Positions 1 to 64,000 of a stretch of 64,000 bases of DNA are shown here, in pieces. A program made the translations under genes and the position numbers. Under the pieces are notes generated by a model. That model saw only the letters and a program-made list of their open reading frames with translations. It had not been told where the DNA came from and made no database searches. Source of the stretch: an uncultured Gemmatimonadales bacterium (GTDB taxonomy: Bacteria > Gemmatimonadota > Gemmatimonadetes > Gemmatimonadales > Gemmatimonadaceae); NCBI GenBank assembly GCA_963701965.1, contig OY969695.1, positions 2,080,001-2,144,000 on the forward strand, given 5' to 3'. Positions within the stretch are counted from its first letter, which is position 1, and each line of letters starts with the position of its first letter.

Positions 1-131
1 TAGGTGTTCGCGGCGTCGAAGATGGCGACGATCGTGGGATCGTCGAGCTTCTGCCCGTGGGCCGGAGCGGCGGTGGCGGCCGTGGCGGCGACCAGGGTCA
101 AAAGGGTCGCGGTGTGTCCGAATGCGCGCAT
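1..131 (-). CDS. 5' part of a secreted DUF4142 (ferritin-like) protein; runs off the window
   Basis: Manual translation MRAFGHTATLLTLVAATAATAAPAHGQKLDDPTIVAIFDAANT: signal peptide followed by a typical DUF4142 start. Not in the ORF track. Confidence 0.6.
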   Translation of the reverse strand, partial: MRAFGHTATLLTLVAATAATAAPAHGQKLDDPTIVAIFDAANT

Positions 132-186
132 GAAAGCCTCGGTAGGAGGAAGAGTTGACCCACGGAAGATATGGCGATTAGGCTAA

Positions 187-207
187 TTACAATAGTATTT
201 ATTGTAA
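187..207. promoter_or_regulatory. AT-rich palindromic operator TTACAATA-N5-TATTGTAA
   Basis: Perfect 8-bp inverted repeat in the divergent intergenic region in front of an HTH regulator. Confidence 0.65.
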
Positions 208-245
208 ATATTGTGCCTATCCGGACCGTGGGCTAAATTCGGCAC

Positions 246-869
246 ATGTCAGATCTGGTGGCAGGCGACACCCGGGAGCGCATCGTGCACCAGCTGCGGT
301 GGCGCGAACGGACCGTGGACGAGCTGGCCGCGGCGGTCGGCGTCACGCCGAACGCCGTGCGGCAGCATCTGGCGGTTCTGGAGCGCGACGGGCTGGTCGT
401 CCGGCGAGGACCGCGGCGGGAGGGGACCGTGGGCAAGCCGGCCACGGTGTACGAGATCGCGCCCGCGGCCCGATCGTCGTTCTCGGCGGCGTATGCCCCG
501 GCCCTGGTCGCCGTGCTGGGCGCCCTACCCGACTACTTGCCGAAGCTTGGACTGGAGAGCCTGTTCCGGGATGTCGGTGTCCGGCTCGCCGCCGGTATCC
601 CTCCCGCCCGGGCGGGATTCGACGAGCGCGTCCGGGCCGCCGCCGGCGTCCTCGACTCCCTCGGCGCCCTCACCGAAGTCATTCCCGGGTCGGACGGCGT
701 CGTGACGATCTGCGGCGCCAGCTGCCCGCTCGCCGACGCTGTGGCCGCCCGGCCGGAGCTCTGCCACGCCGTCGAGGCTATGCTCCACGCCGTCTCCGGC
801 CTCGACGTCCGCGAGGCGTGCGATCACACCGGCGTCCCCCGCTGCCGCTTTCGGTTACACCCGGCCTGA
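246..869 (+). CDS. ArsR/SufR-like (COG2345) HTH transcriptional regulator with C-terminal Cys ligands
   Basis: N-terminal wHTH (TVDELAAAVGVTPNAVRQHLAVLERDGLV, GKPATVY); C-terminal CPL...ELC...C...CRF. Confidence 0.8.
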   Translation: MSDLVAGDTRERIVHQLRWRERTVDELAAAVGVTPNAVRQHLAVLERDGLVVRRGPRREGTVGKPATVYEIAPAARSSFSAAYAPALVAVLGALPDYLPKLGLESLFRDVGVRLAAGIPPARAGFDERVRAAAGVLDSLGALTEVIPGSDGVVTICGASCPLADAVAARPELCHAVEAMLHAVSGLDVREACDHTGVPRCRFRLHPA

Positions 870-874
870 CCTTC

Positions 875-3328
875 CTATAACGGCGCCGCCATTGCCGCCA
901 TCCCGACGGGCGACAAGGGAATGGCCGCCGATTTCCGGCGGACCCCGAAGAACCGCGCGTCCATCTCGGCGGCCGTCACCGGCCGCGAAAAGTGAAAGCC
1001 CTGTCCCAGCTCGCAGCCCAGCGCCTGCAGGCGCGCGCGCTGGTCCGGCTCTTCGATGCCTTCGGCGATCGTCCGCACGGCCAGCGTGCTGCCCAGCGTG
1101 ATGATGGCTTGGGCCAGCCCTTGGCGCCCGCTGTCTTTGCCGATCTCGTCGACGAACGGCTTGGCGATCTTGAGAATGTCGATCGGAAACCGTTGCAGAT
1201 ACGACAGCGACGAATACCCGGTGCCGAAGTCGTCGATCGCCAACCGCACGCCGAGCTCCTTGAGCGCTTGCAGCGTGGTGAGCACGACCGGCGTCTGCTC
1301 GGTCAGCACGCTCTCCGTCAGCTCGAGAATGAGCGCGCGCGGATCGATGCCCGACGTCGTGAGCGCGGTGCGCACATCGGCGACCACCTGCGGTGTCTGC
1401 AGCTGGCGCGCGGAGACGTTCACCGTGATGGCGAGCGGCGTCGTGCCCGGCTCCCGCGCCGCGTAGCGCTTGTGCCAGACGCTGGCTTGCCGACACGCCT
1501 CCTGCAGCACCCACGCCCCGAGGGGGATGATGAGCCCCGTCTCCTCGGCCAGACTGATGAACTGGCCTGGCGCCAGGAGCCCCCGCCACGGATGCTGCCA
1601 GCGCACCAGCGCCTCGACACCGGTGATCTCGCCCGTCTCCAGAATGACGATCGGCTGGTAGTGCAGCACGAACTGCCCCGTCTCGACCGCGCGCCGCAGG
1701 TCGGTCTCCAGCTCCATCCGCTCCAGCGCGACCGTCCGCATCTCCGGCACGAAGAACTCACACCGGCCTTTGCCCCGCGCCTTCGCCATGTACATGGCCA
1801 CATCGGCATTGCGCAGCAGATCGTCCGCGTTGTCCCCTGGCCCCACGGTCGCGATGCCAAGACTGGCGCCGACGAACACATTCCGGCCTTCCAGCGCGAA
1901 CGGCCGCGCCAGCGTGGCCAGGATGCGCTCGGTGATGAGCGCGCATCCCTTGGTCTCGACCGGATCCTCGATGAGGATCGCGAACTCATCGCCGCCCAGC
2001 CGGGCGACCGTGTCGGTGGCCCGCACGCAGGCCAGGAGGCGGCGCGACGCCTCGACCAGGAGCGCGTCGCCGATCGCGTGGCCCAGGCTGTCGTTGACGG
2101 TCTTGAAGTTGTCGAGATCGAGGAAGACGAGCGCCAGCGGATTCTGCTGCTGCCGTTGCGCGCGAATGAGCGCGTGCTCGGTGCGATCGCGGAGCAGCGA
2201 CCGGTTGGCCAGCCCCGTCAGCGCATCGTGCAGCGCCTCGTGGCGGAACCGCGCCTCCTGCTGCGCGCGCTCGCCCAGGAGCCGCAGGTTGTCCCGCGCC
2301 GCCAGCACCTGGCGGCAGGCCACGAGCAGCGTGAGCGTGACCGCTCCCAGGAGCACGACTTTGAGATCGGTGCCCCAATACGGGGCCGCGACCAGGAACA
2401 GGAGCCCGAAGCCCGCGGCGACCGAGACGTAGGGGAGCAGCGACAGCCGCGGCTTCGGCGCGAACACCGTCGTCGTGGCGTCCGGGACCCGGGCCGCCGC
2501 CGTCCGCGCCTGGAGGCGCGCGGCCAGCGCGAACAACGTCCCGTCCAAAAGCCAGATCCAGTCGATCGCGTCGCCGGTGTGATACGCGCCGGCCAATCGC
2601 ATGTTGCCGTACAAGAGATCGGCCACGAAGCCGACCGTCAGGGAGCAGGCGATGATGCGGAGCGGCAGCCGTGAGACCTGCGCCGGCACCCGGGCCAGGA
2701 TCGCGGCCACGGTAACGACCACGACGAGATCGGCGATCGGAAACGCCACCGCTCGGGCCAGCAACAACCCCGAGCTGTGCTCGGCCACCGCGATCGGCCG
2801 GAGCGCGAAGTACCAAGACAGCATCCCGCCACCAACGAACACTGTAGCCACATCGAGCCAGTATTTGGCCCGTTCTGACACGGCGCGCGGAGCCGCCGGG
2901 AAATTCAGGAGGCCAGCCACCCAGAGCGGAAAGCCGCAGATGGAAATGATGTCGACCCAAACCGGCGCGTCCTCGGTCTTGGTCGCGATCTCGAACCATA
3001 ACCAGAGCGAGTCGCCTATCGCCGTGCACATCCCGGCCAGAGCGAATAGCGACCACGCCCGGCGCGTTGCCGCGTCCAGCGTCGGCCGGCGCGAGGCGTA
3101 GAACGACAGCGCGGCCGCCACGAAATAGACCGGGAGATAGTAGAACGACAGCGCGGTATCGCGAGCAGCCGGACTGCCCCGCCACAGCACGTCGATCAGC
3201 ACCCAGCCAAGCAGATAGGCGATCGCAATAGCGATATCGCCCCACGGGCGGGGACCGTGTCCCTCGGCGACCACACTCGGCGGCCCGTCCACCGACGCGC
3301 GACGGTTCATCATGGGTTGGGCGCTCAC
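875..3328 (-). CDS. Membrane-bound GGDEF-EAL diguanylate cyclase/phosphodiesterase
   Basis: Multi-TM N-terminus; DLDNFKTVNDSLGH, RLGGDEF, VEALVRW, DDFGTGYSSL, AEGIE. Start may be the ATG at 3313. Confidence 0.95.
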   Translation of the reverse strand: MSAQPMMNRRASVDGPPSVVAEGHGPRPWGDIAIAIAYLLGWVLIDVLWRGSPAARDTALSFYYLPVYFVAAALSFYASRRPTLDAATRRAWSLFALAGMCTAIGDSLWLWFEIATKTEDAPVWVDIISICGFPLWVAGLLNFPAAPRAVSERAKYWLDVATVFVGGGMLSWYFALRPIAVAEHSSGLLLARAVAFPIADLVVVVTVAAILARVPAQVSRLPLRIIACSLTVGFVADLLYGNMRLAGAYHTGDAIDWIWLLDGTLFALAARLQARTAAARVPDATTTVFAPKPRLSLLPYVSVAAGFGLLFLVAAPYWGTDLKVVLLGAVTLTLLVACRQVLAARDNLRLLGERAQQEARFRHEALHDALTGLANRSLLRDRTEHALIRAQRQQQNPLALVFLDLDNFKTVNDSLGHAIGDALLVEASRRLLACVRATDTVARLGGDEFAILIEDPVETKGCALITERILATLARPFALEGRNVFVGASLGIATVGPGDNADDLLRNADVAMYMAKARGKGRCEFFVPEMRTVALERMELETDLRRAVETGQFVLHYQPIVILETGEITGVEALVRWQHPWRGLLAPGQFISLAEETGLIIPLGAWVLQEACRQASVWHKRYAAREPGTTPLAITVNVSARQLQTPQVVADVRTALTTSGIDPRALILELTESVLTEQTPVVLTTLQALKELGVRLAIDDFGTGYSSLSYLQRFPIDILKIAKPFVDEIGKDSGRQGLAQAIITLGSTLAVRTIAEGIEEPDQRARLQALGCELGQGFHFSRPVTAAEMDARFFGVRRKSAAIPLSPVGMAAMAAPL

Positions 3329-3499
3329 TAACCCATGGGACGATCAGGTTGCGTCCGCGGAACAGCTCGCCACAGTCAGCAGCTGATCAAATTGTGACAC
3401 CAAATGCTGTGGCCAAAATGCCCGAATCAGTTGTTCGTGGATTCTGAATCGCTAGTTTCCGGTCGAGCTCGTCAACTCGGGGCCTCCGGTTGGAGTGCC

Positions 3500-3612
3500 C
3501 GCGATAACGGCAAACCCGGCGAAAGCCGGCGACGCAAAGCCTCGAGGCTACCGTGTGCCCGGGTCGTCTACTCGACCCTGTCGGTGCGCCATGCTGGTCG
3601 GGCCGCCGAACG
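3500..3612 (+). ncRNA. c-di-GMP-I (GEMM) riboswitch
   Basis: GGCAAACCCGGC-GAAA-GCCGGCGACGCAAAGC...GCCGCCGAA matches the GEMM-I core (GGCAAACC, GNRA-capped P2, GACGCAAAGC junction, 3' GCCGA); lies in the 5' UTR of the gene at 3635. Confidence 0.88.
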
Positions 3613-3634
3613 GTCATTTGGATGGAGGCACACA

Positions 3635-5107
3635 ATGGACCGCAGGACATCGCTCGCCGCCGCGGCGCTCGTCGCGGCGTGTGTGGTCGCATGCACCCCC
3701 GCCGATCACGACCCCGTAGCACCCCCCGCCAGCCCGGAAGCCCGGTTGAATGCCGGCGCGCTCTCGGCCCAGTCGGTCACGCCGTCATCGACGGCGTGGA
3801 TGAACTCCGCCACGCAGCAGACGATCAAAGGGTGGGGGCTCTACCCCGCCGCCGGCACCGGGGCGTTCTTCAACCGCCCCACGATCCAGGACGCGCTGTA
3901 CAACATGGGTGCGACGCTCGTTCGCGAGCAGATCGACCCGTCGCTCTACGTCAGTGGGACGACGTTGGCCAACATGACGCTCAACACGTCGCTGTTGAAC
4001 GGCTACATCACGAAGATCCAGTACGCGAAGGCGCACGGAGTCACCGGCTACATCATGTCGGTGTGGAGTCCGCCGGCCGTGTTCAAGACCAACAACTCGA
4101 TCTTGGGCGAAGTGAACGGCGTCATCGGCAGCCTCAAGACCGGGAGCGAGGACGCGTTCACCGCCTATCTCACGCGTGTCGTCTGGACGCTCAGCAAGAG
4201 CGCGATCGGCGCCCCGCTGGCCATCAGCATCCAGAATGAACCGGAGGTCGCCGCGGGATATGGCGGCAATACCTACGGGGTCGCGCAGTGGCAACGGGTG
4301 ATGCAGAAAGTGCGCGGCTCGTTCGACTACAATGGCCTCTCGAACGTCACGCTCATCGGCCCGGAGACCGGGCAATACACGATCCCGATCTATTCGAACT
4401 ACCTCACGAATGCGCCAGGCTACTTCGGTGGCCCCGGGTATCCGGCCCTGACGGGATACATGGATCACGCGCTGGGGGCGTACGCGTTCCACACATATGC
4501 CGAGTGCAGCATCAACCCGACGCTGGCGGCAATCAAGGCGCACCCGAAGGACATGTGGATGACCGAGTATGGCAATCCGCAGGGCTCCGACGAGCTGGCG
4601 TGGACGCTGGACATGGCGAGCGCGCTGGCCGCGCACCTGGTGATCATCCCACACAACTACTGGTTCTGGTGGATGGGCTACGCGGTGTCATCCAGCGCGC
4701 CCCCGTTCGGCCAGCTCCTCTCCGGCACCACGACGCCCATCTACTCCAAGCGGTACTACGTCCTGCAGAAGCTCTGGACCACGGTGCGTCCCGGCTGGCG
4801 CGTCCACACAATGACGTCTTCCGACCCCACGATGCCGGCGAGCTTCGGCTCGCAGGATCCCTGCACCGCCCGCATCAACATCTCGTCGTTCACCAGCGCG
4901 GATGGGACGCAAGCGGTGATCATGTTCGTCAACACCACGGTCAACAACAAGCAGATTCAAGTCCAGAACCTGCCCGGCGCCGCGCAGCACTCGTGGCGGA
5001 CCGACGCCTCGAACAACATGGTCGCCCAGACGGCGTCCAATGTCTACAAGGGTGCGTCGACCGTCTCGGTGCCCGCGCACAGCGTCGTGATCGCCCTGAT
5101 GAACTGA
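3635..5107 (+). CDS. Secreted/lipoprotein glycoside hydrolase, clan GH-A, GH30-like
   Basis: GGAGG RBS before ATG 3635; lipobox-like VVAC; SVWSPP, SIQNEP (acid/base), WMTE (nucleophile); C-terminal beta-sandwich ending VPAHSVV. Confidence 0.8.
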   Translation: MDRRTSLAAAALVAACVVACTPADHDPVAPPASPEARLNAGALSAQSVTPSSTAWMNSATQQTIKGWGLYPAAGTGAFFNRPTIQDALYNMGATLVREQIDPSLYVSGTTLANMTLNTSLLNGYITKIQYAKAHGVTGYIMSVWSPPAVFKTNNSILGEVNGVIGSLKTGSEDAFTAYLTRVVWTLSKSAIGAPLAISIQNEPEVAAGYGGNTYGVAQWQRVMQKVRGSFDYNGLSNVTLIGPETGQYTIPIYSNYLTNAPGYFGGPGYPALTGYMDHALGAYAFHTYAECSINPTLAAIKAHPKDMWMTEYGNPQGSDELAWTLDMASALAAHLVIIPHNYWFWWMGYAVSSSAPPFGQLLSGTTTPIYSKRYYVLQKLWTTVRPGWRVHTMTSSDPTMPASFGSQDPCTARINISSFTSADGTQAVIMFVNTTVNNKQIQVQNLPGAAQHSWRTDASNNMVAQTASNVYKGASTVSVPAHSVVIALMN

Positions 5108-5452
5108 TTACCCCGACCCTCCGCGCCGCCGATAGGCGGCGTGGAGCAGGTCGGCGATGACGGACCAGTTGGGTCGGCGGTTCAACCGAACGCCGACCCA
5201 ACCTTTTGCTCCCACGTAGGGCGGCACGAAGAAGCGCTTCGGATCGGCACGCACGAGCTGATCTTGCTCGAAGAGCGTGCTCAAGAGCCAGACGGATGGG
5301 ATGCCCTGTCCATGATGATTGTCGCCGTTGGCGTACGTGGCGAACATCTTGTTCTTCACCCGGAACGTGGGCTCGCCCCACGCGGTGACCTCGTGGGCGG
5401 CGGGAAACGCGAGACAGATTGTGCGGACCTTGTCGAGCCCCGGAGCCGCCAT
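5108..5452 (-). CDS. MmcQ/YjbR family protein
   Basis: WGEPTFRVKNKMFA and FFVPPYVGAKGWVGVRL motifs. Confidence 0.85.
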   Translation of the reverse strand: MAAPGLDKVRTICLAFPAAHEVTAWGEPTFRVKNKMFATYANGDNHHGQGIPSVWLLSTLFEQDQLVRADPKRFFVPPYVGAKGWVGVRLNRRPNWSVIADLLHAAYRRRGGSG

Positions 5453-5461
5453 ACGGGCAAA

Positions 5462-7303
5462 CTACGCCGCGGCCTTCCCCTCGCGGAAGAACTGCACCAG
5501 TGCTTGCATCGCCTCGGCCTGCGCCGACATCTCCTGCGCCGTCGCCGCCAGATCCTCGGCCGCGCTCGAGTTCTGCGTCGCCACGGCCGACACCTGCTGC
5601 ATCGCGGCATTGATCTCGGCGATGCCGGTCGACTGGTCGGCCGAGGCCGCCGAGACATCGTGCACGATGGACATGGTCTGCGCCATCGACTGCACCAGCT
5701 CGGACAGGATCGTGCCCGAGCGCGCCGTGATCTTCTCGCTGGTCGACGCCATCTCGCGGATGTCCACCGCGGCCCGCCGGCTGCGCTCGGAGAGCGCCCG
5801 CACCTCGGTGGCGACAACCGCGAAACCTCTCCCCTGCTCGCCCGCGCGGGCCGCCTCAATGGAGGCGTTGAGCGCCAGCACGTTGGTCTCCGTCGCGATC
5901 TCGTCGATCACCGCGATCCGGGCCAGGATGTTCCGCATCATCGCGATGGTCTCGCGGACCGCGGTGCTGCCCTCTTCCATGTTGCGCGTGTCGCGCTCCG
6001 CCATTGTGCGGAGATCGACGCCGTGCCGCGCCGTCTGCGTGGCCAGGGTGTTGACCTTCTCGACGTGCGCCAGCGTGCTCTGCACCGCCGCCGTCTCGTC
6101 CCGCGTGCCACCGGACAGGGTCTGCGCCGAAGCCGCGACCTGGGTCGCCGCCGATGCGATGGCCCCCGCGCTGCCCCGCAGCGAGGACGCCGTCCGCGCC
6201 AATGTCTCGGTCATGCCGACGAACGCGTGGGCAAAAGTGTCCTCCGTCGACCGCGGCCGGACCCGGACGCCCACATCGCCGTCGGCGATCGACCGCCCCA
6301 CCTCGGCCATCTCCCGCAGATAGCCCGCCATCGTCGCGAACGCGTTGCCGAGCATGTCGTCGCTCGACCGGGGCTCCACCGCGACCCCGAGATCGCCGGC
6401 AGCCACGCGCTCGGCCACGTGCGCGACATCCCGCAGGTACGCACCCATGCCCGCGAACGCGTTGCCGAACCGGTCGGCATCCGACCGCGGCGTCATGCGC
6501 CGCGACAGATCACCGCGCGCGATCGCTTCGGCCGCCGCCGCCATCTCGTGCAGGTAGGACACCATCGCCTGCATGGCCCGCAGCAGCTGTCCGATCTCAT
6601 CGTCGCTCTTGACGGCGATGGTCATCGACACGTCGCCCTGCGCGATCCGATCCGCGGTGCGCACCGCCTCTTTCATGGGCAGGGTCAAGGATCGCACCGC
6701 GTACACCGCCAGCCCGGCCAGCAGCACGATGGCCACCAACGCGATCGCGATGAGGCGCGTGAACATGGTCCGCTGGAGACGTTCGGCTGCCGTAAACGCC
6801 TCGGCGATCGCTTTGGTGTCGCGCTGCGTCAGGTCGCCCAGAGCCCGGCGGATCGTGCTGTACTCCGTGGCCACCGAATCCTGGGCCGCGACCAGCTCGG
6901 CGTTCCGATCGTGCGCGATCAGGCGCTTGGAGGTTTCCGTCGCCAGCCGCGCGTATCCGGCAAACATCCGGCCAATGGTATCCAGCGCCGCGTGATCGGT
7001 CACCGCGTTGTGCAGGAGACCGGTGCGCGTCGCCTCGAACCGCTCCGCCAGCTGGTCCGCTTCGCGCAGCCGGAGCGCGCTCCCCTCCTGCACGGCATCC
7101 TGCTCGCTGCGCTGCATCGCCAGGATGATCTCTTGCAGGTTCCGGCTGCCTTGCACCGACGGATAGTACCCGTCGCGGATCGACGACAGCCGCTCGCGGT
7201 TCGCGCGGTTCAGCGCCGTCGTCGTCGCCCCGATGACCAACAGGGCGAGCGCCGCGACGCCAGGCATGACGATGATTTTCTGCGCGAAGCTCAGCTTCGG
7301 CAT
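5462..7303 (-). CDS. Methyl-accepting chemotaxis protein with tandem HAMP domains
   Basis: Two TMs, repeated HAMP-like units, [36 protein letters not shown] hairpin. Confidence 0.92.
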
Positions 7304-7312
7304 CCGAGATCT

Positions 7313-7714
7313 CTACTGCTGCGCGGGCGGGAACCGAAAATCCTGCTCCACGAGCTGGCGCACTTTGCGCCCGCCCTCTTCCGCGGGATAGAACCGCATC
7401 TCGGGCAACACCCGGCGCACAGAGTTCGTCGAGGCCTCGTCGGTGGCCTTTACGACGGTAAACGTCCCCAGATCGACGCGGCCTGTGGTGTCGACCACGA
7501 ACTGCGCCGTGACCGCGCCGCCTTTGGCGCGCACTCGATCGTCATTAGGGTACTGGGCGTGTGGGTTGCCGGGCCGGGACGAGACCGGCTTCTCCACCTG
7601 GAACTCGAAGTAGGTCTGGTTGGACCCATTCGACGCCAGTTGCGCGGCCTGGGCGACGGCGGTGCCCGACGCGATGAAGGACATCAGCACGGCGGCACAC
7701 TGATATAAACGCAT
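7313..7714 (-). CDS. TonB C-terminal domain protein (secreted)
   Basis: Signal peptide; YFEFQVEKP, QYP, VTAQFVVDTTGRV, RFYPAEEGGRKVRQLVEQDFRF. Confidence 0.8.
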   Translation of the reverse strand: MRLYQCAAVLMSFIASGTAVAQAAQLASNGSNQTYFEFQVEKPVSSRPGNPHAQYPNDDRVRAKGGAVTAQFVVDTTGRVDLGTFTVVKATDEASTNSVRRVLPEMRFYPAEEGGRKVRQLVEQDFRFPPAQQ

Positions 7715-7817
7715 CGGAACGACGATCTCCAATAAGGGCTTCGCTAATAGACGACTCGTATACGCTGTGGTCACTTGGGTTGCGTGATCGGCCCGTTGGT
7801 CCCAAACTCCTGTAGCG

Positions 7818-9665
<1,848 letters not shown>

Positions 9666-9671
9666 AGTCTC

Positions 9672-11103
9672 TTAAAGAGTCAGGGTCACGACCGCGGCGC
9701 TCGCCGCGGGGACAGTGATCCCGAACCCGGTGCTGTCCACCGGCACGCTCTCGGCGGTTCCCGGCGTGAATGTGCCATCCGGCCCGACGGTGCGTCCGGC
9801 GAATGTCACCCCCGCGCTCGCGCCGAGCGACGCGCCGAGGAGACGGAGCGCCGTGGCCCGGGACATGGCACGCGAGGGCACGATGTGCGCGAAGACGGAC
9901 GCGACCGAGTCTTTGTTCACGATCGTCACGCGCACCACGCCGTCGCCGCCCAGTGTGGCGTGCGCCGCCATGTTGGGTGGCGTGCCCGTGATGTGCACGG
10001 GGAGCAACTGGCCGCTGGCGCCGGCCGCGAACGCCAAGAGGCCGTAGTACTCGGGCTTGGCGAGGGCCACGCCCGCGGAATCGCTGATCGGCGAATATCC
10101 CTTGCCGGTCAGGAACCCATGAAAGTTGATGCCGGCGATCCCCGCTTCGGCCAGCGTGTAGGCGTGGTCGACGGCCCACAGCGCCGACGCGTAGACGTCG
10201 GACACGCCGGGCTTGCCGCCACCGGCGCAGTTGTTCGTCTCACCCATCCGGATGGCGATGTGCGCGGCATTGGCCGCATCGGCCACCGCGCGCGCATAGC
10301 TCGCGGTGCGCGCCATGAGCGCGGCGCTCAGCATGTTGCCGATCGTCGGATCCTGGGCGCTGCCGGCGCCGATCGATGGACCGTTGATCATGGGATAGAA
10401 GTGCTGCGTGGCCAGCGCGAGGCGTGGCGCGTCCGCGTCGAGGATTGCCGATAGATAGGCGAGATTGAACGCGCACGCGCACCCGGCCAATCCGACATTG
10501 GTGCGCCGTTCGATCGCCAACAAATACGCGTGGTACTCGGCGACGGCGCTGTCCGGCGCGTACGCGGGGGATCGGTGACCGTTGGCGCTATAGAGATCCG
10601 GCTCGTTCCCGATCTCGAGCCCGCGGAGCTGCGATGCGTTGGGACGGGACGCCAACGCCGCGGCCTCCGCGGCGGCCGTATCCGGATCGAATGTGCCGAG
10701 ATTGAGGCCGAACGTGAAGGGCCAGCCGACGGCGGCCGAGAACGCCATGAGCGTGTCGAATCGCGCGGGTGTGAAGTCGCTGTCCGCGGCGCCAGTGGGA
10801 GACCACGTCGCGTGGTCGTACGTGTTGCCGCCGATGCGTAAGAGGCCAGCCGAACCCAGGCCGGTCACCGAGATGTTGGAACGCGGGATTGGCCAACGCG
10901 CCGAGACCCGACCCCGCGGCAAACTCGAGACTCAAGCCAATGTAATCAACGGGGATCGCGGCGCCGGGCGCGTCCACCGCCACCGCGACGGAGACCGTGT
11001 CGGCCGGCGGCGGGAACACCGCGCGCGGATCCGTGGTATTGCCGCCGCATGCCACGGCGACGGCAGCGACGAGAGTCGCCGCGATGGGCGCGAGCCGCCT
11101 CAG
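9672..11103 (-). CDS. GH79-like (heparanase/beta-glucuronidase) lipoprotein; +1 frameshift at ~10869; start uncertain
   Basis: N-part (LRRLAPIAATLVAAVAVAC...YIGLSLE) in the frame of ORF 10588-11055; C-part LRIGGN, EIGNEPDLY, RMGETN, GVSDVYASALW in the frame of ORF 9672-10922. Removing one G from CTCGGTG joins them. Confidence 0.75.
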
Positions 11104-11267
11104 GAGCGATCGCTCCGAACGGACTCATCCTCCGGACCCGGCGTCTCCACACGCCGCCACGTCGTGCCACCGCACCGTTCGCACGTCAGCCGGTCCGGTG
11201 TCTCATCGGGCAGCAGGCTTTTTTCGTTGCCACACGTTTCGCACGCGATCGTGGTCGCCACGGTCAT
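11100..11267 (-). CDS. 55-aa zinc-ribbon microprotein (two CxxCG motifs)
   Basis: MTVATTIACETCGNEKSLLPDETPDRLTCERCGGTTWRRV...; AGGGG upstream of the ATG. Confidence 0.55.
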   Translation of the reverse strand: MTVATTIACETCGNEKSLLPDETPDRLTCERCGGTTWRRVETPGPEDESVRSDRS

Positions 11268-11393
11268 GCTGCCCCTGTAGCGCAAGGGTCGTGCGAGACA
11301 CCAGATGCCGGTGGTACGAAATAGGCATCCCAGTAGCACGGCTGTATCAGTGACAGCTCGCGTCGCTACATCGTCTTCTTCACGAGGCCGCTT

Positions 11394-12278
11394 ATGGGAG
11401 TGCCAATGGTCGATCGGTACTGGACGCTCGTCATCGTTGGGGACGACACCGACTCGCCGCGCACTCTCCGCATATCGGCGCGAGCGCTGCGCCGGGCCCG
11501 CTGGCTCGGCTCGGCGACGCTCGTGGCCGCCTGCCTCGTCCCCGCGGCGCTGTGGGGCTCGCACCGGACCATCACCAATGCCTACGCGACGGTCGCGACA
11601 CCCAATGGTTCCAGCGATGCGGTCGCGATCCTCCGCGATTCGATCCGGTCACTGGACCGGCAGACGACGGCCCTGCGCGTCGTCGCGGGTCTCGCGCCCG
11701 ATGCATCGTATGGCGCGACCGGCGGCGATGGCACCTCGGTCGATTTCCTGATCCACCGGGCGGACTCGCTCTCGGTCGACCTGCAGCAGGTCGCCGCCAA
11801 GTTGAACAGCGATGCCGACCGCGTGGCGCGCACGCCGTCGATCATGCCGACAGCGGGATGGCTCACCAGTCAGTTCTCGCTCTCGCGCTTTCATCCGATC
11901 CTGCACAAGTATCTGCCCCACTTGGGGATCGACGTCGCGGCGCCCTACGGCACGACTGTCGTCGCGCCCGCGGCGGGCACGGTCGTGCGCGCCGGTGTGG
12001 CCAGTGGATATGGGCGCGTCTTGGAGATCGATCACGGCAACGGAATCATCACCAAGTATGGGCATTTGTCGCGATTCCTGGTGCGCGAGCATCAACAGGT
12101 GACGCGGGGCCAGGCGATCGCCGCCGTGGGCAACAGCGGACTGGCGACCGGACCGCACTTGCACTACGAAGTGCACGTGAACGGCGAGGTGGTCGATCCG
12201 CTCACGTATGTGCTGCCGGCCGAAATCCCCGACGTGGTCCGCCCGGGCCACCAGATAGCGGGCGCTCCCGAAGACTGA
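11394..12278 (+). CDS. M23 family metallopeptidase (peptidoglycan endopeptidase)
   Basis: HLGID, YGHL and TGPHLHYEV motifs; N-terminal TM and coiled coil. Confidence 0.92.
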   Translation: MGVPMVDRYWTLVIVGDDTDSPRTLRISARALRRARWLGSATLVAACLVPAALWGSHRTITNAYATVATPNGSSDAVAILRDSIRSLDRQTTALRVVAGLAPDASYGATGGDGTSVDFLIHRADSLSVDLQQVAAKLNSDADRVARTPSIMPTAGWLTSQFSLSRFHPILHKYLPHLGIDVAAPYGTTVVAPAAGTVVRAGVASGYGRVLEIDHGNGIITKYGHLSRFLVREHQQVTRGQAIAAVGNSGLATGPHLHYEVHVNGEVVDPLTYVLPAEIPDVVRPGHQIAGAPED

Positions 12279-12311
12279 TAGATTCGCGGAAGCCCCTCAC
12301 CCGGAGCTTCT

Positions 12312-13457
12312 GTGAGCCTTTCCCGCCGCCGGTTCATGCATTCACTGGGGGCAGGCGCGGCCAGTTCTCTGCTTGCTCCCGTCATTGGAGATCGCGGCTT
12401 GGAAGCGATGACGGCGGGTCACGCCGTGGGCCCTAAGGTCCCAGCGCCGAATGGGATTCGCCTCGACGCCAACGAGAATCCGGACGGACCGGGTCAGGCG
12501 GCGCTCGAGGCGCTCAGGGGATGGACATCCGAGGCCAACCGGTATCCGAAGGACGTGTACCCCGCCCTGCGCGCCGCGGCCGCGACGTCAGTGGGCGCGG
12601 CGCCGGAGAACATTCAACTCAGCGCGGGATCCACGGACATTCTTCGCGGCTGCGTGTACGCGTTCACGTCGCCGACGCGCGCGCTGGTGATGGGCCGCCC
12701 GAGTTTCGAGATGCCGGCGGTGGATGCCGCACGCATCGGCACGCCGGTGCGCGCCATCGACGTGACGACGGACCTCAAGCTCGACCTCGCCGCGATGGTC
12801 GAGGCGGCGCCGGGCGCTGGCCTGGTCTATCTGTGCAATCCCAACAATCCGACCGCCACCGTCCACGGCGCGAACCCGGTGCGCGATTTCATCGCGCGGA
12901 CGCTGCGCGACACGCCCGACCTGACCATTCTCGTGGACGAGGCGTACCACGAGTACGTCGCCGAGCCGACCTACGCGACCATGGTTCCGCTGGCGCTCGA
13001 GAACCCGCGGGTGGTCGTCGCCCGCACGTGCTCCAAAGTGCACGGCCTGGCCGGCATGCGGGTCGGGTACGCGATCGCGCAGCCGGCGACGATCGCCGCC
13101 ATCGGCCGGCACGTGCTCTTCTATGGCGTGACACAACTCAGCGCCGCGGCGGCCGCCGCCAGCCTGGGCGCACGCGATCATGTCGCGCAGGAGGTGGCGC
13201 GGAACCACGAGGCGCGGGAGTTCACGCGCCAGGCCTTGGCCGACGCCGGATATCCCAGCACGCCGTCCGACGCCAACTTCATCATGGTCGACATCCGGCG
13301 CGACGCGAAGCAGTTCCGGACCGACTGCGAATCCCACGGCGTGCTGGTGGGACGGCTCTTCCCTCCGCTCACCACGCACGCGCGCATCTCGATCGGGACG
13401 ATGGACGAGATGCGCCGCGCCGTGGAGGTCTTCCGGACGGTGTTGGTTACGGCATGA
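12312..13457 (+). CDS. HisC-like class I/II PLP aminotransferase with a Tat signal peptide
   Basis: SRRRF twin-arginine leader; NENP, CNPNNPT, DEAY, SKVHGLAGMRVGY. Confidence 0.88.
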   Translation: MSLSRRRFMHSLGAGAASSLLAPVIGDRGLEAMTAGHAVGPKVPAPNGIRLDANENPDGPGQAALEALRGWTSEANRYPKDVYPALRAAAATSVGAAPENIQLSAGSTDILRGCVYAFTSPTRALVMGRPSFEMPAVDAARIGTPVRAIDVTTDLKLDLAAMVEAAPGAGLVYLCNPNNPTATVHGANPVRDFIARTLRDTPDLTILVDEAYHEYVAEPTYATMVPLALENPRVVVARTCSKVHGLAGMRVGYAIAQPATIAAIGRHVLFYGVTQLSAAAAAASLGARDHVAQEVARNHEAREFTRQALADAGYPSTPSDANFIMVDIRRDAKQFRTDCESHGVLVGRLFPPLTTHARISIGTMDEMRRAVEVFRTVLVTA

Positions 13458-15327
13458 TCGGCAGCTCAATGTAGGACGCCGTCGGGCCGGCGCAGAACAC
13501 GCGCTGCGTGGCCGGCACGAAGTCGCTGGCGACCGCCTTGTAGATGTCGGGCACGAACTTCTGCGGGTTCCGATCGATCACCGGGAACCACGTCGACTGC
13601 ACCTGCACCATGATGCGATGGCCTTTCTGGAACACGTGATCGTGGTCCCGGAGCGGGAGGACCCACTCCGTCGTCTGGCCCGGCACCAGCGGATGCGGTT
13701 GCTCGTACCCCCCGTGATAGCGACCGCGCTGGACTTCCATGGCGATCGGGAGCTCGTAGCCGTTCATGGACTGGCGATACTGGCCGGGCGCGGGGCCCGC
13801 CTCCGCGTTCCAGGCATTCGCTTGCGCGTCGTTCGAGAAGACATCGATCAGCTTGACGATGAAATCGGCGTCGCTCCCCGTCGTTGATGCGAAGAGGTGC
13901 GCCGCCAGCGGGCCCGTGATCGTCACGGCGTGATCGAGCGGCCCCGTCTCGAACGTCAAGACGTCGGGACGACGATCCACGAAGCGCTGATCGGCCACCT
14001 CCCACGTGCGCCAGTCGCCGGCGGGATACGTCGGCGAGATCGGGCGTTGCCGATAGGGGACCGGGTTCGCCGGGTCTGATACGTACTCTCGGAAGTGCGT
14101 TCCCGTCGCCGCGGTGAAGCTCAGCGTGCCATCAGCATGCAGGAACAACTTCGTCGCCTTGGCCGCCTCCGGCGGCCAGGCGTCATAGGTGTGCCACGTG
14201 TTGGAGCCGGACTGGAAAGTCGAGACGACCCAGGGCAGCTTGGATCCCTGGCCGTGCAAGTAGTGGCGAAAGAACGGCGCTTCGATCGTTTCGCGGAACT
14301 CACGCGATGTCTCGTGGCCGAGCGACACGATGCCGATGCTATCGCCCTTGGGCGCTTGCCATTCGCCATGGTACCACGGACCGGCGACCATGAAGTTCGT
14401 GTGGTCCGGGTCGTGTTCCGCCGCGTGGCGGAAGATCTGCCACGGGCCCCAGGGATCTTCTTGGTCCCAAAAGCCGGCGACGTTGAGATTCGGCACCGTC
14501 GACGCGTGGAGCTGGTTTACCCACGCCTCTTTTTTCCAAAATGTGTCGTAGTCCGGGTTTTCAACCGTCGAGTTCCAGAACGGGATTTTGCCGTGGAGAT
14601 ATTTGGCATTGATGTTCGAGAGCGGCCCCGCGTCGAGATACCACTGATACGTGTCGTAGGTGTCGAACGCGAAGTGCGTGTTGGCGTTCTTGTCCGATTG
14701 CTCCATGACGGCATACTCGACGGCGTAACTCTCGCGCAGCGCGCCGTACCGGTGCATGTCGTCGTTCATCCATTGATCGACCGGCGACGCTTGCTCGCTC
14801 ATGGCCTTGAGCGCCGGATGCGGATGTAGGAGCGCCATCGCCGAGGTCAGGCCGTCGTAGGATACGCCGTACATGCCGACTTTGCCGTTGTTGTTCGGCA
14901 CATTCTTGATCAACCAATCAATGCTGTCGTAGGCATCCGTGGTCTCGTTGGTCGCCTTGGGATTGGTCAGGTCCACTTGCAATGAGAGATTGAATACGCC
15001 CTCGGACTTGAACCGGCCGCGGAGGTTTTGGACCACGAAGATGTAGCCGTCCTGTGCCAGCTCTTTGAGATTCGACGGGATTTGATCCGGGGCTTTCGCC
15101 GGCACGCCGTACGGCGTGCGGCGAAACAGGATGGGCAACGGGCCGTTCGCGTGGGTTGGCGTCAGAATGACGGTTTGCAGGTGTACCCCATCCCGAACGG
15201 GGACCATCACTTCCTGATACGTGAACACCGGAGGGGCCGCGAGCGGCACCGATCGTGACGGCTCCTGCGCCCCAGTGCCGCTCGCGATACCGGCGGCAAC
15301 GCACACCGTGAACAGTCTACGCATCAC
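13447..15327 (-). CDS. CocE/NonD family hydrolase (S15; alpha-amino-acid ester hydrolase/glutaryl-7-ACA acylase-like)
   Basis: RDGVHL, RTPYG, RGRFKSEG, GVSYDG nucleophile, GPWYHG; GTGA overlap with the upstream stop. Confidence 0.92.
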   Translation of the reverse strand: MMRRLFTVCVAAGIASGTGAQEPSRSVPLAAPPVFTYQEVMVPVRDGVHLQTVILTPTHANGPLPILFRRTPYGVPAKAPDQIPSNLKELAQDGYIFVVQNLRGRFKSEGVFNLSLQVDLTNPKATNETTDAYDSIDWLIKNVPNNNGKVGMYGVSYDGLTSAMALLHPHPALKAMSEQASPVDQWMNDDMHRYGALRESYAVEYAVMEQSDKNANTHFAFDTYDTYQWYLDAGPLSNINAKYLHGKIPFWNSTVENPDYDTFWKKEAWVNQLHASTVPNLNVAGFWDQEDPWGPWQIFRHAAEHDPDHTNFMVAGPWYHGEWQAPKGDSIGIVSLGHETSREFRETIEAPFFRHYLHGQGSKLPWVVSTFQSGSNTWHTYDAWPPEAAKATKLFLHADGTLSFTAATGTHFREYVSDPANPVPYRQRPISPTYPAGDWRTWEVADQRFVDRRPDVLTFETGPLDHAVTITGPLAAHLFASTTGSDADFIVKLIDVFSNDAQANAWNAEAGPAPGQYRQSMNGYELPIAMEVQRGRYHGGYEQPHPLVPGQTTEWVLPLRDHDHVFQKGHRIMVQVQSTWFPVIDRNPQKFVPDIYKAVASDFVPATQRVFCAGPTASYIELPIMP

Positions 15328-16277
15328 TTGCCCCCCGTCTCGAGTCCGTCCACGAGATAGCCTTGCTTGGCGAGACCCTGGAGCTGCGTGCCATCGTGGC
15401 TGATGGCGACGGCCACGCCCGCGGGTTCCACCACATTCTTGAGCCACGCAATTTGCTGCGCAATGCGTCCCCGGTCTTCACTGAGCTGACGGCTCACCGA
15501 ATCCGGCTTTTGCCGCTGCTGGTCCACGCCCAACTTGAGCCAGGTCACGTCGCCGGCGAAGAGAATCTCCTTGCCGGACGCGAGCTTCACGTAGACCATC
15601 TGGGCGCCAGGCGTGTGCCCGGGCGTGCGCACGAGCACGACCCCGGGCGCGATCGGCAACACCCGGTCGTAGTCGACGACGAGATAGCGATGCCTCCGCG
15701 CCGAATCGAGCGACGTGAAGGCGACCTTGGGCTTCGTGAGCAGCGTCTCCATCTGCTGCCGCGTGAGCAACGTGTGCGGCGCCACATCATCGGCGACCGG
15801 CGACTTGAGGAGCGTGCCGACGTGATCAATGTGCTCGTGCGTGATCACAATGAGGCCGGACCCGCGGAGGGCATCGAGGATCTTCTGGTACCGGTCCTCG
15901 TGAAAATCACTGCCCTTGGATTTAGGATCGCGCGGGTACGCGGCGTCCACCATGACCCACCCGTGGGGATAGCGCACCTGAAAGACGGGCGTGATGGAGA
16001 ACACGTTGGATTTCGGCGCGCCGTCGACCGCGTCGCCGGCGGCGCCCGAGTCCTCCTGGGCGCTCAGGTAGCCGATGGACACGGGCAGCGGACCGGGCAC
16101 CGCATGCACCAGGGCGCGCGTTTCCGCAAGTAACAATGCGTCGTAGGGGCCGGCTTCCTGCGCGTGGAGCGCTGGACAAAAACTGTACGCCACGCAAGCC
16201 GCGGCAATGAAAGCGGTCGAACCGACACGAGTCAGCGGCGACAAGGTTCGCCCTCCAGGTCGTTTGGGGTCCCCCAT
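15324..16277 (-). CDS. Secreted MBL-fold metallo-hydrolase
   Basis: THEHIDH, TPGHTPG, FAGD, ISHD. Confidence 0.88.
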   Translation of the reverse strand: MGDPKRPGGRTLSPLTRVGSTAFIAAACVAYSFCPALHAQEAGPYDALLLAETRALVHAVPGPLPVSIGYLSAQEDSGAAGDAVDGAPKSNVFSITPVFQVRYPHGWVMVDAAYPRDPKSKGSDFHEDRYQKILDALRGSGLIVITHEHIDHVGTLLKSPVADDVAPHTLLTRQQMETLLTKPKVAFTSLDSARRHRYLVVDYDRVLPIAPGVVLVRTPGHTPGAQMVYVKLASGKEILFAGDVTWLKLGVDQQRQKPDSVSRQLSEDRGRIAQQIAWLKNVVEPAGVAVAISHDGTQLQGLAKQGYLVDGLETGGK

Positions 16278-16328
16278 ATTACGCCCTGCCGCGTTTGGTC
16301 GTCCACTGGGCACGGGAGGAGTGTGTCC

Positions 16329-16805
16329 ATGACCGACGGTAAGTGGACGACCGTGTTGCGGAAGCTGGAGCGGGAATTCGACGGCCTTCCGCCTGAACCG
16401 ACCCCCGCGCGACCTGTGTCACCGGTCGTGCTGCGCGCCCGGCGGGCGAGCGAGCGGCAAACGCTCGTCAAGACGCTGGAACGCCGGCAGAAGCGCAATG
16501 TGGTGCTCGGGACGACCGGTCGACTGGTTCTCGTGTTCGCGCTCGCCGCGACCATCAACTTCTGGCCCTATGGCCACGCGTGCGGCTTCGGCCTCATCAC
16601 GTATGTCGCGGCGCAAGCGCTGATCGTCGTCGGGGGACTCTGGACCGCGATCTGGACGTGGAACCAGCGGATCCCCCACGCGCACGGGGTGGCAATGGCA
16701 ATGGTCCTCTGGGGGTTGGTGCTGCTCGCCGGCCAGGTGTTGCCGCGGGTGGGCTACGCCCGGGTGGACCCGGCGAACCCACCGCATTGGTGGTGCGCCG
16801 ACTAG
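16329..16805 (+). CDS. Hypothetical membrane protein (3 TM)
   Basis: GGAGGAG RBS; hydrophobic segments; WPYGHACGFGL and LPRVGYA...WWC. Confidence 0.65.
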   Translation: MTDGKWTTVLRKLEREFDGLPPEPTPARPVSPVVLRARRASERQTLVKTLERRQKRNVVLGTTGRLVLVFALAATINFWPYGHACGFGLITYVAAQALIVVGGLWTAIWTWNQRIPHAHGVAMAMVLWGLVLLAGQVLPRVGYARVDPANPPHWWCAD

Positions 16806-16859
16806 TGCGCAACTAGCGGGCGACTAGCAAGATCGTGGCGCGGTGAACATACTGTTGCC

Positions 16860-18914
16860 ATGCGCTCCGAACTCTGTGCCGCGATGCTCGCGCTCGCGGC
16901 GTTTGCACCCGCGGGCGCGCAAGCGCCCACGCACCGCCCGCTGCGGCCCACCGACCTCTACCAACTCGTCGCCGTCGGCGACCCGCAGCGGTCACCCAAT
17001 GGCCAATGGGTGGCCTATACCGTGTCGACGGTCGACTCGGCCGGCGACAAGAACCACTCGGACATCCGGATGACGAGCTGGGACGGGACGCAAACGCTCC
17101 CGCTCACGTCCGGGTCGGCCAGCACGTCCCGGCCGCGCTTCAGTCCCGACGGACGGTATCTGGGCTTCCTGTCCTCGCGCGAGGATTCGAACGAGACGAC
17201 GCAGCTCTGGTTACTGAACCGCCAGGGCGGCGAAGGAGTGCGCGTCACCAGCCTCGTGGGGAGTGTCGAAGACTTCGTCTGGTCGCCCGATGGCAAACGG
17301 ATCGCGCTCGTCGTCGAGGATGACTCGACGCCGGCGGACACGGCCAAGCACGGCAAGAACAAAAAGCCGAAGCCGATCTTCATCGACCGCTTTCATTTCA
17401 AGGAAGACGTGACCGGCTACCTGGGCAAGAAGCGCTCGCATCTGTACGTGTTCGACGTCGCGACGCACCAGTCGCAGATCCTGACGCCGGATCAGTACGA
17501 CGAGGAAATGCCGGCGTGGTCGCCCGATGGCGCGCGCTTGGCGTTCGTCAGTAAACGGTCGCCGGCGGACGTCGACCGGGCGGACAACTGGGACGTGTTC
17601 GTCATGGACGCGCGTCCCGGGGCACCGGCCGTGCAGCTGACGACGTCGCCGGGACGGGACAACCCGCCGGGAGGGAGCCGCCTGGCCTGGAGCCCCGACG
17701 GCACGCTGATCGCCTACGTGCGCGGCAGCCCGGACCCGAAGTTGTTCGCCTACGACGAGAACGAGCTTGCCGTTGTCCCGGCCGCCGGGGGCGAGCCGCG
17801 AGCGCTGGCGACGGCCCTCGACCGCCCGGTCGCCGACCCGCAATGGGCGAGCGATGGCAAGACGATCACGGTGTTGGTCGAGGACGACAGGTCCCGCTAT
17901 CCGGCGCGTGTCAATGTCGCCTCGGGCGCGGTCACGCGCTTGTTGCCGGGTGAGATGGTCGTGTCGGGCGCCTCGCTGGGACACGACGGGGCGCTGACGG
18001 CACTCGTGACGACGGATGCGCAGCCGGCCGAGGTCGTCGCCCTGGAAAACGGGGCGCTGCGCCGGCTCACGCATCTGAACAATGCCTGGTTGGCGAACAT
18101 CGACCTGGGGATGACCGAGGACTTTGCCTCGCGCAGCAAGGACGGCACGGACGTCCATGGCCTCATCCGAAAACCGGTCGGCTATGTCGATGGCCACCGC
18201 TATCCGACGCTGCTCCGCATCCACGGGGGGCCGAACGGCCAGGACGAGCATGGATTCAACTTCGAGTCGGCGCTCTTTGCCGCGAATGGGTACGCGGTGG
18301 TCGAGGTGAACTATCGCGGAAGCTCGGGACGGGGCGCGGCGTTCCAGCGCGCGATCCTCGCCGACTGGGGCCACAAAGAGGTGATCGACCTGCTCGGCGC
18401 CATGGACCGCGTGCTGGCCATGGGTCTCGCCGACTCGGCGCGACTCGGCATCGGCGGCTGGAGCTACGGCGGGATCCTCACGGACTACACGATCGCCACC
18501 GACCATCGGTTCAAGGCGGCTACGAGCGGCGCTGGCAGCGCGCTCCAGCTCGCCATGTACGGCGTCGACGAGTACATCACGCAGTATGTCGCCGAGTTGG
18601 GCGAACCGTGGGAGCACCCGGATCTGTGGATCAAGGTCTCGTACCCGTTCTTCCACGCCGATCGCATCAACACGCCAACGCTGTTCCTGGGCGGGGATCA
18701 GGATTTCAACGTGCCGTTGATCGGCGGCGAGCAGATGTACCAAGCCCTCCGCGCGCTCAACGTCCCATCCGCGCTCGTGATCTACCCGGGCCAGTTCCAT
18801 GGCATCTCGCGGCCGAGCTTCAAGGTCGACCGCCTGCAGCGCTACCTGGACTGGTACGCCAAGTATCTCAAACCCTCGGCAACCACGGTCTCGGCCTCGG
18901 CACGAGGGAACTAA
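16860..18914 (+). CDS. S9 family peptidase (acylaminoacyl/dipeptidyl peptidase-like)
   Basis: Signal peptide, WSPDG propeller repeats, IHGGP, NYRGSSGRG, GWSYGG, DFNVP, YPGQFH. Confidence 0.95.
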   Translation: MRSELCAAMLALAAFAPAGAQAPTHRPLRPTDLYQLVAVGDPQRSPNGQWVAYTVSTVDSAGDKNHSDIRMTSWDGTQTLPLTSGSASTSRPRFSPDGRYLGFLSSREDSNETTQLWLLNRQGGEGVRVTSLVGSVEDFVWSPDGKRIALVVEDDSTPADTAKHGKNKKPKPIFIDRFHFKEDVTGYLGKKRSHLYVFDVATHQSQILTPDQYDEEMPAWSPDGARLAFVSKRSPADVDRADNWDVFVMDARPGAPAVQLTTSPGRDNPPGGSRLAWSPDGTLIAYVRGSPDPKLFAYDENELAVVPAAGGEPRALATALDRPVADPQWASDGKTITVLVEDDRSRYPARVNVASGAVTRLLPGEMVVSGASLGHDGALTALVTTDAQPAEVVALENGALRRLTHLNNAWLANIDLGMTEDFASRSKDGTDVHGLIRKPVGYVDGHRYPTLLRIHGGPNGQDEHGFNFESALFAANGYAVVEVNYRGSSGRGAAFQRAILADWGHKEVIDLLGAMDRVLAMGLADSARLGIGGWSYGGILTDYTIATDHRFKAATSGAGSALQLAMYGVDEYITQYVAELGEPWEHPDLWIKVSYPFFHADRINTPTLFLGGDQDFNVPLIGGEQMYQALRALNVPSALVIYPGQFHGISRPSFKVDRLQRYLDWYAKYLKPSATTVSASARGN

Positions 18915-18949
18915 ACCCATCGGGCCATGGCGACTTTCGCGACACACTG

Positions 18950-19621
18950 ATGCGCATCGCGGTCCCCGGCGCCGGCGAGGTGTCGGCGCTGCTCGTGCTG
19001 GCGCCGGAGACGCGCGCCATGCTGGTGCTGGCCCATGGGGCGGGCGCGGGGATGACGCACCCGTTCATGGAGAACCTGGCGAAGGAGTTGGCGCAGGGCG
19101 GAGTCGCGACGCTGCGCTATCAGTTCCCGTACATGGAGCACCAGCGCCGGAAGCCGGACACGGCGGCCGTGGCGCAGGCCACGGTGGCCGCGGCCGTGCG
19201 CGCGGCGTACGACGTGGCCCCCGGCATCACGCTGCTGGCCGGCGGGAAGTCGTTCGGCGGCCGGATGACGTCGCAGGCTGCCGCCGAGCAGTTGCTCCCC
19301 GATGTGCGCGGCCTCGTGTTCGTCGGCTTCCCGCTGCACCCGCCCGGCCGTCCGGGAACCTCCCGCGCCGCGCATCTCGCCAACGTCACCGTGCCCATGC
19401 TGTTCTTGCAGGGGAGCAGGGACGAATTCGCGGACATCGATCTCTTGCAACCCATCGTTCGCGGACTCGCCCCCCGGGCGACCCTGCATCTCATTGATGG
19501 CGCCGACCACGGCTTCCACGTGCTCAAGCGCACCGGACGCACCGACGCCGACGTGCTCCGCGAGTTGGCGCAGACGATCGTCCGTTACGCGGCCTTCTTG
19601 TACGAGACGCGCGCCGAGTAG
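18950..19621 (+). CDS. Alpha/beta hydrolase (KANL3/Tex30-like)
   Basis: LAHGAGAGM, GGKSFGGR, GFPLHPPG, QGSRD, ADHGF. Confidence 0.88.
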   Translation: MRIAVPGAGEVSALLVLAPETRAMLVLAHGAGAGMTHPFMENLAKELAQGGVATLRYQFPYMEHQRRKPDTAAVAQATVAAAVRAAYDVAPGITLLAGGKSFGGRMTSQAAAEQLLPDVRGLVFVGFPLHPPGRPGTSRAAHLANVTVPMLFLQGSRDEFADIDLLQPIVRGLAPRATLHLIDGADHGFHVLKRTGRTDADVLRELAQTIVRYAAFLYETRAE

Positions 19622-19704
19622 ATCAGGAGCCCGGGCTCCGTATAGTTCGGATACTTCTGCTTCATCGCGGCGACCAACGCGTCGGCGTCCGGCGCGGTCG
19701 ACCA
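19585..19704 (-). pseudogene. Orphan 3' gene fragment resembling an MBL-fold hydrolase C-terminus
   Basis: Manual translation WSTAPDADALVAAMKQKYPNYTEPGLLIYSARVSYKKAA*; GC3-rich codons; an in-frame stop lies three codons upstream. Confidence 0.5.
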
Positions 19705-20048
19705 CGGATCGTATCACTGACCGTATAGTCGTGCCCGATGGCGAGCGGCTGTCGTTCGTCGACGTCCAGTCCATCGACTGGATCGAGGCCTACGGTAACT
19801 ACGTGCGGGTGCACGCGGGCGCGCGCACCCACCTGGTCCGTACGACGATGGCCCGCATCGCCGGCCGGGTCGGGCCGGACACGTTCGTCCGCGTGCGACG
19901 ATCAGCGCTGGTGAACGTGCGGGCCATCGTGACGGTCGAGCCGTACGCCAAAGGCATGTTCGTCCTCCACCTGCGCACCGGGGCGAAGCTGATCTCCAGC
20001 CGGTATCACCAACCGGCGCTACGGAAGCTGCTGCGCGCCGACGGGTAG
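19692..20048 (+). pseudogene. LytTR DNA-binding domain lacking its N-terminus
   Basis: IDWIEAYGNYVRVH and FVRVRRSALVN; no receiver domain and no convincing RBS/start. Confidence 0.7.
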
Positions 20049-20061
20049 CCGGGTACTCCGG

Positions 20062-20511
20062 TCACTTCGGGGTCTTCGTGCTATCGAGCCACTGCGAGAC
20101 GCCGCCGTGGTTCGAGCAGGTACCCGAGTGTGACTTGCTGTGCGAGTATAGCCCGTCCTTGCACTTGGCGATCGCACCAGTCGGGTCCATCGTCTCGGAC
20201 TTCCCCGAGGTACTGCTGTTCATCTTTGATGGCGGCGGCGTCGTTGGAGCTTTCGTCGTAGGAGCCGGCGCCGGAGCACGCGCCGGAGCAGGCGCCGCGG
20301 TGGGCGCCGGAGCGGGCGCTGCCGGAGTCTTGGTGACGGCGCCATTCGACGCCGACTTCGTCTTGTCGACTCCGCCATGATGCGAGCACGCACCTTTGCC
20401 GGTCGTCGTGGACGTGGTGCCGTCTTTGCAGATCAGCGAGATCGTACTGTCCTGCCCGCGTGCCGACAACGGGACCAAGACCATCGCGAGACCGCATACC
20501 AACGCCTTCAT
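20062..20511 (-). CDS. Secreted DUF3761-like protein with two Cys/His domains and a Pro/Ala/Thr linker
   Basis: CKDG...GACSHHGGV and CKDG...GTCSNHGGV; GAGGAG RBS. Confidence 0.8.
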   Translation of the reverse strand: MKALVCGLAMVLVPLSARGQDSTISLICKDGTTSTTTGKGACSHHGGVDKTKSASNGAVTKTPAAPAPAPTAAPAPARAPAPAPTTKAPTTPPPSKMNSSTSGKSETMDPTGAIAKCKDGLYSHSKSHSGTCSNHGGVSQWLDSTKTPK

Positions 20512-20576
20512 AAGCTCCTCCGTTGAGCTCTCGTCTCGGAGCAATCTCTGGAAGACTGGTGCCAGACCAATATCCC

Positions 20577-20930
20577 ATGCACACGATCCTCATCGCGTTC
20601 AGCTCCCTTCTCCTCGGCGATCCCGACAGCTTGGCTGTCAACGCCGCCGAGTACGATGGGTGGAAGACGTATCACGTGTACTGCGACCGTTGCCACGGCC
20701 AGGACGCGACGGGCAGCTCATTCGCCCCGAATCTGCAGCGCTCCGTTGGCCCCCAGGGCGCGGTGAATCACGACGTCTTCATCCAAAAGACCACCGACGG
20801 CGTGATCGACAAGGGCATGCCGGCGTGGAAAAGCCAGCTGAGCACGCAGCAAATGGGCAACATCTACGCCTATCTGCGCGCGCGCAGCTCCGGCCGGCTT
20901 GCCGCCGGCCGGCCGCACGTCGTCCCCTAG
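20577..20930 (+). CDS. Monoheme cytochrome c (class I, c550/MoxG-like)
   Basis: CDRCH heme motif and GMPAW axial Met. Confidence 0.85.
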   Translation: MHTILIAFSSLLLGDPDSLAVNAAEYDGWKTYHVYCDRCHGQDATGSSFAPNLQRSVGPQGAVNHDVFIQKTTDGVIDKGMPAWKSQLSTQQMGNIYAYLRARSSGRLAAGRPHVVP

Positions 20931-20939
20931 CCCACGCCG

Positions 20940-23021
20940 CTACTTCGTCCGCACGCGCACCATCGCGTAGATGGTGCGCGGCTGCCCCGGCGTGACTTGG
21001 GCGCCGGACTCCAGCTCGCGATACGCGATGTCGGCGAGATTGCGCACGCCGACCCAGAGCTCGGTCGGACCGAACACCTTGAGACCAGCCGACATGTTCA
21101 GCAGGATGTACCCGGGACGCAGGATGCCCAGCTCCTCGAAGGGCGTGTACGGCCCATTGAACGTGGCGCCGACGTGCGCCTGCCAGATCTGCGTGGGCAG
21201 ATCGACGTCCACCATCGCCGCGCCCACGTATTTCGACGTATTGAAGACGGGCGTATGCGAGTAGTCGAGCCCATCGTCGGGATTGATGAAGTGCGTGTAG
21301 AACGCGTGCAGGATCGTGAAATCCGCCGACGCCGTGACGCCCGGAATGATCCGGTCGTGCGCCGAGACGTCGAGCCCGTTGCGGCGGCTTTGGCCGCCGC
21401 CAATCGAGGCGTTGAGCGCGGGGTCGAAACTCTGTTCGTTCGAGACGTCCATCCGGAACAACGACGCATCGACCGACAATGTCCCTTCGTCCACGCGCAA
21501 CCCGGTCTCGTAGTTCCAGACCGTGATGAACGGCAACGTCGGATCGCTGATCACGCCGTCGGTCTGCCGGAACCCGCGCGAGATGTTGGCGAAGAGCGCG
21601 ATGCCCGGGTGACCCAGGTCGACAAACGGCCGCACCAGCACGCCGACTTTCGGCGAGAAGATTCCCTTGCTGTGCTGGGAGCTGAAGAGCGGGCCGGTCG
21701 GGTTGCCGTCGGCGTCGGGCGTCGGCTGCAAGACGTAACTCGAGAGTTGATCGACGCGCCCACCAAGATCGAGCCGCGCGTACTTCGTCACGTCGGCGCC
21801 GGCCTGGATGAAAATGCCCCCGGATGTCTGGTGCGCGGGCTCGGCCAACAACAGGGGCGCCGAGTCCACGCGGAACCCTGTCGACGACTCGGCGAAGCTC
21901 TCATAGTGCGCGTGATCGTAGCGCCCTTCCGCGCCGACGGTGACATCGACCCCGTGCCGCGCGTAGGTCAGCGCCGTCGTCCCTCCGAATCCGTAACGCC
22001 CATCATACTCGCGCGTCTCGGCGCCCGTCCCTTCCGTCAGCCCTCCGAGCCCCGGCGGTGAGCTCAGCCAGAAATTCCACGTCGATTGCCGCGAATAGAC
22101 CGTGGTGCGCCACTCGAGATTGGGCGAGAGGAACGACCGGAGACTCACGCGCTCCTGGGCGTGACGCTTGAACCCGCCATCGCCGAAGTTGGAGATGAAA
22201 TTGTACTGGCGGGCGTTGTAGCGCGTGGTGTCGAGAAACCCCGGCGACTCGTAGTCGGTGAGATAGCCCTCGACGCTGGCGTCGATCGTGGTGTTCGACG
22301 ACAGGTCGTCAAAGGCGCGCGCGTGGATGTGCCCATACTGGTTCTGGCTATTGGGCCGCCATCCGTCCTCGCGGAACCCGTCGACCGCGATGACGCCGCC
22401 CGACGTGTGGTGGTTGAACCCCGTGATGCCGTATCCCTGGGCGTTGCCGTAGGAACCGCCGCCGGCGACGATCGTCGCGCCGTCGTAGCGATCCATGGTG
22501 CGCACATTCACGGTGCCGCCAAAAGCGAAGTTGCCGTAGAGGGCGCTGGTCGGGCCCTTCACCACATCGATGCCCGTGACCGCGGCAATGGGGATGAGAT
22601 TGAGATCGTTGTATCCCTCGGCGTGCCCGTTGACCGTCTCGTTGTTGGGCACACCGTCAATGTAGAGCGCGACGTCGGTCGAGTGGTCGGAGCTGAATCC
22701 GCGTATCGACAGATCGGACGCGAACCCGGGACCCTGTCCCTGCTCGTGGGCTTCGAGTCCCGCGGTCTGGCGCAACAACTCCCACGGCGTGTTCGCTGGG
22801 GTGTTGTGCAGCGCGATGGTGTCGATGTGGGTGACCGTGAGGGGCTCGGTGCGCTCGACGGGTGTGGCGGTGATGGTGACTTGCTCGAGCCGGGGGGCGC
22901 GACGCAGCGTCGAGTCGCGTCGGGTCGAGTCGCGGCGGGCGGCACTGGTGTCCTGCGCGTCGAGCAACGCCGGCCCCGCCACAAGGAAAGTGGCGAGCGC
23001 GAGCGAACGGATGACGTCCAT
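20940..23021 (-). CDS. TonB-dependent receptor
   Basis: Signal peptide, EQVTITAT TonB box, plug (IRGF...IDGVP, IDVVKGPTSALYG), barrel end NLAD...PGQPRTIY. Confidence 0.92.
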   Translation of the reverse strand: MDVIRSLALATFLVAGPALLDAQDTSAARRDSTRRDSTLRRAPRLEQVTITATPVERTEPLTVTHIDTIALHNTPANTPWELLRQTAGLEAHEQGQGPGFASDLSIRGFSSDHSTDVALYIDGVPNNETVNGHAEGYNDLNLIPIAAVTGIDVVKGPTSALYGNFAFGGTVNVRTMDRYDGATIVAGGGSYGNAQGYGITGFNHHTSGGVIAVDGFREDGWRPNSQNQYGHIHARAFDDLSSNTTIDASVEGYLTDYESPGFLDTTRYNARQYNFISNFGDGGFKRHAQERVSLRSFLSPNLEWRTTVYSRQSTWNFWLSSPPGLGGLTEGTGAETREYDGRYGFGGTTALTYARHGVDVTVGAEGRYDHAHYESFAESSTGFRVDSAPLLLAEPAHQTSGGIFIQAGADVTKYARLDLGGRVDQLSSYVLQPTPDADGNPTGPLFSSQHSKGIFSPKVGVLVRPFVDLGHPGIALFANISRGFRQTDGVISDPTLPFITVWNYETGLRVDEGTLSVDASLFRMDVSNEQSFDPALNASIGGGQSRRNGLDVSAHDRIIPGVTASADFTILHAFYTHFINPDDGLDYSHTPVFNTSKYVGAAMVDVDLPTQIWQAHVGATFNGPYTPFEELGILRPGYILLNMSAGLKVFGPTELWVGVRNLADIAYRELESGAQVTPGQPRTIYAMVRVRTK

Positions 23022-23100
23022 GAAAAAAATGACTCCGCGTCGAGTGGAGAGCGGAGGCGCACGAATGCGCTCCGCGGATGATGCAGGACCCCCTAAGGGG

Positions 23101-23475
23101 TCAGACGCGGACTACGGGCGGGCCGAGTGGAGGCGGAAGCAGAACATCCGGCGCTACGGTCGTCGGCGCGATCCCATGCGTCGGATCGGGCGCGGCGGCC
23201 ACGACCGCGAGCGGGACGACAGGCAGCGATACCAAGCGCCCCGACGGGCAATCGAGCAGGGCGACCGCGCAGCAGGTCCCAATGCAGGAGCAATGCGCTG
23301 GCGCCTTGGACGGCGCGGGTGCATCGTGATGCGGCATCCCGCCGTGCGCCATCCCCGCATGATCCAAACGATCATGGATGGCACAGCCATGCACCGGAAT
23401 CGGCCCCTGTACGACGAACAGGAACCACATTCCGAAGCACACCGCGAGCACGCGTTCCCACGCACGGCGCCGCAT
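23101..23475 (-). CDS. DUF2946/CruR-like leader protein upstream of the TBDR
   Basis: Hydrophobic N-terminus, CAIH, His/Met-rich stretch, HCSCIGTCC, C-terminal LLPPPLGPP. Confidence 0.6.
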   Translation of the reverse strand: MRRRAWERVLAVCFGMWFLFVVQGPIPVHGCAIHDRLDHAGMAHGGMPHHDAPAPSKAPAHCSCIGTCCAVALLDCPSGRLVSLPVVPLAVVAAAPDPTHGIAPTTVAPDVLLPPPLGPPVVRV

Positions 23476-23510
23476 GGGGACAATGTAGCGCGATCATTTC
23501 AAATCTGGCA

Positions 23511-24801
23511 ATGATCTGGAACTCTGACATCGAGACGCTCCCGCGCGAGCGCATGCACGCGCTCCAGCTCGACCGCCTGCGGGCCACCGTGTCGCACATC
23601 CTGACGTCGGCGCCGGTCCTCGCCGCGCGTCTCCGCGCCGCCGGTATCGCGCGCGGCGACGACCTGCGCTCGCTTGCCGATCTCGCGCGCGTGCCGTTTA
23701 CCACGAAAGCCGATCTGCGCGAGCACTATCCATTTGGCTTGCTCGCGGTCCCCGCCGACCGCCTGGCGCGGATTCACGCATCGAGCGGCACCCGCGGCAA
23801 ACCGACGATTGTCGGATACACGGCGGCCGATCTGGCAATGTGGGCCGAGGTGGTCGCCCGCTGTCTGGCGATGGCCGGCGTCCGCCCGCGCATGGTCGTC
23901 CACAATGCCTATGGGTACGGTCTCTTCACGGGCGGCCTGGGCCTCCACGCCGGCGCCGAGTTGCTGGGCTGCACGGTACTCCCGATCTCGGGCGGGGCGA
24001 CGCAGCGCCAGGCGCAGCTGCTGCGCGATCTCGGCGGCGAAGTCCTGTGCGCGACGCCGTCGTATGCCCTGAGCATCGCCGAGGCGCTCCTGGCGGCGGG
24101 CATCGACCCATCGAGCCTCCGCCTCCGCGTCGGCGTATTCGGTGCCGAGCCGTGGACCGACGAACTGCGCGTCGAAATCGAGCGGCGGCTCCATCTCTCC
24201 GCCGTCAATATCTACGGGCTGTCCGAGATCGTGGGGCCCGGCGTGTCGGCCGAGTGCGCGGAGGGACGCAATGGCTCGCACATCCACGAGGATCACTTCC
24301 TGCCCGAGATCATCGATCCCGACACCGGCGCGTCACTGCCGCCGGGCCAAATGGGCGAGCTGGTGTTCACGACCCTGACCAAGGAGGCGCTGCCGCTCAC
24401 CCGCTACCGGACGGGCGACATCGCGTCGCTCGATCCACGCCCCTGTGTGTGTGGTCGCACGACAATGCGCATGAGCCGCATCCGCGGTCGGCGCAATGAC
24501 ATGCTGATCATTCGCGGGGTCAACCTGTATCCGTCGGAAGTCGAGCGCGTGCTGCTGGGCGTCGGAGACATCGCGCCGCACTATCAGCTCGTCGTCGACC
24601 GTCCCGGGGCGTTGGACGAGATCAGCATCGTGTGCGAACTGGCCGCGGGTCGCGTCGACCGCGACACGGTGTCGGCGCGACTGCACCGGGCGCTCCAGGA
24701 GCAGCTCGGGCTGTCGTTCACCGTGCGGAATGTTGGACCCGGACCAGGTTCCCCGCAGCGAGGGGAAAGCGCTACGCGTGGTCGATCGTCGCCAGACGTG
24801 A
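23511..24801 (+). CDS. paaK: Phenylacetate-CoA ligase; +1 frameshift at ~24729 near the C-terminus
   Basis: [40 protein letters not shown]; the canonical end [14 protein letters not shown] lies in the shifted frame. Confidence 0.9.
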
Positions 24802-25782
24802 TCGCACGCCGGCCACGATCTGGATCGAGCGCCGGCGCGCCGTTTGATCGTAAATGTGCGACGTCAGCATGATCTCGTCGGGACGGTGCTCGTCCAGAAA
24901 CCGCCGCAAGCCCTGCTCGACGGTCTGGGCATCGCCCACAAACGAATACGCGAGCGCTTCGTCCACGTTGGCCTTTTCCAAGGGCGCCCAATTCGCATCG
25001 TCAATGGGCGGGGGCAGTTGCCCCGGCATCTCGCGGCGCAGGTTGATGAACGATTGCTGCTGTGATGTGAAGAGCCGCCGCGCTTCGCGATCGGTGTCGG
25101 CGGCGATGATGTTGACGCCGACCATGGCGTAGGGGCGATCCAGTTGCACCAATGGCTCGAACCGGGCGCGATAGACGTCCAGCGCGGGCACCATGTAGGT
25201 CGGCGCGAAGTGCGACGCGAACGCGAACGGGAGGCCGAGGGCCGCCGCGAGCTGCGCGCCGAACAGGCTGGAGCCCAAGAGCCAGAGGGGGACGCTGAGA
25301 CCGGCGCCGGGCACGGCGCGCACGCGTTGCCCGTCCTGCACAGGCGCGAAATAGGCCTGCAGCTCTTGGACGTCCTGGGGAAACCGCTCGGCGCCCGCGA
25401 CGAGATCCCGCCGGAGCGCGTGCGCGGTCCAATGGTCGGTGCCCGGCGCGCGGCCCAGCCCCAGATCGATGCGCCCGGGATACAGGGACGCCAGCGTGCC
25501 GAATTGCTCGGCGATCACCAGCGGGGAGTGGTTCGGCAGCATGATGCCGCCGGCCCCTACGCGGATAGTGCTGGTCCCGCCGGCCACGTGGCCGATGACG
25601 ACTGCGGTCGCGGCGCTGGCGATCCCCGGCATCCCGTGATGCTCGGCCAGCCAGAATCGGTGGAATCCCAGCCGCTCGGCTTCCCGCGCCAAGTCCAGGG
25701 AATTCCGAAAGGCGTCCGCCGCCGTGGCGCCCGCCGTGATCGGCGCCAGGTCCAGGATCGAAAAAGGAATCACGCCGGCCAT
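24772..25782 (-). CDS. LLM-class flavin-dependent oxidoreductase (luciferase-like)
   Basis: [34 protein letters not shown]. Confidence 0.93.
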
Positions 25783-25838
25783 CGAAAGAAGATGGCCGGC
25801 GTGACGCCAAGGAGTTCCTAAGAGCTGGCCTTCGGTAC

Positions 25839-27641
25839 TTACGCTTTCGCCAGATCCCGGACGGAGGCCGCCATCAGGGCCACGCGACGGGGGTCGGGCG
25901 AACCCGCCCTGTCGCTATCCAACTGCGTCGCGAGCTGGTTCAACGCGTCGGCCCGCGCCTGCCCCTTGAGCTTCTCGGCCGCGTCGAGCGCTTTGGCGAT
26001 CGCCGTCCGCCGTTCGGCCGGCAACCCGTTGTTTCGACCGAGTTGGTCGAGATACGACCGCGGCACGGCGAAGATCGCCGGCCACACCAACCGCGGTTGA
26101 TCCTGCACGTTGAGCCACTGGAACCGCACGGCGTTCGCCGCGTCGATCTCGTTCTGCGAGAGGTAGGCGCTGGGCTTGAGCGCGAACATGTCGAGTCCGC
26201 GCGTGATCTCGGAGCCGACGATCAACCCGTTGTACCAGTACACGGACCAGTAGCCCGCGAGCACGAGCTTGGTCGAGTCCATCGGGCCACGGTCGAAGTA
26301 CGCGATCTCCTGGACATGGGTCGGATCGGTCCAGTCGAAGACGGAGATGCCGCCCTGATACCAACCCTGGACCATGACGTCGCGGCCGGGGATCGGGATC
26401 AGCGAGCCGTTGTGCGCCACGCAATTCTTGAACGCCGACTGCGTGACCGGGAGCTTGTAGTAGCCCTTGAACGTCATCGAGCTGCCGGCCAGCGTGTAGA
26501 ACGCGTCCGCGCCCCACATCGGGTTGTCCCCAGGCCGGCACCGGGGCTGGGCGCCGCCGCCCCACTCGTCGGAGAACAGGATCTTGGAGCCGTCGTTGTT
26601 GAAGGTCACCGAGTGCCAACCCGAGAAGTTCGTGTCGGTGACGGCGCCGATGCGCGTCGGGTGCGCCGGATCGCGAATGTCCATCAGGATGCCGTAGCCA
26701 CCGCAGGCGCCACCGGCCAACCCGATCGCCGGGTAGGCCGTGATGTCGTGGCATTGGGTCGGTCCCGACGGGGGCGGCATCTTGATCTGGAACTTCGCCA
26801 GCAGCGCCGCGAACTCGATCGAGTCGGCCTTGCTCTCGTGGTGGCGCTGGGCGGCCACCAGATCCTGGAAGACGCGCGGCGACGAGACGATGTGCGCTTG
26901 CTCGGGATGCGCCACGGGGATCTGGATGACCTCGAGGCGGAACAGCGCCGTGTTGGGATCTTCCGTGACCGTGCCGCCGGTGCATCCGGGCAGCTCGCTC
27001 GCCGAACGGACGGTCGAGGAGCCGGACACGTAGATGTAGACGTTGTTGTTGTCGTTCGGGTCGGTCACCAGCGTGTTGGTGTGCGACCCGCGGCAAGTTT
27101 GGACGACCTTGATCGGCTTGGGATGCGTGATGTCGGTGATGTCGAAGATCCGGATGCCGCGCGCGCGGTCATGGCTCACGGTGTCGGTCACACCCTGCAC
27201 GCCGCAGTCGACGCGGCCGCTGGTGGCCTCGGCCGACACGAACATGAGGTTGCCGTACACAGTGACGTCGCTCTGGGAGCCGGGGCACACGTAGGCGGCC
27301 TTGAGCGTGACTTCGGTCGGCGTCGAGATATCCCAGACCTGGTACCCGCTGTAGTTGCCCTGAATCACGTAGTTCCCGAGGAACGCGAGATCCGAGTTCA
27401 CGAGGCGGTCGGCGCCGGGTTGCGCGCGGTCAATGAACTGCGCCGAGGGCGGCGTCAGCGAGACCGTCTTGAGATTCCAGATCGCCTCGCCGGCGTCAAA
27501 CCATCCGCTTTTCAGGTTGAGCCGGGGATCCGGCGTGGGTGCCGTCGCCGACATGTCGGACGATGCCGTGTTGTGGCCCGTCGCACACGCCGCGGCGGAG
27601 AGCCAGCCCAACGTGAGGAGCAATGAACGAGAGGGTTTCAT
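25839..27641 (-). CDS. LVIVD-repeat secreted lipoprotein (copy 1)
   Basis: Lipobox [38 protein letters not shown]. Confidence 0.8.
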
Positions 27642-27656
27642 GAAGAGATTGGGTGG

Positions 27657-28265
27657 CTAGTGTTCTTGCATCGTGGACTGGAGCATGAGGAGCATCCGAT
27701 TGATCTCGGCGGTCTGATCGGCGCCGACATCGGAGGCGAACTTGAACACGACTTCGTCCTGCGCGGCGCCCTCGGACGAAAACAGCGTATGCACCATTTC
27801 GAGCGCACCCTGGTGGTGCCGGATCATGTAGCCGAGAAACAGACGGTCGAAGTCCGGACCTTGAGCGTGGTCCAGCTCCGTCATCTGTTCCGGGGTCAGC
27901 ATGCCCGGCATCAAATTGCCGGGACCCATGTCCATACTCATGCGGCCGTTCGCGTCCGGCACCATCTCGTGCCGATCGCGCAACCAGCGCTGCATCGATG
28001 CGATTTCGTCGCGTTGGGACACCACGATGCGGGCACAGAGGACTTTTACGGCGTCACTGGCCCCGTGCGTGGGCGCCCAATTGCCCATGATGATGGCCTG
28101 GGCGTGGTGGCCGATCATGCCCTGCATGAAGTTCACGTCGGCCGCGGTGTACTTGGGCAACGCCGTGCCGGGATTACTCGCCGCCAGCTGGGCGCGCGCG
28201 CCCGACACCGCTCCTGACCCCATGATCGCGGCCGCCAATGCCGCCGCGACAAATTTTTGCGTCAT
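27657..28265 (-). CDS. DUF305 ferritin-like protein (copy 1)
   Basis: FMQGMIGHHAQA, Met-rich loop, MIRHHQGA. Confidence 0.9.
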   Translation of the reverse strand: MTQKFVAAALAAAIMGSGAVSGARAQLAASNPGTALPKYTAADVNFMQGMIGHHAQAIIMGNWAPTHGASDAVKVLCARIVVSQRDEIASMQRWLRDRHEMVPDANGRMSMDMGPGNLMPGMLTPEQMTELDHAQGPDFDRLFLGYMIRHHQGALEMVHTLFSSEGAAQDEVVFKFASDVGADQTAEINRMLLMLQSTMQEH

Positions 28266-28336
28266 GCCGTGCTCTCCGGTTCGCGCCATTGTAGCGCAGA
28301 ACTGGTGAGTTAGCGAGACTCTCGCGAAGAGTTGAC

Positions 28337-30718
28337 CTAGTCTGAACGCAGAGCGCTGGCCGGCGCGATGCGCGTGGCACGCCGTGCCGGCAGATACGCG
28401 GCCAACGCCGCGACGGCGAAGAGCACGGCGCAGGCGCCGGCCAACGCCACGGGATCGAAAGGGCTCACCTCGAACAAGAGCGACGCGACCAGACGCGCGG
28501 CAACCAACGCGCCGCCGACGCCGACGGCGGCGCCAATGCCCGCCACGCGCAGTGCCCGGCCCAGCACCTCGCCACGCACGCGGTCCGGCGAGGCGCCGAG
28601 CGCCATGCGCACCCTGATCTCCCGGGTCTGCTCGCGGACGGCGGACGCCATGATGCCGTAGAGCCCGATGGCGGCGAGGACCAGCGCGACCAACCCAAAG
28701 CCGGACAGCAGCAGCGCGTTCAAGCGCGGCTGCGCCAGCGGGCCATCGAGCAGCTCATCCATGGTCTGCGCGCGCCACACCGTGACACGCGGATTGGCGC
28801 CGCGCACGGCCGATCGGATCGCGCCCAGCGTCCTGGCGAGTGGCGTGGTCGTGCGCACCACCATGAACCCCTGCCACGCATATTGACGCCAGGGCACGAA
28901 TACCGTGGGCGTGGCCTGGCGGAGGGCGCGGTACCGGATGTCGCCGGCCACGCCAACCACCGTCCGCCACATGGAGTCGCCCACGAACTTGATGCGTTTC
29001 CCAACCGGATCCTGACCCGGCCAGTACTGACGCGCGAGGGCCGCGCTGACCACCGCCACGTCCGGCCCCTGCTCGCGGTCGGTGTCGAGAAAAGCCCGGC
29101 CGCGCACGATCGGGATGTTGAAGGCGCGGAAGTAATCTGGCCCTCCAGCCTCGATCGGAGTCATCGGGTTCGTCGCGGCTTCCGCGTCCGATTGCCCCTC
29201 GGCCTGGAAAACACGGGTCCACACGTTGGGTCCCAAGAACGGCGGCACGATGACCGGCGTCGCTGCCGTGACGCCCGGCGCGACGGCGAGGTGGGACAGG
29301 AGCGCGTCGAGCATGGCGTGCCATTTCCGTTCCGTCGCGTATTCGCTCGGAGGGAACGTGAGCGGAAGAAAGGACAAGTGATCTGAGCGGTAGCCGAGGT
29401 CGACGGTCTCGAGGCGTTGCAGCGTGCGCGCGAGTAAACCGGCGCCGGCGAGCATGAGCACCGCGAGGGCGATCTGCGAGGCGACGAGCAACTGTCGGAT
29501 GCTTCGGCCGCGGCGCGTGGAGCGCCCCGAACGCTCGTCGAGGCGAATGGGGCCGGTGGGATTCCGGCGCACGGCGGTCAACGCCGGCACGACACCAAAC
29601 AGGAGCACGGACAGGAGGGCGATGCCGGCGACCGTGCCAACCGGGAGGCCAGCCACGCGCACGGCGTCGAGGCGCGGGAGTCGCGACGGCGCCGCCGCCA
29701 CCAGCGCGCGCCGGCCAATCTCGGCGCACACGAGGCCGAGCAGACCGCCGGCACCCGCCAGAAGTCCACTCTCGATCAGGAGGGGCCGCACGACATCGCC
29801 ATACGCCGCACCGAGCGCGCGGCGTACCGCCAGCTCGCGATGGCGGCTCGCGGCGCGCAGCAGCAGGAGATTGCCGACGTTGACACACGCGATGAGCAGG
29901 AGCAGGCCGACGGCTGCGGTGAGCACCGTCAGCGCCGGGCGCACGTCGCCGACGATGGCCGTGGAGAACCCCCGAATGTCGGCGGTGGCGACATTCAGCA
30001 CGGCAGGGCGCTGGCGGTCGATCCGCTGCGCGATGGCGAGAAATTCCGCGCGCGCGGCGGCGGGCGTCGCGTTGGGCGCGAGGCGCGCGATGATATCCTG
30101 CTGTTGCGGAAAGGGCGGGATGACCCAGAATTCAGCGCCAACGGGGAAGCCGAGACCGGGCGCGGCGACGCCGATGATCGTATACGTGTTCTCGTTGACC
30201 GGGTCGGTCAGTCGGCGCCCGAGGATGGAGCGGTCCCCGGCGAACTGGCGTTGCCACGCTTCATAGCTCAACACCATAGCGTGCGATGTCGAGTCCTCTC
30301 CGGGATGGAGCAGGCGTCCCAGCACCGGCTTCACGCCGAGCACGTCGAAGAAGTTGCCGTCGACCTGTGACGCGTGCATGAAGATCGGACGATCCCCGTC
30401 GACTAGCGGCCAGGCCCCGGACCCCCAATGCGCAAAGCCGACCACGGCCCGCATCGTCCGGCTCCCCCGCCGTAGCATGTCGACTTCCTGGGGCTGGAAC
30501 GGCGCGTCGACACCGGCCCGGTCCAACGAACGCGGCAGCACAATGCTGCCCTGGTCTGACACCGGGAGCCCGCGCAACAGCACGGCGTTGAACACCGTCC
30601 ACATCGCGGCGGCCATGCCGATGCCGAGTCCGAGAATGAGTACGGACGTCGCGGTGAACGTGGGCGCGCGGCGCAAGCCGCGCACCGCGATGCGAATTTC
30701 CTGGGCAAGCCGGTCCAT
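28337..30718 (-). CDS. ADOP-type duplicated MacB/FtsX ABC permease
   Basis: LGLGIG, LLIACVNVGNLLL, RELAVRRALGA, AYLPARRA. Confidence 0.92.
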   Translation of the reverse strand: MDRLAQEIRIAVRGLRRAPTFTATSVLILGLGIGMAAAMWTVFNAVLLRGLPVSDQGSIVLPRSLDRAGVDAPFQPQEVDMLRRGSRTMRAVVGFAHWGSGAWPLVDGDRPIFMHASQVDGNFFDVLGVKPVLGRLLHPGEDSTSHAMVLSYEAWQRQFAGDRSILGRRLTDPVNENTYTIIGVAAPGLGFPVGAEFWVIPPFPQQQDIIARLAPNATPAAARAEFLAIAQRIDRQRPAVLNVATADIRGFSTAIVGDVRPALTVLTAAVGLLLLIACVNVGNLLLLRAASRHRELAVRRALGAAYGDVVRPLLIESGLLAGAGGLLGLVCAEIGRRALVAAAPSRLPRLDAVRVAGLPVGTVAGIALLSVLLFGVVPALTAVRRNPTGPIRLDERSGRSTRRGRSIRQLLVASQIALAVLMLAGAGLLARTLQRLETVDLGYRSDHLSFLPLTFPPSEYATERKWHAMLDALLSHLAVAPGVTAATPVIVPPFLGPNVWTRVFQAEGQSDAEAATNPMTPIEAGGPDYFRAFNIPIVRGRAFLDTDREQGPDVAVVSAALARQYWPGQDPVGKRIKFVGDSMWRTVVGVAGDIRYRALRQATPTVFVPWRQYAWQGFMVVRTTTPLARTLGAIRSAVRGANPRVTVWRAQTMDELLDGPLAQPRLNALLLSGFGLVALVLAAIGLYGIMASAVREQTREIRVRMALGASPDRVRGEVLGRALRVAGIGAAVGVGGALVAARLVASLLFEVSPFDPVALAGACAVLFAVAALAAYLPARRATRIAPASALRSD

Positions 30719-30731
30719 GATGCTGCCTCCG

Positions 30732-31835
30732 CTACGGTTTCTGCACAGTATCCCGCCACCACCGCTCCAGATCACCCGCGTATTCCGGAAGTTGGGCCCG
30801 CATGAGCCCCAACACGCCACTGCTATCGACGGGCGCGGCGAACAGCGCGCGCAAGCCGGCGATGCCGCGATGCTGATACACTCCGCCAACGAACAAGGCT
30901 CCCGTCGCATAGAGCGCGTCGGCTTCGCCCGGTCCCGATCCGGAGTACGGCACCAGGTCCGAGAGGTGCGCGGCGGGGTGCGCGCGCTGGTACTGGCGCA
31001 GCAGCACGACCATCTGATCGCGGTCCCGGCCTTTGGAGCCGGCGAACCACGTGGCGAAGCCCTCGTTTACCAGTTGCGAGTGACTCTTGGCCGCCCCCAA
31101 GGTCGCATGCACCAGCTCATGGAGATAGCCGTCGCCGAGCACCGGATCGCCCGAGAGCACGATGCCCGCGGGCAGCGCCTGACCGCCGAGGCCGGACGTC
31201 GGACCGGATGGGAGTGGGAAGAAATCGAGCCCCAGGATCCGTTGGTAGTCCTCGGCCGACGCCGTGACGTAATACCGGAGCGAGTCGGGCGGCTGAATGG
31301 CAAAAAGGGTCGCGAGGGAATCGATGAACCGGCCGGCGCGCGCGACCGCCTCGGGATGCACGCGCTGCCCGGGCTGGTACCAATACGTGATGCGCCCCGC
31401 GCGATGCTGCTCCCAACCCCGCGTCTGTCGCGGCAACGCATTGCTCAACGCCCACGCGCCGCGCTCGCGCACGGCGTAGAGGCGCTCGAGAGCGAGCGGA
31501 TACACCCCAGTGCTCTCCGCCTTCGCGTACAGGATCTTCACCACGTACGTCGTGTCGCCCGGCGTGGTCCCCACGACGCCGAGAATGGTCGCGGGGAATC
31601 CCTGACGGACCAGCGTGCACGTCAGGTCCCCGTATCTCCGATCGATCGGGTCCCGCCTGCTCCACCGGTCGCTCTCGCAGCCGGGATGCTGGAGATACGC
31701 GCGAACCATCGGCACGATCGCGCCGACGTCGGCGGCCGTCGTGTCGACGCCAAAACTGAGACCGACCGACGGCGCCGGCTCCTGCGCCGCGATCGGCCCG
31801 GCGACGACGACGGCCGCCAGCCAGAGGGTCCGCAC
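30732..31835 (-). CDS. Secreted putative gluzincin (peptidase MA-like) protein
   Basis: Signal peptide from GTG 31835; HELVH followed by NEGFATW. Confidence 0.6.
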   Translation of the reverse strand: MRTLWLAAVVVAGPIAAQEPAPSVGLSFGVDTTAADVGAIVPMVRAYLQHPGCESDRWSRRDPIDRRYGDLTCTLVRQGFPATILGVVGTTPGDTTYVVKILYAKAESTGVYPLALERLYAVRERGAWALSNALPRQTRGWEQHRAGRITYWYQPGQRVHPEAVARAGRFIDSLATLFAIQPPDSLRYYVTASAEDYQRILGLDFFPLPSGPTSGLGGQALPAGIVLSGDPVLGDGYLHELVHATLGAAKSHSQLVNEGFATWFAGSKGRDRDQMVVLLRQYQRAHPAAHLSDLVPYSGSGPGEADALYATGALFVGGVYQHRGIAGLRALFAAPVDSSGVLGLMRAQLPEYAGDLERWWRDTVQKP

Positions 31836-31865
31836 GACACGGATGTAGCTCGGGGAAACGGCGCG

Positions 31866-31903
31866 CGCTAGTTCTGTCCGCTGACCGTCGCGCGGACGAG
31901 CAG
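31866..31903. repeat. Direct repeat, left copy: degenerate duplicate of the ECF sigma 3' end
   Basis: cgctagttctgtCcgctgaccgTCgcgcggacgagcag versus 34643-34680 cgctagttctgtGcgctgaccgCTgcgcggacgagcag. Confidence 0.9.
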
Positions 31904-32037
31904 GATGTCTTGTCGCTGGCGTTGTGTGCGAGCTGGTCGAGCGCACGAGCAGGGCGGTGAGCGACCTGCCGCCATTTGGTATCACCCCATTCTTGTTGTC
32001 GTCGGCGCGGCTCGATCGCGAAGGCGCGCCACCCCGC

Positions 32038-32862
32038 TCAGGAGAACAATGGCGAGCCCTGTAGCTGCAACACGTCGCCGCCATCGAGATGAAGGACCAT
32101 CTCGATCTGTCTCTTCTCGTTCTTCTTTTTGGGCAGCTCTTGCACGTCGATGGCCGTAATACGCTGTCCGATCGCGCGCTCGAGCTCTGCCTGGACTGAG
32201 AGATCACGGTAAGCGAGCGTGCGCGCGAGCTTGTACCGGAGCACGCTCCGACTCGACTCACTCAGAGTCGCCAGATAGCGCGAGTCGGTCAGCAGCTGGC
32301 GCGACACGACACCCGTCCGATTGATCGCAACCGCGCCCGCTGGCACCGCAGGGTTTCCCGCAGGCACGGGGAAATACCCGCTGCGTAAGCCTCGTTGCAC
32401 GTCCAACAGTCGCTCGGGTGTGCGGAGCTCGTGTGGCCAGTCCTCCTGGATCTCGGCCGCCGTCAGCAACGGTGCAACGACAATCCATTGATCGGCATCC
32501 TCTCGCATCCCAGCTTGTTCAGTCGCTTCCGATTCCGACATACCGTTGCGTGTGAGGAAGCGCACCAGTCCATTGAAATCCTTCTCCATCTCGCACTCGT
32601 GGCTCAGCACCATCACCGGCCCCCAGCGAACCAAGTGAGCCGCGTGGGGGACCATGCTGGTGGTGGGCGGGGGAGACCACAACGGATACGTGGCTGCCCG
32701 GCCTAGATCCGCCTGTGCATCCAGTGGCGGTGGGACCTGCGCGACCAACGCCGAGTCGGCCTGACCTGGCACGAGGGCGCTTGTCGGACACAGGAACAGG
32801 TCGCCCTGGACCAGTACCTCGTGGCGAGGGCCGAAGTACTCGTTGAACTGCGGGACGTCCAC
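32038..32862 (-). CDS. Hypothetical protein with a PemK/MazF/CcdB-like motif pattern (candidate toxin)
   Basis: QGDLF...PVMVLSHEC...IVVAPL...AVAINRTGVV...LATLS...LRYKL. GTG 32862 sits 1 nt after the upstream stop; alternative start 32922. Confidence 0.55.
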   Translation of the reverse strand: MDVPQFNEYFGPRHEVLVQGDLFLCPTSALVPGQADSALVAQVPPPLDAQADLGRAATYPLWSPPPTTSMVPHAAHLVRWGPVMVLSHECEMEKDFNGLVRFLTRNGMSESEATEQAGMREDADQWIVVAPLLTAAEIQEDWPHELRTPERLLDVQRGLRSGYFPVPAGNPAVPAGAVAINRTGVVSRQLLTDSRYLATLSESSRSVLRYKLARTLAYRDLSVQAELERAIGQRITAIDVQELPKKKNEKRQIEMVLHLDGGDVLQLQGSPLFS

Positions 32863-32863
32863 G

Positions 32864-33748
32864 TCAGCGTCGACGGCGCCGCGAGGGACGAGGACCCTCG
32901 GATTCCTCCGGCGCGTTGTCACCCCCGCCTAACACCGCCATCCTCGACCACGTCAGGTCCCCTGGCTCCCGATCCTCCTCCGTCCCCGACGTCGTCGTCG
33001 CTCCGAGCCGCCGTCCCGTCCGACTGGCGACCGGCGATGTACTCGCACGGTCCGCGATCAACGTCCGCAGGTTGTCGAAGGGACTGGGCGAATGCCGGAC
33101 ACCACGCGACCATTCAATCGCAGTCGCTATGGCATCAATAGCCGCGCCTATCGCCCGCGTATTCCAACGCCGGGCTGACAACAAATCCAGGAGGGTCGCG
33201 CCGGCCGCAAGTGGTGTCACGAGATACACGCCCACCGGCTCTGCCGATCGGTTCGCCCATCGGGTCGCGAGGTTCGCCAAGGCTCCCAATCGCCGCTGAT
33301 ACTGCATCCTCGGCGACGCCGTATTGTCCTGCCACGCATATAGCGTCGTGCGCGCCACCCCAACGACATTCGCCAGTTGAGTCATCGTTAGTGACAAGTG
33401 CTGGCGAACGTGGTCGATGCGCGCCGATACCGACAGGTCGAACTCGACCGGCCGAGTGAGTGCCGGGAAAGTTGGGTGTGCGCTTCCGGAGTGGACAGCC
33501 GCGACGTCTAGCACAGTGATGACCGACCCGGTCGCTCCCGGTCCCCACGCCACCAATGCGTTGGGCGCATAGAGCGTCCCGCCTGTGCCAATGCTGAACA
33601 TCCCGCGAAAACTGGAACCCCACGCCAGTGCGCCTCGGATCGCCGGCGGCGTTCGAGACCCCGTCGGGACTGTCAGCGAATGTGGACCTGGGAACTCAAC
33701 GCACTCCTCAAACGCCTCACCGGTGTGGCCTACGACGATCGCGTTCAT
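32864..33748 (-). CDS. XRE-like HTH protein with long low-complexity N- and C-arms (candidate antitoxin)
   Basis: IDHVRQHLSLTMTQLANVVGVARTTLYAW HTH; ATGA overlap with the upstream gene. Confidence 0.7.
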   Translation of the reverse strand: MNAIVVGHTGEAFEECVEFPGPHSLTVPTGSRTPPAIRGALAWGSSFRGMFSIGTGGTLYAPNALVAWGPGATGSVITVLDVAAVHSGSAHPTFPALTRPVEFDLSVSARIDHVRQHLSLTMTQLANVVGVARTTLYAWQDNTASPRMQYQRRLGALANLATRWANRSAEPVGVYLVTPLAAGATLLDLLSARRWNTRAIGAAIDAIATAIEWSRGVRHSPSPFDNLRTLIADRASTSPVASRTGRRLGATTTSGTEEDREPGDLTWSRMAVLGGGDNAPEESEGPRPSRRRRR

Positions 33749-34539
33749 ACGCGCCCCGCTCCGACCGGCTCCCATAGCTCTCGCGCGTACGATGTCGTCG
33801 CTTGCTGGAATGCGCTGCTCAGTGCCTCGTGCAACTCGCCGGTCACATTGACGACCGCGTCGACGTCAAAATCGATCGATCGGTCGGTGAAATGATCGAA
33901 GTCGAGGGTGACGCTACGTGTTGTTCCGAGCAAGGGATCAAATGCCAACGTGCTCGGCTGAAGATCTGCCGGTAGGAATTGCGGTGACGGTAGCTGGTAA
34001 CAGCGCACCGCCAACGTGCCAACAGCCGTCTGCGCCAGCGATTCCGTGCGGAACCCACGCACTCCGTCGGATTGGATCGCCAGTCCGCTGAACGCGAACC
34101 CCAATAACTCTCGCGCGACGTATCGATCGAACGACTCGTCTGGCTTGACGCGGACAAGGTCGACATAGCGCAACCCGACGCGCTCCACGAGCGCACCTGC
34201 CGCGGGTTCAGCGATCGCCTGCAGCGCCAGGCGCAGGCCCTTGGCGAAGACGTCGTACGATTCGTACTGGCTCGTTGAAAGTGCGAGGGTGCTTTCTGTC
34301 AGCGTAATCCCGACGTTCTTGTCCCGATTCAGGAAATCCCATCGACTTTTGGTGCTGATCGATGGCGCATTCCCTCCGCCGACCCGAACAGTTGCGATCT
34401 CACCCTCCAGATAGCGCGGGAAACCATTCCCTTGGAACTCATGCTGGATCTTCGGAAGCTGTTTCTTGAGTGTCAGCACAGGCGTAAACGCAACCTGTGC
34501 AACAACATAGATAACTGGCGGGTGGCGAAGCCTGGTCAC
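33745..34539 (-). CDS. TIGR04255-like sporadically distributed protein
   Basis: LRHPPVIYVVAQVAF, LSTSQYESYDVF, RVGLRYVD, LDFD; family recognised from memory of the motif pattern. Confidence 0.75.
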   Translation of the reverse strand: MTRLRHPPVIYVVAQVAFTPVLTLKKQLPKIQHEFQGNGFPRYLEGEIATVRVGGGNAPSISTKSRWDFLNRDKNVGITLTESTLALSTSQYESYDVFAKGLRLALQAIAEPAAGALVERVGLRYVDLVRVKPDESFDRYVARELLGFAFSGLAIQSDGVRGFRTESLAQTAVGTLAVRCYQLPSPQFLPADLQPSTLAFDPLLGTTRSVTLDFDHFTDRSIDFDVDAVVNVTGELHEALSSAFQQATTSYARELWEPVGAGRV

Positions 34540-34642
34540 CGTATCTCTTGAAAAGTGTACGCAAAACCTAACACCAAAACCGACACTTGGACAGACGAGA
34601 AATGGGCGGCTGATGTTTCACCACGGCCTGCCCGAGCAACGT

Positions 34643-34680
34643 CGCTAGTTCTGTGCGCTGACCGCTGCGCGGACGAGCAG
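34643..34680. repeat. Direct repeat, right copy (last codons of the ECF sigma gene)
   Basis: Matches 31866-31903 at 35/38 nt and includes the TAG stop of the sigma gene. Confidence 0.9.
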
Positions 34681-35910
34681 CAGGTCCCGCTCCCGGACGT
34701 TGCGCGTCATCGACGCCGCCCGCTCGAACTCGACGCGGGCTTCCCCGTGCCGGCCGAGCTTGGCGAGGAGATCGCCGCGGACGCTCGGCAACAGGTGGTA
34801 GCTGGCCAGCGCGGGCTCGGACGTCAGCTCATCGACGATCTCGAGACCCGCCGCGGGCCCGAACGCCATGGCGATGGCGACTGCGCGGTTGAGCGCGACG
34901 ACGGGGCTGGGAAGGAGCTGCGCGAGCGCATCGTACAGCGCCGCGATCCGCTGCCAGTCGGTCTCGTCCGCCGTGCGCGCCCGCGCGTGGCACGCCGCGA
35001 TCGCCGCTTGCAATGCGTACGGTCCCAGCGCACCGCCCAGCGCTTCGGCGCGCGCCAGCGCCGCGAGACCCCGATGGATCAGCACATGGTCCCACCGCGC
35101 GCGGTTCTGGTCGAGCAGCAAGATCGGCTCTCCCGACGGCCCCACGCGCGCCTTTGACCGCGACGCCTGGATCTCCATGAGCGCGACCAGCCCGTGGACC
35201 TCCGGCTCCCGCGGCACCAGCTCGGCCAGCACGCGACCCAATCGCAGCGCGTCTTCGCACAACCCGGGCCGCATCCAATCATTGCCCGCGGTCGCCGAGT
35301 ATCCCTCGTTGAACACGAGATAAACCACTTCGAGCACCGAGGAAAGCCGCGCCGCCAACTCGGCGCCCCGCGGCACCTCGAACGGGACGCGGGCCTCGGA
35401 GAGCGTCCGCTTCGCCCGCACGATCCGCTGGGCGATGGTCGACTCCGCCACCAGAAACGCCCGCGCGATCTCGTCGGTCGTGAGACCGCCGAGCAACCGC
35501 AGCGTAAGCGCCACGCGCGCCTCCGTCGACAAGACCGGGTGGCACGCCACGAACATCAGTCGCAGCAAGTCGTCTCCCACGTGATCATCGATCGCGGCGT
35601 CGAGTGCCGGCTCCGGCGTCTCCTGCCGCGCCTCCATCTCGTGTCCCAGCTGCTCGTGCTTCCGCTCCAGCAGCTGACGGCGGCGTACCGCGTCGATCGC
35701 CCGGTGTTTGGCCGTGGCCATGAGCCAGGCGCCCGGATTATCCGGGACGCCCGTCTCCGGCCACCGCTCCAGCGCCGCCATCAGGGCGTCCTGCGCCAGA
35801 TCCTCGGCCAGCCCGACGTCGCCCACCATCCGCGCGAGCGCGGCGATGAGCTTCGCCGATTCGATCCGCCACACCGCATCGATCGCGCGGTGGGTATCGT
35901 GAGCTCCCAC
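34645..35910 (-). CDS. ECF42-type sigma factor (sigma70-ECF + DUF6596/TPR extension)
   Basis: AEDLAQDAL, GAWLMATAK, DDLLRLMFVACHP, YLVFNEGY, GPYALQAAIAACH; preceded by DGPF genes. Confidence 0.93.
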   Translation of the reverse strand: MGAHDTHRAIDAVWRIESAKLIAALARMVGDVGLAEDLAQDALMAALERWPETGVPDNPGAWLMATAKHRAIDAVRRRQLLERKHEQLGHEMEARQETPEPALDAAIDDHVGDDLLRLMFVACHPVLSTEARVALTLRLLGGLTTDEIARAFLVAESTIAQRIVRAKRTLSEARVPFEVPRGAELAARLSSVLEVVYLVFNEGYSATAGNDWMRPGLCEDALRLGRVLAELVPREPEVHGLVALMEIQASRSKARVGPSGEPILLLDQNRARWDHVLIHRGLAALARAEALGGALGPYALQAAIAACHARARTADETDWQRIAALYDALAQLLPSPVVALNRAVAIAMAFGPAAGLEIVDELTSEPALASYHLLPSVRGDLLAKLGRHGEARVEFERAASMTRNVRERDLLLVRAAVSAQN

Positions 35911-36263
35911 TATCGCTCAGGCGCGTCGTGCATCTGCCGGACTTCGCTGACGCCATCCACGCCCACGATCTTGAGAAAGCGGACGGCCTGCTCGATCGCC
36001 TCCGCTTTGGACTTCACCTCGAGGATCGCGTAGCCGGCGACCAACTCCTTCGTCTCGGCGAACGGTCCGTCACGGACCACGATCTTGCCGCCCGAAGACT
36101 CGACGCGCGCGCCCTTCGCGCTCGGCGCCAAACCATCTCCGCCGAGCAGGATGCCCTCCTGCATCATCTCCTCGATCAACCGGCCCATTTTCTCCTGCTC
36201 TTCGGGGGTCGGTCCCCGACCGTCCGGCTCGACGGTCGGTTTCCACAGCGTCATGAATCGCAT
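35910..36263 (-). CDS. YciI/DGPF family protein
   Basis: DGPFAETKELVAGY. Confidence 0.92.
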   Translation of the reverse strand: MRFMTLWKPTVEPDGRGPTPEEQEKMGRLIEEMMQEGILLGGDGLAPSAKGARVESSGGKIVVRDGPFAETKELVAGYAILEVKSKAEAIEQAVRFLKIVGVDGVSEVRQMHDAPER

Positions 36264-36275
36264 CGTTGGAACTCC

Positions 36276-36713
36276 TTATTTGTCGCGCTGCGCCTCGCGC
36301 TGCGCCGCGCCCCGCGCCCGGCGCGCCAGCACCTCCGCTTGCATCTCCGGCGTGAACTCGTCCCCGAAGTCCGCGGCCTCGGCCACCTGCCGGATCTCGA
36401 CCGTTTCACCCCCGTCGAACGGGATCCGCTTCACCCACTCGACCACCTCTTCCTTGGACTTGGTCTGCAGGATCCAGAACCCCGCCACCAGTTCTTTGGT
36501 CTCCGCGAACGGCCCGTCAACCACCGTGCGTTTGCCCTTCGAGAACGTGATCCGGGTCCCCTTGGCGCTCGACAGCAAGCCCTCACCAGCCAGCATCACG
36601 CCATTCTTGACCAGTTCCTCGTTGTACTTCCCCATCGTCTCGATCGCCTTCCCGTCCGGCATCTTGCCTGACTCGCTTTCGGCCGTCGCCTTGACGATCA
36701 CCATGAATCGCAT
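36276..36713 (-). CDS. YciI/DGPF family protein
   Basis: DGPFAETKELVAGFW; GAGGAG RBS. Confidence 0.92.
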   Translation of the reverse strand: MRFMVIVKATAESESGKMPDGKAIETMGKYNEELVKNGVMLAGEGLLSSAKGTRITFSKGKRTVVDGPFAETKELVAGFWILQTKSKEEVVEWVKRIPFDGGETVEIRQVAEAADFGDEFTPEMQAEVLARRARGAAQREAQRDK

Positions 36714-36747
36714 TGTCCTGTCTCCTCGTAGGGGGGTCTATACTCAC

Positions 36748-36774
36748 GTCGAACGAGAGGGAGCAAAATCGACA
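36748..36774 (-). promoter_or_regulatory. ECF42-type promoter TGTCGA-N17-CGAC
   Basis: Minus strand reads TGTCGAttttgctccctctcgttCGAC, about 35 nt upstream of the first DGPF gene. Confidence 0.75.
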
Positions 36775-36818
36775 TGACCCGCTTACCAGCCCAGTCCGCC
36801 GTCGATAGTATTACGTTT

Positions 36819-37496
36819 ATGCTGAAATCCGCCTCATACGCGGCCGTGCTCGCTTTGGTCGCGGCGGCCTGCAGCAGTGCAGGTATGCGGCCATCGACCC
36901 AACCCGGTCCGGCCGCGCCATCGCAAGCCGCGGGAAACCCCGCTGGCATCGCCCAGGCGAGGGCCGATAGCGCCCGCCTTCCATATACCAAGGCGGACAT
37001 CGACTTCATGTCGGGCATGATCCATCACCATGCCCAAGCCATCGTGATGGCCAAGTGGGCCCCGACGCACGGCGCGAGCCCGTCCGTGCAAACGCTCTGC
37101 GAGCGGATCATCAATGCGCAGACCAATGAAATCGCCACGATGCAAACCTGGCTGCGCGACCGCGGGCAGCCGGTCCCGGAGGCCACCGCCAGCGGCATGC
37201 CCATGATGATGAACGGGTCGATGCAGAACATGCTCATGCCCGGCATGCTCACGGCCGACCAGATGAAGGCGCTCGATGCGGCGCGAGGCGTGGACTTCGA
37301 CCAGCTGTTCCTCACCGACATGATTCAGCACCACAAAGGCGCCGTCTCGATGGTGCACGATCTGTTCGAGACCCAGGGCGCCGGCCAGGATGAGGCCGTG
37401 TTCAAATTCGCATCCAATGTGAACGTCGATCAGACCACCGAAATCGACCGCATGGAGCGGATGATCGTCGCGATCAAGCTCGGCATCACGCAGTGA
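36819..37496 (+). CDS. DUF305 ferritin-like lipoprotein (copy 2)
   Basis: AAAC lipobox; FMSGMIHHHAQA, GMPMMMNGSM, MIQHHKGA. Confidence 0.9.
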   Translation: MLKSASYAAVLALVAAACSSAGMRPSTQPGPAAPSQAAGNPAGIAQARADSARLPYTKADIDFMSGMIHHHAQAIVMAKWAPTHGASPSVQTLCERIINAQTNEIATMQTWLRDRGQPVPEATASGMPMMMNGSMQNMLMPGMLTADQMKALDAARGVDFDQLFLTDMIQHHKGAVSMVHDLFETQGAGQDEAVFKFASNVNVDQTTEIDRMERMIVAIKLGITQ

Positions 37497-37519
37497 TCAC
37501 CCCCTCGGAGAGATCCTCA

Positions 37520-39505
37520 ATGGTACCTCGCTCGTCTTTTACTCTCGCTGCCGCGCTGCTCGCCGTCGCGGGCTGTAGTCACTCCATGGCCTCCGCGGGT
37601 TCGGAGAGCCCCGCGCCGAGCAAGGGCGGCTACGATATGTCGACCAAGGCGCCGAGTCCCGATCCGCGCGTCGGGCTCAAGGCCGGCAAGTACGACGCCG
37701 CCGAAGCCAAGTGGAACCTGCACGTGGTGTCCGAAACCCGGCCGTCGACCAAGTTCGTCGACGTCACGAACTCCGACATGGCGTTCTCGGGACAGTACGT
37801 CATTCAGGGGAGCTACGCGGGCTATCAGGTGTGGGACATCAGCGACCCGAAGCAACCCACGCTCAAGACGGCGTACTACTGCCCGGCCTCGCAGAGCGAT
37901 GTCTCGGTCTACAAGAACTTGCTGTTCGTCTCCGCCGAAGCCCCGACGGCGCGCCTCGACTGCGGCAGCGAAGGCGTGAAGGACACGGTCAGCAAGGAGC
38001 GCATCCGCGGCATCCGGATCTTCGACATCACGGACATCACGGCGCCGAAGTACCTCACGAACGTGCAGACCTGCCGCGGCTCCCACACGCACACCGTGCT
38101 CGTGGATCCGAACGACAAGGAAAATATCTACGTCTATATCTCGGGCTCGGCGGGCGTCCGGTCGCCGAACGAGCTCGCGGGCTGCTCCGGCGCCCAGCCG
38201 GGCGAGGATCCGAACTCGGCGCACTTCCGCATCGAGGTGATCAAGGTGCCGCTCGCGCACCCCGAGCAGGCCGCGATCGTCTCGTCGCCACGCATCTTCA
38301 ATGACCTCGCCGCCGCGCCGACACACGGGATAACTAACGTAGACGCCGTCGCGCTCAGCGATGCCAAGGCCAAGGGCGCGTTCGTCGCCCACATCCGCGG
38401 ACAGGATTTTCAGCTCCCCGACCCGATGGCCGCGCAGCTCCTCGGCGATATCGTCAAGGCGCGCGGCGGCAGTGGGGCGCCGACGCACGCCGACAGCACC
38501 GAGCTGCACCAGAACCTCGATCCGATCGTCCGGAAGCGGTTCGGCTTGCCGGCCGTCGACCCGCCGCGCACCGGTCCCGACCAGTGCCACGACATCACCG
38601 TGTATCCGCAGATCGGACGCGCCGGCGGCGCCTGCGAGGGGTACGGGATGCTCCTCGACATTCGTGATCCGGTGCACCCGCGCCGCCTCGCCGCCGTGTC
38701 GGACTCGAACTTCTCCTACTGGCACTCGGCGACGTTCAACAACGACGGCACCAAAGTGCTGTTCTCCGACGAATGGGGCGGCGGCGGCCAGCCGAAGTGC
38801 CGCGCCACCGATCCGCACCAGTGGGGCGCGGACGCGCTCTTCACGATCCAGAACGACCAGATGGTGTTCCAGAGCTACTACAAGATGTCGGCGCCGCAGA
38901 CGAAGTATGAGAACTGCGTCGCGCACAACGGCTCGCTGATTCCGATCCCGGGCCGCGACGTCATGGTCCAGGCGTGGTATCAGGGCGGCATCTCGGTCTT
39001 TGATTGGACCGACGCCGCGCACCCGCGCGAGATCGCGTTCTTCGACCGGGGCCCGGTCGACTCGACCCGCATGGCGGGCGGTGGATCCTGGTCGGTGTAC
39101 TGGTACAATGGCGTCATGATCAGCTCCGAGATCTCGCGCGGACTCGACATCTTCGAGCTCCAGCCCAGCGGCTTCATTTCGCAAAACGAGCTGGATGCGG
39201 CGAAGACGGTGCATTTCGCCGAGCTCAACGTGCAGGACCAGCCCAAGTTCGTCTGGCCGACGACGTTCGTGTTGGCCCGCGCCTACACCGATCAGTTGGA
39301 GCGGTCGGGCGGTCTTTCGTCCGGTCGCGTCGCGGCCGTCCGGTCGGCCCTGGCCGGCGCCGAGAAGGCATCCGGCAGCGCGCGCAGCACCGCGTTGACG
39401 CAGTTGGCATCGCAGCTGGACGGCAATGCGGGCAGCTCGAAGGACGGAGGCAAAGTGCAGATGTTGTCGGCCACGGTGAAAGCCCTGGCGGCGTCGTCTA
39501 ACTAA
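37520..39505 (+). CDS. LVIVD-repeat secreted lipoprotein (copy 2)
   Basis: VAGC lipobox; same motifs as 25839-27641 plus an internal insertion. Confidence 0.8.
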   Translation: MVPRSSFTLAAALLAVAGCSHSMASAGSESPAPSKGGYDMSTKAPSPDPRVGLKAGKYDAAEAKWNLHVVSETRPSTKFVDVTNSDMAFSGQYVIQGSYAGYQVWDISDPKQPTLKTAYYCPASQSDVSVYKNLLFVSAEAPTARLDCGSEGVKDTVSKERIRGIRIFDITDITAPKYLTNVQTCRGSHTHTVLVDPNDKENIYVYISGSAGVRSPNELAGCSGAQPGEDPNSAHFRIEVIKVPLAHPEQAAIVSSPRIFNDLAAAPTHGITNVDAVALSDAKAKGAFVAHIRGQDFQLPDPMAAQLLGDIVKARGGSGAPTHADSTELHQNLDPIVRKRFGLPAVDPPRTGPDQCHDITVYPQIGRAGGACEGYGMLLDIRDPVHPRRLAAVSDSNFSYWHSATFNNDGTKVLFSDEWGGGGQPKCRATDPHQWGADALFTIQNDQMVFQSYYKMSAPQTKYENCVAHNGSLIPIPGRDVMVQAWYQGGISVFDWTDAAHPREIAFFDRGPVDSTRMAGGGSWSVYWYNGVMISSEISRGLDIFELQPSGFISQNELDAAKTVHFAELNVQDQPKFVWPTTFVLARAYTDQLERSGGLSSGRVAAVRSALAGAEKASGSARSTALTQLASQLDGNAGSSKDGGKVQMLSATVKALAASSN

Positions 39506-39520
39506 GCGCCACCCAGCAGC

Positions 39521-39561
39521 AAAAAGGGCCGCCGGCTACCCTCGGGAGCCGGCGGCCCTTT
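39521..39561. terminator. Probable bidirectional intrinsic terminator
   Basis: AAAGGGCCGCCGGCT-N9-AGCCGGCGGCCCTTT between convergent genes. Confidence 0.75.
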
Positions 39562-41129
39562 GGATTATTGCCCGGCTGTTCGCGGCCGCCGGCAGGGTCC
39601 CCAACACGTGCCCGCCCTCGCCGAGTCGGCTCGCGCAGAACGCGTCAGCGATGGCCGGCGGCGCGAACCGCACCAGCAGCGCGGCTTGCGCGGCCAGCAC
39701 GATCGCCCCCGCCAACCATCGGGCCTGGCTCTCGTCCGTCCCGGGCGCCAGCGCGCGATCGAGTTGCGCGACGAACCGGTCGAGGCGCGTATCACCGCCC
39801 CGCGCCAGCGCGAGCTCGGCGCGCAGCGCATCCGCCGTCTCTGGCGTGCGCTCGAGGGCGCGCCGGACGTCGAGGCACATGATGTTGCCCGACCCTTCCC
39901 ATATCGAGTTGACGGGCGCCTCGCGATAGAGGCGCGGCATCACGGACTCCTCGACGTAGCCGTTGCCGCCCAGCACTTCGAGCGCCTCGCCCACGACCGC
40001 GATGGCGCGCTTGGTGATCCAGTATTTCGCCGCTGGCGTAAGCAGTCGCCGGAGCGCCGTCTCGCCGGCATCGTCCGGCGCATCGAACGCCCGCGCCAGA
40101 CGCAGCGCGAGATGCGTGGCGGCCTCGGATTCGAGGGCCACATCGGCCAGCACGTTGGTCATGAGCGGCTGATCGACCAGCCGTGCGCCGAACGCCCGGC
40201 GATACCGCGCGTGGTGCAGGGCTTGGGTGACCGCTTGGCGCATGAGCGCAGTGCTGCCCAGCGCGCAGTCGAGACGCGTGTAGGTCGCCATCTCGATGAT
40301 GATCGGAATGCCGCGTCCTTCGTCGCCGACGAGCCAGGCCAGCGCGCCGTCGATCTCGACCTCGCTCGACGCATTCGACCGATTGCCGAGTTTGTCCTTG
40401 AGGCGTTGGAGGCGGAGCGCGTTGGGCGTCCCATCCGGCGTCCAGCGCGGCACGAAGAAGCACGATAGGCCTCCGGGCGCCTGCGCCAGCATCAGAAACG
40501 CATCGCACATCGGCGCCGAGAGAAACCACTTGTGCCCCGTGAGGCGATAGAGCGCGCCGTCCCGATCGGCGCGGGTCGTGTTGGCGCGCACGTCGGACCC
40601 GCCCTGCTTCTCCGTCATGCCCATGCCCATGAGAGCGCCGGTTTTTTGCGTAACGGGCGCGAACCGCGGGTCATAGCGGCGGGACAGGATGTAGGGGAGC
40701 CACTGCCCGGCGATCGCCGGGTCGTGGCGCACGGCGGGCACGGCGCCGTACGTCATGGTCAGCGGGCACTGGACGCCAGCCTCGATCTGCGACAGCAGGA
40801 CGACCGCCGCCGCGCGCGCGACGTGCGCACCGGGCCGGGGATCGCTCCACGGACTCGTGTGCAGTCCTTCGGAAACCCCCAGCGCCATCAACTGATGCCA
40901 GGCCGGGATGGAACTCCACGACTGTATCGAGGACGGGCGGGTTTCGATTGGCGAGAAATCCCCACTCGATCGTCTCAGCCGTGCCCAGCGTCCGACCCAG
41001 GTGAAAGAGACGCTCCTGGGCCCAACCGGCGCCCTCGCGCTCGACGGCTTCTTGGAGCGCGCCGTCGTCGGCGAACACGTTGTACTCGACCAGCGGTGGC
41101 GGCTGATTGAAGACCCCGTGGGTCGTCAT
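39536..41129 (-). CDS. aidB: AidB-like acyl-CoA dehydrogenase; +1 frameshift at ~40906
   Basis: THGVFNQPPPL start, VEFHP/WHQLM junction, MTEKQGGSDV, GHKWF, EAPVNSIWEGSGN. Confidence 0.88.
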
Positions 41130-41138
41130 GCCCCCAAG

Positions 41139-42137
41139 TTAGCCAGGCGGCACCGGAAGCCGGCGGAGGAGCAGAAGGCTCACGCTCAGCAGCAGCGCGA
41201 GGCTGCCGCAGGCCGCCAGAATCACCGGGCCGCCGACGCGCCGCAGAATACGCACATCGACGCCGAGCCCCAGCGCGGCCATGGAGACGATCGTCAGTGT
41301 CAGCGAGATGGTCCGGGCTGCCTCGATGGCGGGAGCGGGGATGACGCCGCCGGCGCGCAGCGCCGCGAGCGCCAGAAACCCGATGATGAACCACGGCACG
41401 AGCCGCGTGACGGGGATGCGCCGTGGCGCGGAGCGCCCGGCACCGAGCGACAACACGAACACCACGGGCCCGAGCATGAGGACGCGCACCAGTTTGACCA
41501 GAGCGCCCACTTGGCCGCTCATGGCGCTGACGGGCAACGTGGCCGCGAGCACCTGCGGCACGGAGTAGACGGTGAGTCCCGCCAGCACGCCATACTGGTA
41601 CATCGAGAGCCCAAACGGGACGATCAAGAGGGGCAGGGCCAACACGACGCCGATGCCCAGCACGGCCGTATAGGCGATCGAGGATCCGATGTCGGCCGGC
41701 TCGGCGCCGATCACCGGTGCGATCGCGGCGATGGCCGAGTTGCCGCAGATCGCGTTGCCGCAGGCGACGAGGAGGGCCAGGCGGCGATGCAAGCCGAGCG
41801 CGCGGCCCACGCCGTAGCCACCGGCCAGGGCGACGCCCACGGCGACGACGACACCGGCGAGCAGCAGCGGGCCGGCCCGGAGCAACACCGGGACATCGAG
41901 CGTGAGGCCGAGCAGGACGACCGCGATCTCCAGAATCTGCTTGGCGCTCAGGTCGATGCCGGCGCGCCAACGCTCCCCCGGCGTCCATATCGCGCGTACC
42001 GCCGTTCCCACGAGAATGGCCAGGACCAGGGTCTCGATCCACGCGTGGCCGGTGAGTGCGCGCTCCGCGCGCTCACCGAGCCACGCGAGGCCCGAGATCG
42101 CGACGCATAGGAGAACACCGGGCACATAGCGCGACAT
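41139..42137 (-). CDS. yeiH: YeiH family (putative sulfate exporter) membrane protein
   Basis: GNAICGNSAIAA, TVYSVPQV, VKLVRV, PWFIIGF. Confidence 0.88.
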   Translation of the reverse strand: MSRYVPGVLLCVAISGLAWLGERAERALTGHAWIETLVLAILVGTAVRAIWTPGERWRAGIDLSAKQILEIAVVLLGLTLDVPVLLRAGPLLLAGVVVAVGVALAGGYGVGRALGLHRRLALLVACGNAICGNSAIAAIAPVIGAEPADIGSSIAYTAVLGIGVVLALPLLIVPFGLSMYQYGVLAGLTVYSVPQVLAATLPVSAMSGQVGALVKLVRVLMLGPVVFVLSLGAGRSAPRRIPVTRLVPWFIIGFLALAALRAGGVIPAPAIEAARTISLTLTIVSMAALGLGVDVRILRRVGGPVILAACGSLALLLSVSLLLLRRLPVPPG

Positions 42138-42208
42138 GCGCTATACAATGGGGCGCTGGTGCCCCGTGTCCTATGGATAGGACGGGATCGCTCCCATAGA
42201 TTTTCTCT

Positions 42209-43105
42209 ATGGCTCAGGACGCGGATCTGGACGCGCTGCTGGTGTTCGCCGTCGTCGCCCGCGAGGGGTCGTTCACGCGGGCGGCCGAAATCCTCGGTCT
42301 CACCCAGCCCTCGATCTCCGATCGCATGCGTCGCCTGGAGGCGCGCTTGCCGTCGCCGGCGTTCGAGCGCCTTGGTCGCGGCGTCCGGTTGACGCCCACC
42401 GGGGAGGCATTGCGACCGGTCGCGGAGCGGGCGCTCAATGTCGCACGCGAGTCCGGCGAGATATTGGAGGGGCTGTCCGGCTTCACCTATGGACGGATCA
42501 CGACAGCGGCCAGTACGACCATCGCGGCGCACGTGCTGCCTGACGCGCTCGCGCGCTTCGCGCGCGCGCGTCCCAAGGTCGAAGTCGAAATCCGGGTGGC
42601 GAATACGGCCGACGTCGCCAATGCGGTGGAGCGGGGGGACGTATCCTGGGGGTTGGTCGAGGGACCGGTCGAAGAAGCAAGATTGGTGGCGCGCCCCTTC
42701 CGCGACAATGCGCTCATTCTGATCGTCCCCGCCGCGCACCGCTGGGCGCGCCGGCGCCGGCCGGTGGCCCCGGCCGACCTCGCGCGCGAGGCGTTCGTGG
42801 CCCGCGAGATCGGCTCGGGTACGGGCGCCGTCGTCGAGCGGGCCCTGGCCAAGGCCGGTGTGCGTCTCAGGCCGGGCCTTCGGCTCGGCGACTCGCGCGG
42901 CATCGTGGAGGCGATCGCGGCCGGTGCCGGCGTGGGCATCGTGTCGCAGCTGGTGGCGGCGTCGCTGCTCGAGGCGGGCCGGGTAGTGCGGGTGCCGCTG
43001 GCGGGCGTGTCGCTCTACCGCGCGCTCTCGCTCATTCAGCTGCCGGGGCGGAGCGTCGGCCGCCTCGACGCCGAGCTCCTCCGGCTGGTCGGCGCATTAT
43101 ATTGA
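42209..43105 (+). CDS. LysR family regulator (YeiE/CysL-like), divergent from yeiH
   Basis: GSFTRAAEILGLTQPSIS, ASTTIA, LVEGP, REIGSGT. Confidence 0.93.
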   Translation: MAQDADLDALLVFAVVAREGSFTRAAEILGLTQPSISDRMRRLEARLPSPAFERLGRGVRLTPTGEALRPVAERALNVARESGEILEGLSGFTYGRITTAASTTIAAHVLPDALARFARARPKVEVEIRVANTADVANAVERGDVSWGLVEGPVEEARLVARPFRDNALILIVPAAHRWARRRRPVAPADLAREAFVAREIGSGTGAVVERALAKAGVRLRPGLRLGDSRGIVEAIAAGAGVGIVSQLVAASLLEAGRVVRVPLAGVSLYRALSLIQLPGRSVGRLDAELLRLVGALY

Positions 43106-43129
43106 CGCCAATCGGTCCTGGGAGACGTC

Positions 43130-43459
43130 GTGGTCGAGCAGCTGGTCATGCGCGTGTACGTGTGGGAGGGGGACAAGTTCGAGAGCGCGCCGCTCTATCA
43201 GGCGGTGGCCGAGATGCTGCGCCGGCACGGGGTGGCCGGCGCCACGGTCATCCGCGGCCTGATCGGGTTCGGCCCGCGCGCGGCCCACGTCCCCGCCGGC
43301 GCGGGATACCTCCTCGGCCACGTGCCCGTCGTCATCGAGTGCGTCGATGACGAAACGCGCATCCGCGGCCTGGTGCCGGAACTGCGACGCATGCTCGTGG
43401 GCGGCCTGATTACCCTGGAGCGAGTCGAAATGATCGTGCCCGGCCCCGCGAGCGCCTAA
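43130..43459 (+). CDS. DUF190 (PII-like) protein
   Basis: EGDK...PLY, AGATVIRGLIGFG, PVVIECVD, GLITLE. Confidence 0.85.
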   Translation: MVEQLVMRVYVWEGDKFESAPLYQAVAEMLRRHGVAGATVIRGLIGFGPRAAHVPAGAGYLLGHVPVVIECVDDETRIRGLVPELRRMLVGGLITLERVEMIVPGPASA

Positions 43460-43556
43460 TGCACGGCCGCGAACGCTTTATCGCAGCGGGCGCCCAGAGG
43501 TCCCGCGCGTCTGCCTGGTGTCTGTCGAACACCTCAGGACCATCACGGGTACTGGA

Positions 43557-46038
43557 GTGTCTCTCCTGCTGACCGGAGCCCACGCCGTGCGCCTCGTGCT
43601 TCGTGATCTCGTCCGCCGCCCGCTGTTCGCAGCCACCGTCATTGTGACCCTCGCGCTGGGGATTGGCGCGACGACAGCCGCGTTCGCGCTCATCGACGCG
43701 GTCTTTTTGACCCGCCTGCCGATCGCCGACCAAGACCGCGTCGTCGGGATGTGGGCGACCAATCCGACGTACGGCGCCCTCGACCAATGGCCCGTGCCGT
43801 GGGGCACGCACACGCGACTCGTGGAACGCCACCGGGCGTTCTCCGCCGTCGCGGCCTATCGAGCGGGTGAACCCTACGGATTCGCGGCGCGGGCCGGCGA
43901 TCGCACGGTGCATGTCGCGGTGACGGCCGTGACCGGCAACTTCTTTGAGACGCTGGGCGTCCGTGCGCAGCTCGGGCGGCTGATCCGCCCCGACGATGAT
44001 CAGCTCGGCGGACCGGCCATCGTGGTATTGAGCGATCACGTCTGGCGGAGCGACTTTGGCGCCGACCCGGCGGTCCTCGGCAAGACGCTCTTCTTCGCCG
44101 GCGGATGGCATCGGGTCATCGGTGTCGCGCCCGCCGAGTTCTCGTATCCCGTCGGCACGACGGTGTGGACGGGGGCCACGCGCGAGATCCAGCGCATGTT
44201 CGCCGGCGGCACGCCGGATAGTGTTGGTTTTCTGCTGGTCGGTCGCATGGTACCGGGCGTGACGGCACGCCAGGCCCGAGAGGAGCTGGAGGCGGTCCTC
44301 CGCACCTATCCACCGGCGAACGCGTTGTATCCGAGGGGAGGGGAGTCCATCTACGCCATGCCGACGACGGGTGTGGCCGAGCCGTATGCCGATATCGTTC
44401 TCGGCCACGACCTGCGACCGGGCGTCATCGTCCTGTTCTGCGCCGTTGCGCTGGTATTGCTCATCGCCTGCACGAATGTCGCGAGCCTCCTCATCGCCCG
44501 TGGTCTCACGCGCCAGACCGAGTTGGCCGTGCGCTCGGCGCTCGGCGCCAGCCGGACGCGCATCGCGGGCCAGCTGCTGATGGAAGCGGTCGTACTCGGC
44601 ATCGCCGGCGGCCTCCTCAGCATCGCGCTCGCTACCGCGTTCGTTCACGTCGCTGTCGCGCTGGCCCCGGCCGATCTCCCCGTCATCCGCACGGCGCACA
44701 TTGACGTCCGCGTGCTGCTCTTCGCCATCGCGATCACAGGGGCCTCCGTGCTGGCCTTCGGCCTCGCCCCGGCATTGCAGGGCGCGCGACACGACACCAG
44801 CGACGCGCTACGCGCCGGCAGCCGGAGCGTCACGCGCGGCCCAATCGCCAAGCTGGCGCGCCACGCCCTGGTGGCGGCGCAGTTGGCGTTGGGGCTCGTC
44901 ATCCTCTCCGGCGCCGGGCTCCTGGGACGCACGCTCGTCCATCTCCAGCGTATCGATCTCGGATTCGATCCGAAGCACATCCTGTTCTTTCACATCGACC
45001 TGCTCATCCCGTCGCAAGCCATCCCCGTTGAGGCGGTCCTGCAGCGATGGAATGCCGCCCGCGATCGCATCGCCGGCCGCCTGCCGGCATCCGGGATCCT
45101 CGGTCTCACGACGACCGTGGCGCCGCCGTTGGATGGCCATCTGGAGACCGTACCGATCAGCGTCGACGACCAACCGGCATCGCGCAACAGTCCCGAAGCC
45201 CACGGGGAGCTGGCGTTCGACGACTACTTCAAGGTCATGCGCATTCCCCTGATCAGCGGGCGCGCGTTTACCCATGCCGATGACAGCGGCGCCGTCCCCG
45301 TGGCGATCGTCAACGAGTCATTCGCGCGCCGGATGTGGCCCGGACAGGACGCCATCGGCCACCGGGTGCACTGGGCCGGCGACCTCCCAAAGGACCGCAC
45401 GTACATCGTGATCGGCGTGTCCAAGGACACGCGCTATCAGGAGTTGGCGGCGCTACCACAGCCCACGGTGTTCTTCAACCCGCGCCAGAATGGGCGATCA
45501 AGATTCCTGGTATGCCGTACGCACCACGGGCGATCCGGCCCGCGCGGTTGCCCCGTTGGAGCGACTCATCGAAGCCGCCGATCCCGACATGGGGATCGCG
45601 CGCTTCGCGAGCGGCCAAGCGCTCCTCGATGCCCGCCTGGCCCGCCCGCGCGCTTTGGCGACGCTGCTGGCGGCCCTCTCCCTGGCCGCACTGCTCCTGG
45701 CCGCGATTGGCCTCTTCGGCGTGCTCTCGGCCTATCTCCGGGAACGCCGGCGGGAGATCGCCATCCGCTCCGCGCTGGGCGCGACGCCCGCCCAACTCCG
45801 GTCCCTGGTGCTGACGCAAACGCTCGCCGTTGGCGTCGCGGGGCTCGTCGCCGGCGCTCCGTTGGCGCTCGCCGGGGCCCACCTGTTGCACCTGAGCGTC
45901 CGCGACGTCGTCCCGGTCGATGGGTTCACCCTCGGGGCCGTCGGGGCGGTCCTTCTCGCCGTTGTCGCGGCCGCCGCCTACGCGCCTGTGGCCCGCGCGG
46001 CGCGGGTCGATCCCCGGACGGCACTCGCTGCCGACTAG
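43557..46038 (+). CDS. ADOP-type ABC permease; +1 frameshift at ~45489; start may be 43518
   Basis: LALGIGA, LLIACTNVA; the C-terminal FtsX half (MGDQDSWY...REIAIRSALGA...PVARAARVDP) is in the shifted frame. Confidence 0.85.
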
Positions 46039-46075
46039 CCGGCCGCCGCGCCTGAACCTTGCAGTAGACCACGGT

Positions 46076-47686
46076 ATGATGGATCGCGAAGAGATACCGA
46101 CAGGGCCCCTGACTGCCGGTACGCACGACACGAGCGACATCTATCGCCTGCTCGTCGATCGGGTATTGGACTACGCGATCTTCGTGCTGGACCCCCGGGG
46201 CTACATCCAGAGCTGGAACGGCGGGGCCCAGCGTCTCAAGGGTTACCGGGCCGACGAGATCATCGGACGGCACTTCTCGATTTTCTACCCGGAAGTCGAC
46301 CTCGACGCAGGGAAGCCGGAATACGAGCTCGAAGTCGCGGCGGCAACGGGGCGATACGAGGATTTGGGGTGGCGCGTCCGCAAGGACGGGTCCTACTTCT
46401 GGGCGAACGTGCTCATCACGGCCTTGCGGGACGAGGACGGGGTGCTGGTGGGATTTGCGAAGATCACCCGCGATCTCACCGAGCGGCGGTTGACCGAGGA
46501 AGCCCTGCGGGAGAGCGAGACGAAGTTCCGGCTCCTCGTCGAGAGCGTGAAGGATCACGCCATCTTCATGCTCGACCCCACCGGGCACATCACGACGTGG
46601 AACGAAGGCGCCCGTCGCATCACCGGTTATACCGCCGCGGAAGCTACGGGCCAGCACTTCTCGATCTCTTACCCCACGGAGGACGTGGCCGACGGGAAGC
46701 CCGCGCGGCACCTGGCTGTCGCCCTGCGCGAGGGGGAGTTCGAGGAGGAAGGCTGGCGCGTCCGGAAAAATGGCGCGCGCTTCTGGGCCAGTGTCGTCCT
46801 CACGCCTGTCTACAACGCGGACGGCACGCTGGCCGGATTCGCCAAAGTCACCCGCGAGCTGACCGAGCGCCGCGCCTCACAGGAGCGCGCGCTGGAGGAC
46901 GCCAGTCGTCTGTCGGAGCTCAAGGCCCTGGCCGACCAGCTGCGGGCCCAAGCCGTCGAACTGGAGCGGAGGAGCGCGGAAGCCGAGACCGCGAACCGCG
47001 TCAAAGGCGAGTTTCTGGCGGCGATGTCGCACGAGCTCCGGACGCCGCTCAACGCCATCGGCGGCTACGCCCAACTAATGCAGCTCGGCGTCAGCGGGCC
47101 CGTGACCGATGAGCAGCGCGCGCATCTGGAGCGCATCGAACACAGCCAGCAGCACCTGCTGAGCATCATCAACGACATCCTGAATTTCACGCGCATCGAA
47201 GCCGGATACGTCGACTTCCTCATCGGCCCCGTCCGCATCTCGGAAGTCATCGAGGGCGTCGTCGCCATGATCGCGCCCCAAGCCCGGGCCCAACGCATCC
47301 ATTTGCACGCGGGCCCTTGTCCCGCCCTCATCGCCACGGCGGACCGGGCCAAGGTCGAGCAGATCATGCTCAATCTCCTGTCCAACGCCGTCAAGTTCAC
47401 ACTCGAGGGAGGCGAGATCGAGCTGACCTGCGCCACACGCGACGCCCAGATCGCGCTCAGCGTACGCGACACGGGCATCGGGATCCCGGCGGTGGTCCTC
47501 GACACGATCTTCGCGCCGTTCGTGCAAGTGGGACGGACGCTGAGCAGCCCAAAGGAAGGCGCGGGCCTGGGGCTCTCCATCAGCCGCGAGCTGGCCCGTG
47601 CGATGCACGGCGATCTCACCGTGCGGAGCCTGGAAGGCGTGGGCTCCTGTTTCACCCTGACGCTTCCCGCCTTCTCCGCCTCTTGA
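46076..47686 (+). CDS. Cytoplasmic PAS-PAS histidine kinase
   Basis: Two PAS repeats (YAIFVLDP..SWN.GA, GWRVRKDG), SHELRTPL, NAVKFT, GAGLGL. Confidence 0.95.
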   Translation: MMDREEIPTGPLTAGTHDTSDIYRLLVDRVLDYAIFVLDPRGYIQSWNGGAQRLKGYRADEIIGRHFSIFYPEVDLDAGKPEYELEVAAATGRYEDLGWRVRKDGSYFWANVLITALRDEDGVLVGFAKITRDLTERRLTEEALRESETKFRLLVESVKDHAIFMLDPTGHITTWNEGARRITGYTAAEATGQHFSISYPTEDVADGKPARHLAVALREGEFEEEGWRVRKNGARFWASVVLTPVYNADGTLAGFAKVTRELTERRASQERALEDASRLSELKALADQLRAQAVELERRSAEAETANRVKGEFLAAMSHELRTPLNAIGGYAQLMQLGVSGPVTDEQRAHLERIEHSQQHLLSIINDILNFTRIEAGYVDFLIGPVRISEVIEGVVAMIAPQARAQRIHLHAGPCPALIATADRAKVEQIMLNLLSNAVKFTLEGGEIELTCATRDAQIALSVRDTGIGIPAVVLDTIFAPFVQVGRTLSSPKEGAGLGLSISRELARAMHGDLTVRSLEGVGSCFTLTLPAFSAS

Positions 47687-47701
47687 CTGTCGCGGCGGTC
47701 T

Positions 47702-47720
47702 CCACTAACTCAGTTAGTGG
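47702..47720. promoter_or_regulatory. Perfect palindrome CCACTAACT-C-AGTTAGTGG, probable PadR operator
   Basis: 9-bp inverted repeat 5 nt before the padR ATG; TTGACT at 47683-47688. Confidence 0.7.
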
Positions 47721-47725
47721 GAAAT

Positions 47726-48058
47726 ATGCCTCCGACCGCGAACGACCTGCTCCACGGGACCCTCGACGTGCTCGTGCTCAAGGCCCTGTCCTGGGAGCCG
47801 ATGCACGGTTACGCCATCGTGCGGTGGATCGAAGAGCGCACCGGGGGCGAGCTGGAGATCGTCGATGCCGCCCTCTATAAATCGCTGCACCGCCTGGAGA
47901 GCGCCGGCGCCATCGCCGCCGACTGGGGTCTCTCCGAGAACAACCGGCGTGCCAAGTACTACTCCCTGGCCGGGCGCGGCCGGGAGATGCTGAGAGCCAA
48001 AGTCGCGACCTGGCACCGCTACGCCGCGGCCGTCGCCAATGTGCTCGGGCCAGCCTGA
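47726..48058 (+). CDS. PadR family regulator (acidobacterial type)
   Basis: LLHGTLDVLVLKAL, MHGYAI, WGLSENNRRAKYY. Confidence 0.93.
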   Translation: MPPTANDLLHGTLDVLVLKALSWEPMHGYAIVRWIEERTGGELEIVDAALYKSLHRLESAGAIAADWGLSENNRRAKYYSLAGRGREMLRAKVATWHRYAAAVANVLGPA

Positions 48059-48063
48059 CTCCC

Positions 48064-50752
48064 GTGGTGTTTCGCGCGTTTCGCCTGCCGTGGAGCCGAC
48101 GGCGCGGGGCGCGCGCGCTCGACGCCGAGATCCAATTTCATCTGGAGATGCGCACGGCGGAGTTGGTGCGCCGGGGCCTGCCGCCGGATGACGCCGAGAG
48201 CGAAGCGCTGCGCCGTTTCGGCGATCGCGACGGTCTGCGGGATTACTGCCAAACCCTCGAGGTAGCGCACATGCGTCGCATCAACGTCCGGGAGTGGCTG
48301 GCGTCCGTGGGACAGGACGCGCGCTTCGCCTCTCGCCAGTTCCGCCGCTCGCCCGGATTCGTCGCCACCACGGTCGTGACCTTGACGCTGGGCATCGGGG
48401 CCACGACCGCGATCTTCAGCGTCGTGAACGGCGTCCTCCTCCGGCCGCTTCCCTATCCGGCAGCCGACCGGATCGTGCAGGTCTGGCAACTGGACCACGC
48501 GCACAACCGCATGCAGTTCTCGGATCCGAACTTCGACGACGTGCGCGCCGGCACGCAGAGTTTTTCGGGGTTGGCCGAGCTGACGGATGGTGGGCCGGTG
48601 TCGGTGTCCGGGGACGTCGCGCCGGCCCGCGGCTCGATGGCCCTCGTCTCGCACGACTTCTTCGACGTCCTCGGCGTGACGCCTGCGTTCGGCCGCACTT
48701 TGGCACCCGATGAAGAGCGCGTCGGGGGTGCGCCGGCCGCGGTCGTGAGCTGGGGCTTTTCTCAGCGTGTATTCGCCGGCAGCACGGACGTGCTCGGGAA
48801 GCGACTGACGGTCGGCGACCGGACGTACACCATCGTGGGCGTCATGCGGCCCACGCTCGATTTCCCTGCTGGCACCGACATTCTGGATCTCGCGGGAACT
48901 GTTTGGGCGCCTGCCGAGCCGCACCGGGCACAACTGGGAAGTCGTCGGGCGCCTGAGCCCGAACGTGACGCTCAATGCCGCCCGACGCGATGCGACCGCG
49001 CTGGCGCATGCGCTGGCGGCGCGCTACGGAACCCAGACCATGATGGCCGACGCCGAGCTCGTGCCGCTCCGCGAGCAGCTCGTCGGCTCCACGCGCCCGA
49101 CGCTCCTGACCCTCCTTGCCGCGTCGGTCGTCCTCTTGCTCATCGCGTGCGCGAATGTCGCGAACCTGCTCGTGGCCCGCCTCACGAGTCGGCGCGGCGA
49201 GCTCGCGGTACGCTTGGCGCTCGGAGCCGCGCGCTCGCGCCTCGTGCAACAGTGCCTCGTCGAGTCGGCTGCGCTCGCGTTGGCCGGTGGCGCCCTCGGC
49301 GTGCTGCTCGCCGGCGCCGGCACCAAAGCGTTGTTGGCCCTGGATCCGGGCCGCCTGCCGCGCGCCGGCGCCGTGCACCTCGATGCCGGGGTGCTGCTCT
49401 TCGCGCTCGGACTCTCGCTGGCGACGGCGGTCGGCCTGGCCCTGGTATCGGCGTGGCGCGCGACAAGAGGTGACCTGCGCGAGTCGCTCTCGGCGTCGGA
49501 CCGCACCATGTCGGGCGCCGCGTCCTCGACGCGCACGCGGCGCACGCTGGTGATTGCGCAAGTCGCCATGACCCTCGTGCTGCTCATCGCGGCGGGCCTG
49601 CTCGGTAGGAGCTTTGCGCGGCTCATGGCGGTCGATCCGGGCTTTCGCACCGCGAAGAACGTCGTGCTCGATCTGTCGATCGAGGCGAACGACTCTGTCG
49701 CCATCCAGCTGCGGGCCGCGTTCTATCACGAGTTACTGGCGCGGCTCCACGGCATCCCGGGTGTGACTACGGTCGGCGCGATCAACGTGATCCCGCTCGA
49801 CCCCTTCGGCGCATCCAGTGGCACATTTCTCGAGTTGTCGGGACCGGACGAGCGCATCACGTTCGAAAACATGGAGCGCCTCTTCCAGGACCACAGCCGG
49901 ACGGGCAACGCGGAGTTCCGCATCGCTAGCGAGGGGTATTTCTCGGCGATGCACATCCCGTTGCTCGACGGTCGCACGTTCGACGCGCGCGATGTGCCCG
50001 ACTCCCCCCACTCCGCCGTGGTCAGTGTCTCCTTGGCCCATGCCAAATGGCCCGGCCAGAGTCCAATCGGGAAATGGATCGAGTTCGGCAACATGGACGG
50101 CGACCTCCGGCCCTTCATGATCGTCGGAGTCGTCGGCGACGTCCGCGAGCGGGGATTGAACGCGCCGCCCAGACCAATGTTCTACGCCGACTACTATCAG
50201 CGCCCGGTCTCGACGACGCGCATGAACGTGGTGCTGACGGGCCCCGCGGACCCCGCCGCCATCGCGTCCAGCGCCCGCGCGATCGTGCGCGCGCTGCATC
50301 CGGATGTGCCGCCGCGCTTTCGTACGGTGGAGTCGATCGTGGCCGAATCGGTGGCCGGACCCCGGTTCGTCCTCTTGCTGGTCGGCGTGTTCGGCGGCGG
50401 CGCCCTCCTCCTCGCCGGCCTCGGCGTCTACAGCGTGATCTCGTACGTCGTGGCCCAGCGCGCCCGCGAACTCTCCATCCGCGTCGCGCTCGGGGCGGCG
50501 GCGCCCGACATCGTGCGTCTGGTCCTGCGACAGGGGCTGAGCCTGGCCCTGGCCGGTATCGCCGTCGGCGCGGTCGCGGCCCTGTTCGCGACCCGTCTCC
50601 TGGCCGGGCTCCTCTACGGCATCAGCGTCCGGGACCCGGTGGCGTTTGGCGGGGTGGTCCTCGTCGTCGCCGCCGTGGCCCTCGCCGCGTGCTGGGTGCC
50701 GGCGCGCCGCGCGGCGCGCCTCGAGGCCATGGCGATCCTCCGCGGGGGCTAG
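48064..50752 (+). CDS. ADOP-type ABC permease with N-terminal prefix domain; +1 frameshift at ~48881
   Basis: DAEIQFHLEM...ALRRFG prefix; removing one T from GACATTCTGG restores D-I-W and joins ORFs 48064 and 48965. Confidence 0.88.
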
Positions 50753-50813
50753 CGAAACTCCCGACCCGGATTCCCCGTTACTTTCGGGGTCGACCAACGG
50801 GAGCGAAGGCCCA

Positions 50814-53264
50814 GTGCGCGATCGGCTTGCCGCCGCATGGCATGACCTGCGGTACGTGACACGAAACCTGCTCCGGGAACGCCACTTCACGGCACTCGCG
50901 ATCCTGACGCTGGCCCTCGGGATCGGCGCCACGACCGCGATCTTCACGGTGATCAATCGCGTCGTCCTCCGGCCCCTGCCGTATCCCGAGCCCGACCGCA
51001 TTGTATACCTGGGTTGGCACTGGTCGAGCGGTGCCCGCGCCGACTTTCTCTCGGCCCGCACGTTCACGTTCTGGCACGACCAGAGTCGCGATTTCGATGC
51101 CCTGGCCGCCTACCAGACATTCACGCGCGGCCTTGGCGCCGACGGAGTGGACGCCGACGTCCACGGGCTCGCCGTCACCGAAGACTTCTTCCGCGTCCTG
51201 CGTACGCGCCCGAGTGTCGGTCGGCCATTCTCGCCCGAGGAGTTCGCGCCCGGCGCAACCCGCGTCGCGATGCTGAGCAACGGGCTCTGGCAACGCCGGT
51301 TCGGCGAAGACCGCCAGGTGCTCAATCACGATATTCAGATCAACGGCCAGTCTTACACGGTCATCGGCGTCCTGTCGCCGCAGTTCACGATCGCGGGCGC
51401 CCGCCAGCAACCCGACGTCGTCCTGCCGCTCGCCATCACGACGGCGGACCTCGCCAACAATAGCTTCGAGTACTGGGTCATCGGGCGCCTGCGCCCGGGC
51501 TTGAGCCTCGCCCAGGCGAACGCCAATGGGCAAGCGACCTTCGCGCAGTATCGGACCGCCTACCCGCAATTCGTGCAACCGGAGGACCGGGGCGTCCAGT
51601 TCGAGGACTTTGGGCAGCTCTTCGTCGGCGACCTGCGGAAACCGCTCTGGATCCTGCTGGGCGCCACGGGATTCGTGTTGCTGCTGACCTGCGCGAACGT
51701 AGCGAATTTGCTCTTGGCGCGCGCCATCGGCCGCCAGCGCGAGATCGCGGTGCGCACCGCGCTCGGCGCGACGCGGAGCCGCATCGTGAGCCTCCAGATC
51801 ACCGAGGGCGTGGTCATCGGCGCTTTGGCCGCGGTGCTCGGCATTCTGATCAGCGTCGGGGTGCTGCGCGCGCTGCTGGGCCTCGCGCCGCGGCTCCTAC
51901 CCGTCAGCGAGACGCCATCGCCCGATGGGGTGGTGCTGGCCTTCGGCTGCCTCCTGGCGATCGCCAGCGGCGTCGCGCTGGGTCTCATCGACGCGCTGCC
52001 CGCGTTCCGTCTCGACGTGGCCCGGTTGCTCACCGAGGGAGGCCGCACCGGCACCCGCGGCAAGCGCCACGGCCAACTGCGGAACGCGCTCATCGCGATC
52101 GAGTCGAGCCTGGCAATTCCGCTGCTCGCCGGCGCCGCACTGCTCATCACGACGTTCGTCCGTCTCCTGACGGTCGACCCGGGATACCTGCGCGAAGGGC
52201 TCGTGACCGCCACCATGCCCCGCACGCCAGCGGGTTACGACTCGGTGGCCAAGGTCTCACAATTCGAGCAACGGGTGCTGGCCAGCGTCCGCGCCGCGCC
52301 GAACGTGATCGCGGCAGCGGGTGCCTCGGCGCTCCCGCTCCAAGGCGGCGTGAACATGCCAATGACGGTCGACGGTCAGCCGGACGCGACGGAAGGCGCC
52401 ATCCAGTGGCGCGCGATCAGCCCGGATTACTTCCGCACGCTCGGCATCACGCTGATGCGCGGCCGGGACTTCAACGAGGGAGATGCCGGCGGCGCGCCCG
52501 GTGTCGTCATCATCAGCCAGTCGACGGCCGAGCATTACTGGCCCCACCAGGATCCCATAGGGGAGCGCATCACCATCGGTCAGCTCCGGGGACGCAGCAT
52601 CGCTCCGGCCTTCGATGAGCCACCGCGCGTGATCGTGGGAGTCGCGGCCGACACGCGGCAGCTGGGCATGGCGTACGACGCGCCCCGATTCGTGTTCGTC
52701 CCTCAGGGACAGGTTCCGCCCGGTCTGGTCTTCCTGCCGTCCTTCGTCGTCCGCTCCGCGGGCGCGGTCAATGTGGCACCGCTCCGCCGGGCGATCGCTG
52801 ACGCCGATCCGCGGATGCCGCTCCCGCAAGTGGCGACGATGCGGGAACTGGTCGCGGCGTCACTCGGCGAACAACGGTTCAATGCGGTGCTCATGGGACT
52901 GTTCGCGGCGCTGGCGCTCGCGGTGACGAGCATTGGCATCTACGGCGTGGTGTCCTACTCCGTCACCAACCGCGCCCGCGAAATCGGCCTCCGCATGGCG
53001 CTCGGCGCCTCGGCGGCCGCGGTCGTCCGTCTCGTCGTCCGCCAGGGCATGCTCCCGGTAGTCATCGGACTCGGGGCCGGACTCGCGGCGTCGCTCGCGT
53101 TGACCCGCCTCCTGTCCGGGATGATCTACGGCGTTGCGCCGCGCGACCCGGCCATGTTGGCGATCGTCACCGCGGTACTTATCACGGTGGCGCTGATCGG
53201 GACCTGGCTCCCGGCCTGGCGCGCGACGCGCATCGATCCCCTTCTCGCCCTTCGGGCGGATTGA
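50814..53264 (+). CDS. ADOP-type ABC permease (intact)
   Basis: HDLRY, LALGIGATTAIF, CANVANLLL, REIGLRMALGA, PAWRATRIDP. Confidence 0.92.
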   Translation: MRDRLAAAWHDLRYVTRNLLRERHFTALAILTLALGIGATTAIFTVINRVVLRPLPYPEPDRIVYLGWHWSSGARADFLSARTFTFWHDQSRDFDALAAYQTFTRGLGADGVDADVHGLAVTEDFFRVLRTRPSVGRPFSPEEFAPGATRVAMLSNGLWQRRFGEDRQVLNHDIQINGQSYTVIGVLSPQFTIAGARQQPDVVLPLAITTADLANNSFEYWVIGRLRPGLSLAQANANGQATFAQYRTAYPQFVQPEDRGVQFEDFGQLFVGDLRKPLWILLGATGFVLLLTCANVANLLLARAIGRQREIAVRTALGATRSRIVSLQITEGVVIGALAAVLGILISVGVLRALLGLAPRLLPVSETPSPDGVVLAFGCLLAIASGVALGLIDALPAFRLDVARLLTEGGRTGTRGKRHGQLRNALIAIESSLAIPLLAGAALLITTFVRLLTVDPGYLREGLVTATMPRTPAGYDSVAKVSQFEQRVLASVRAAPNVIAAAGASALPLQGGVNMPMTVDGQPDATEGAIQWRAISPDYFRTLGITLMRGRDFNEGDAGGAPGVVIISQSTAEHYWPHQDPIGERITIGQLRGRSIAPAFDEPPRVIVGVAADTRQLGMAYDAPRFVFVPQGQVPPGLVFLPSFVVRSAGAVNVAPLRRAIADADPRMPLPQVATMRELVAASLGEQRFNAVLMGLFAALALAVTSIGIYGVVSYSVTNRAREIGLRMALGASAAAVVRLVVRQGMLPVVIGLGAGLAASLALTRLLSGMIYGVAPRDPAMLAIVTAVLITVALIGTWLPAWRATRIDPLLALRAD

Positions 53265-53275
53265 CGGCCGTTCCG

Positions 53276-54148
53276 ATGCTCACGCTGCAGCACCGCCTCG
53301 GCGGCTACCGCGAGTACGCGGCCCCGGCGGCACTGGCGGCGTGGTGCGAGAACGTGTGGCTCTATAAGACGGCGGAGGTCGCCACCCAAGCCGTGCACCG
53401 GGTCCTGCCCGACCCTGCGCTCAACATCCAGTTCTCCTACCGGCGCGACCGGTGGGGCGACGTGCACGACGCCCGCCTACTCGTCTCCGCCGGCAACCTG
53501 ACGCCCGTGGTCGCCGGGTTCGAGCCGGGCCGTGAGATCGTGGCGCTCAAGGTCAAGCTCGAATGGATGGAAGCCGTCGCCGGTCTGGACGCGAACGAGA
53601 TGCGCGAGCGGACGATCGACCTTGACGACATCGAGCCCGGCCTCGCGCCCGCACTCCTGGACGAGCTCTCGGAGGCACGGGCAATCGAGGCGGTGACGGC
53701 GGCCTTCATCGCCCGCGTTGGCGGACATGTCACGCGCCGGCTCCGCGCCACGCCCACCGTCGCCGGCCGCGCCATGGATCTGGTGCGCCGCGCACACGGC
53801 GCCGCCAACGTCGGCGGCATCGCCGATCGAATCGGCGTGTCGCCGCGATATCTCCGCCGCGTGGTGGACCGCGACGCGGGAATTTCGCTCAAGGCCTACG
53901 CCCGCACGGTGCGTCTCCTGCACGCTATCACGACCGCCGACGCCCAGCCCGACGACGGTGTCTCATGGGCCGCGGTGGCGGCCGGCGCGGGATACTACGA
54001 CCAGGCGCATCTCATCCGCGAATGCCAGGCGCTGTGCGGCCTCACGCCAGTCGAAGTGCTGCGCGAGCGCCGCACCGAGACGGACGGCGTGCTCGTTACC
54101 TGGGATCAAACCGGCACAGGATCCCCCACCCCGCGGTCGTCTCGGTAA
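53276..54148 (+). CDS. AraC family regulator (DUF6597 N-terminal domain)
   Basis: YREYAAP, RVLPD, SPRYLRR, GYYDQAHL. Confidence 0.88.
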   Translation: MLTLQHRLGGYREYAAPAALAAWCENVWLYKTAEVATQAVHRVLPDPALNIQFSYRRDRWGDVHDARLLVSAGNLTPVVAGFEPGREIVALKVKLEWMEAVAGLDANEMRERTIDLDDIEPGLAPALLDELSEARAIEAVTAAFIARVGGHVTRRLRATPTVAGRAMDLVRRAHGAANVGGIADRIGVSPRYLRRVVDRDAGISLKAYARTVRLLHAITTADAQPDDGVSWAAVAAGAGYYDQAHLIRECQALCGLTPVEVLRERRTETDGVLVTWDQTGTGSPTPRSSR

Positions 54149-54584
54149 CGGAGACCACGAGCTCGTTCTTCCCTTTCACCAGCGGCAGGTACACCGCGTC
54201 GGCGTAAGGATAGGCGTACCCGAGGTCCAGCGGGTCGCGATAGTGCATGCTGTTGCGCCCCTGGTAGAGCGGGTGCCCGTTGAGATAGACCACCACGTCA
54301 TCGCTGTACCCGATCCACATCTTGCGCGGGCCCGCCTGGTCGGCCGTGATGGTGGTTCGCGCGAACACGACCTTGGTGCCCGGCGACAGGGCGGCCGGCG
54401 CATCGGGCAAGGCGTGCGGACCCTCGACACTGGGATCCGGCCGATAGCGGGCGATGAACACGAGTCCGTTCGACTCCGTAGTGACCGGCTCCCAGTTGAG
54501 CGCCGGCACGTCCGGGTACACGTCCGGTTTGGTCTGGGTGCGCGCCTCCGTGTGGTGGTGGCGCCGTGCGCGACGCACACGCAC
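54096..54584 (-). pseudogene. C-terminal beta-sandwich fragment of a probably larger secreted protein
   Basis: VFARTTI...IGYSDDVVVYLNG...LVKGKNEL...GWG looks like real protein; the 5' end is non-protein-like, with no signal peptide or RBS. Confidence 0.5.
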
Positions 54585-54637
54585 GGCGCGTGGGCCGCGC
54601 GACTCCCCGCGGCCCTCACATTTCTCTTCGGGGGAGC

Positions 54638-55489
54638 CTAGCTACCCACGCCCACGGGTACGGCCTGCCGCGCGAATGCCAGAAGGTCGTTGTTGAATTG
54701 CGTCTGGTGCGTGCTCATGAGACCGTGCGGCGCGCCCGGATACACCTTGAGCGTGGCGCCCTTGATCATCTTCGACGACCGCATGCCGCCGACATTGATG
54801 GGCACGATCTGGTCGTCTTCGCCATGGATGACCAGCGTCGGGACGTCGAACTTCGCGAGGTCCGCGGTGAAGTCCGTCTCCGAGAAGGCTTTGATGCACT
54901 GGTACGCCGCCGCCAAGCCACACTGTCCGCTCATGTGCCAGAATGCCTCGCGGATGCCTTGGGAGACTTTGGACCCGGGACGGTTCGCGCCGTAGAACGG
55001 GAGGCTGAATTCCATCCAGTACTGCGACCGGTCCTGGTTGGCGACGCCGGCGCGAATTTGGTCGAAGACTTCGATGGGGACGCCGTCCGGATTCTTGGGG
55101 CCTTTGAGCAGGAGCGGCGGGACCGCACTGACGAGCACGGCTTTGGCCACGCGATCCGAGCCGTGACGGCCAATGTAACGCGCTACTTCGCCGCCGCCGG
55201 TCGAGTGTCCGACGTGGATGACGTTCGAGAGCTCGAGCTCATGGACGAGCGTCGCCAGGTCGTCGGCGTACGTGTCCATGTCGTTGCCATCCCAGGTCTG
55301 GGTCGATCGGCCGTGCCCGCGACGGTCGTGGGCGATGGCCCGGAAGCCGTTCTGTGCGAAGAAGAACAGCTGGTCATCCCACGCGTCCGCGTTGAGAGGC
55401 CAGCCGTGGCTGAACACGACCGGTTGACCGCTGCCCCAGTCTTTGAAGTAGATCCTTGCGCCGTCCTTGGCCTTGATCTGATGCATCAT
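54638..55489 (-). CDS. Non-heme chloroperoxidase/arylesterase-type alpha/beta hydrolase
   Basis: [40 protein letters not shown]. Confidence 0.93.
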
Positions 55490-55588
55490 CGCGCTCCGCT
55501 TCGAGGGAGCCCGCAAGCAATCCATTCCCACCGGCGGGCGCCACTTCCGGTATGTTGGACTTTGGTCCCATGCCCTACTTTTCCCCGC

Positions 55589-56083
55589 ATGGCCGACGAA
55601 ACGCCGGATCTGCGGGGGCTGCCCAAGAGCGAGGCGTATGCGTTGTTGATCCAGCACGTCTCCGCAGTGCTCGATGGCGTGCGCGACCCGATCGCCGGGA
55701 TGGCGACTATGAGCGCGCTCATCCACCACGGGTTCGGACATTTGTGGACCGGATTCTATCGGGTCGTCGAACCCGGCCGCGCCCTCCGTGTCGGGCCGTA
55801 CCAAGGCACCCTCGGCTGCCTGGACATCGCGTTCGGCCGCGGCGTGTGCGGCACCGCGGCCGCCGAGCGGCGCACGGTTGTCGTCTCGGATGTGCACGCC
55901 TTTCCCGGACATATCACCTGCGACGCGCGGTCGCGGTCGGAGATCGTGGTGCCCGTCTTCGACGGGGCCCATGATCTCATCGCCGTGCTCGACATCGACA
56001 GCGAGCGGCCCGCGACGTTCGACGATGAGGATCGTATGGGACTCGAGCGCCTGATGACATGGTTCGCATCGTCATCGCGTTGA
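55589..56083 (+). CDS. msrC: GAF-domain free methionine-(R)-sulfoxide reductase
   Basis: [36 protein letters not shown]. Confidence 0.85.
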
Positions 56084-57198
56084 CGCTCGCGCTCGTGACC
56101 GACGCGGCGAGCGCACAGGCACCGGGGCGACCACGCGCCCGCGAAGCGGGCGTCGTGATCGGCGTCTTTCAGCCGGGCCCTCTCAATGCCATCACCGACG
56201 TCGCGGGCGTGCGCGTAGGCCACAGCACCGTGATCCAGGGTGACACCATACACACCGGCGTCACGGCGATTCTGCCGCATGGCGGGAACGTGTTTCGCGA
56301 CCGCGTGCCCGCGGCGATCTACGTGCTGAACGGCTTTGGCAAATTGATTGGGTCGACGCAGGTCGCGGAGCATGGAGAACTGGAGACGCCGATCCTGCTC
56401 ACCTGCACGCTGTGCGTGTGGAAGGCGGCGGATGCGATGGTCGCGTATCTGCTGGAGCAACCCGACATGCAGCAGGTGCGCTCCATCAATCCGGTCGTCG
56501 GCGAGACGAACGACGGGGAATTGAGCGACATCCGCGCCCGTCCGATCACGGAGGCGACGGTCCGCGCGGCTCTGCAAAGCGCGCGCGAGGGCCCGGTCGC
56601 CGAGGGCAGCGTCGGCGCTGGCGCCGGCACGCAGGCCCTTGGCTGGAAGGGAGGGATCGGCACCAGCTCCCGGAAGTTGCCGGACAAGTACAGTGGATAT
56701 ACCGTCGGCGTGCTCGTGCAGTCGAATTACGGCGGCATTCTCACGATCAACGGCGCGCCCGTGGGCCGCGAGCTCCACCGTTACGATTTCGCCAAAGGCA
56801 ACGGATCGTGCATGATGGTCGTCGCCACCGACGCCCCGCTCACATCGCGCGACCTCGAGCGCGTGGCCAAACGCGCCACACTGGGGCTCGCGCGCACGGG
56901 CTCCTACGCCGGGCCCGGCTCCGGCGATTACGTCATCGCCTTCTCGACCGCGGCCGGCGCGCGCCGCCACGCCGGCACCGGCCCGTATCAGACCGAGCAG
57001 CTCCGGCACGACGACCTCGGGCCGCTTTTCGAGGCGACGGTCGAAGCGACAGAAGAGGCGCTCGTGAACTCGCTGTTCCAGGCGACGGACGTGACGTATC
57101 GCGGTCGCACGACCCAGGCTTTGCCGATCGACCGCACGCTGGCCATTCTCGCCAAGTACCACGCCCTGCACTGGGACCGCGACCTGCCGGTTGACTAA
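56059..57198 (+). CDS. dmpA: DmpA/S58 (P1) aminopeptidase
   Basis: [26 protein letters not shown] autocleavage site [16 protein letters not shown]. Confidence 0.9.
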
Positions 57199-57220
57199 TT
57201 CATAACCTGCCGGTTATGAT
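57191..57220 (+). promoter_or_regulatory. Sigma70 promoter (TTGACT-N18-TATGAT) overlapped by the operator TCATAACC-N4-GGTTATGA
   Basis: Read directly from the sequence; the GTG start follows the -10 by 6 nt. Confidence 0.75.
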
Positions 57221-57226
57221 TCGGAC

Positions 57227-57550
57227 GTGCAGACCGCGCCCGATCTCGTCTTTTTCACCCTGGCCGATCCGACTCGACGGGCGATCTTCGAACGGCTGAG
57301 CCGGCACGGCGAACTGACCGTCCGGACGTTGACGGACCACTCCGGCGTGTCACAGCCAGCGGTGTCCAAGCACCTCGGAGTCCTCAAGAACGCCGGACTC
57401 GTCCATGACCGGCGCGACGGACGCCAGACCCACTACCGCGTGGAGCCCCAAGGCTTGGCGCCACTGATCGACTGGATGAGCCACTACGGGGCATTCTGGC
57501 GCGATCGCTTCGATCGGCTGGAGAATCTGCTCGACCGGATGGACTCATGA
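57227..57550 (+). CDS. ArsR/SmtB family regulator
   Basis: LADPTRR, SQPAVSKHL. Confidence 0.92.
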   Translation: MQTAPDLVFFTLADPTRRAIFERLSRHGELTVRTLTDHSGVSQPAVSKHLGVLKNAGLVHDRRDGRQTHYRVEPQGLAPLIDWMSHYGAFWRDRFDRLENLLDRMDS

Positions 57551-57987
57551 GCCAAACCGCCGACACCACACGGTCGATCGTGATGGAGCGGGACATCCCG
57601 CATCCGGCTGAAAAAGTCTGGCGGGCCCTCACGGATGCCTCGCTGATGGAACAGTGGCTCATGGCGAACGACTTCCAGCCGATCGTGGGACACACCGCCA
57701 CGTTCCGCATGGACCGCGCGCCGCAGTGGAACGGGGTCGCCGAGTCTACGGTCCTCGTGGTCGAGCCGTATCGCCGGCTCTCCTACACGTGGAACGCGAC
57801 CGGGGCGGACGCGGCGACCGGCCCCAGGACGGTCGTCACATGGACGTTGACGCCGACGACGAATGGGGTGCGGCTGCGCATGGAGCACTCGGGCTTCCGG
57901 GCCCATCAGGAGCACAGCTACAAAGGCGCCAGTGGAGCGTGGCCGCGGTTCCTGGCGGCGCTCGAGCAACTGGTCGCCACTATCTGA
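57547..57987 (+). CDS. SRPBCC/AHSA1 domain protein
   Basis: EKVWRALT, LSYTW, VTWTL, EHSGF. Confidence 0.9.
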   Translation: MSQTADTTRSIVMERDIPHPAEKVWRALTDASLMEQWLMANDFQPIVGHTATFRMDRAPQWNGVAESTVLVVEPYRRLSYTWNATGADAATGPRTVVTWTLTPTTNGVRLRMEHSGFRAHQEHSYKGASGAWPRFLAALEQLVATI

Positions 57988-57999
57988 GGAGGAATACCG

Positions 58000-58479
58000 A
58001 TGTCAGCACGCATTCGACACCCCGCCATGATCATCCCCGGCGCGATGCAGGCCTTGCAGGGTTTGAGTCGCTCGGCCGACAAAGGAGGCGTCCCCAGCAC
58101 GACGCTCCGTCTGGTGCAGGTCCGGGCCAGCCAGATCAACGGTTGCAGCGTGTGCCTGGACATGCACTGGCGGGAGCTCAAGCAGGCGGGAGAGTCCGAC
58201 GAGCGCATCGTCATGATCTCCGCGTGGCGCGACGCCCCGTACTATACGGATGCCGAGCGCGCGGCACTGGCGTTGACGGAGGCGGTCACGCGCCTCAGTG
58301 ACCGCGAGGACCCGGTCCCCGACGCGGTGTGGCAGGAAGCCGAGCGACATTACGACGAAGACGCGTTGGCCGCGCTCGTGCTCTCGATCGCGGCGATCAA
58401 TGTGTGGAATCGCCTGAGTGTCGCGACCAGGCAGTTGGCGTTCGGCGCCGTGCCCACCGCCCGCGCCGACGCCGCCTGA
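58000..58479 (+). CDS. Carboxymuconolactone decarboxylase/AhpD-like protein
   Basis: RASQINGCSVCLDMH, ERAALAL, INVWNR. Confidence 0.92.
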   Translation: MSARIRHPAMIIPGAMQALQGLSRSADKGGVPSTTLRLVQVRASQINGCSVCLDMHWRELKQAGESDERIVMISAWRDAPYYTDAERAALALTEAVTRLSDREDPVPDAVWQEAERHYDEDALAALVLSIAAINVWNRLSVATRQLAFGAVPTARADAA

Positions 58480-58551
58480 CCCGCAACAGGGGGCTGGACG
58501 AACACGACTCGGCGGTGCAATCTGCTAGCGTCCCTAACCGAGAGAGAATCT

Positions 58552-59082
58552 GTGCGCGTTCCCTTCGGCGCTGCCGCGCTCGCGTTCGTCTGTATGCCCG
58601 CCTTTGCCATCGCGCAGGGCGCTCCCGTCGCCGATGCCTTTCGCGAGAACGCGAAACACGTCGGCACCAACCTCATGGCCGCCGCGGATGAGATGCCGGC
58701 CGAGAAGTACGCCTTCAAGCCGACCCCGGCCCAGATGTCGTTCGGCCAGATCGTCGTCCACCTCGCCGAAGGCAATGACTATCTCTGCGGCGCGATCGGC
58801 GGCATGAAGGCGCCGACGCGCGACAAGGTCGCGCCGACGGATCCGAAAGACCATCTCGTCGCCCGGCTCAAGGAGACGTTCGCGTTCTGCGATCAGGCGT
58901 TGGCATCGGTCGATGACTCGAAGCTCAGCGAGCAGATACCCCTCTTTGGCGGCAAGCCCCGCTCGCGTGCCTCGATCATGACGATCACGACCGGTGACTG
59001 GGCGGATCACTACTCCCAGTCGGCCATCTACCTGCGACTCAACGGCCTCCTGCCGCCCTCGGCGAAGAAGCCCGCCGCGTAA
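58552..59082 (+). CDS. Secreted DinB family protein
   Basis: AADEMP..Y.FKPT, SFGQ..H, HYSQ..IYLRLNGLLPPS. Confidence 0.88.
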   Translation: MRVPFGAAALAFVCMPAFAIAQGAPVADAFRENAKHVGTNLMAAADEMPAEKYAFKPTPAQMSFGQIVVHLAEGNDYLCGAIGGMKAPTRDKVAPTDPKDHLVARLKETFAFCDQALASVDDSKLSEQIPLFGGKPRSRASIMTITTGDWADHYSQSAIYLRLNGLLPPSAKKPAA

Positions 59083-59090
59083 CACGTCAG

Positions 59091-59130
59091 ACGTTCGGTT
59101 GAGCGCCGGGCTCGGCGCTCAGCCGAACGT
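59091..59130. terminator. 18-bp stem-loop between convergent genes
   Basis: ACGTTCGGTTGAGCGCCG-GGCT-CGGCGCTCAGCCGAACGT (one wobble pair); no U-tract. Confidence 0.5.
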
Positions 59131-60840
59131 GAAGGCGTATACGGCAACGCCGGGGTCCAGAAACTCGATCTCGAATGTGTGATCGACGATCGTGCCGTGC
59201 TGTCGGATGAGTTGGTAGAGTCGCTGCGTTGTGACCGTGCCATTGCCATCGGCATCCGTATCGGTCCCGTGGTCTTCCATGGGCGCCTGTCCGTCGATCC
59301 GGACCCGGAACCGCACCGGACGACCGGTCGCCGTCGGACCGAGCACCAAATGCAGATCGCGCGCGCGGAATCGATATGCGATCCGCCCGGTGCCGCCCGT
59401 CAGCGCGGCGGACTCCGGCCCTATCGTCCAATCGCCGGCGAGCGCCCACGCATTGCGATCGAGAGGCGAGGGTACCGAGTAGGTTGCCGCGCTGTCCCGT
59501 TGCACCGTCTCCGGCGACGCCAACCGCTCGGCACGCCGATACCCGATGTACGTCTCGGGGGACCCGACGCCCTGCTGCGCCGCCGCGGCCTCGGCGCCCG
59601 CCGCGTCGACGGTCGCGGGCGCGGCGCCCGGCGCATGACCGGCCTCCGTCAGCAACGCGCGGATCTCCCGCTCGGTCGCGGCGTCATGCCCCTCGCCCGC
59701 GGCGCGATAGCGAATGCGCCCCGCCGTGTCGACGAGATACTCGGCCGGCCAGTAGTGATTGTCGAGGGCGCGCCAGATCGCGTACGTGTTGTCGAGCGCG
59801 ACCGGATAGGTAACGCCGAGGTCGCGCACGGCGTGCGCGACATTGGTCGGATCGCGCTCGAACGCGAACTCCGGCGAGTGGACCCCGATGATCACGAGCC
59901 CGTCGGCGCCATACCGCGACGCCCACGCTTTGACGTAGGGCAGCGTACGCAGGCAGTTGATGCACGAGTACGTCCACACATCGAGCAGGACGACGTGTCC
60001 GCGCAGACTGGCGGGCGTGAGCGGCGCCGTGTTGATCCAACCCGTCGCGCCGGCGAGATCGGGTAGTGCACCGGCGCCGGCCGCGCCGGCGACGTTCGGC
60101 ACGGGAGGAGTCGCCACTGACGGCCCACCCGCGAGTCCGTCGACCAAGCGTTGCTCCGCGGGAGTCGTACTCGCCAACGACAGCCGCGCGAGAATGCCCG
60201 TGTCCCATCCCATGGCAACGGTCACGACGCCGATCAGCACCGCGACGCCTAGCCCACGCCGGATCCACTCCTCGGCGCCGAGGCTGCGCTTCATGGCGGC
60301 GAACACGCGCGACCCCGCGGCCGTGGCCAACCCGAGCGAGACCGCCGCGCCCGCGGCGAACGCCAGCAGGAGCCCGGTCGTGCGCACGCTCGCGCCGCCG
60401 AGCGCGGCGCTCGTCAGGATGAGACCGAGCACGGGACCGGCGCAGGGCGCCCACAGAAATCCCACCGCGACGCCCAAGAGCAGCGCGCCGCCGATGCCGG
60501 CGCGCGCGTCGGCCCGCTGCTGGAGCCGGCCCCCGAGCGCGACCAAGGGGCGTGTCAGTCGATCGCCGACCGCGGGCAGAATCAGCGCAACGCCAAACAC
60601 CGCCAGCAGGACGAGCGCCGCGCCGCGTCCGACTTGATTGGCGCGCACGACCCACCCGCCACCGATCGCGGCCGTCGACGCCACGGCGGCGAACGTCACC
60701 GCCATACCGATCAACGTCGGCAGCCCGTTGGTGCGGAAGGGACGGTTTGACTGGGCGAACACGAATGGAATGACCGGCAGCACGCAGGGGCTCAGGATCG
60801 TGAGCATGCCGCCGAGGAACGCCAGGACGAAGAGGAGCAC
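59119..60840 (-). CDS. dipZ: DipZ cytochrome c biogenesis protein (CcdA + thioredoxin + C-terminal domain)
   Basis: SPCVLP, WAPCAGP, WTYSCINC, SPETY, AFTFG. Confidence 0.92.
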   Translation of the reverse strand: MLLFVLAFLGGMLTILSPCVLPVIPFVFAQSNRPFRTNGLPTLIGMAVTFAAVASTAAIGGGWVVRANQVGRGAALVLLAVFGVALILPAVGDRLTRPLVALGGRLQQRADARAGIGGALLLGVAVGFLWAPCAGPVLGLILTSAALGGASVRTTGLLLAFAAGAAVSLGLATAAGSRVFAAMKRSLGAEEWIRRGLGVAVLIGVVTVAMGWDTGILARLSLASTTPAEQRLVDGLAGGPSVATPPVPNVAGAAGAGALPDLAGATGWINTAPLTPASLRGHVVLLDVWTYSCINCLRTLPYVKAWASRYGADGLVIIGVHSPEFAFERDPTNVAHAVRDLGVTYPVALDNTYAIWRALDNHYWPAEYLVDTAGRIRYRAAGEGHDAATEREIRALLTEAGHAPGAAPATVDAAGAEAAAAQQGVGSPETYIGYRRAERLASPETVQRDSAATYSVPSPLDRNAWALAGDWTIGPESAALTGGTGRIAYRFRARDLHLVLGPTATGRPVRFRVRIDGQAPMEDHGTDTDADGNGTVTTQRLYQLIRQHGTIVDHTFEIEFLDPGVAVYAFTFG

Positions 60841-60869
60841 GGGGGAGGTGGTCGGGTTTGCCCCGAAAT

Positions 60870-61577
60870 TTACTCCAAGCGCGCGCCGAGGCGGTCCCGA
60901 TACGTGCGGCTGACGCGCAGCTCCTGGCCGTCCGCCAGTTGGATCACGCCATCGCGGTTGGGCAGCGGCCGGAAAGCGCGGATGCGATCGACGCGCACGA
61001 TGGTCGACCGGTGGATCCGCACGAAGACTCCCGGATCGAGCCGCCCTTCGAGGCGATGGAGCGGCTCACGGAGCAAATGCGTCCGCTCGGCCGTGTGAAG
61101 CCCCGCGTAGTCGCCAACGCCCTCGATCCAGTCGACCGCCGCGGCCGGGACGAAGATCACCGTGTTGCCGCGCTTGATGGCGAAGCGCTGGGCGAACGGC
61201 GACGCCCCCGTGGCCTGATGCATCTGCCGGGCCCGCTGCACGGCCTCGGCGAAGCGCTGGTCATCGATGGGCTTGAGGAGATAGTCCACGGCGTGGACGT
61301 CGAACGCGCGAAGCGCATGCTGGCCATACGCGGTGATGAAGATAATGAGCGGCAGCTCGGTCTTGGCCAGCGCGCCCAGCGTCTGGAATCCGGAGATCCC
61401 TGGCATCTCGATGTCGAGAAAGACGAGATCGGGCCGGTGGCGCCGGATCGCGGTCAGCGCCGCGTCGCCGTCGGCGCACTCTTCGATGACCACGACATCG
61501 GGATGCGCCGCCAGGCGCGCCACAATCCCGCTGCGCGCCAGCGGTTCGTCGTCGGCGACGATGACGCGGAGCGTCAC
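60870..61577 (-). CDS. LytTR family response regulator
   Basis: DDEPLAR, FLDIEMP, DYLLKP, FVRIHRS. Confidence 0.95.
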   Translation of the reverse strand: MTLRVIVADDEPLARSGIVARLAAHPDVVVIEECADGDAALTAIRRHRPDLVFLDIEMPGISGFQTLGALAKTELPLIIFITAYGQHALRAFDVHAVDYLLKPIDDQRFAEAVQRARQMHQATGASPFAQRFAIKRGNTVIFVPAAAVDWIEGVGDYAGLHTAERTHLLREPLHRLEGRLDPGVFVRIHRSTIVRVDRIRAFRPLPNRDGVIQLADGQELRVSRTYRDRLGARLE

Positions 61578-62635
61578 TGGAACGGGAACCGGATGCGGAC
61601 CTCGAAGGTGCCAGCCGCCGCCTGCACAGCGAACGCATGGTTGTCACCATACTGTTGCCGCAATCGCGCGGCGGTGTTCTCGAGGCCAATGCCCGTGGGC
61701 ACCGGCCCGGCGCCCGCCTCGGTGCCGCAATCGTTCGTCACCGCAATGGTCACGTGTCCGTCCCGGCGGTCGGCGTGAATGGCGAGACGCCCGCCGCCGC
61801 GGAGCGGCGCGATGCCGTGACGAATCGCGTTCTCGACAAGCGGTTGCAGCAGCAGGTGCGGCACGCGGGCGGGCAACGCAGCGGCGCTGATGTTCAGCGC
61901 CACGATGAGGCGGTCGCCCAAGCGGATCTTCTCGATCTCCAGATACTGCTCGGTCAGGGCCAGTTCGTCGGCCAATAGCACCAGCGGCTCGGCATCGCCG
62001 GTGAGGGTCGCGCGAAAATAGTCGCCCAGCCGCGCCAACATCATGCGGGCGGGCGCAGACCGACCTTCGACGATGAGCGAGGAGATGGCGTTGAGCGTGT
62101 TGAACAGGAAATGCGGATTGATCTGATACCGCAACGCGCGCAACTCGGCGTCGCGCGCCAAGGCCTCGGCCGCCAGGGCGCGACGGCGCGCCGATTCCAT
62201 CGCCCGATGGTGCCGGATGCCGAGCAACGCCGCGCACCACGCCACGAGGACGAACCACGCGCCCGTGGCGCCGTTGATCGCTTCGCTCCAGTGGAACACC
62301 ACGGGCGGGATATGGCCGTAACGGGCCTCGCCGACGGACGCCGCCGCGGCACACAGCACACCGAGGCCGAGCGATGCGGTGCCGGCCACCGTCATCGCTC
62401 GGCCCCATGACGTGCGCACCCAAGGCATGCGACAGATGAAGGTGAGGATCACGCCGGCGACGCCGCAGGCCACGACGAAGACGACCCGATAGACGACGAG
62501 ATCCAAAACGCTCAGAAATGGGAGCGTGCCGATCGTGAGCGCGAGGATCAGCACGCACCAGGCTATCGCCAGGGCGCGCCAATCGGCTGCGATGGGGTCG
62601 TCTTCGTTGAGATGCGGCACCGGTTCGTCGCTCAC
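61574..62635 (-). CDS. LytS-like histidine kinase
   Basis: QINPHFLFNTLN, LQPLVENAIRHG, GIGLEN. Confidence 0.95.
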   Translation of the reverse strand: MSDEPVPHLNEDDPIAADWRALAIAWCVLILALTIGTLPFLSVLDLVVYRVVFVVACGVAGVILTFICRMPWVRTSWGRAMTVAGTASLGLGVLCAAAASVGEARYGHIPPVVFHWSEAINGATGAWFVLVAWCAALLGIRHHRAMESARRRALAAEALARDAELRALRYQINPHFLFNTLNAISSLIVEGRSAPARMMLARLGDYFRATLTGDAEPLVLLADELALTEQYLEIEKIRLGDRLIVALNISAAALPARVPHLLLQPLVENAIRHGIAPLRGGGRLAIHADRRDGHVTIAVTNDCGTEAGAGPVPTGIGLENTAARLRQQYGDNHAFAVQAAAGTFEVRIRFPFQ

Positions 62636-62716
62636 AATGCACGGGTCGTCGCATCGCCCGCACGGTGAGCAGATTGCACGGCGCGGCGGCGCGAGCGGCC
62701 ATGTTACACTGGCGTC

Positions 62717-63484
62717 ATGATCAAACGCAACCCATCACATCGAGTGGCGTGGGCCGCCCTGACCTTCGGGCTCCTCTACGCGTCGCGCGCCACGGCGCAA
62801 GCGACACTCCTCCCGGGATCGTCGACGCTCGTCACCGCGTCGCTCGCCGGAACCAGCGGCGGTATGCGCGTGCTGCAAACGCCGCGGGACAGCACCACCG
62901 CGCACGAACTCGCCTCGGTCCAGTTCGAGCGGCGCCTCGTGCCGCACGTCGCCGATCGCGGTAATGCACCAGGCATTCTCATGCTGTATCACGGGCAAGC
63001 TGGCGGCACGTCGTATGTCGACTCCTCGATGTTCATGTTGCACGGCCTGGCGCCGGTCTGGGAGGTCTGGCACTTCCAGGGGAAGACGAGCCGTTACACC
63101 TACGACGGCGGCCACGTCTCGGTGGTGAGCACATCACCGGACTCGGGAGAGCGTCGCCTGGAGCACACGTATCCCGTTCCGGTCTTCATGTGGCAACAGC
63201 GAAGCGAATTGATGTCGGCCTTGCCGCTGGAGACCGGCTACCGGGCGATTGTGCCGCTCTACTCAGAGGGGGACTTGGCGCTGGAAATGGACACGGTGCA
63301 AGTCGTCGGCGTGAACAGCGCCCAGCGCTGGACGGTGCGATTCGCCGACCCGGTGATCGTGGCGACGTTCGAGATTGACGGCCGCACCCGCGCCATCACC
63401 GCGTACTCCCACACATTCCGCAAGAGCGGGGACGTCATGCGCTGGGTCGTGGCGCCGCAAACACTGTCTTCCAATCGTTCTTGA
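62717..63484 (+). CDS. Secreted hypothetical beta-rich protein
   Basis: Signal peptide ending ATAQA; divergent from the LytS/LytTR pair. Confidence 0.6.
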   Translation: MIKRNPSHRVAWAALTFGLLYASRATAQATLLPGSSTLVTASLAGTSGGMRVLQTPRDSTTAHELASVQFERRLVPHVADRGNAPGILMLYHGQAGGTSYVDSSMFMLHGLAPVWEVWHFQGKTSRYTYDGGHVSVVSTSPDSGERRLEHTYPVPVFMWQQRSELMSALPLETGYRAIVPLYSEGDLALEMDTVQVVGVNSAQRWTVRFADPVIVATFEIDGRTRAITAYSHTFRKSGDVMRWVVAPQTLSSNRS

Positions 63485-64000
63485 TGCTGACGACCGGCCA
63501 TCCTTGCGTGCGCGCCAGTTCCAGCGAACGCTCGGCGCCCGCGGTATAGTCGAACTCGCGCGCATGATCATCGTGCAATAACAGGAGGCGGAGGGCCGGG
63601 AGCGTCGGCCCTCCGGCAAACCGGAGCATCTGGATGTCGCCGTTCGAGTTGCCGCAAGCGACGATGGGTCGCCGGCCAATGCGGCTCCAGATGCGCACCG
63701 GCTTGGCAGGCCCGTCGTCGAACACATCGGGCTTGGCCAGATAGGCGACGCTGCCGAACTGCTCGCCATCGGTGTAACACAGCGCATTGGAGCTGCCCAC
63801 GACCCGCTCGGCGGGGATGCCGTACATCTCGTCGGTCACCGTCCGCATGAAATCGCGGTCCCCGCCGGACGCGATGTAGTTCACAAATCCGTTGGCCTCG
63901 AGATAGCGCAGCAGCTCGATCATCGGCGCGTAGCCGCACTGGCGAATCGGCCAATGCAGCGCCGGATTCTGCGCCTGGCCGAGGAAGAGCGCCGCCGCGG
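63435..64000 (-). CDS. HAD-family hydrolase/phosphatase, 3' part (start outside the window)
   Basis: YAPMIELLRYL, IASGG, GNSNGD, HDD.AREFDY, SIKNDW. Confidence 0.85.
   Translation of the reverse strand, partial: AAALFLGQAQNPALHWPIRQCGYAPMIELLRYLEANGFVNYIASGGDRDFMRTVTDEMYGIPAERVVGSSNALCYTDGEQFGSVAYLAKPDVFDDGPAKPVRIWSRIGRRPIVACGNSNGDIQMLRFAGGPTLPALRLLLLHDDHAREFDYTAGAERSLELARTQGWPVVSIKNDWKTVFAAPRPSA

Follow-up and report, generated by a model that had tools for sequence, protein, structure and literature searches.

The locus described here raises the question of what three tightly coupled genes, set between direct repeats in the genome of an uncultured Gemmatimonadales bacterium, do together. 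The original prediction, made for a stretch of 64,000 nucleotides (the window), was a toxin–antitoxin–chaperone or anti-phage candidate. The coupled and conserved toxin–antitoxin (TA)-like trio stood up to the analysis, while the case for a chaperone of the SecB type was weakened, as no SecB match was found in Pfam. We conclude that the trio is very probably a TA-type operon and forms a real and conserved tripartite TA-like cassette that is apparently undescribed. The features referred to below are the following.

34643-34686, minus strand: direct repeat copy 1, the last codons and stop of an ECF sigma factor gene (DUF6596 domain)
34540..34642, minus strand: presumed promoter/operator region, intergenic and rich in T, upstream of the gene 1 start
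33745..34539, minus strand: gene 1, GTG start at 34539, 264 aa, TIGR04255 family, candidate guard or sensor
32864..33748, minus strand: gene 2, ATG start at 33748, 294 aa, candidate antitoxin and autorepressor
33578..33589, minus strand: GTGG motif of gene 2 (residues 54-57), a family-conserved arm motif and candidate docking site of gene 1
33317..33418, minus strand: helix-turn-helix (HTH) of gene 2, residues about 111-144, with profile matches below the curated cut-offs
32867..32983, minus strand: extra C-terminal stretch of gene 2 that its relatives lack
32038..32862, minus strand: gene 3, GTG start at 32862, 274 aa, candidate toxin
31866-31909, minus strand: direct repeat copy 2, a degenerate copy of the 3' end of the ECF gene

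The three minus-strand reading frames and their tight coupling were found exactly where they had been predicted: genes 1 and 2 overlap in ATGA (33748-33745) and genes 2 and 3 meet at TGA-c-GTG (32866-32860). The reading frame of gene 2 is already open from 33775. A greater use of codons ending in A or T than in the flanks had also been noted, and this was confirmed by the GC3 values of 0.68, 0.71 and 0.75 for genes 1, 2 and 3, respectively, compared with 0.82-0.90 in 12 flanking genes. The same holds for the direct repeats on both sides of the island, the copies of which are identical at 39/44 nt, whereas the next best site in the 5.1-Mb genome reaches 29/44.

A sigma-70 consensus was looked for in the region 34540..34642 and none was found. 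The window contains no tRNA, and the flanking genes in it (ECF sigma factor, YciI-like genes, and ABC permease) include no integrase and no known defence gene. As the 2.8-kb interval is without an integrase, it looks like cargo left at a gene end. When 40 related genomes were compared, the matches listed at E<=0.001 included none to the DNA of the trio except for a single 41-nt fragment (in genome G014); the ECF gene is widely conserved among the same 40 genomes. An empty site was not found, since in the relatives of the same genus the ECF gene is followed by another gene, and the DNA comparisons with relatives gave short identical pieces only, with no joint spanning the island. A second trio headed by a TIGR04255 gene lies in the same genome (G000:C1:2407096-2408936).

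Gene 1, described earlier as TIGR04255-like, proved to be a full-length member of this family, scoring 119.9 bits (curated cut-off 30) over model positions 1-252. We assume that IPR026349 and CHP04255 are other identifiers of the same family. Two relatives of gene 1 are 74% and 56% identical to it. The near-invariant residues are Y92, R120, R124, R179, D213, D215, and F244, of which the charged ones (R120, R124, R179, D213, and D215) are conserved at 98-100% and lie on the central strands. The model of gene 1, made from 49 sequences (pLDDT 94.1), is a two-lobed curved beta-sheet backed by helices, in which a strand-helix-strands-helix unit occurs twice. We take this doubled order to be the TBP-type topology, and gene 1 is predicted to form a TBP-like two-lobed saddle. 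As the internal repeat was not detectable by sequence (profile probability 0.2%), the two-lobe reading rests on the secondary structure of the model. The suggested likeness to SecB was weakened, since the 264-aa protein was modelled as a two-lobed saddle and the Pfam scan returned no family at E<=1, SecB (PF02556) included. SecB was also absent among the Foldseek and VIA rows listed for gene 1.

The trio is conserved elsewhere, namely in 36/36 informative metagenome loci and in 6/6 plasmid loci opened. The metagenome loci were the best 80 of 371 matches to the gene 1 subfamily, and they were scanned with profiles of the third gene and the HTH gene trained on other loci. Among these best 80, an HTH gene lies directly downstream in all 61 loci with >=800 nt, and it is joined by a related third gene of the SxxCD type in all 36 loci with >=1800 nt. 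The third gene of these trios encodes about 270 aa and belongs to a family without a name in the libraries searched. This family and that of gene 3 share a common SxxCD core and were matched with an HH probability of 95.5% (E 1.6e-8), or of 71% (E 3.7e-5) in a deeper alignment; the gene 3 subfamily itself was the best match in 0/36 metagenome trios. Gene 1 was also found in 12 plasmid records, and the six of them that were opened have the same gene order. The plasmid trios come from Gamma- and Alphaproteobacteria, Cyanobacteria, and Deinococcota, that is, from three phyla.

The third gene varied among the loci of the host phylum and of an actinobacterial class. Thirty host-phylum loci were divided into 14 with a MazF-like third gene, nine with a second family and seven with another gene or none (one RES), a classification that is partly circular because some of the loci had gone into the profiles. 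For 27 loci of the actinobacterial class, the profiles identified a MazF-like gene in 14 and left 12 unassigned, while one locus had no match to the gene 1 profile; seven of the 12 unassigned genes showed a similar motif order by eye. In its motifs, the second effector family has some resemblance to ART, and the locus L222 to HicAB. Nothing in favour of the ART-like assignment was found in Pfam, PHROGs, NCBIfam or the PDB sequences. These results showed that the third gene is exchangeable between families behind a head of TIGR04255 and HTH genes. Since the head is constant while the effectors change, we infer that gene 1 should act on gene 2 and not on the toxin.

Gene 2 consists of a long N-terminal arm, an XRE-type HTH, a helical domain, and an unusually long C-terminal tail. 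Its assignment as an XRE HTH protein was upheld in part: HTH matches were obtained, every one of them weak and below the curated cut-off (best Pfam E 3.6e-4). The residues R133, Y137, and W139 are conserved in 50 aligned homologues, and the PADLOC matches of gene 2 (RmrA/mad1) arise via the HTH only. The arms of the family, 72-123 residues long, are unalignable apart from one motif. The pattern G[TS]G[GSA] is present in 34/52 arms (mean 1.9 and maximum 6 in shuffles), and in 24/52 it reads GTGG. These 24 motifs come after a hydrophobic 10-mer, the mean of which is 2.0, compared with 0.03 when arms are taken whole. In the window, the stretch ahead of GTGG has a hydrophobicity of 0.43 and so falls short of the family mean of 2.0. 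As related arm sequences are not independent, the motif statistic speaks of conservation and not of function. The GTGG-bearing arm is a candidate for the site at which gene 1 docks. A short motif that is kept in an otherwise disordered arm, with gene 1 always next to it, may be the best clue to the client of gene 1. A complex prediction for gene 1 with residues 24-82 of gene 2 gave 0.35, 0.23, and 0.25 around the mark of 0.32 and points neither way. On balance, we lean slightly towards the view that gene 1 acts through the arm of gene 2.

The model of gene 1 also brings to mind not a holdase but an enzyme, or a sensor binding nucleotides or nucleic acids, that would switch the system by modifying Thr/Ser of the arm or by sensing a ligand. 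The best full-length structural rows were catalytic domains of ATP:guanido kinases, namely the McsB kinase domain 8wtc (Z 7.6, rmsd 4.1, 178 aligned) and others such as 4wo8 (Z 7.3), followed by TBP (Z 6.7); all of them lie at Z <8, which the tool classes as a possibly common arrangement. The charged residues conserved at 98-100% resemble an active or ligand site more than a general chaperone surface, and the arm motif is centred on Thr/Ser. Against this, no solved structure was found at Z>=8 by VIA, nor any solved relative by sequence, and the McsB profile gave a probability of 0.3%. We consider an enzyme or ligand sensor unlikely. Homology of gene 1 to McsB and the ATP:guanido phosphotransferases found no support at the profile level (hhalign against 30 McsB sequences, E 0.2). 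A search of viral structures with gene 1 returned one unnamed partial match (TM 0.46) and TBP-like proteins.

The distribution of the cassette bears on the question of whether it acts against phages. TIGR04255 is patchy, being found in 38/301 genomes of the host phylum and in 23/301 of the actinobacterial class, and the neighbours of the trios elsewhere include integrases, transposases, and a T4SS coupling gene. A neighbour of the mobile-element or defence type was seen in 12/28 long loci, a count without a control for which 73 of 126 picked ORFs were scanned. Gene 1 is also present on six viral-contig loci and in two phage records, which is compatible with defence or addiction. This patchiness, the 12 plasmid records, and the mobile neighbours would suit a tripartite addiction or stress module of the same wiring that spreads by stabilising mobile DNA and has no anti-phage role; a mycobacterial toxin–antitoxin–chaperone (TAC) system is described as stress-responsive (PMC6377645). 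The repeated exchange of effectors, in turn, points to conflict with phages, as do the DefensePredictor scores: Table S4 of that work lists at least eight TIGR04255 proteins, with log-odds of 4.7-9.3, among its putative novel defence genes (PMC13092281). We thus regard an anti-phage role of the trio as probable and a pure addiction or stress module as improbable.

Gene 3 had no match at a useful E in Pfam, NCBIfam, PADLOC or PHROG. Its model (pLDDT 93.9) has the MazF/CcdB/Kid fold across residues 15-220, with insertions, and a separate small domain of a helix and three strands at residues 220-274, which agrees with the insertions and the extra C-terminal segment read earlier from the letters. 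Ten VIA rows reached Z>=8, all of them MazF/CcdB/Kid (Z 8.5-11.4), with 4mzm as the best (Z 11.4, rmsd 2.9, 113/115 residues aligned), and the Foldseek rows listed were all MazF-family proteins. The core of gene 3 is predicted to have the MazF/CcdB fold. The added domain gave weak matches, several of them to dsRNA-binding domains, at a non-significant Z of 3.3-3.7. A profile search with gene 3 collected 141 cluster representatives, and its neighbours in the Atlas are two clusters without a name, one with 191 and one with 106 members; a first metagenome scan with gene 3 gave no match.

The catalytic residues of MazF are Arg and Thr (PMC10893535). In an alignment of gene 3 with 25 ordinary MazF sequences, these positions correspond to G81 and L133, and the columns of the gene 3 family hold G/A/S/T and L/V/I (alignment probability 43%, E 2.5e-4). 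In place of the catalytic pair, the family conserves His-x-Cys (H88 and C90): among 99 members, C90 is kept in 97, R219 in 90, H88 in 88, K94 in 87, and N97 in 86. PF02452 touches 1/99 members (E 3.9e-4). Of the proposed PemK/MazF-type toxin, the predicted fold was therefore retained and the catalytic pair was not. Since gene 3 is without Arg/Thr, RNA cleavage of the MazF type is not to be assumed. Most likely, gene 3 would cut RNA with a remodelled site of His88, Cys90, Lys94, and Arg219, not with the Arg/Thr pair, the chances being about equal to those of a CcdB-like action other than that of a nuclease.

The relatives of gene 3 were found mostly in the host phylum, 8/9 genome records being from Gemmatimonadota. 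In 7/9 genome loci, the gene 3 subfamily is preceded by a small gene of 87-136 aa, which has some resemblance to Phd in its motifs; nothing in favour of this assignment came from Pfam, PHROGs, NCBIfam or the PDB sequences. TIGR04255 is not found directly upstream in any of the five loci with enough upstream DNA (the other four of the nine end too close upstream to judge), so the gene 3 subfamily does not depend on gene 1 everywhere. Because this subfamily usually follows a small two-gene partner, the window copy looks like a mosaic. The combination is not unique to the window, since in two loci of the actinobacterial class, L197 and L205, a gene 3-like protein (E 1e-17 and 3e-12) is likewise encoded together with TIGR04255 and an HTH protein.

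Gene 2 of the window can be aligned to the HTH family of the canonical trios, but it extends 105 residues beyond its last conserved motif, compared with 51-70 residues in 49 relatives. When this tail was compared with the tail of the small partners, it scored 5.2 bits, with 3/200 shuffles and 1/52 relatives equally high. A longer profile without composition correction gave 10.2 bits, a score reached by 0/52 relatives and 10/1000 shuffles, or by 35/1000 shuffles when the Arg run was kept; with the correction, the score was -1.2 bits and 41/52 relatives were equally high. The resemblance between the gene 2 tail and that of the small proteins usually encoded ahead of the gene 3 subfamily is suggestive only. 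We hold it quite unlikely that the window copy is a newly grafted two-gene TA system of the gene 2 tail and gene 3 with gene 1 as a passenger, or that gene 3 is no toxin, for although the extra tail, the small partner in 7/9 loci, and the missing catalytic Arg/Thr would fit, none of the three reading frames is broken and all are coupled, gene 1 retains the invariant residues of its family and has relatives of 74% and 56% identity, and L197 and L205 join the same three kinds of gene.

The reading that we prefer, at a little less than an even chance, is a tripartite type II TA system in which gene 1 guards the arm of gene 2 until a phage-derived competitor displaces it. Gene 3 would be the toxin, as its predicted MazF fold suggests, and gene 2 the antitoxin, the C-terminal part of which would hold the toxin while the operon is autorepressed. 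Gene 1 would keep gene 2 stable by binding to its N-terminal arm, the one that carries GTGG. Once a competitor, probably derived from a phage, displaced gene 1 from the arm, the antitoxin would be lost and the toxin freed. The analysis showed the coupling of the genes, the constancy of gene 1 and the HTH gene as a head, the exchange of the third gene, the arm motif, and the predicted fold of gene 3; the toxicity, the neutralisation by the gene 2 tail, the binding of gene 1 to the arm, and the phage trigger are what we infer.

There is a fair chance that the trio defines a new class of guard proteins. A wider proposal is more doubtful, and we put it forward tentatively: TIGR04255 may be a second class of TA guards, unrelated to SecB, the saddle of which grips a GTGG arm, so that one phage-sensing switch would stand over at least three to four effector families (remodelled MazF, RES, ART-like, and MBL nucleases) in many phyla, and the window would show one toxin replaced by another that came together with the tail neutralising it. 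TIGR04255 is present in about a tenth of the genomes of the two sampled groups, and a described function was not found in the literature searched. If it guards antitoxins, it would be a phage sensor that is modular and does not depend on SecB, and many three-gene operons that now lack annotation would be given a role. The clan of gene 3, for its part, is a predicted MazF-fold family that is invisible to Pfam and has a different candidate active site.

The original prediction recognised no named system in the trio, and none was found to match it in the searches made here. PADLOC-DB 2.0.0 gave no match for genes 1 and 3 or the sister third genes, apart from one DUF3800 neighbour, and 0/49 homologues of gene 1 matched. 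TIGR04255 is unmentioned in the main texts searched, also under the name sporadTIGR04255, and no description of such a trio was found among the results listed by topical literature searches.

The closest comparison is with the TAC systems HigBAC, MqsRAC, and CmdTAC/PD-T4-9, which likewise have three coupled genes, a long unstructured extension of the antitoxin, and a single accessory family that works with toxins unrelated to each other (10.1101/2024.02.24.581848, PMC11618068, PMC6377645). In TAC systems, a phage protein is reported to outcompete the antitoxin for the chaperone (10.1101/2024.02.24.581848, PMC11618068). The accessory gene is, however, third there and first in the trio, where it encodes 264 aa with a predicted TBP-like saddle and without a SecB Pfam match. 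The ChAD is C-terminal in TAC antitoxins, whereas the motif of the antitoxin candidate in the trio is an N-terminal hydrophobic run with GTGG. The toxin candidate of the trio has the predicted MazF fold, and the term MazF is absent from the text of the TAC preprint that was available (10.1101/2024.02.24.581848). A CmdC-type protein was matched to PF02556 at 99.8% by HHpred, which is more sensitive than the Pfam scan used on gene 1 (PMC13092281). As gene 1 is without a SecB Pfam match and models as a TBP-like saddle, we do not file the trio as TAC, though it may work in a TAC-like way.

With MazEF, PemIK, and CcdAB (the PF02452 fold), the trio shares a toxin candidate with a core that fits the structures of MazF, Kid, and CcdB (Z 8.5-11.4) and an antitoxin candidate upstream of it. 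It differs in the 274 aa of gene 3, with large insertions, an extra C-terminal domain and no catalytic Arg/Thr, and in the XRE-type HTH protein as a partner. GajC of Type II Gabija (Liu-DS1) belongs to an anti-phage system and, by its description, has a MazF-like domain that is split and contains a helical insertion, but it is partnered by a UvrD helicase and by no HTH or TIGR04255 gene (PMC13069673).

DS-42 (PRO1), for which about 1.1 log of protection against Bas1 and small plaques are reported by DefensePredictor, is made up of three genes for a 238-aa hypothetical protein, a 190-aa protein, and an effector (PMC13092281). Its effector is an MBL hydrolase and its second gene has no listed HTH, in contrast to the predicted MazF fold of gene 3 (PMC13092281). 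DS-42, with its MBL effector, may be distantly related to the trio. Finally, the hyperpromiscuous Panacea/HTH antitoxins (NetFlax) are two-gene systems with no separate third protein, but they resemble the trio in that a fixed antitoxin or sensor domain swaps toxins and can gain linear neutralising tails (PMC10440598).

The third gene behind a TIGR04255 head is exchanged among effector families at other loci. At nine of them (L015, L016, L027, L030, L033, L034, L035, L038, and L039), TIGR04255 is followed by a gene of ~160 aa and then one of ~135 aa, the latter belonging to a single family that has no name and in which Arg, Ser, and Arg-His are invariant. By motif alone, the family resembles ADP-ribosyltransferases; the sequence searches of Pfam, PHROGs, NCBIfam, and PDB returned no match to it. 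At the loci L031 and L032 (L058:5609-6736), TIGR04255 precedes a gene of ~210 aa and then one of 167 aa. The latter matches phrog_10743 (E 6e-31) and is an additional putative effector type behind TIGR04255. On the minus strand of L222 (834-1480), TIGR04255 is followed by a gene pair that is putatively HicB-like and then HicA-like by motif.

The genome of the window itself carries another TIGR04255 trio (G000:C1:2407096-2408936, equal to L070:7097-8934). Its first gene scored 106 bits to TIGR04255, the domain scan found no HTH match in the middle gene (124 aa), and the third gene, an SxxCD-type protein of 215 aa, matches phrog_4575. Nearby genes include one for T4SS coupling and one for an AAA_15 ATPase.

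The following features of the window lie around the island or at its ends:

25839-28289 and 36774-39505, paralogous gene pairs, inverted relative to each other, bracketing the region
30732-31838, minus strand, gene for a protein of 368 aa that contains the motif HELVH (HExxH), immediately downstream of the island
31953-31973 and 34600-34621, two segments resembling an imperfect inverted repeat, just within the two ends of the island

Each paralogous pair consists of a ~210-240 aa gene and a ~600-670 aa lipoprotein-like gene, with the putative labels DUF305 and LVIVD, and the two pairs share 71-77% DNA identity. The only NCBIfam match of the HELVH gene was weak (E 0.23), and the gene was not found next to the ECF sigma gene in 9 related loci. 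The segment at 31953-31973 also forms a hairpin, terminator-like by score on the plus strand.

The subfamily of gene 3, the candidate toxin of the island, also occurs beside a small partner gene that has no annotation and whose product has an Arg-rich tail at its end (L061, L062, and L064-L068). These apparent two-gene modules are a candidate unnamed toxin-antitoxin family in its own right.

At L051 (7287-8923), DUF6527 and DUF6791-ThiF genes lie on the opposite strand to a canonical trio and immediately past it, possibly as a second conflict system. The canonical third gene (L110:5461-6264; alignment A8) has a C-terminal domain of ~120 aa with an invariant Cys-Asp and Arg, unlike the C-terminal domain of the window's gene 3.
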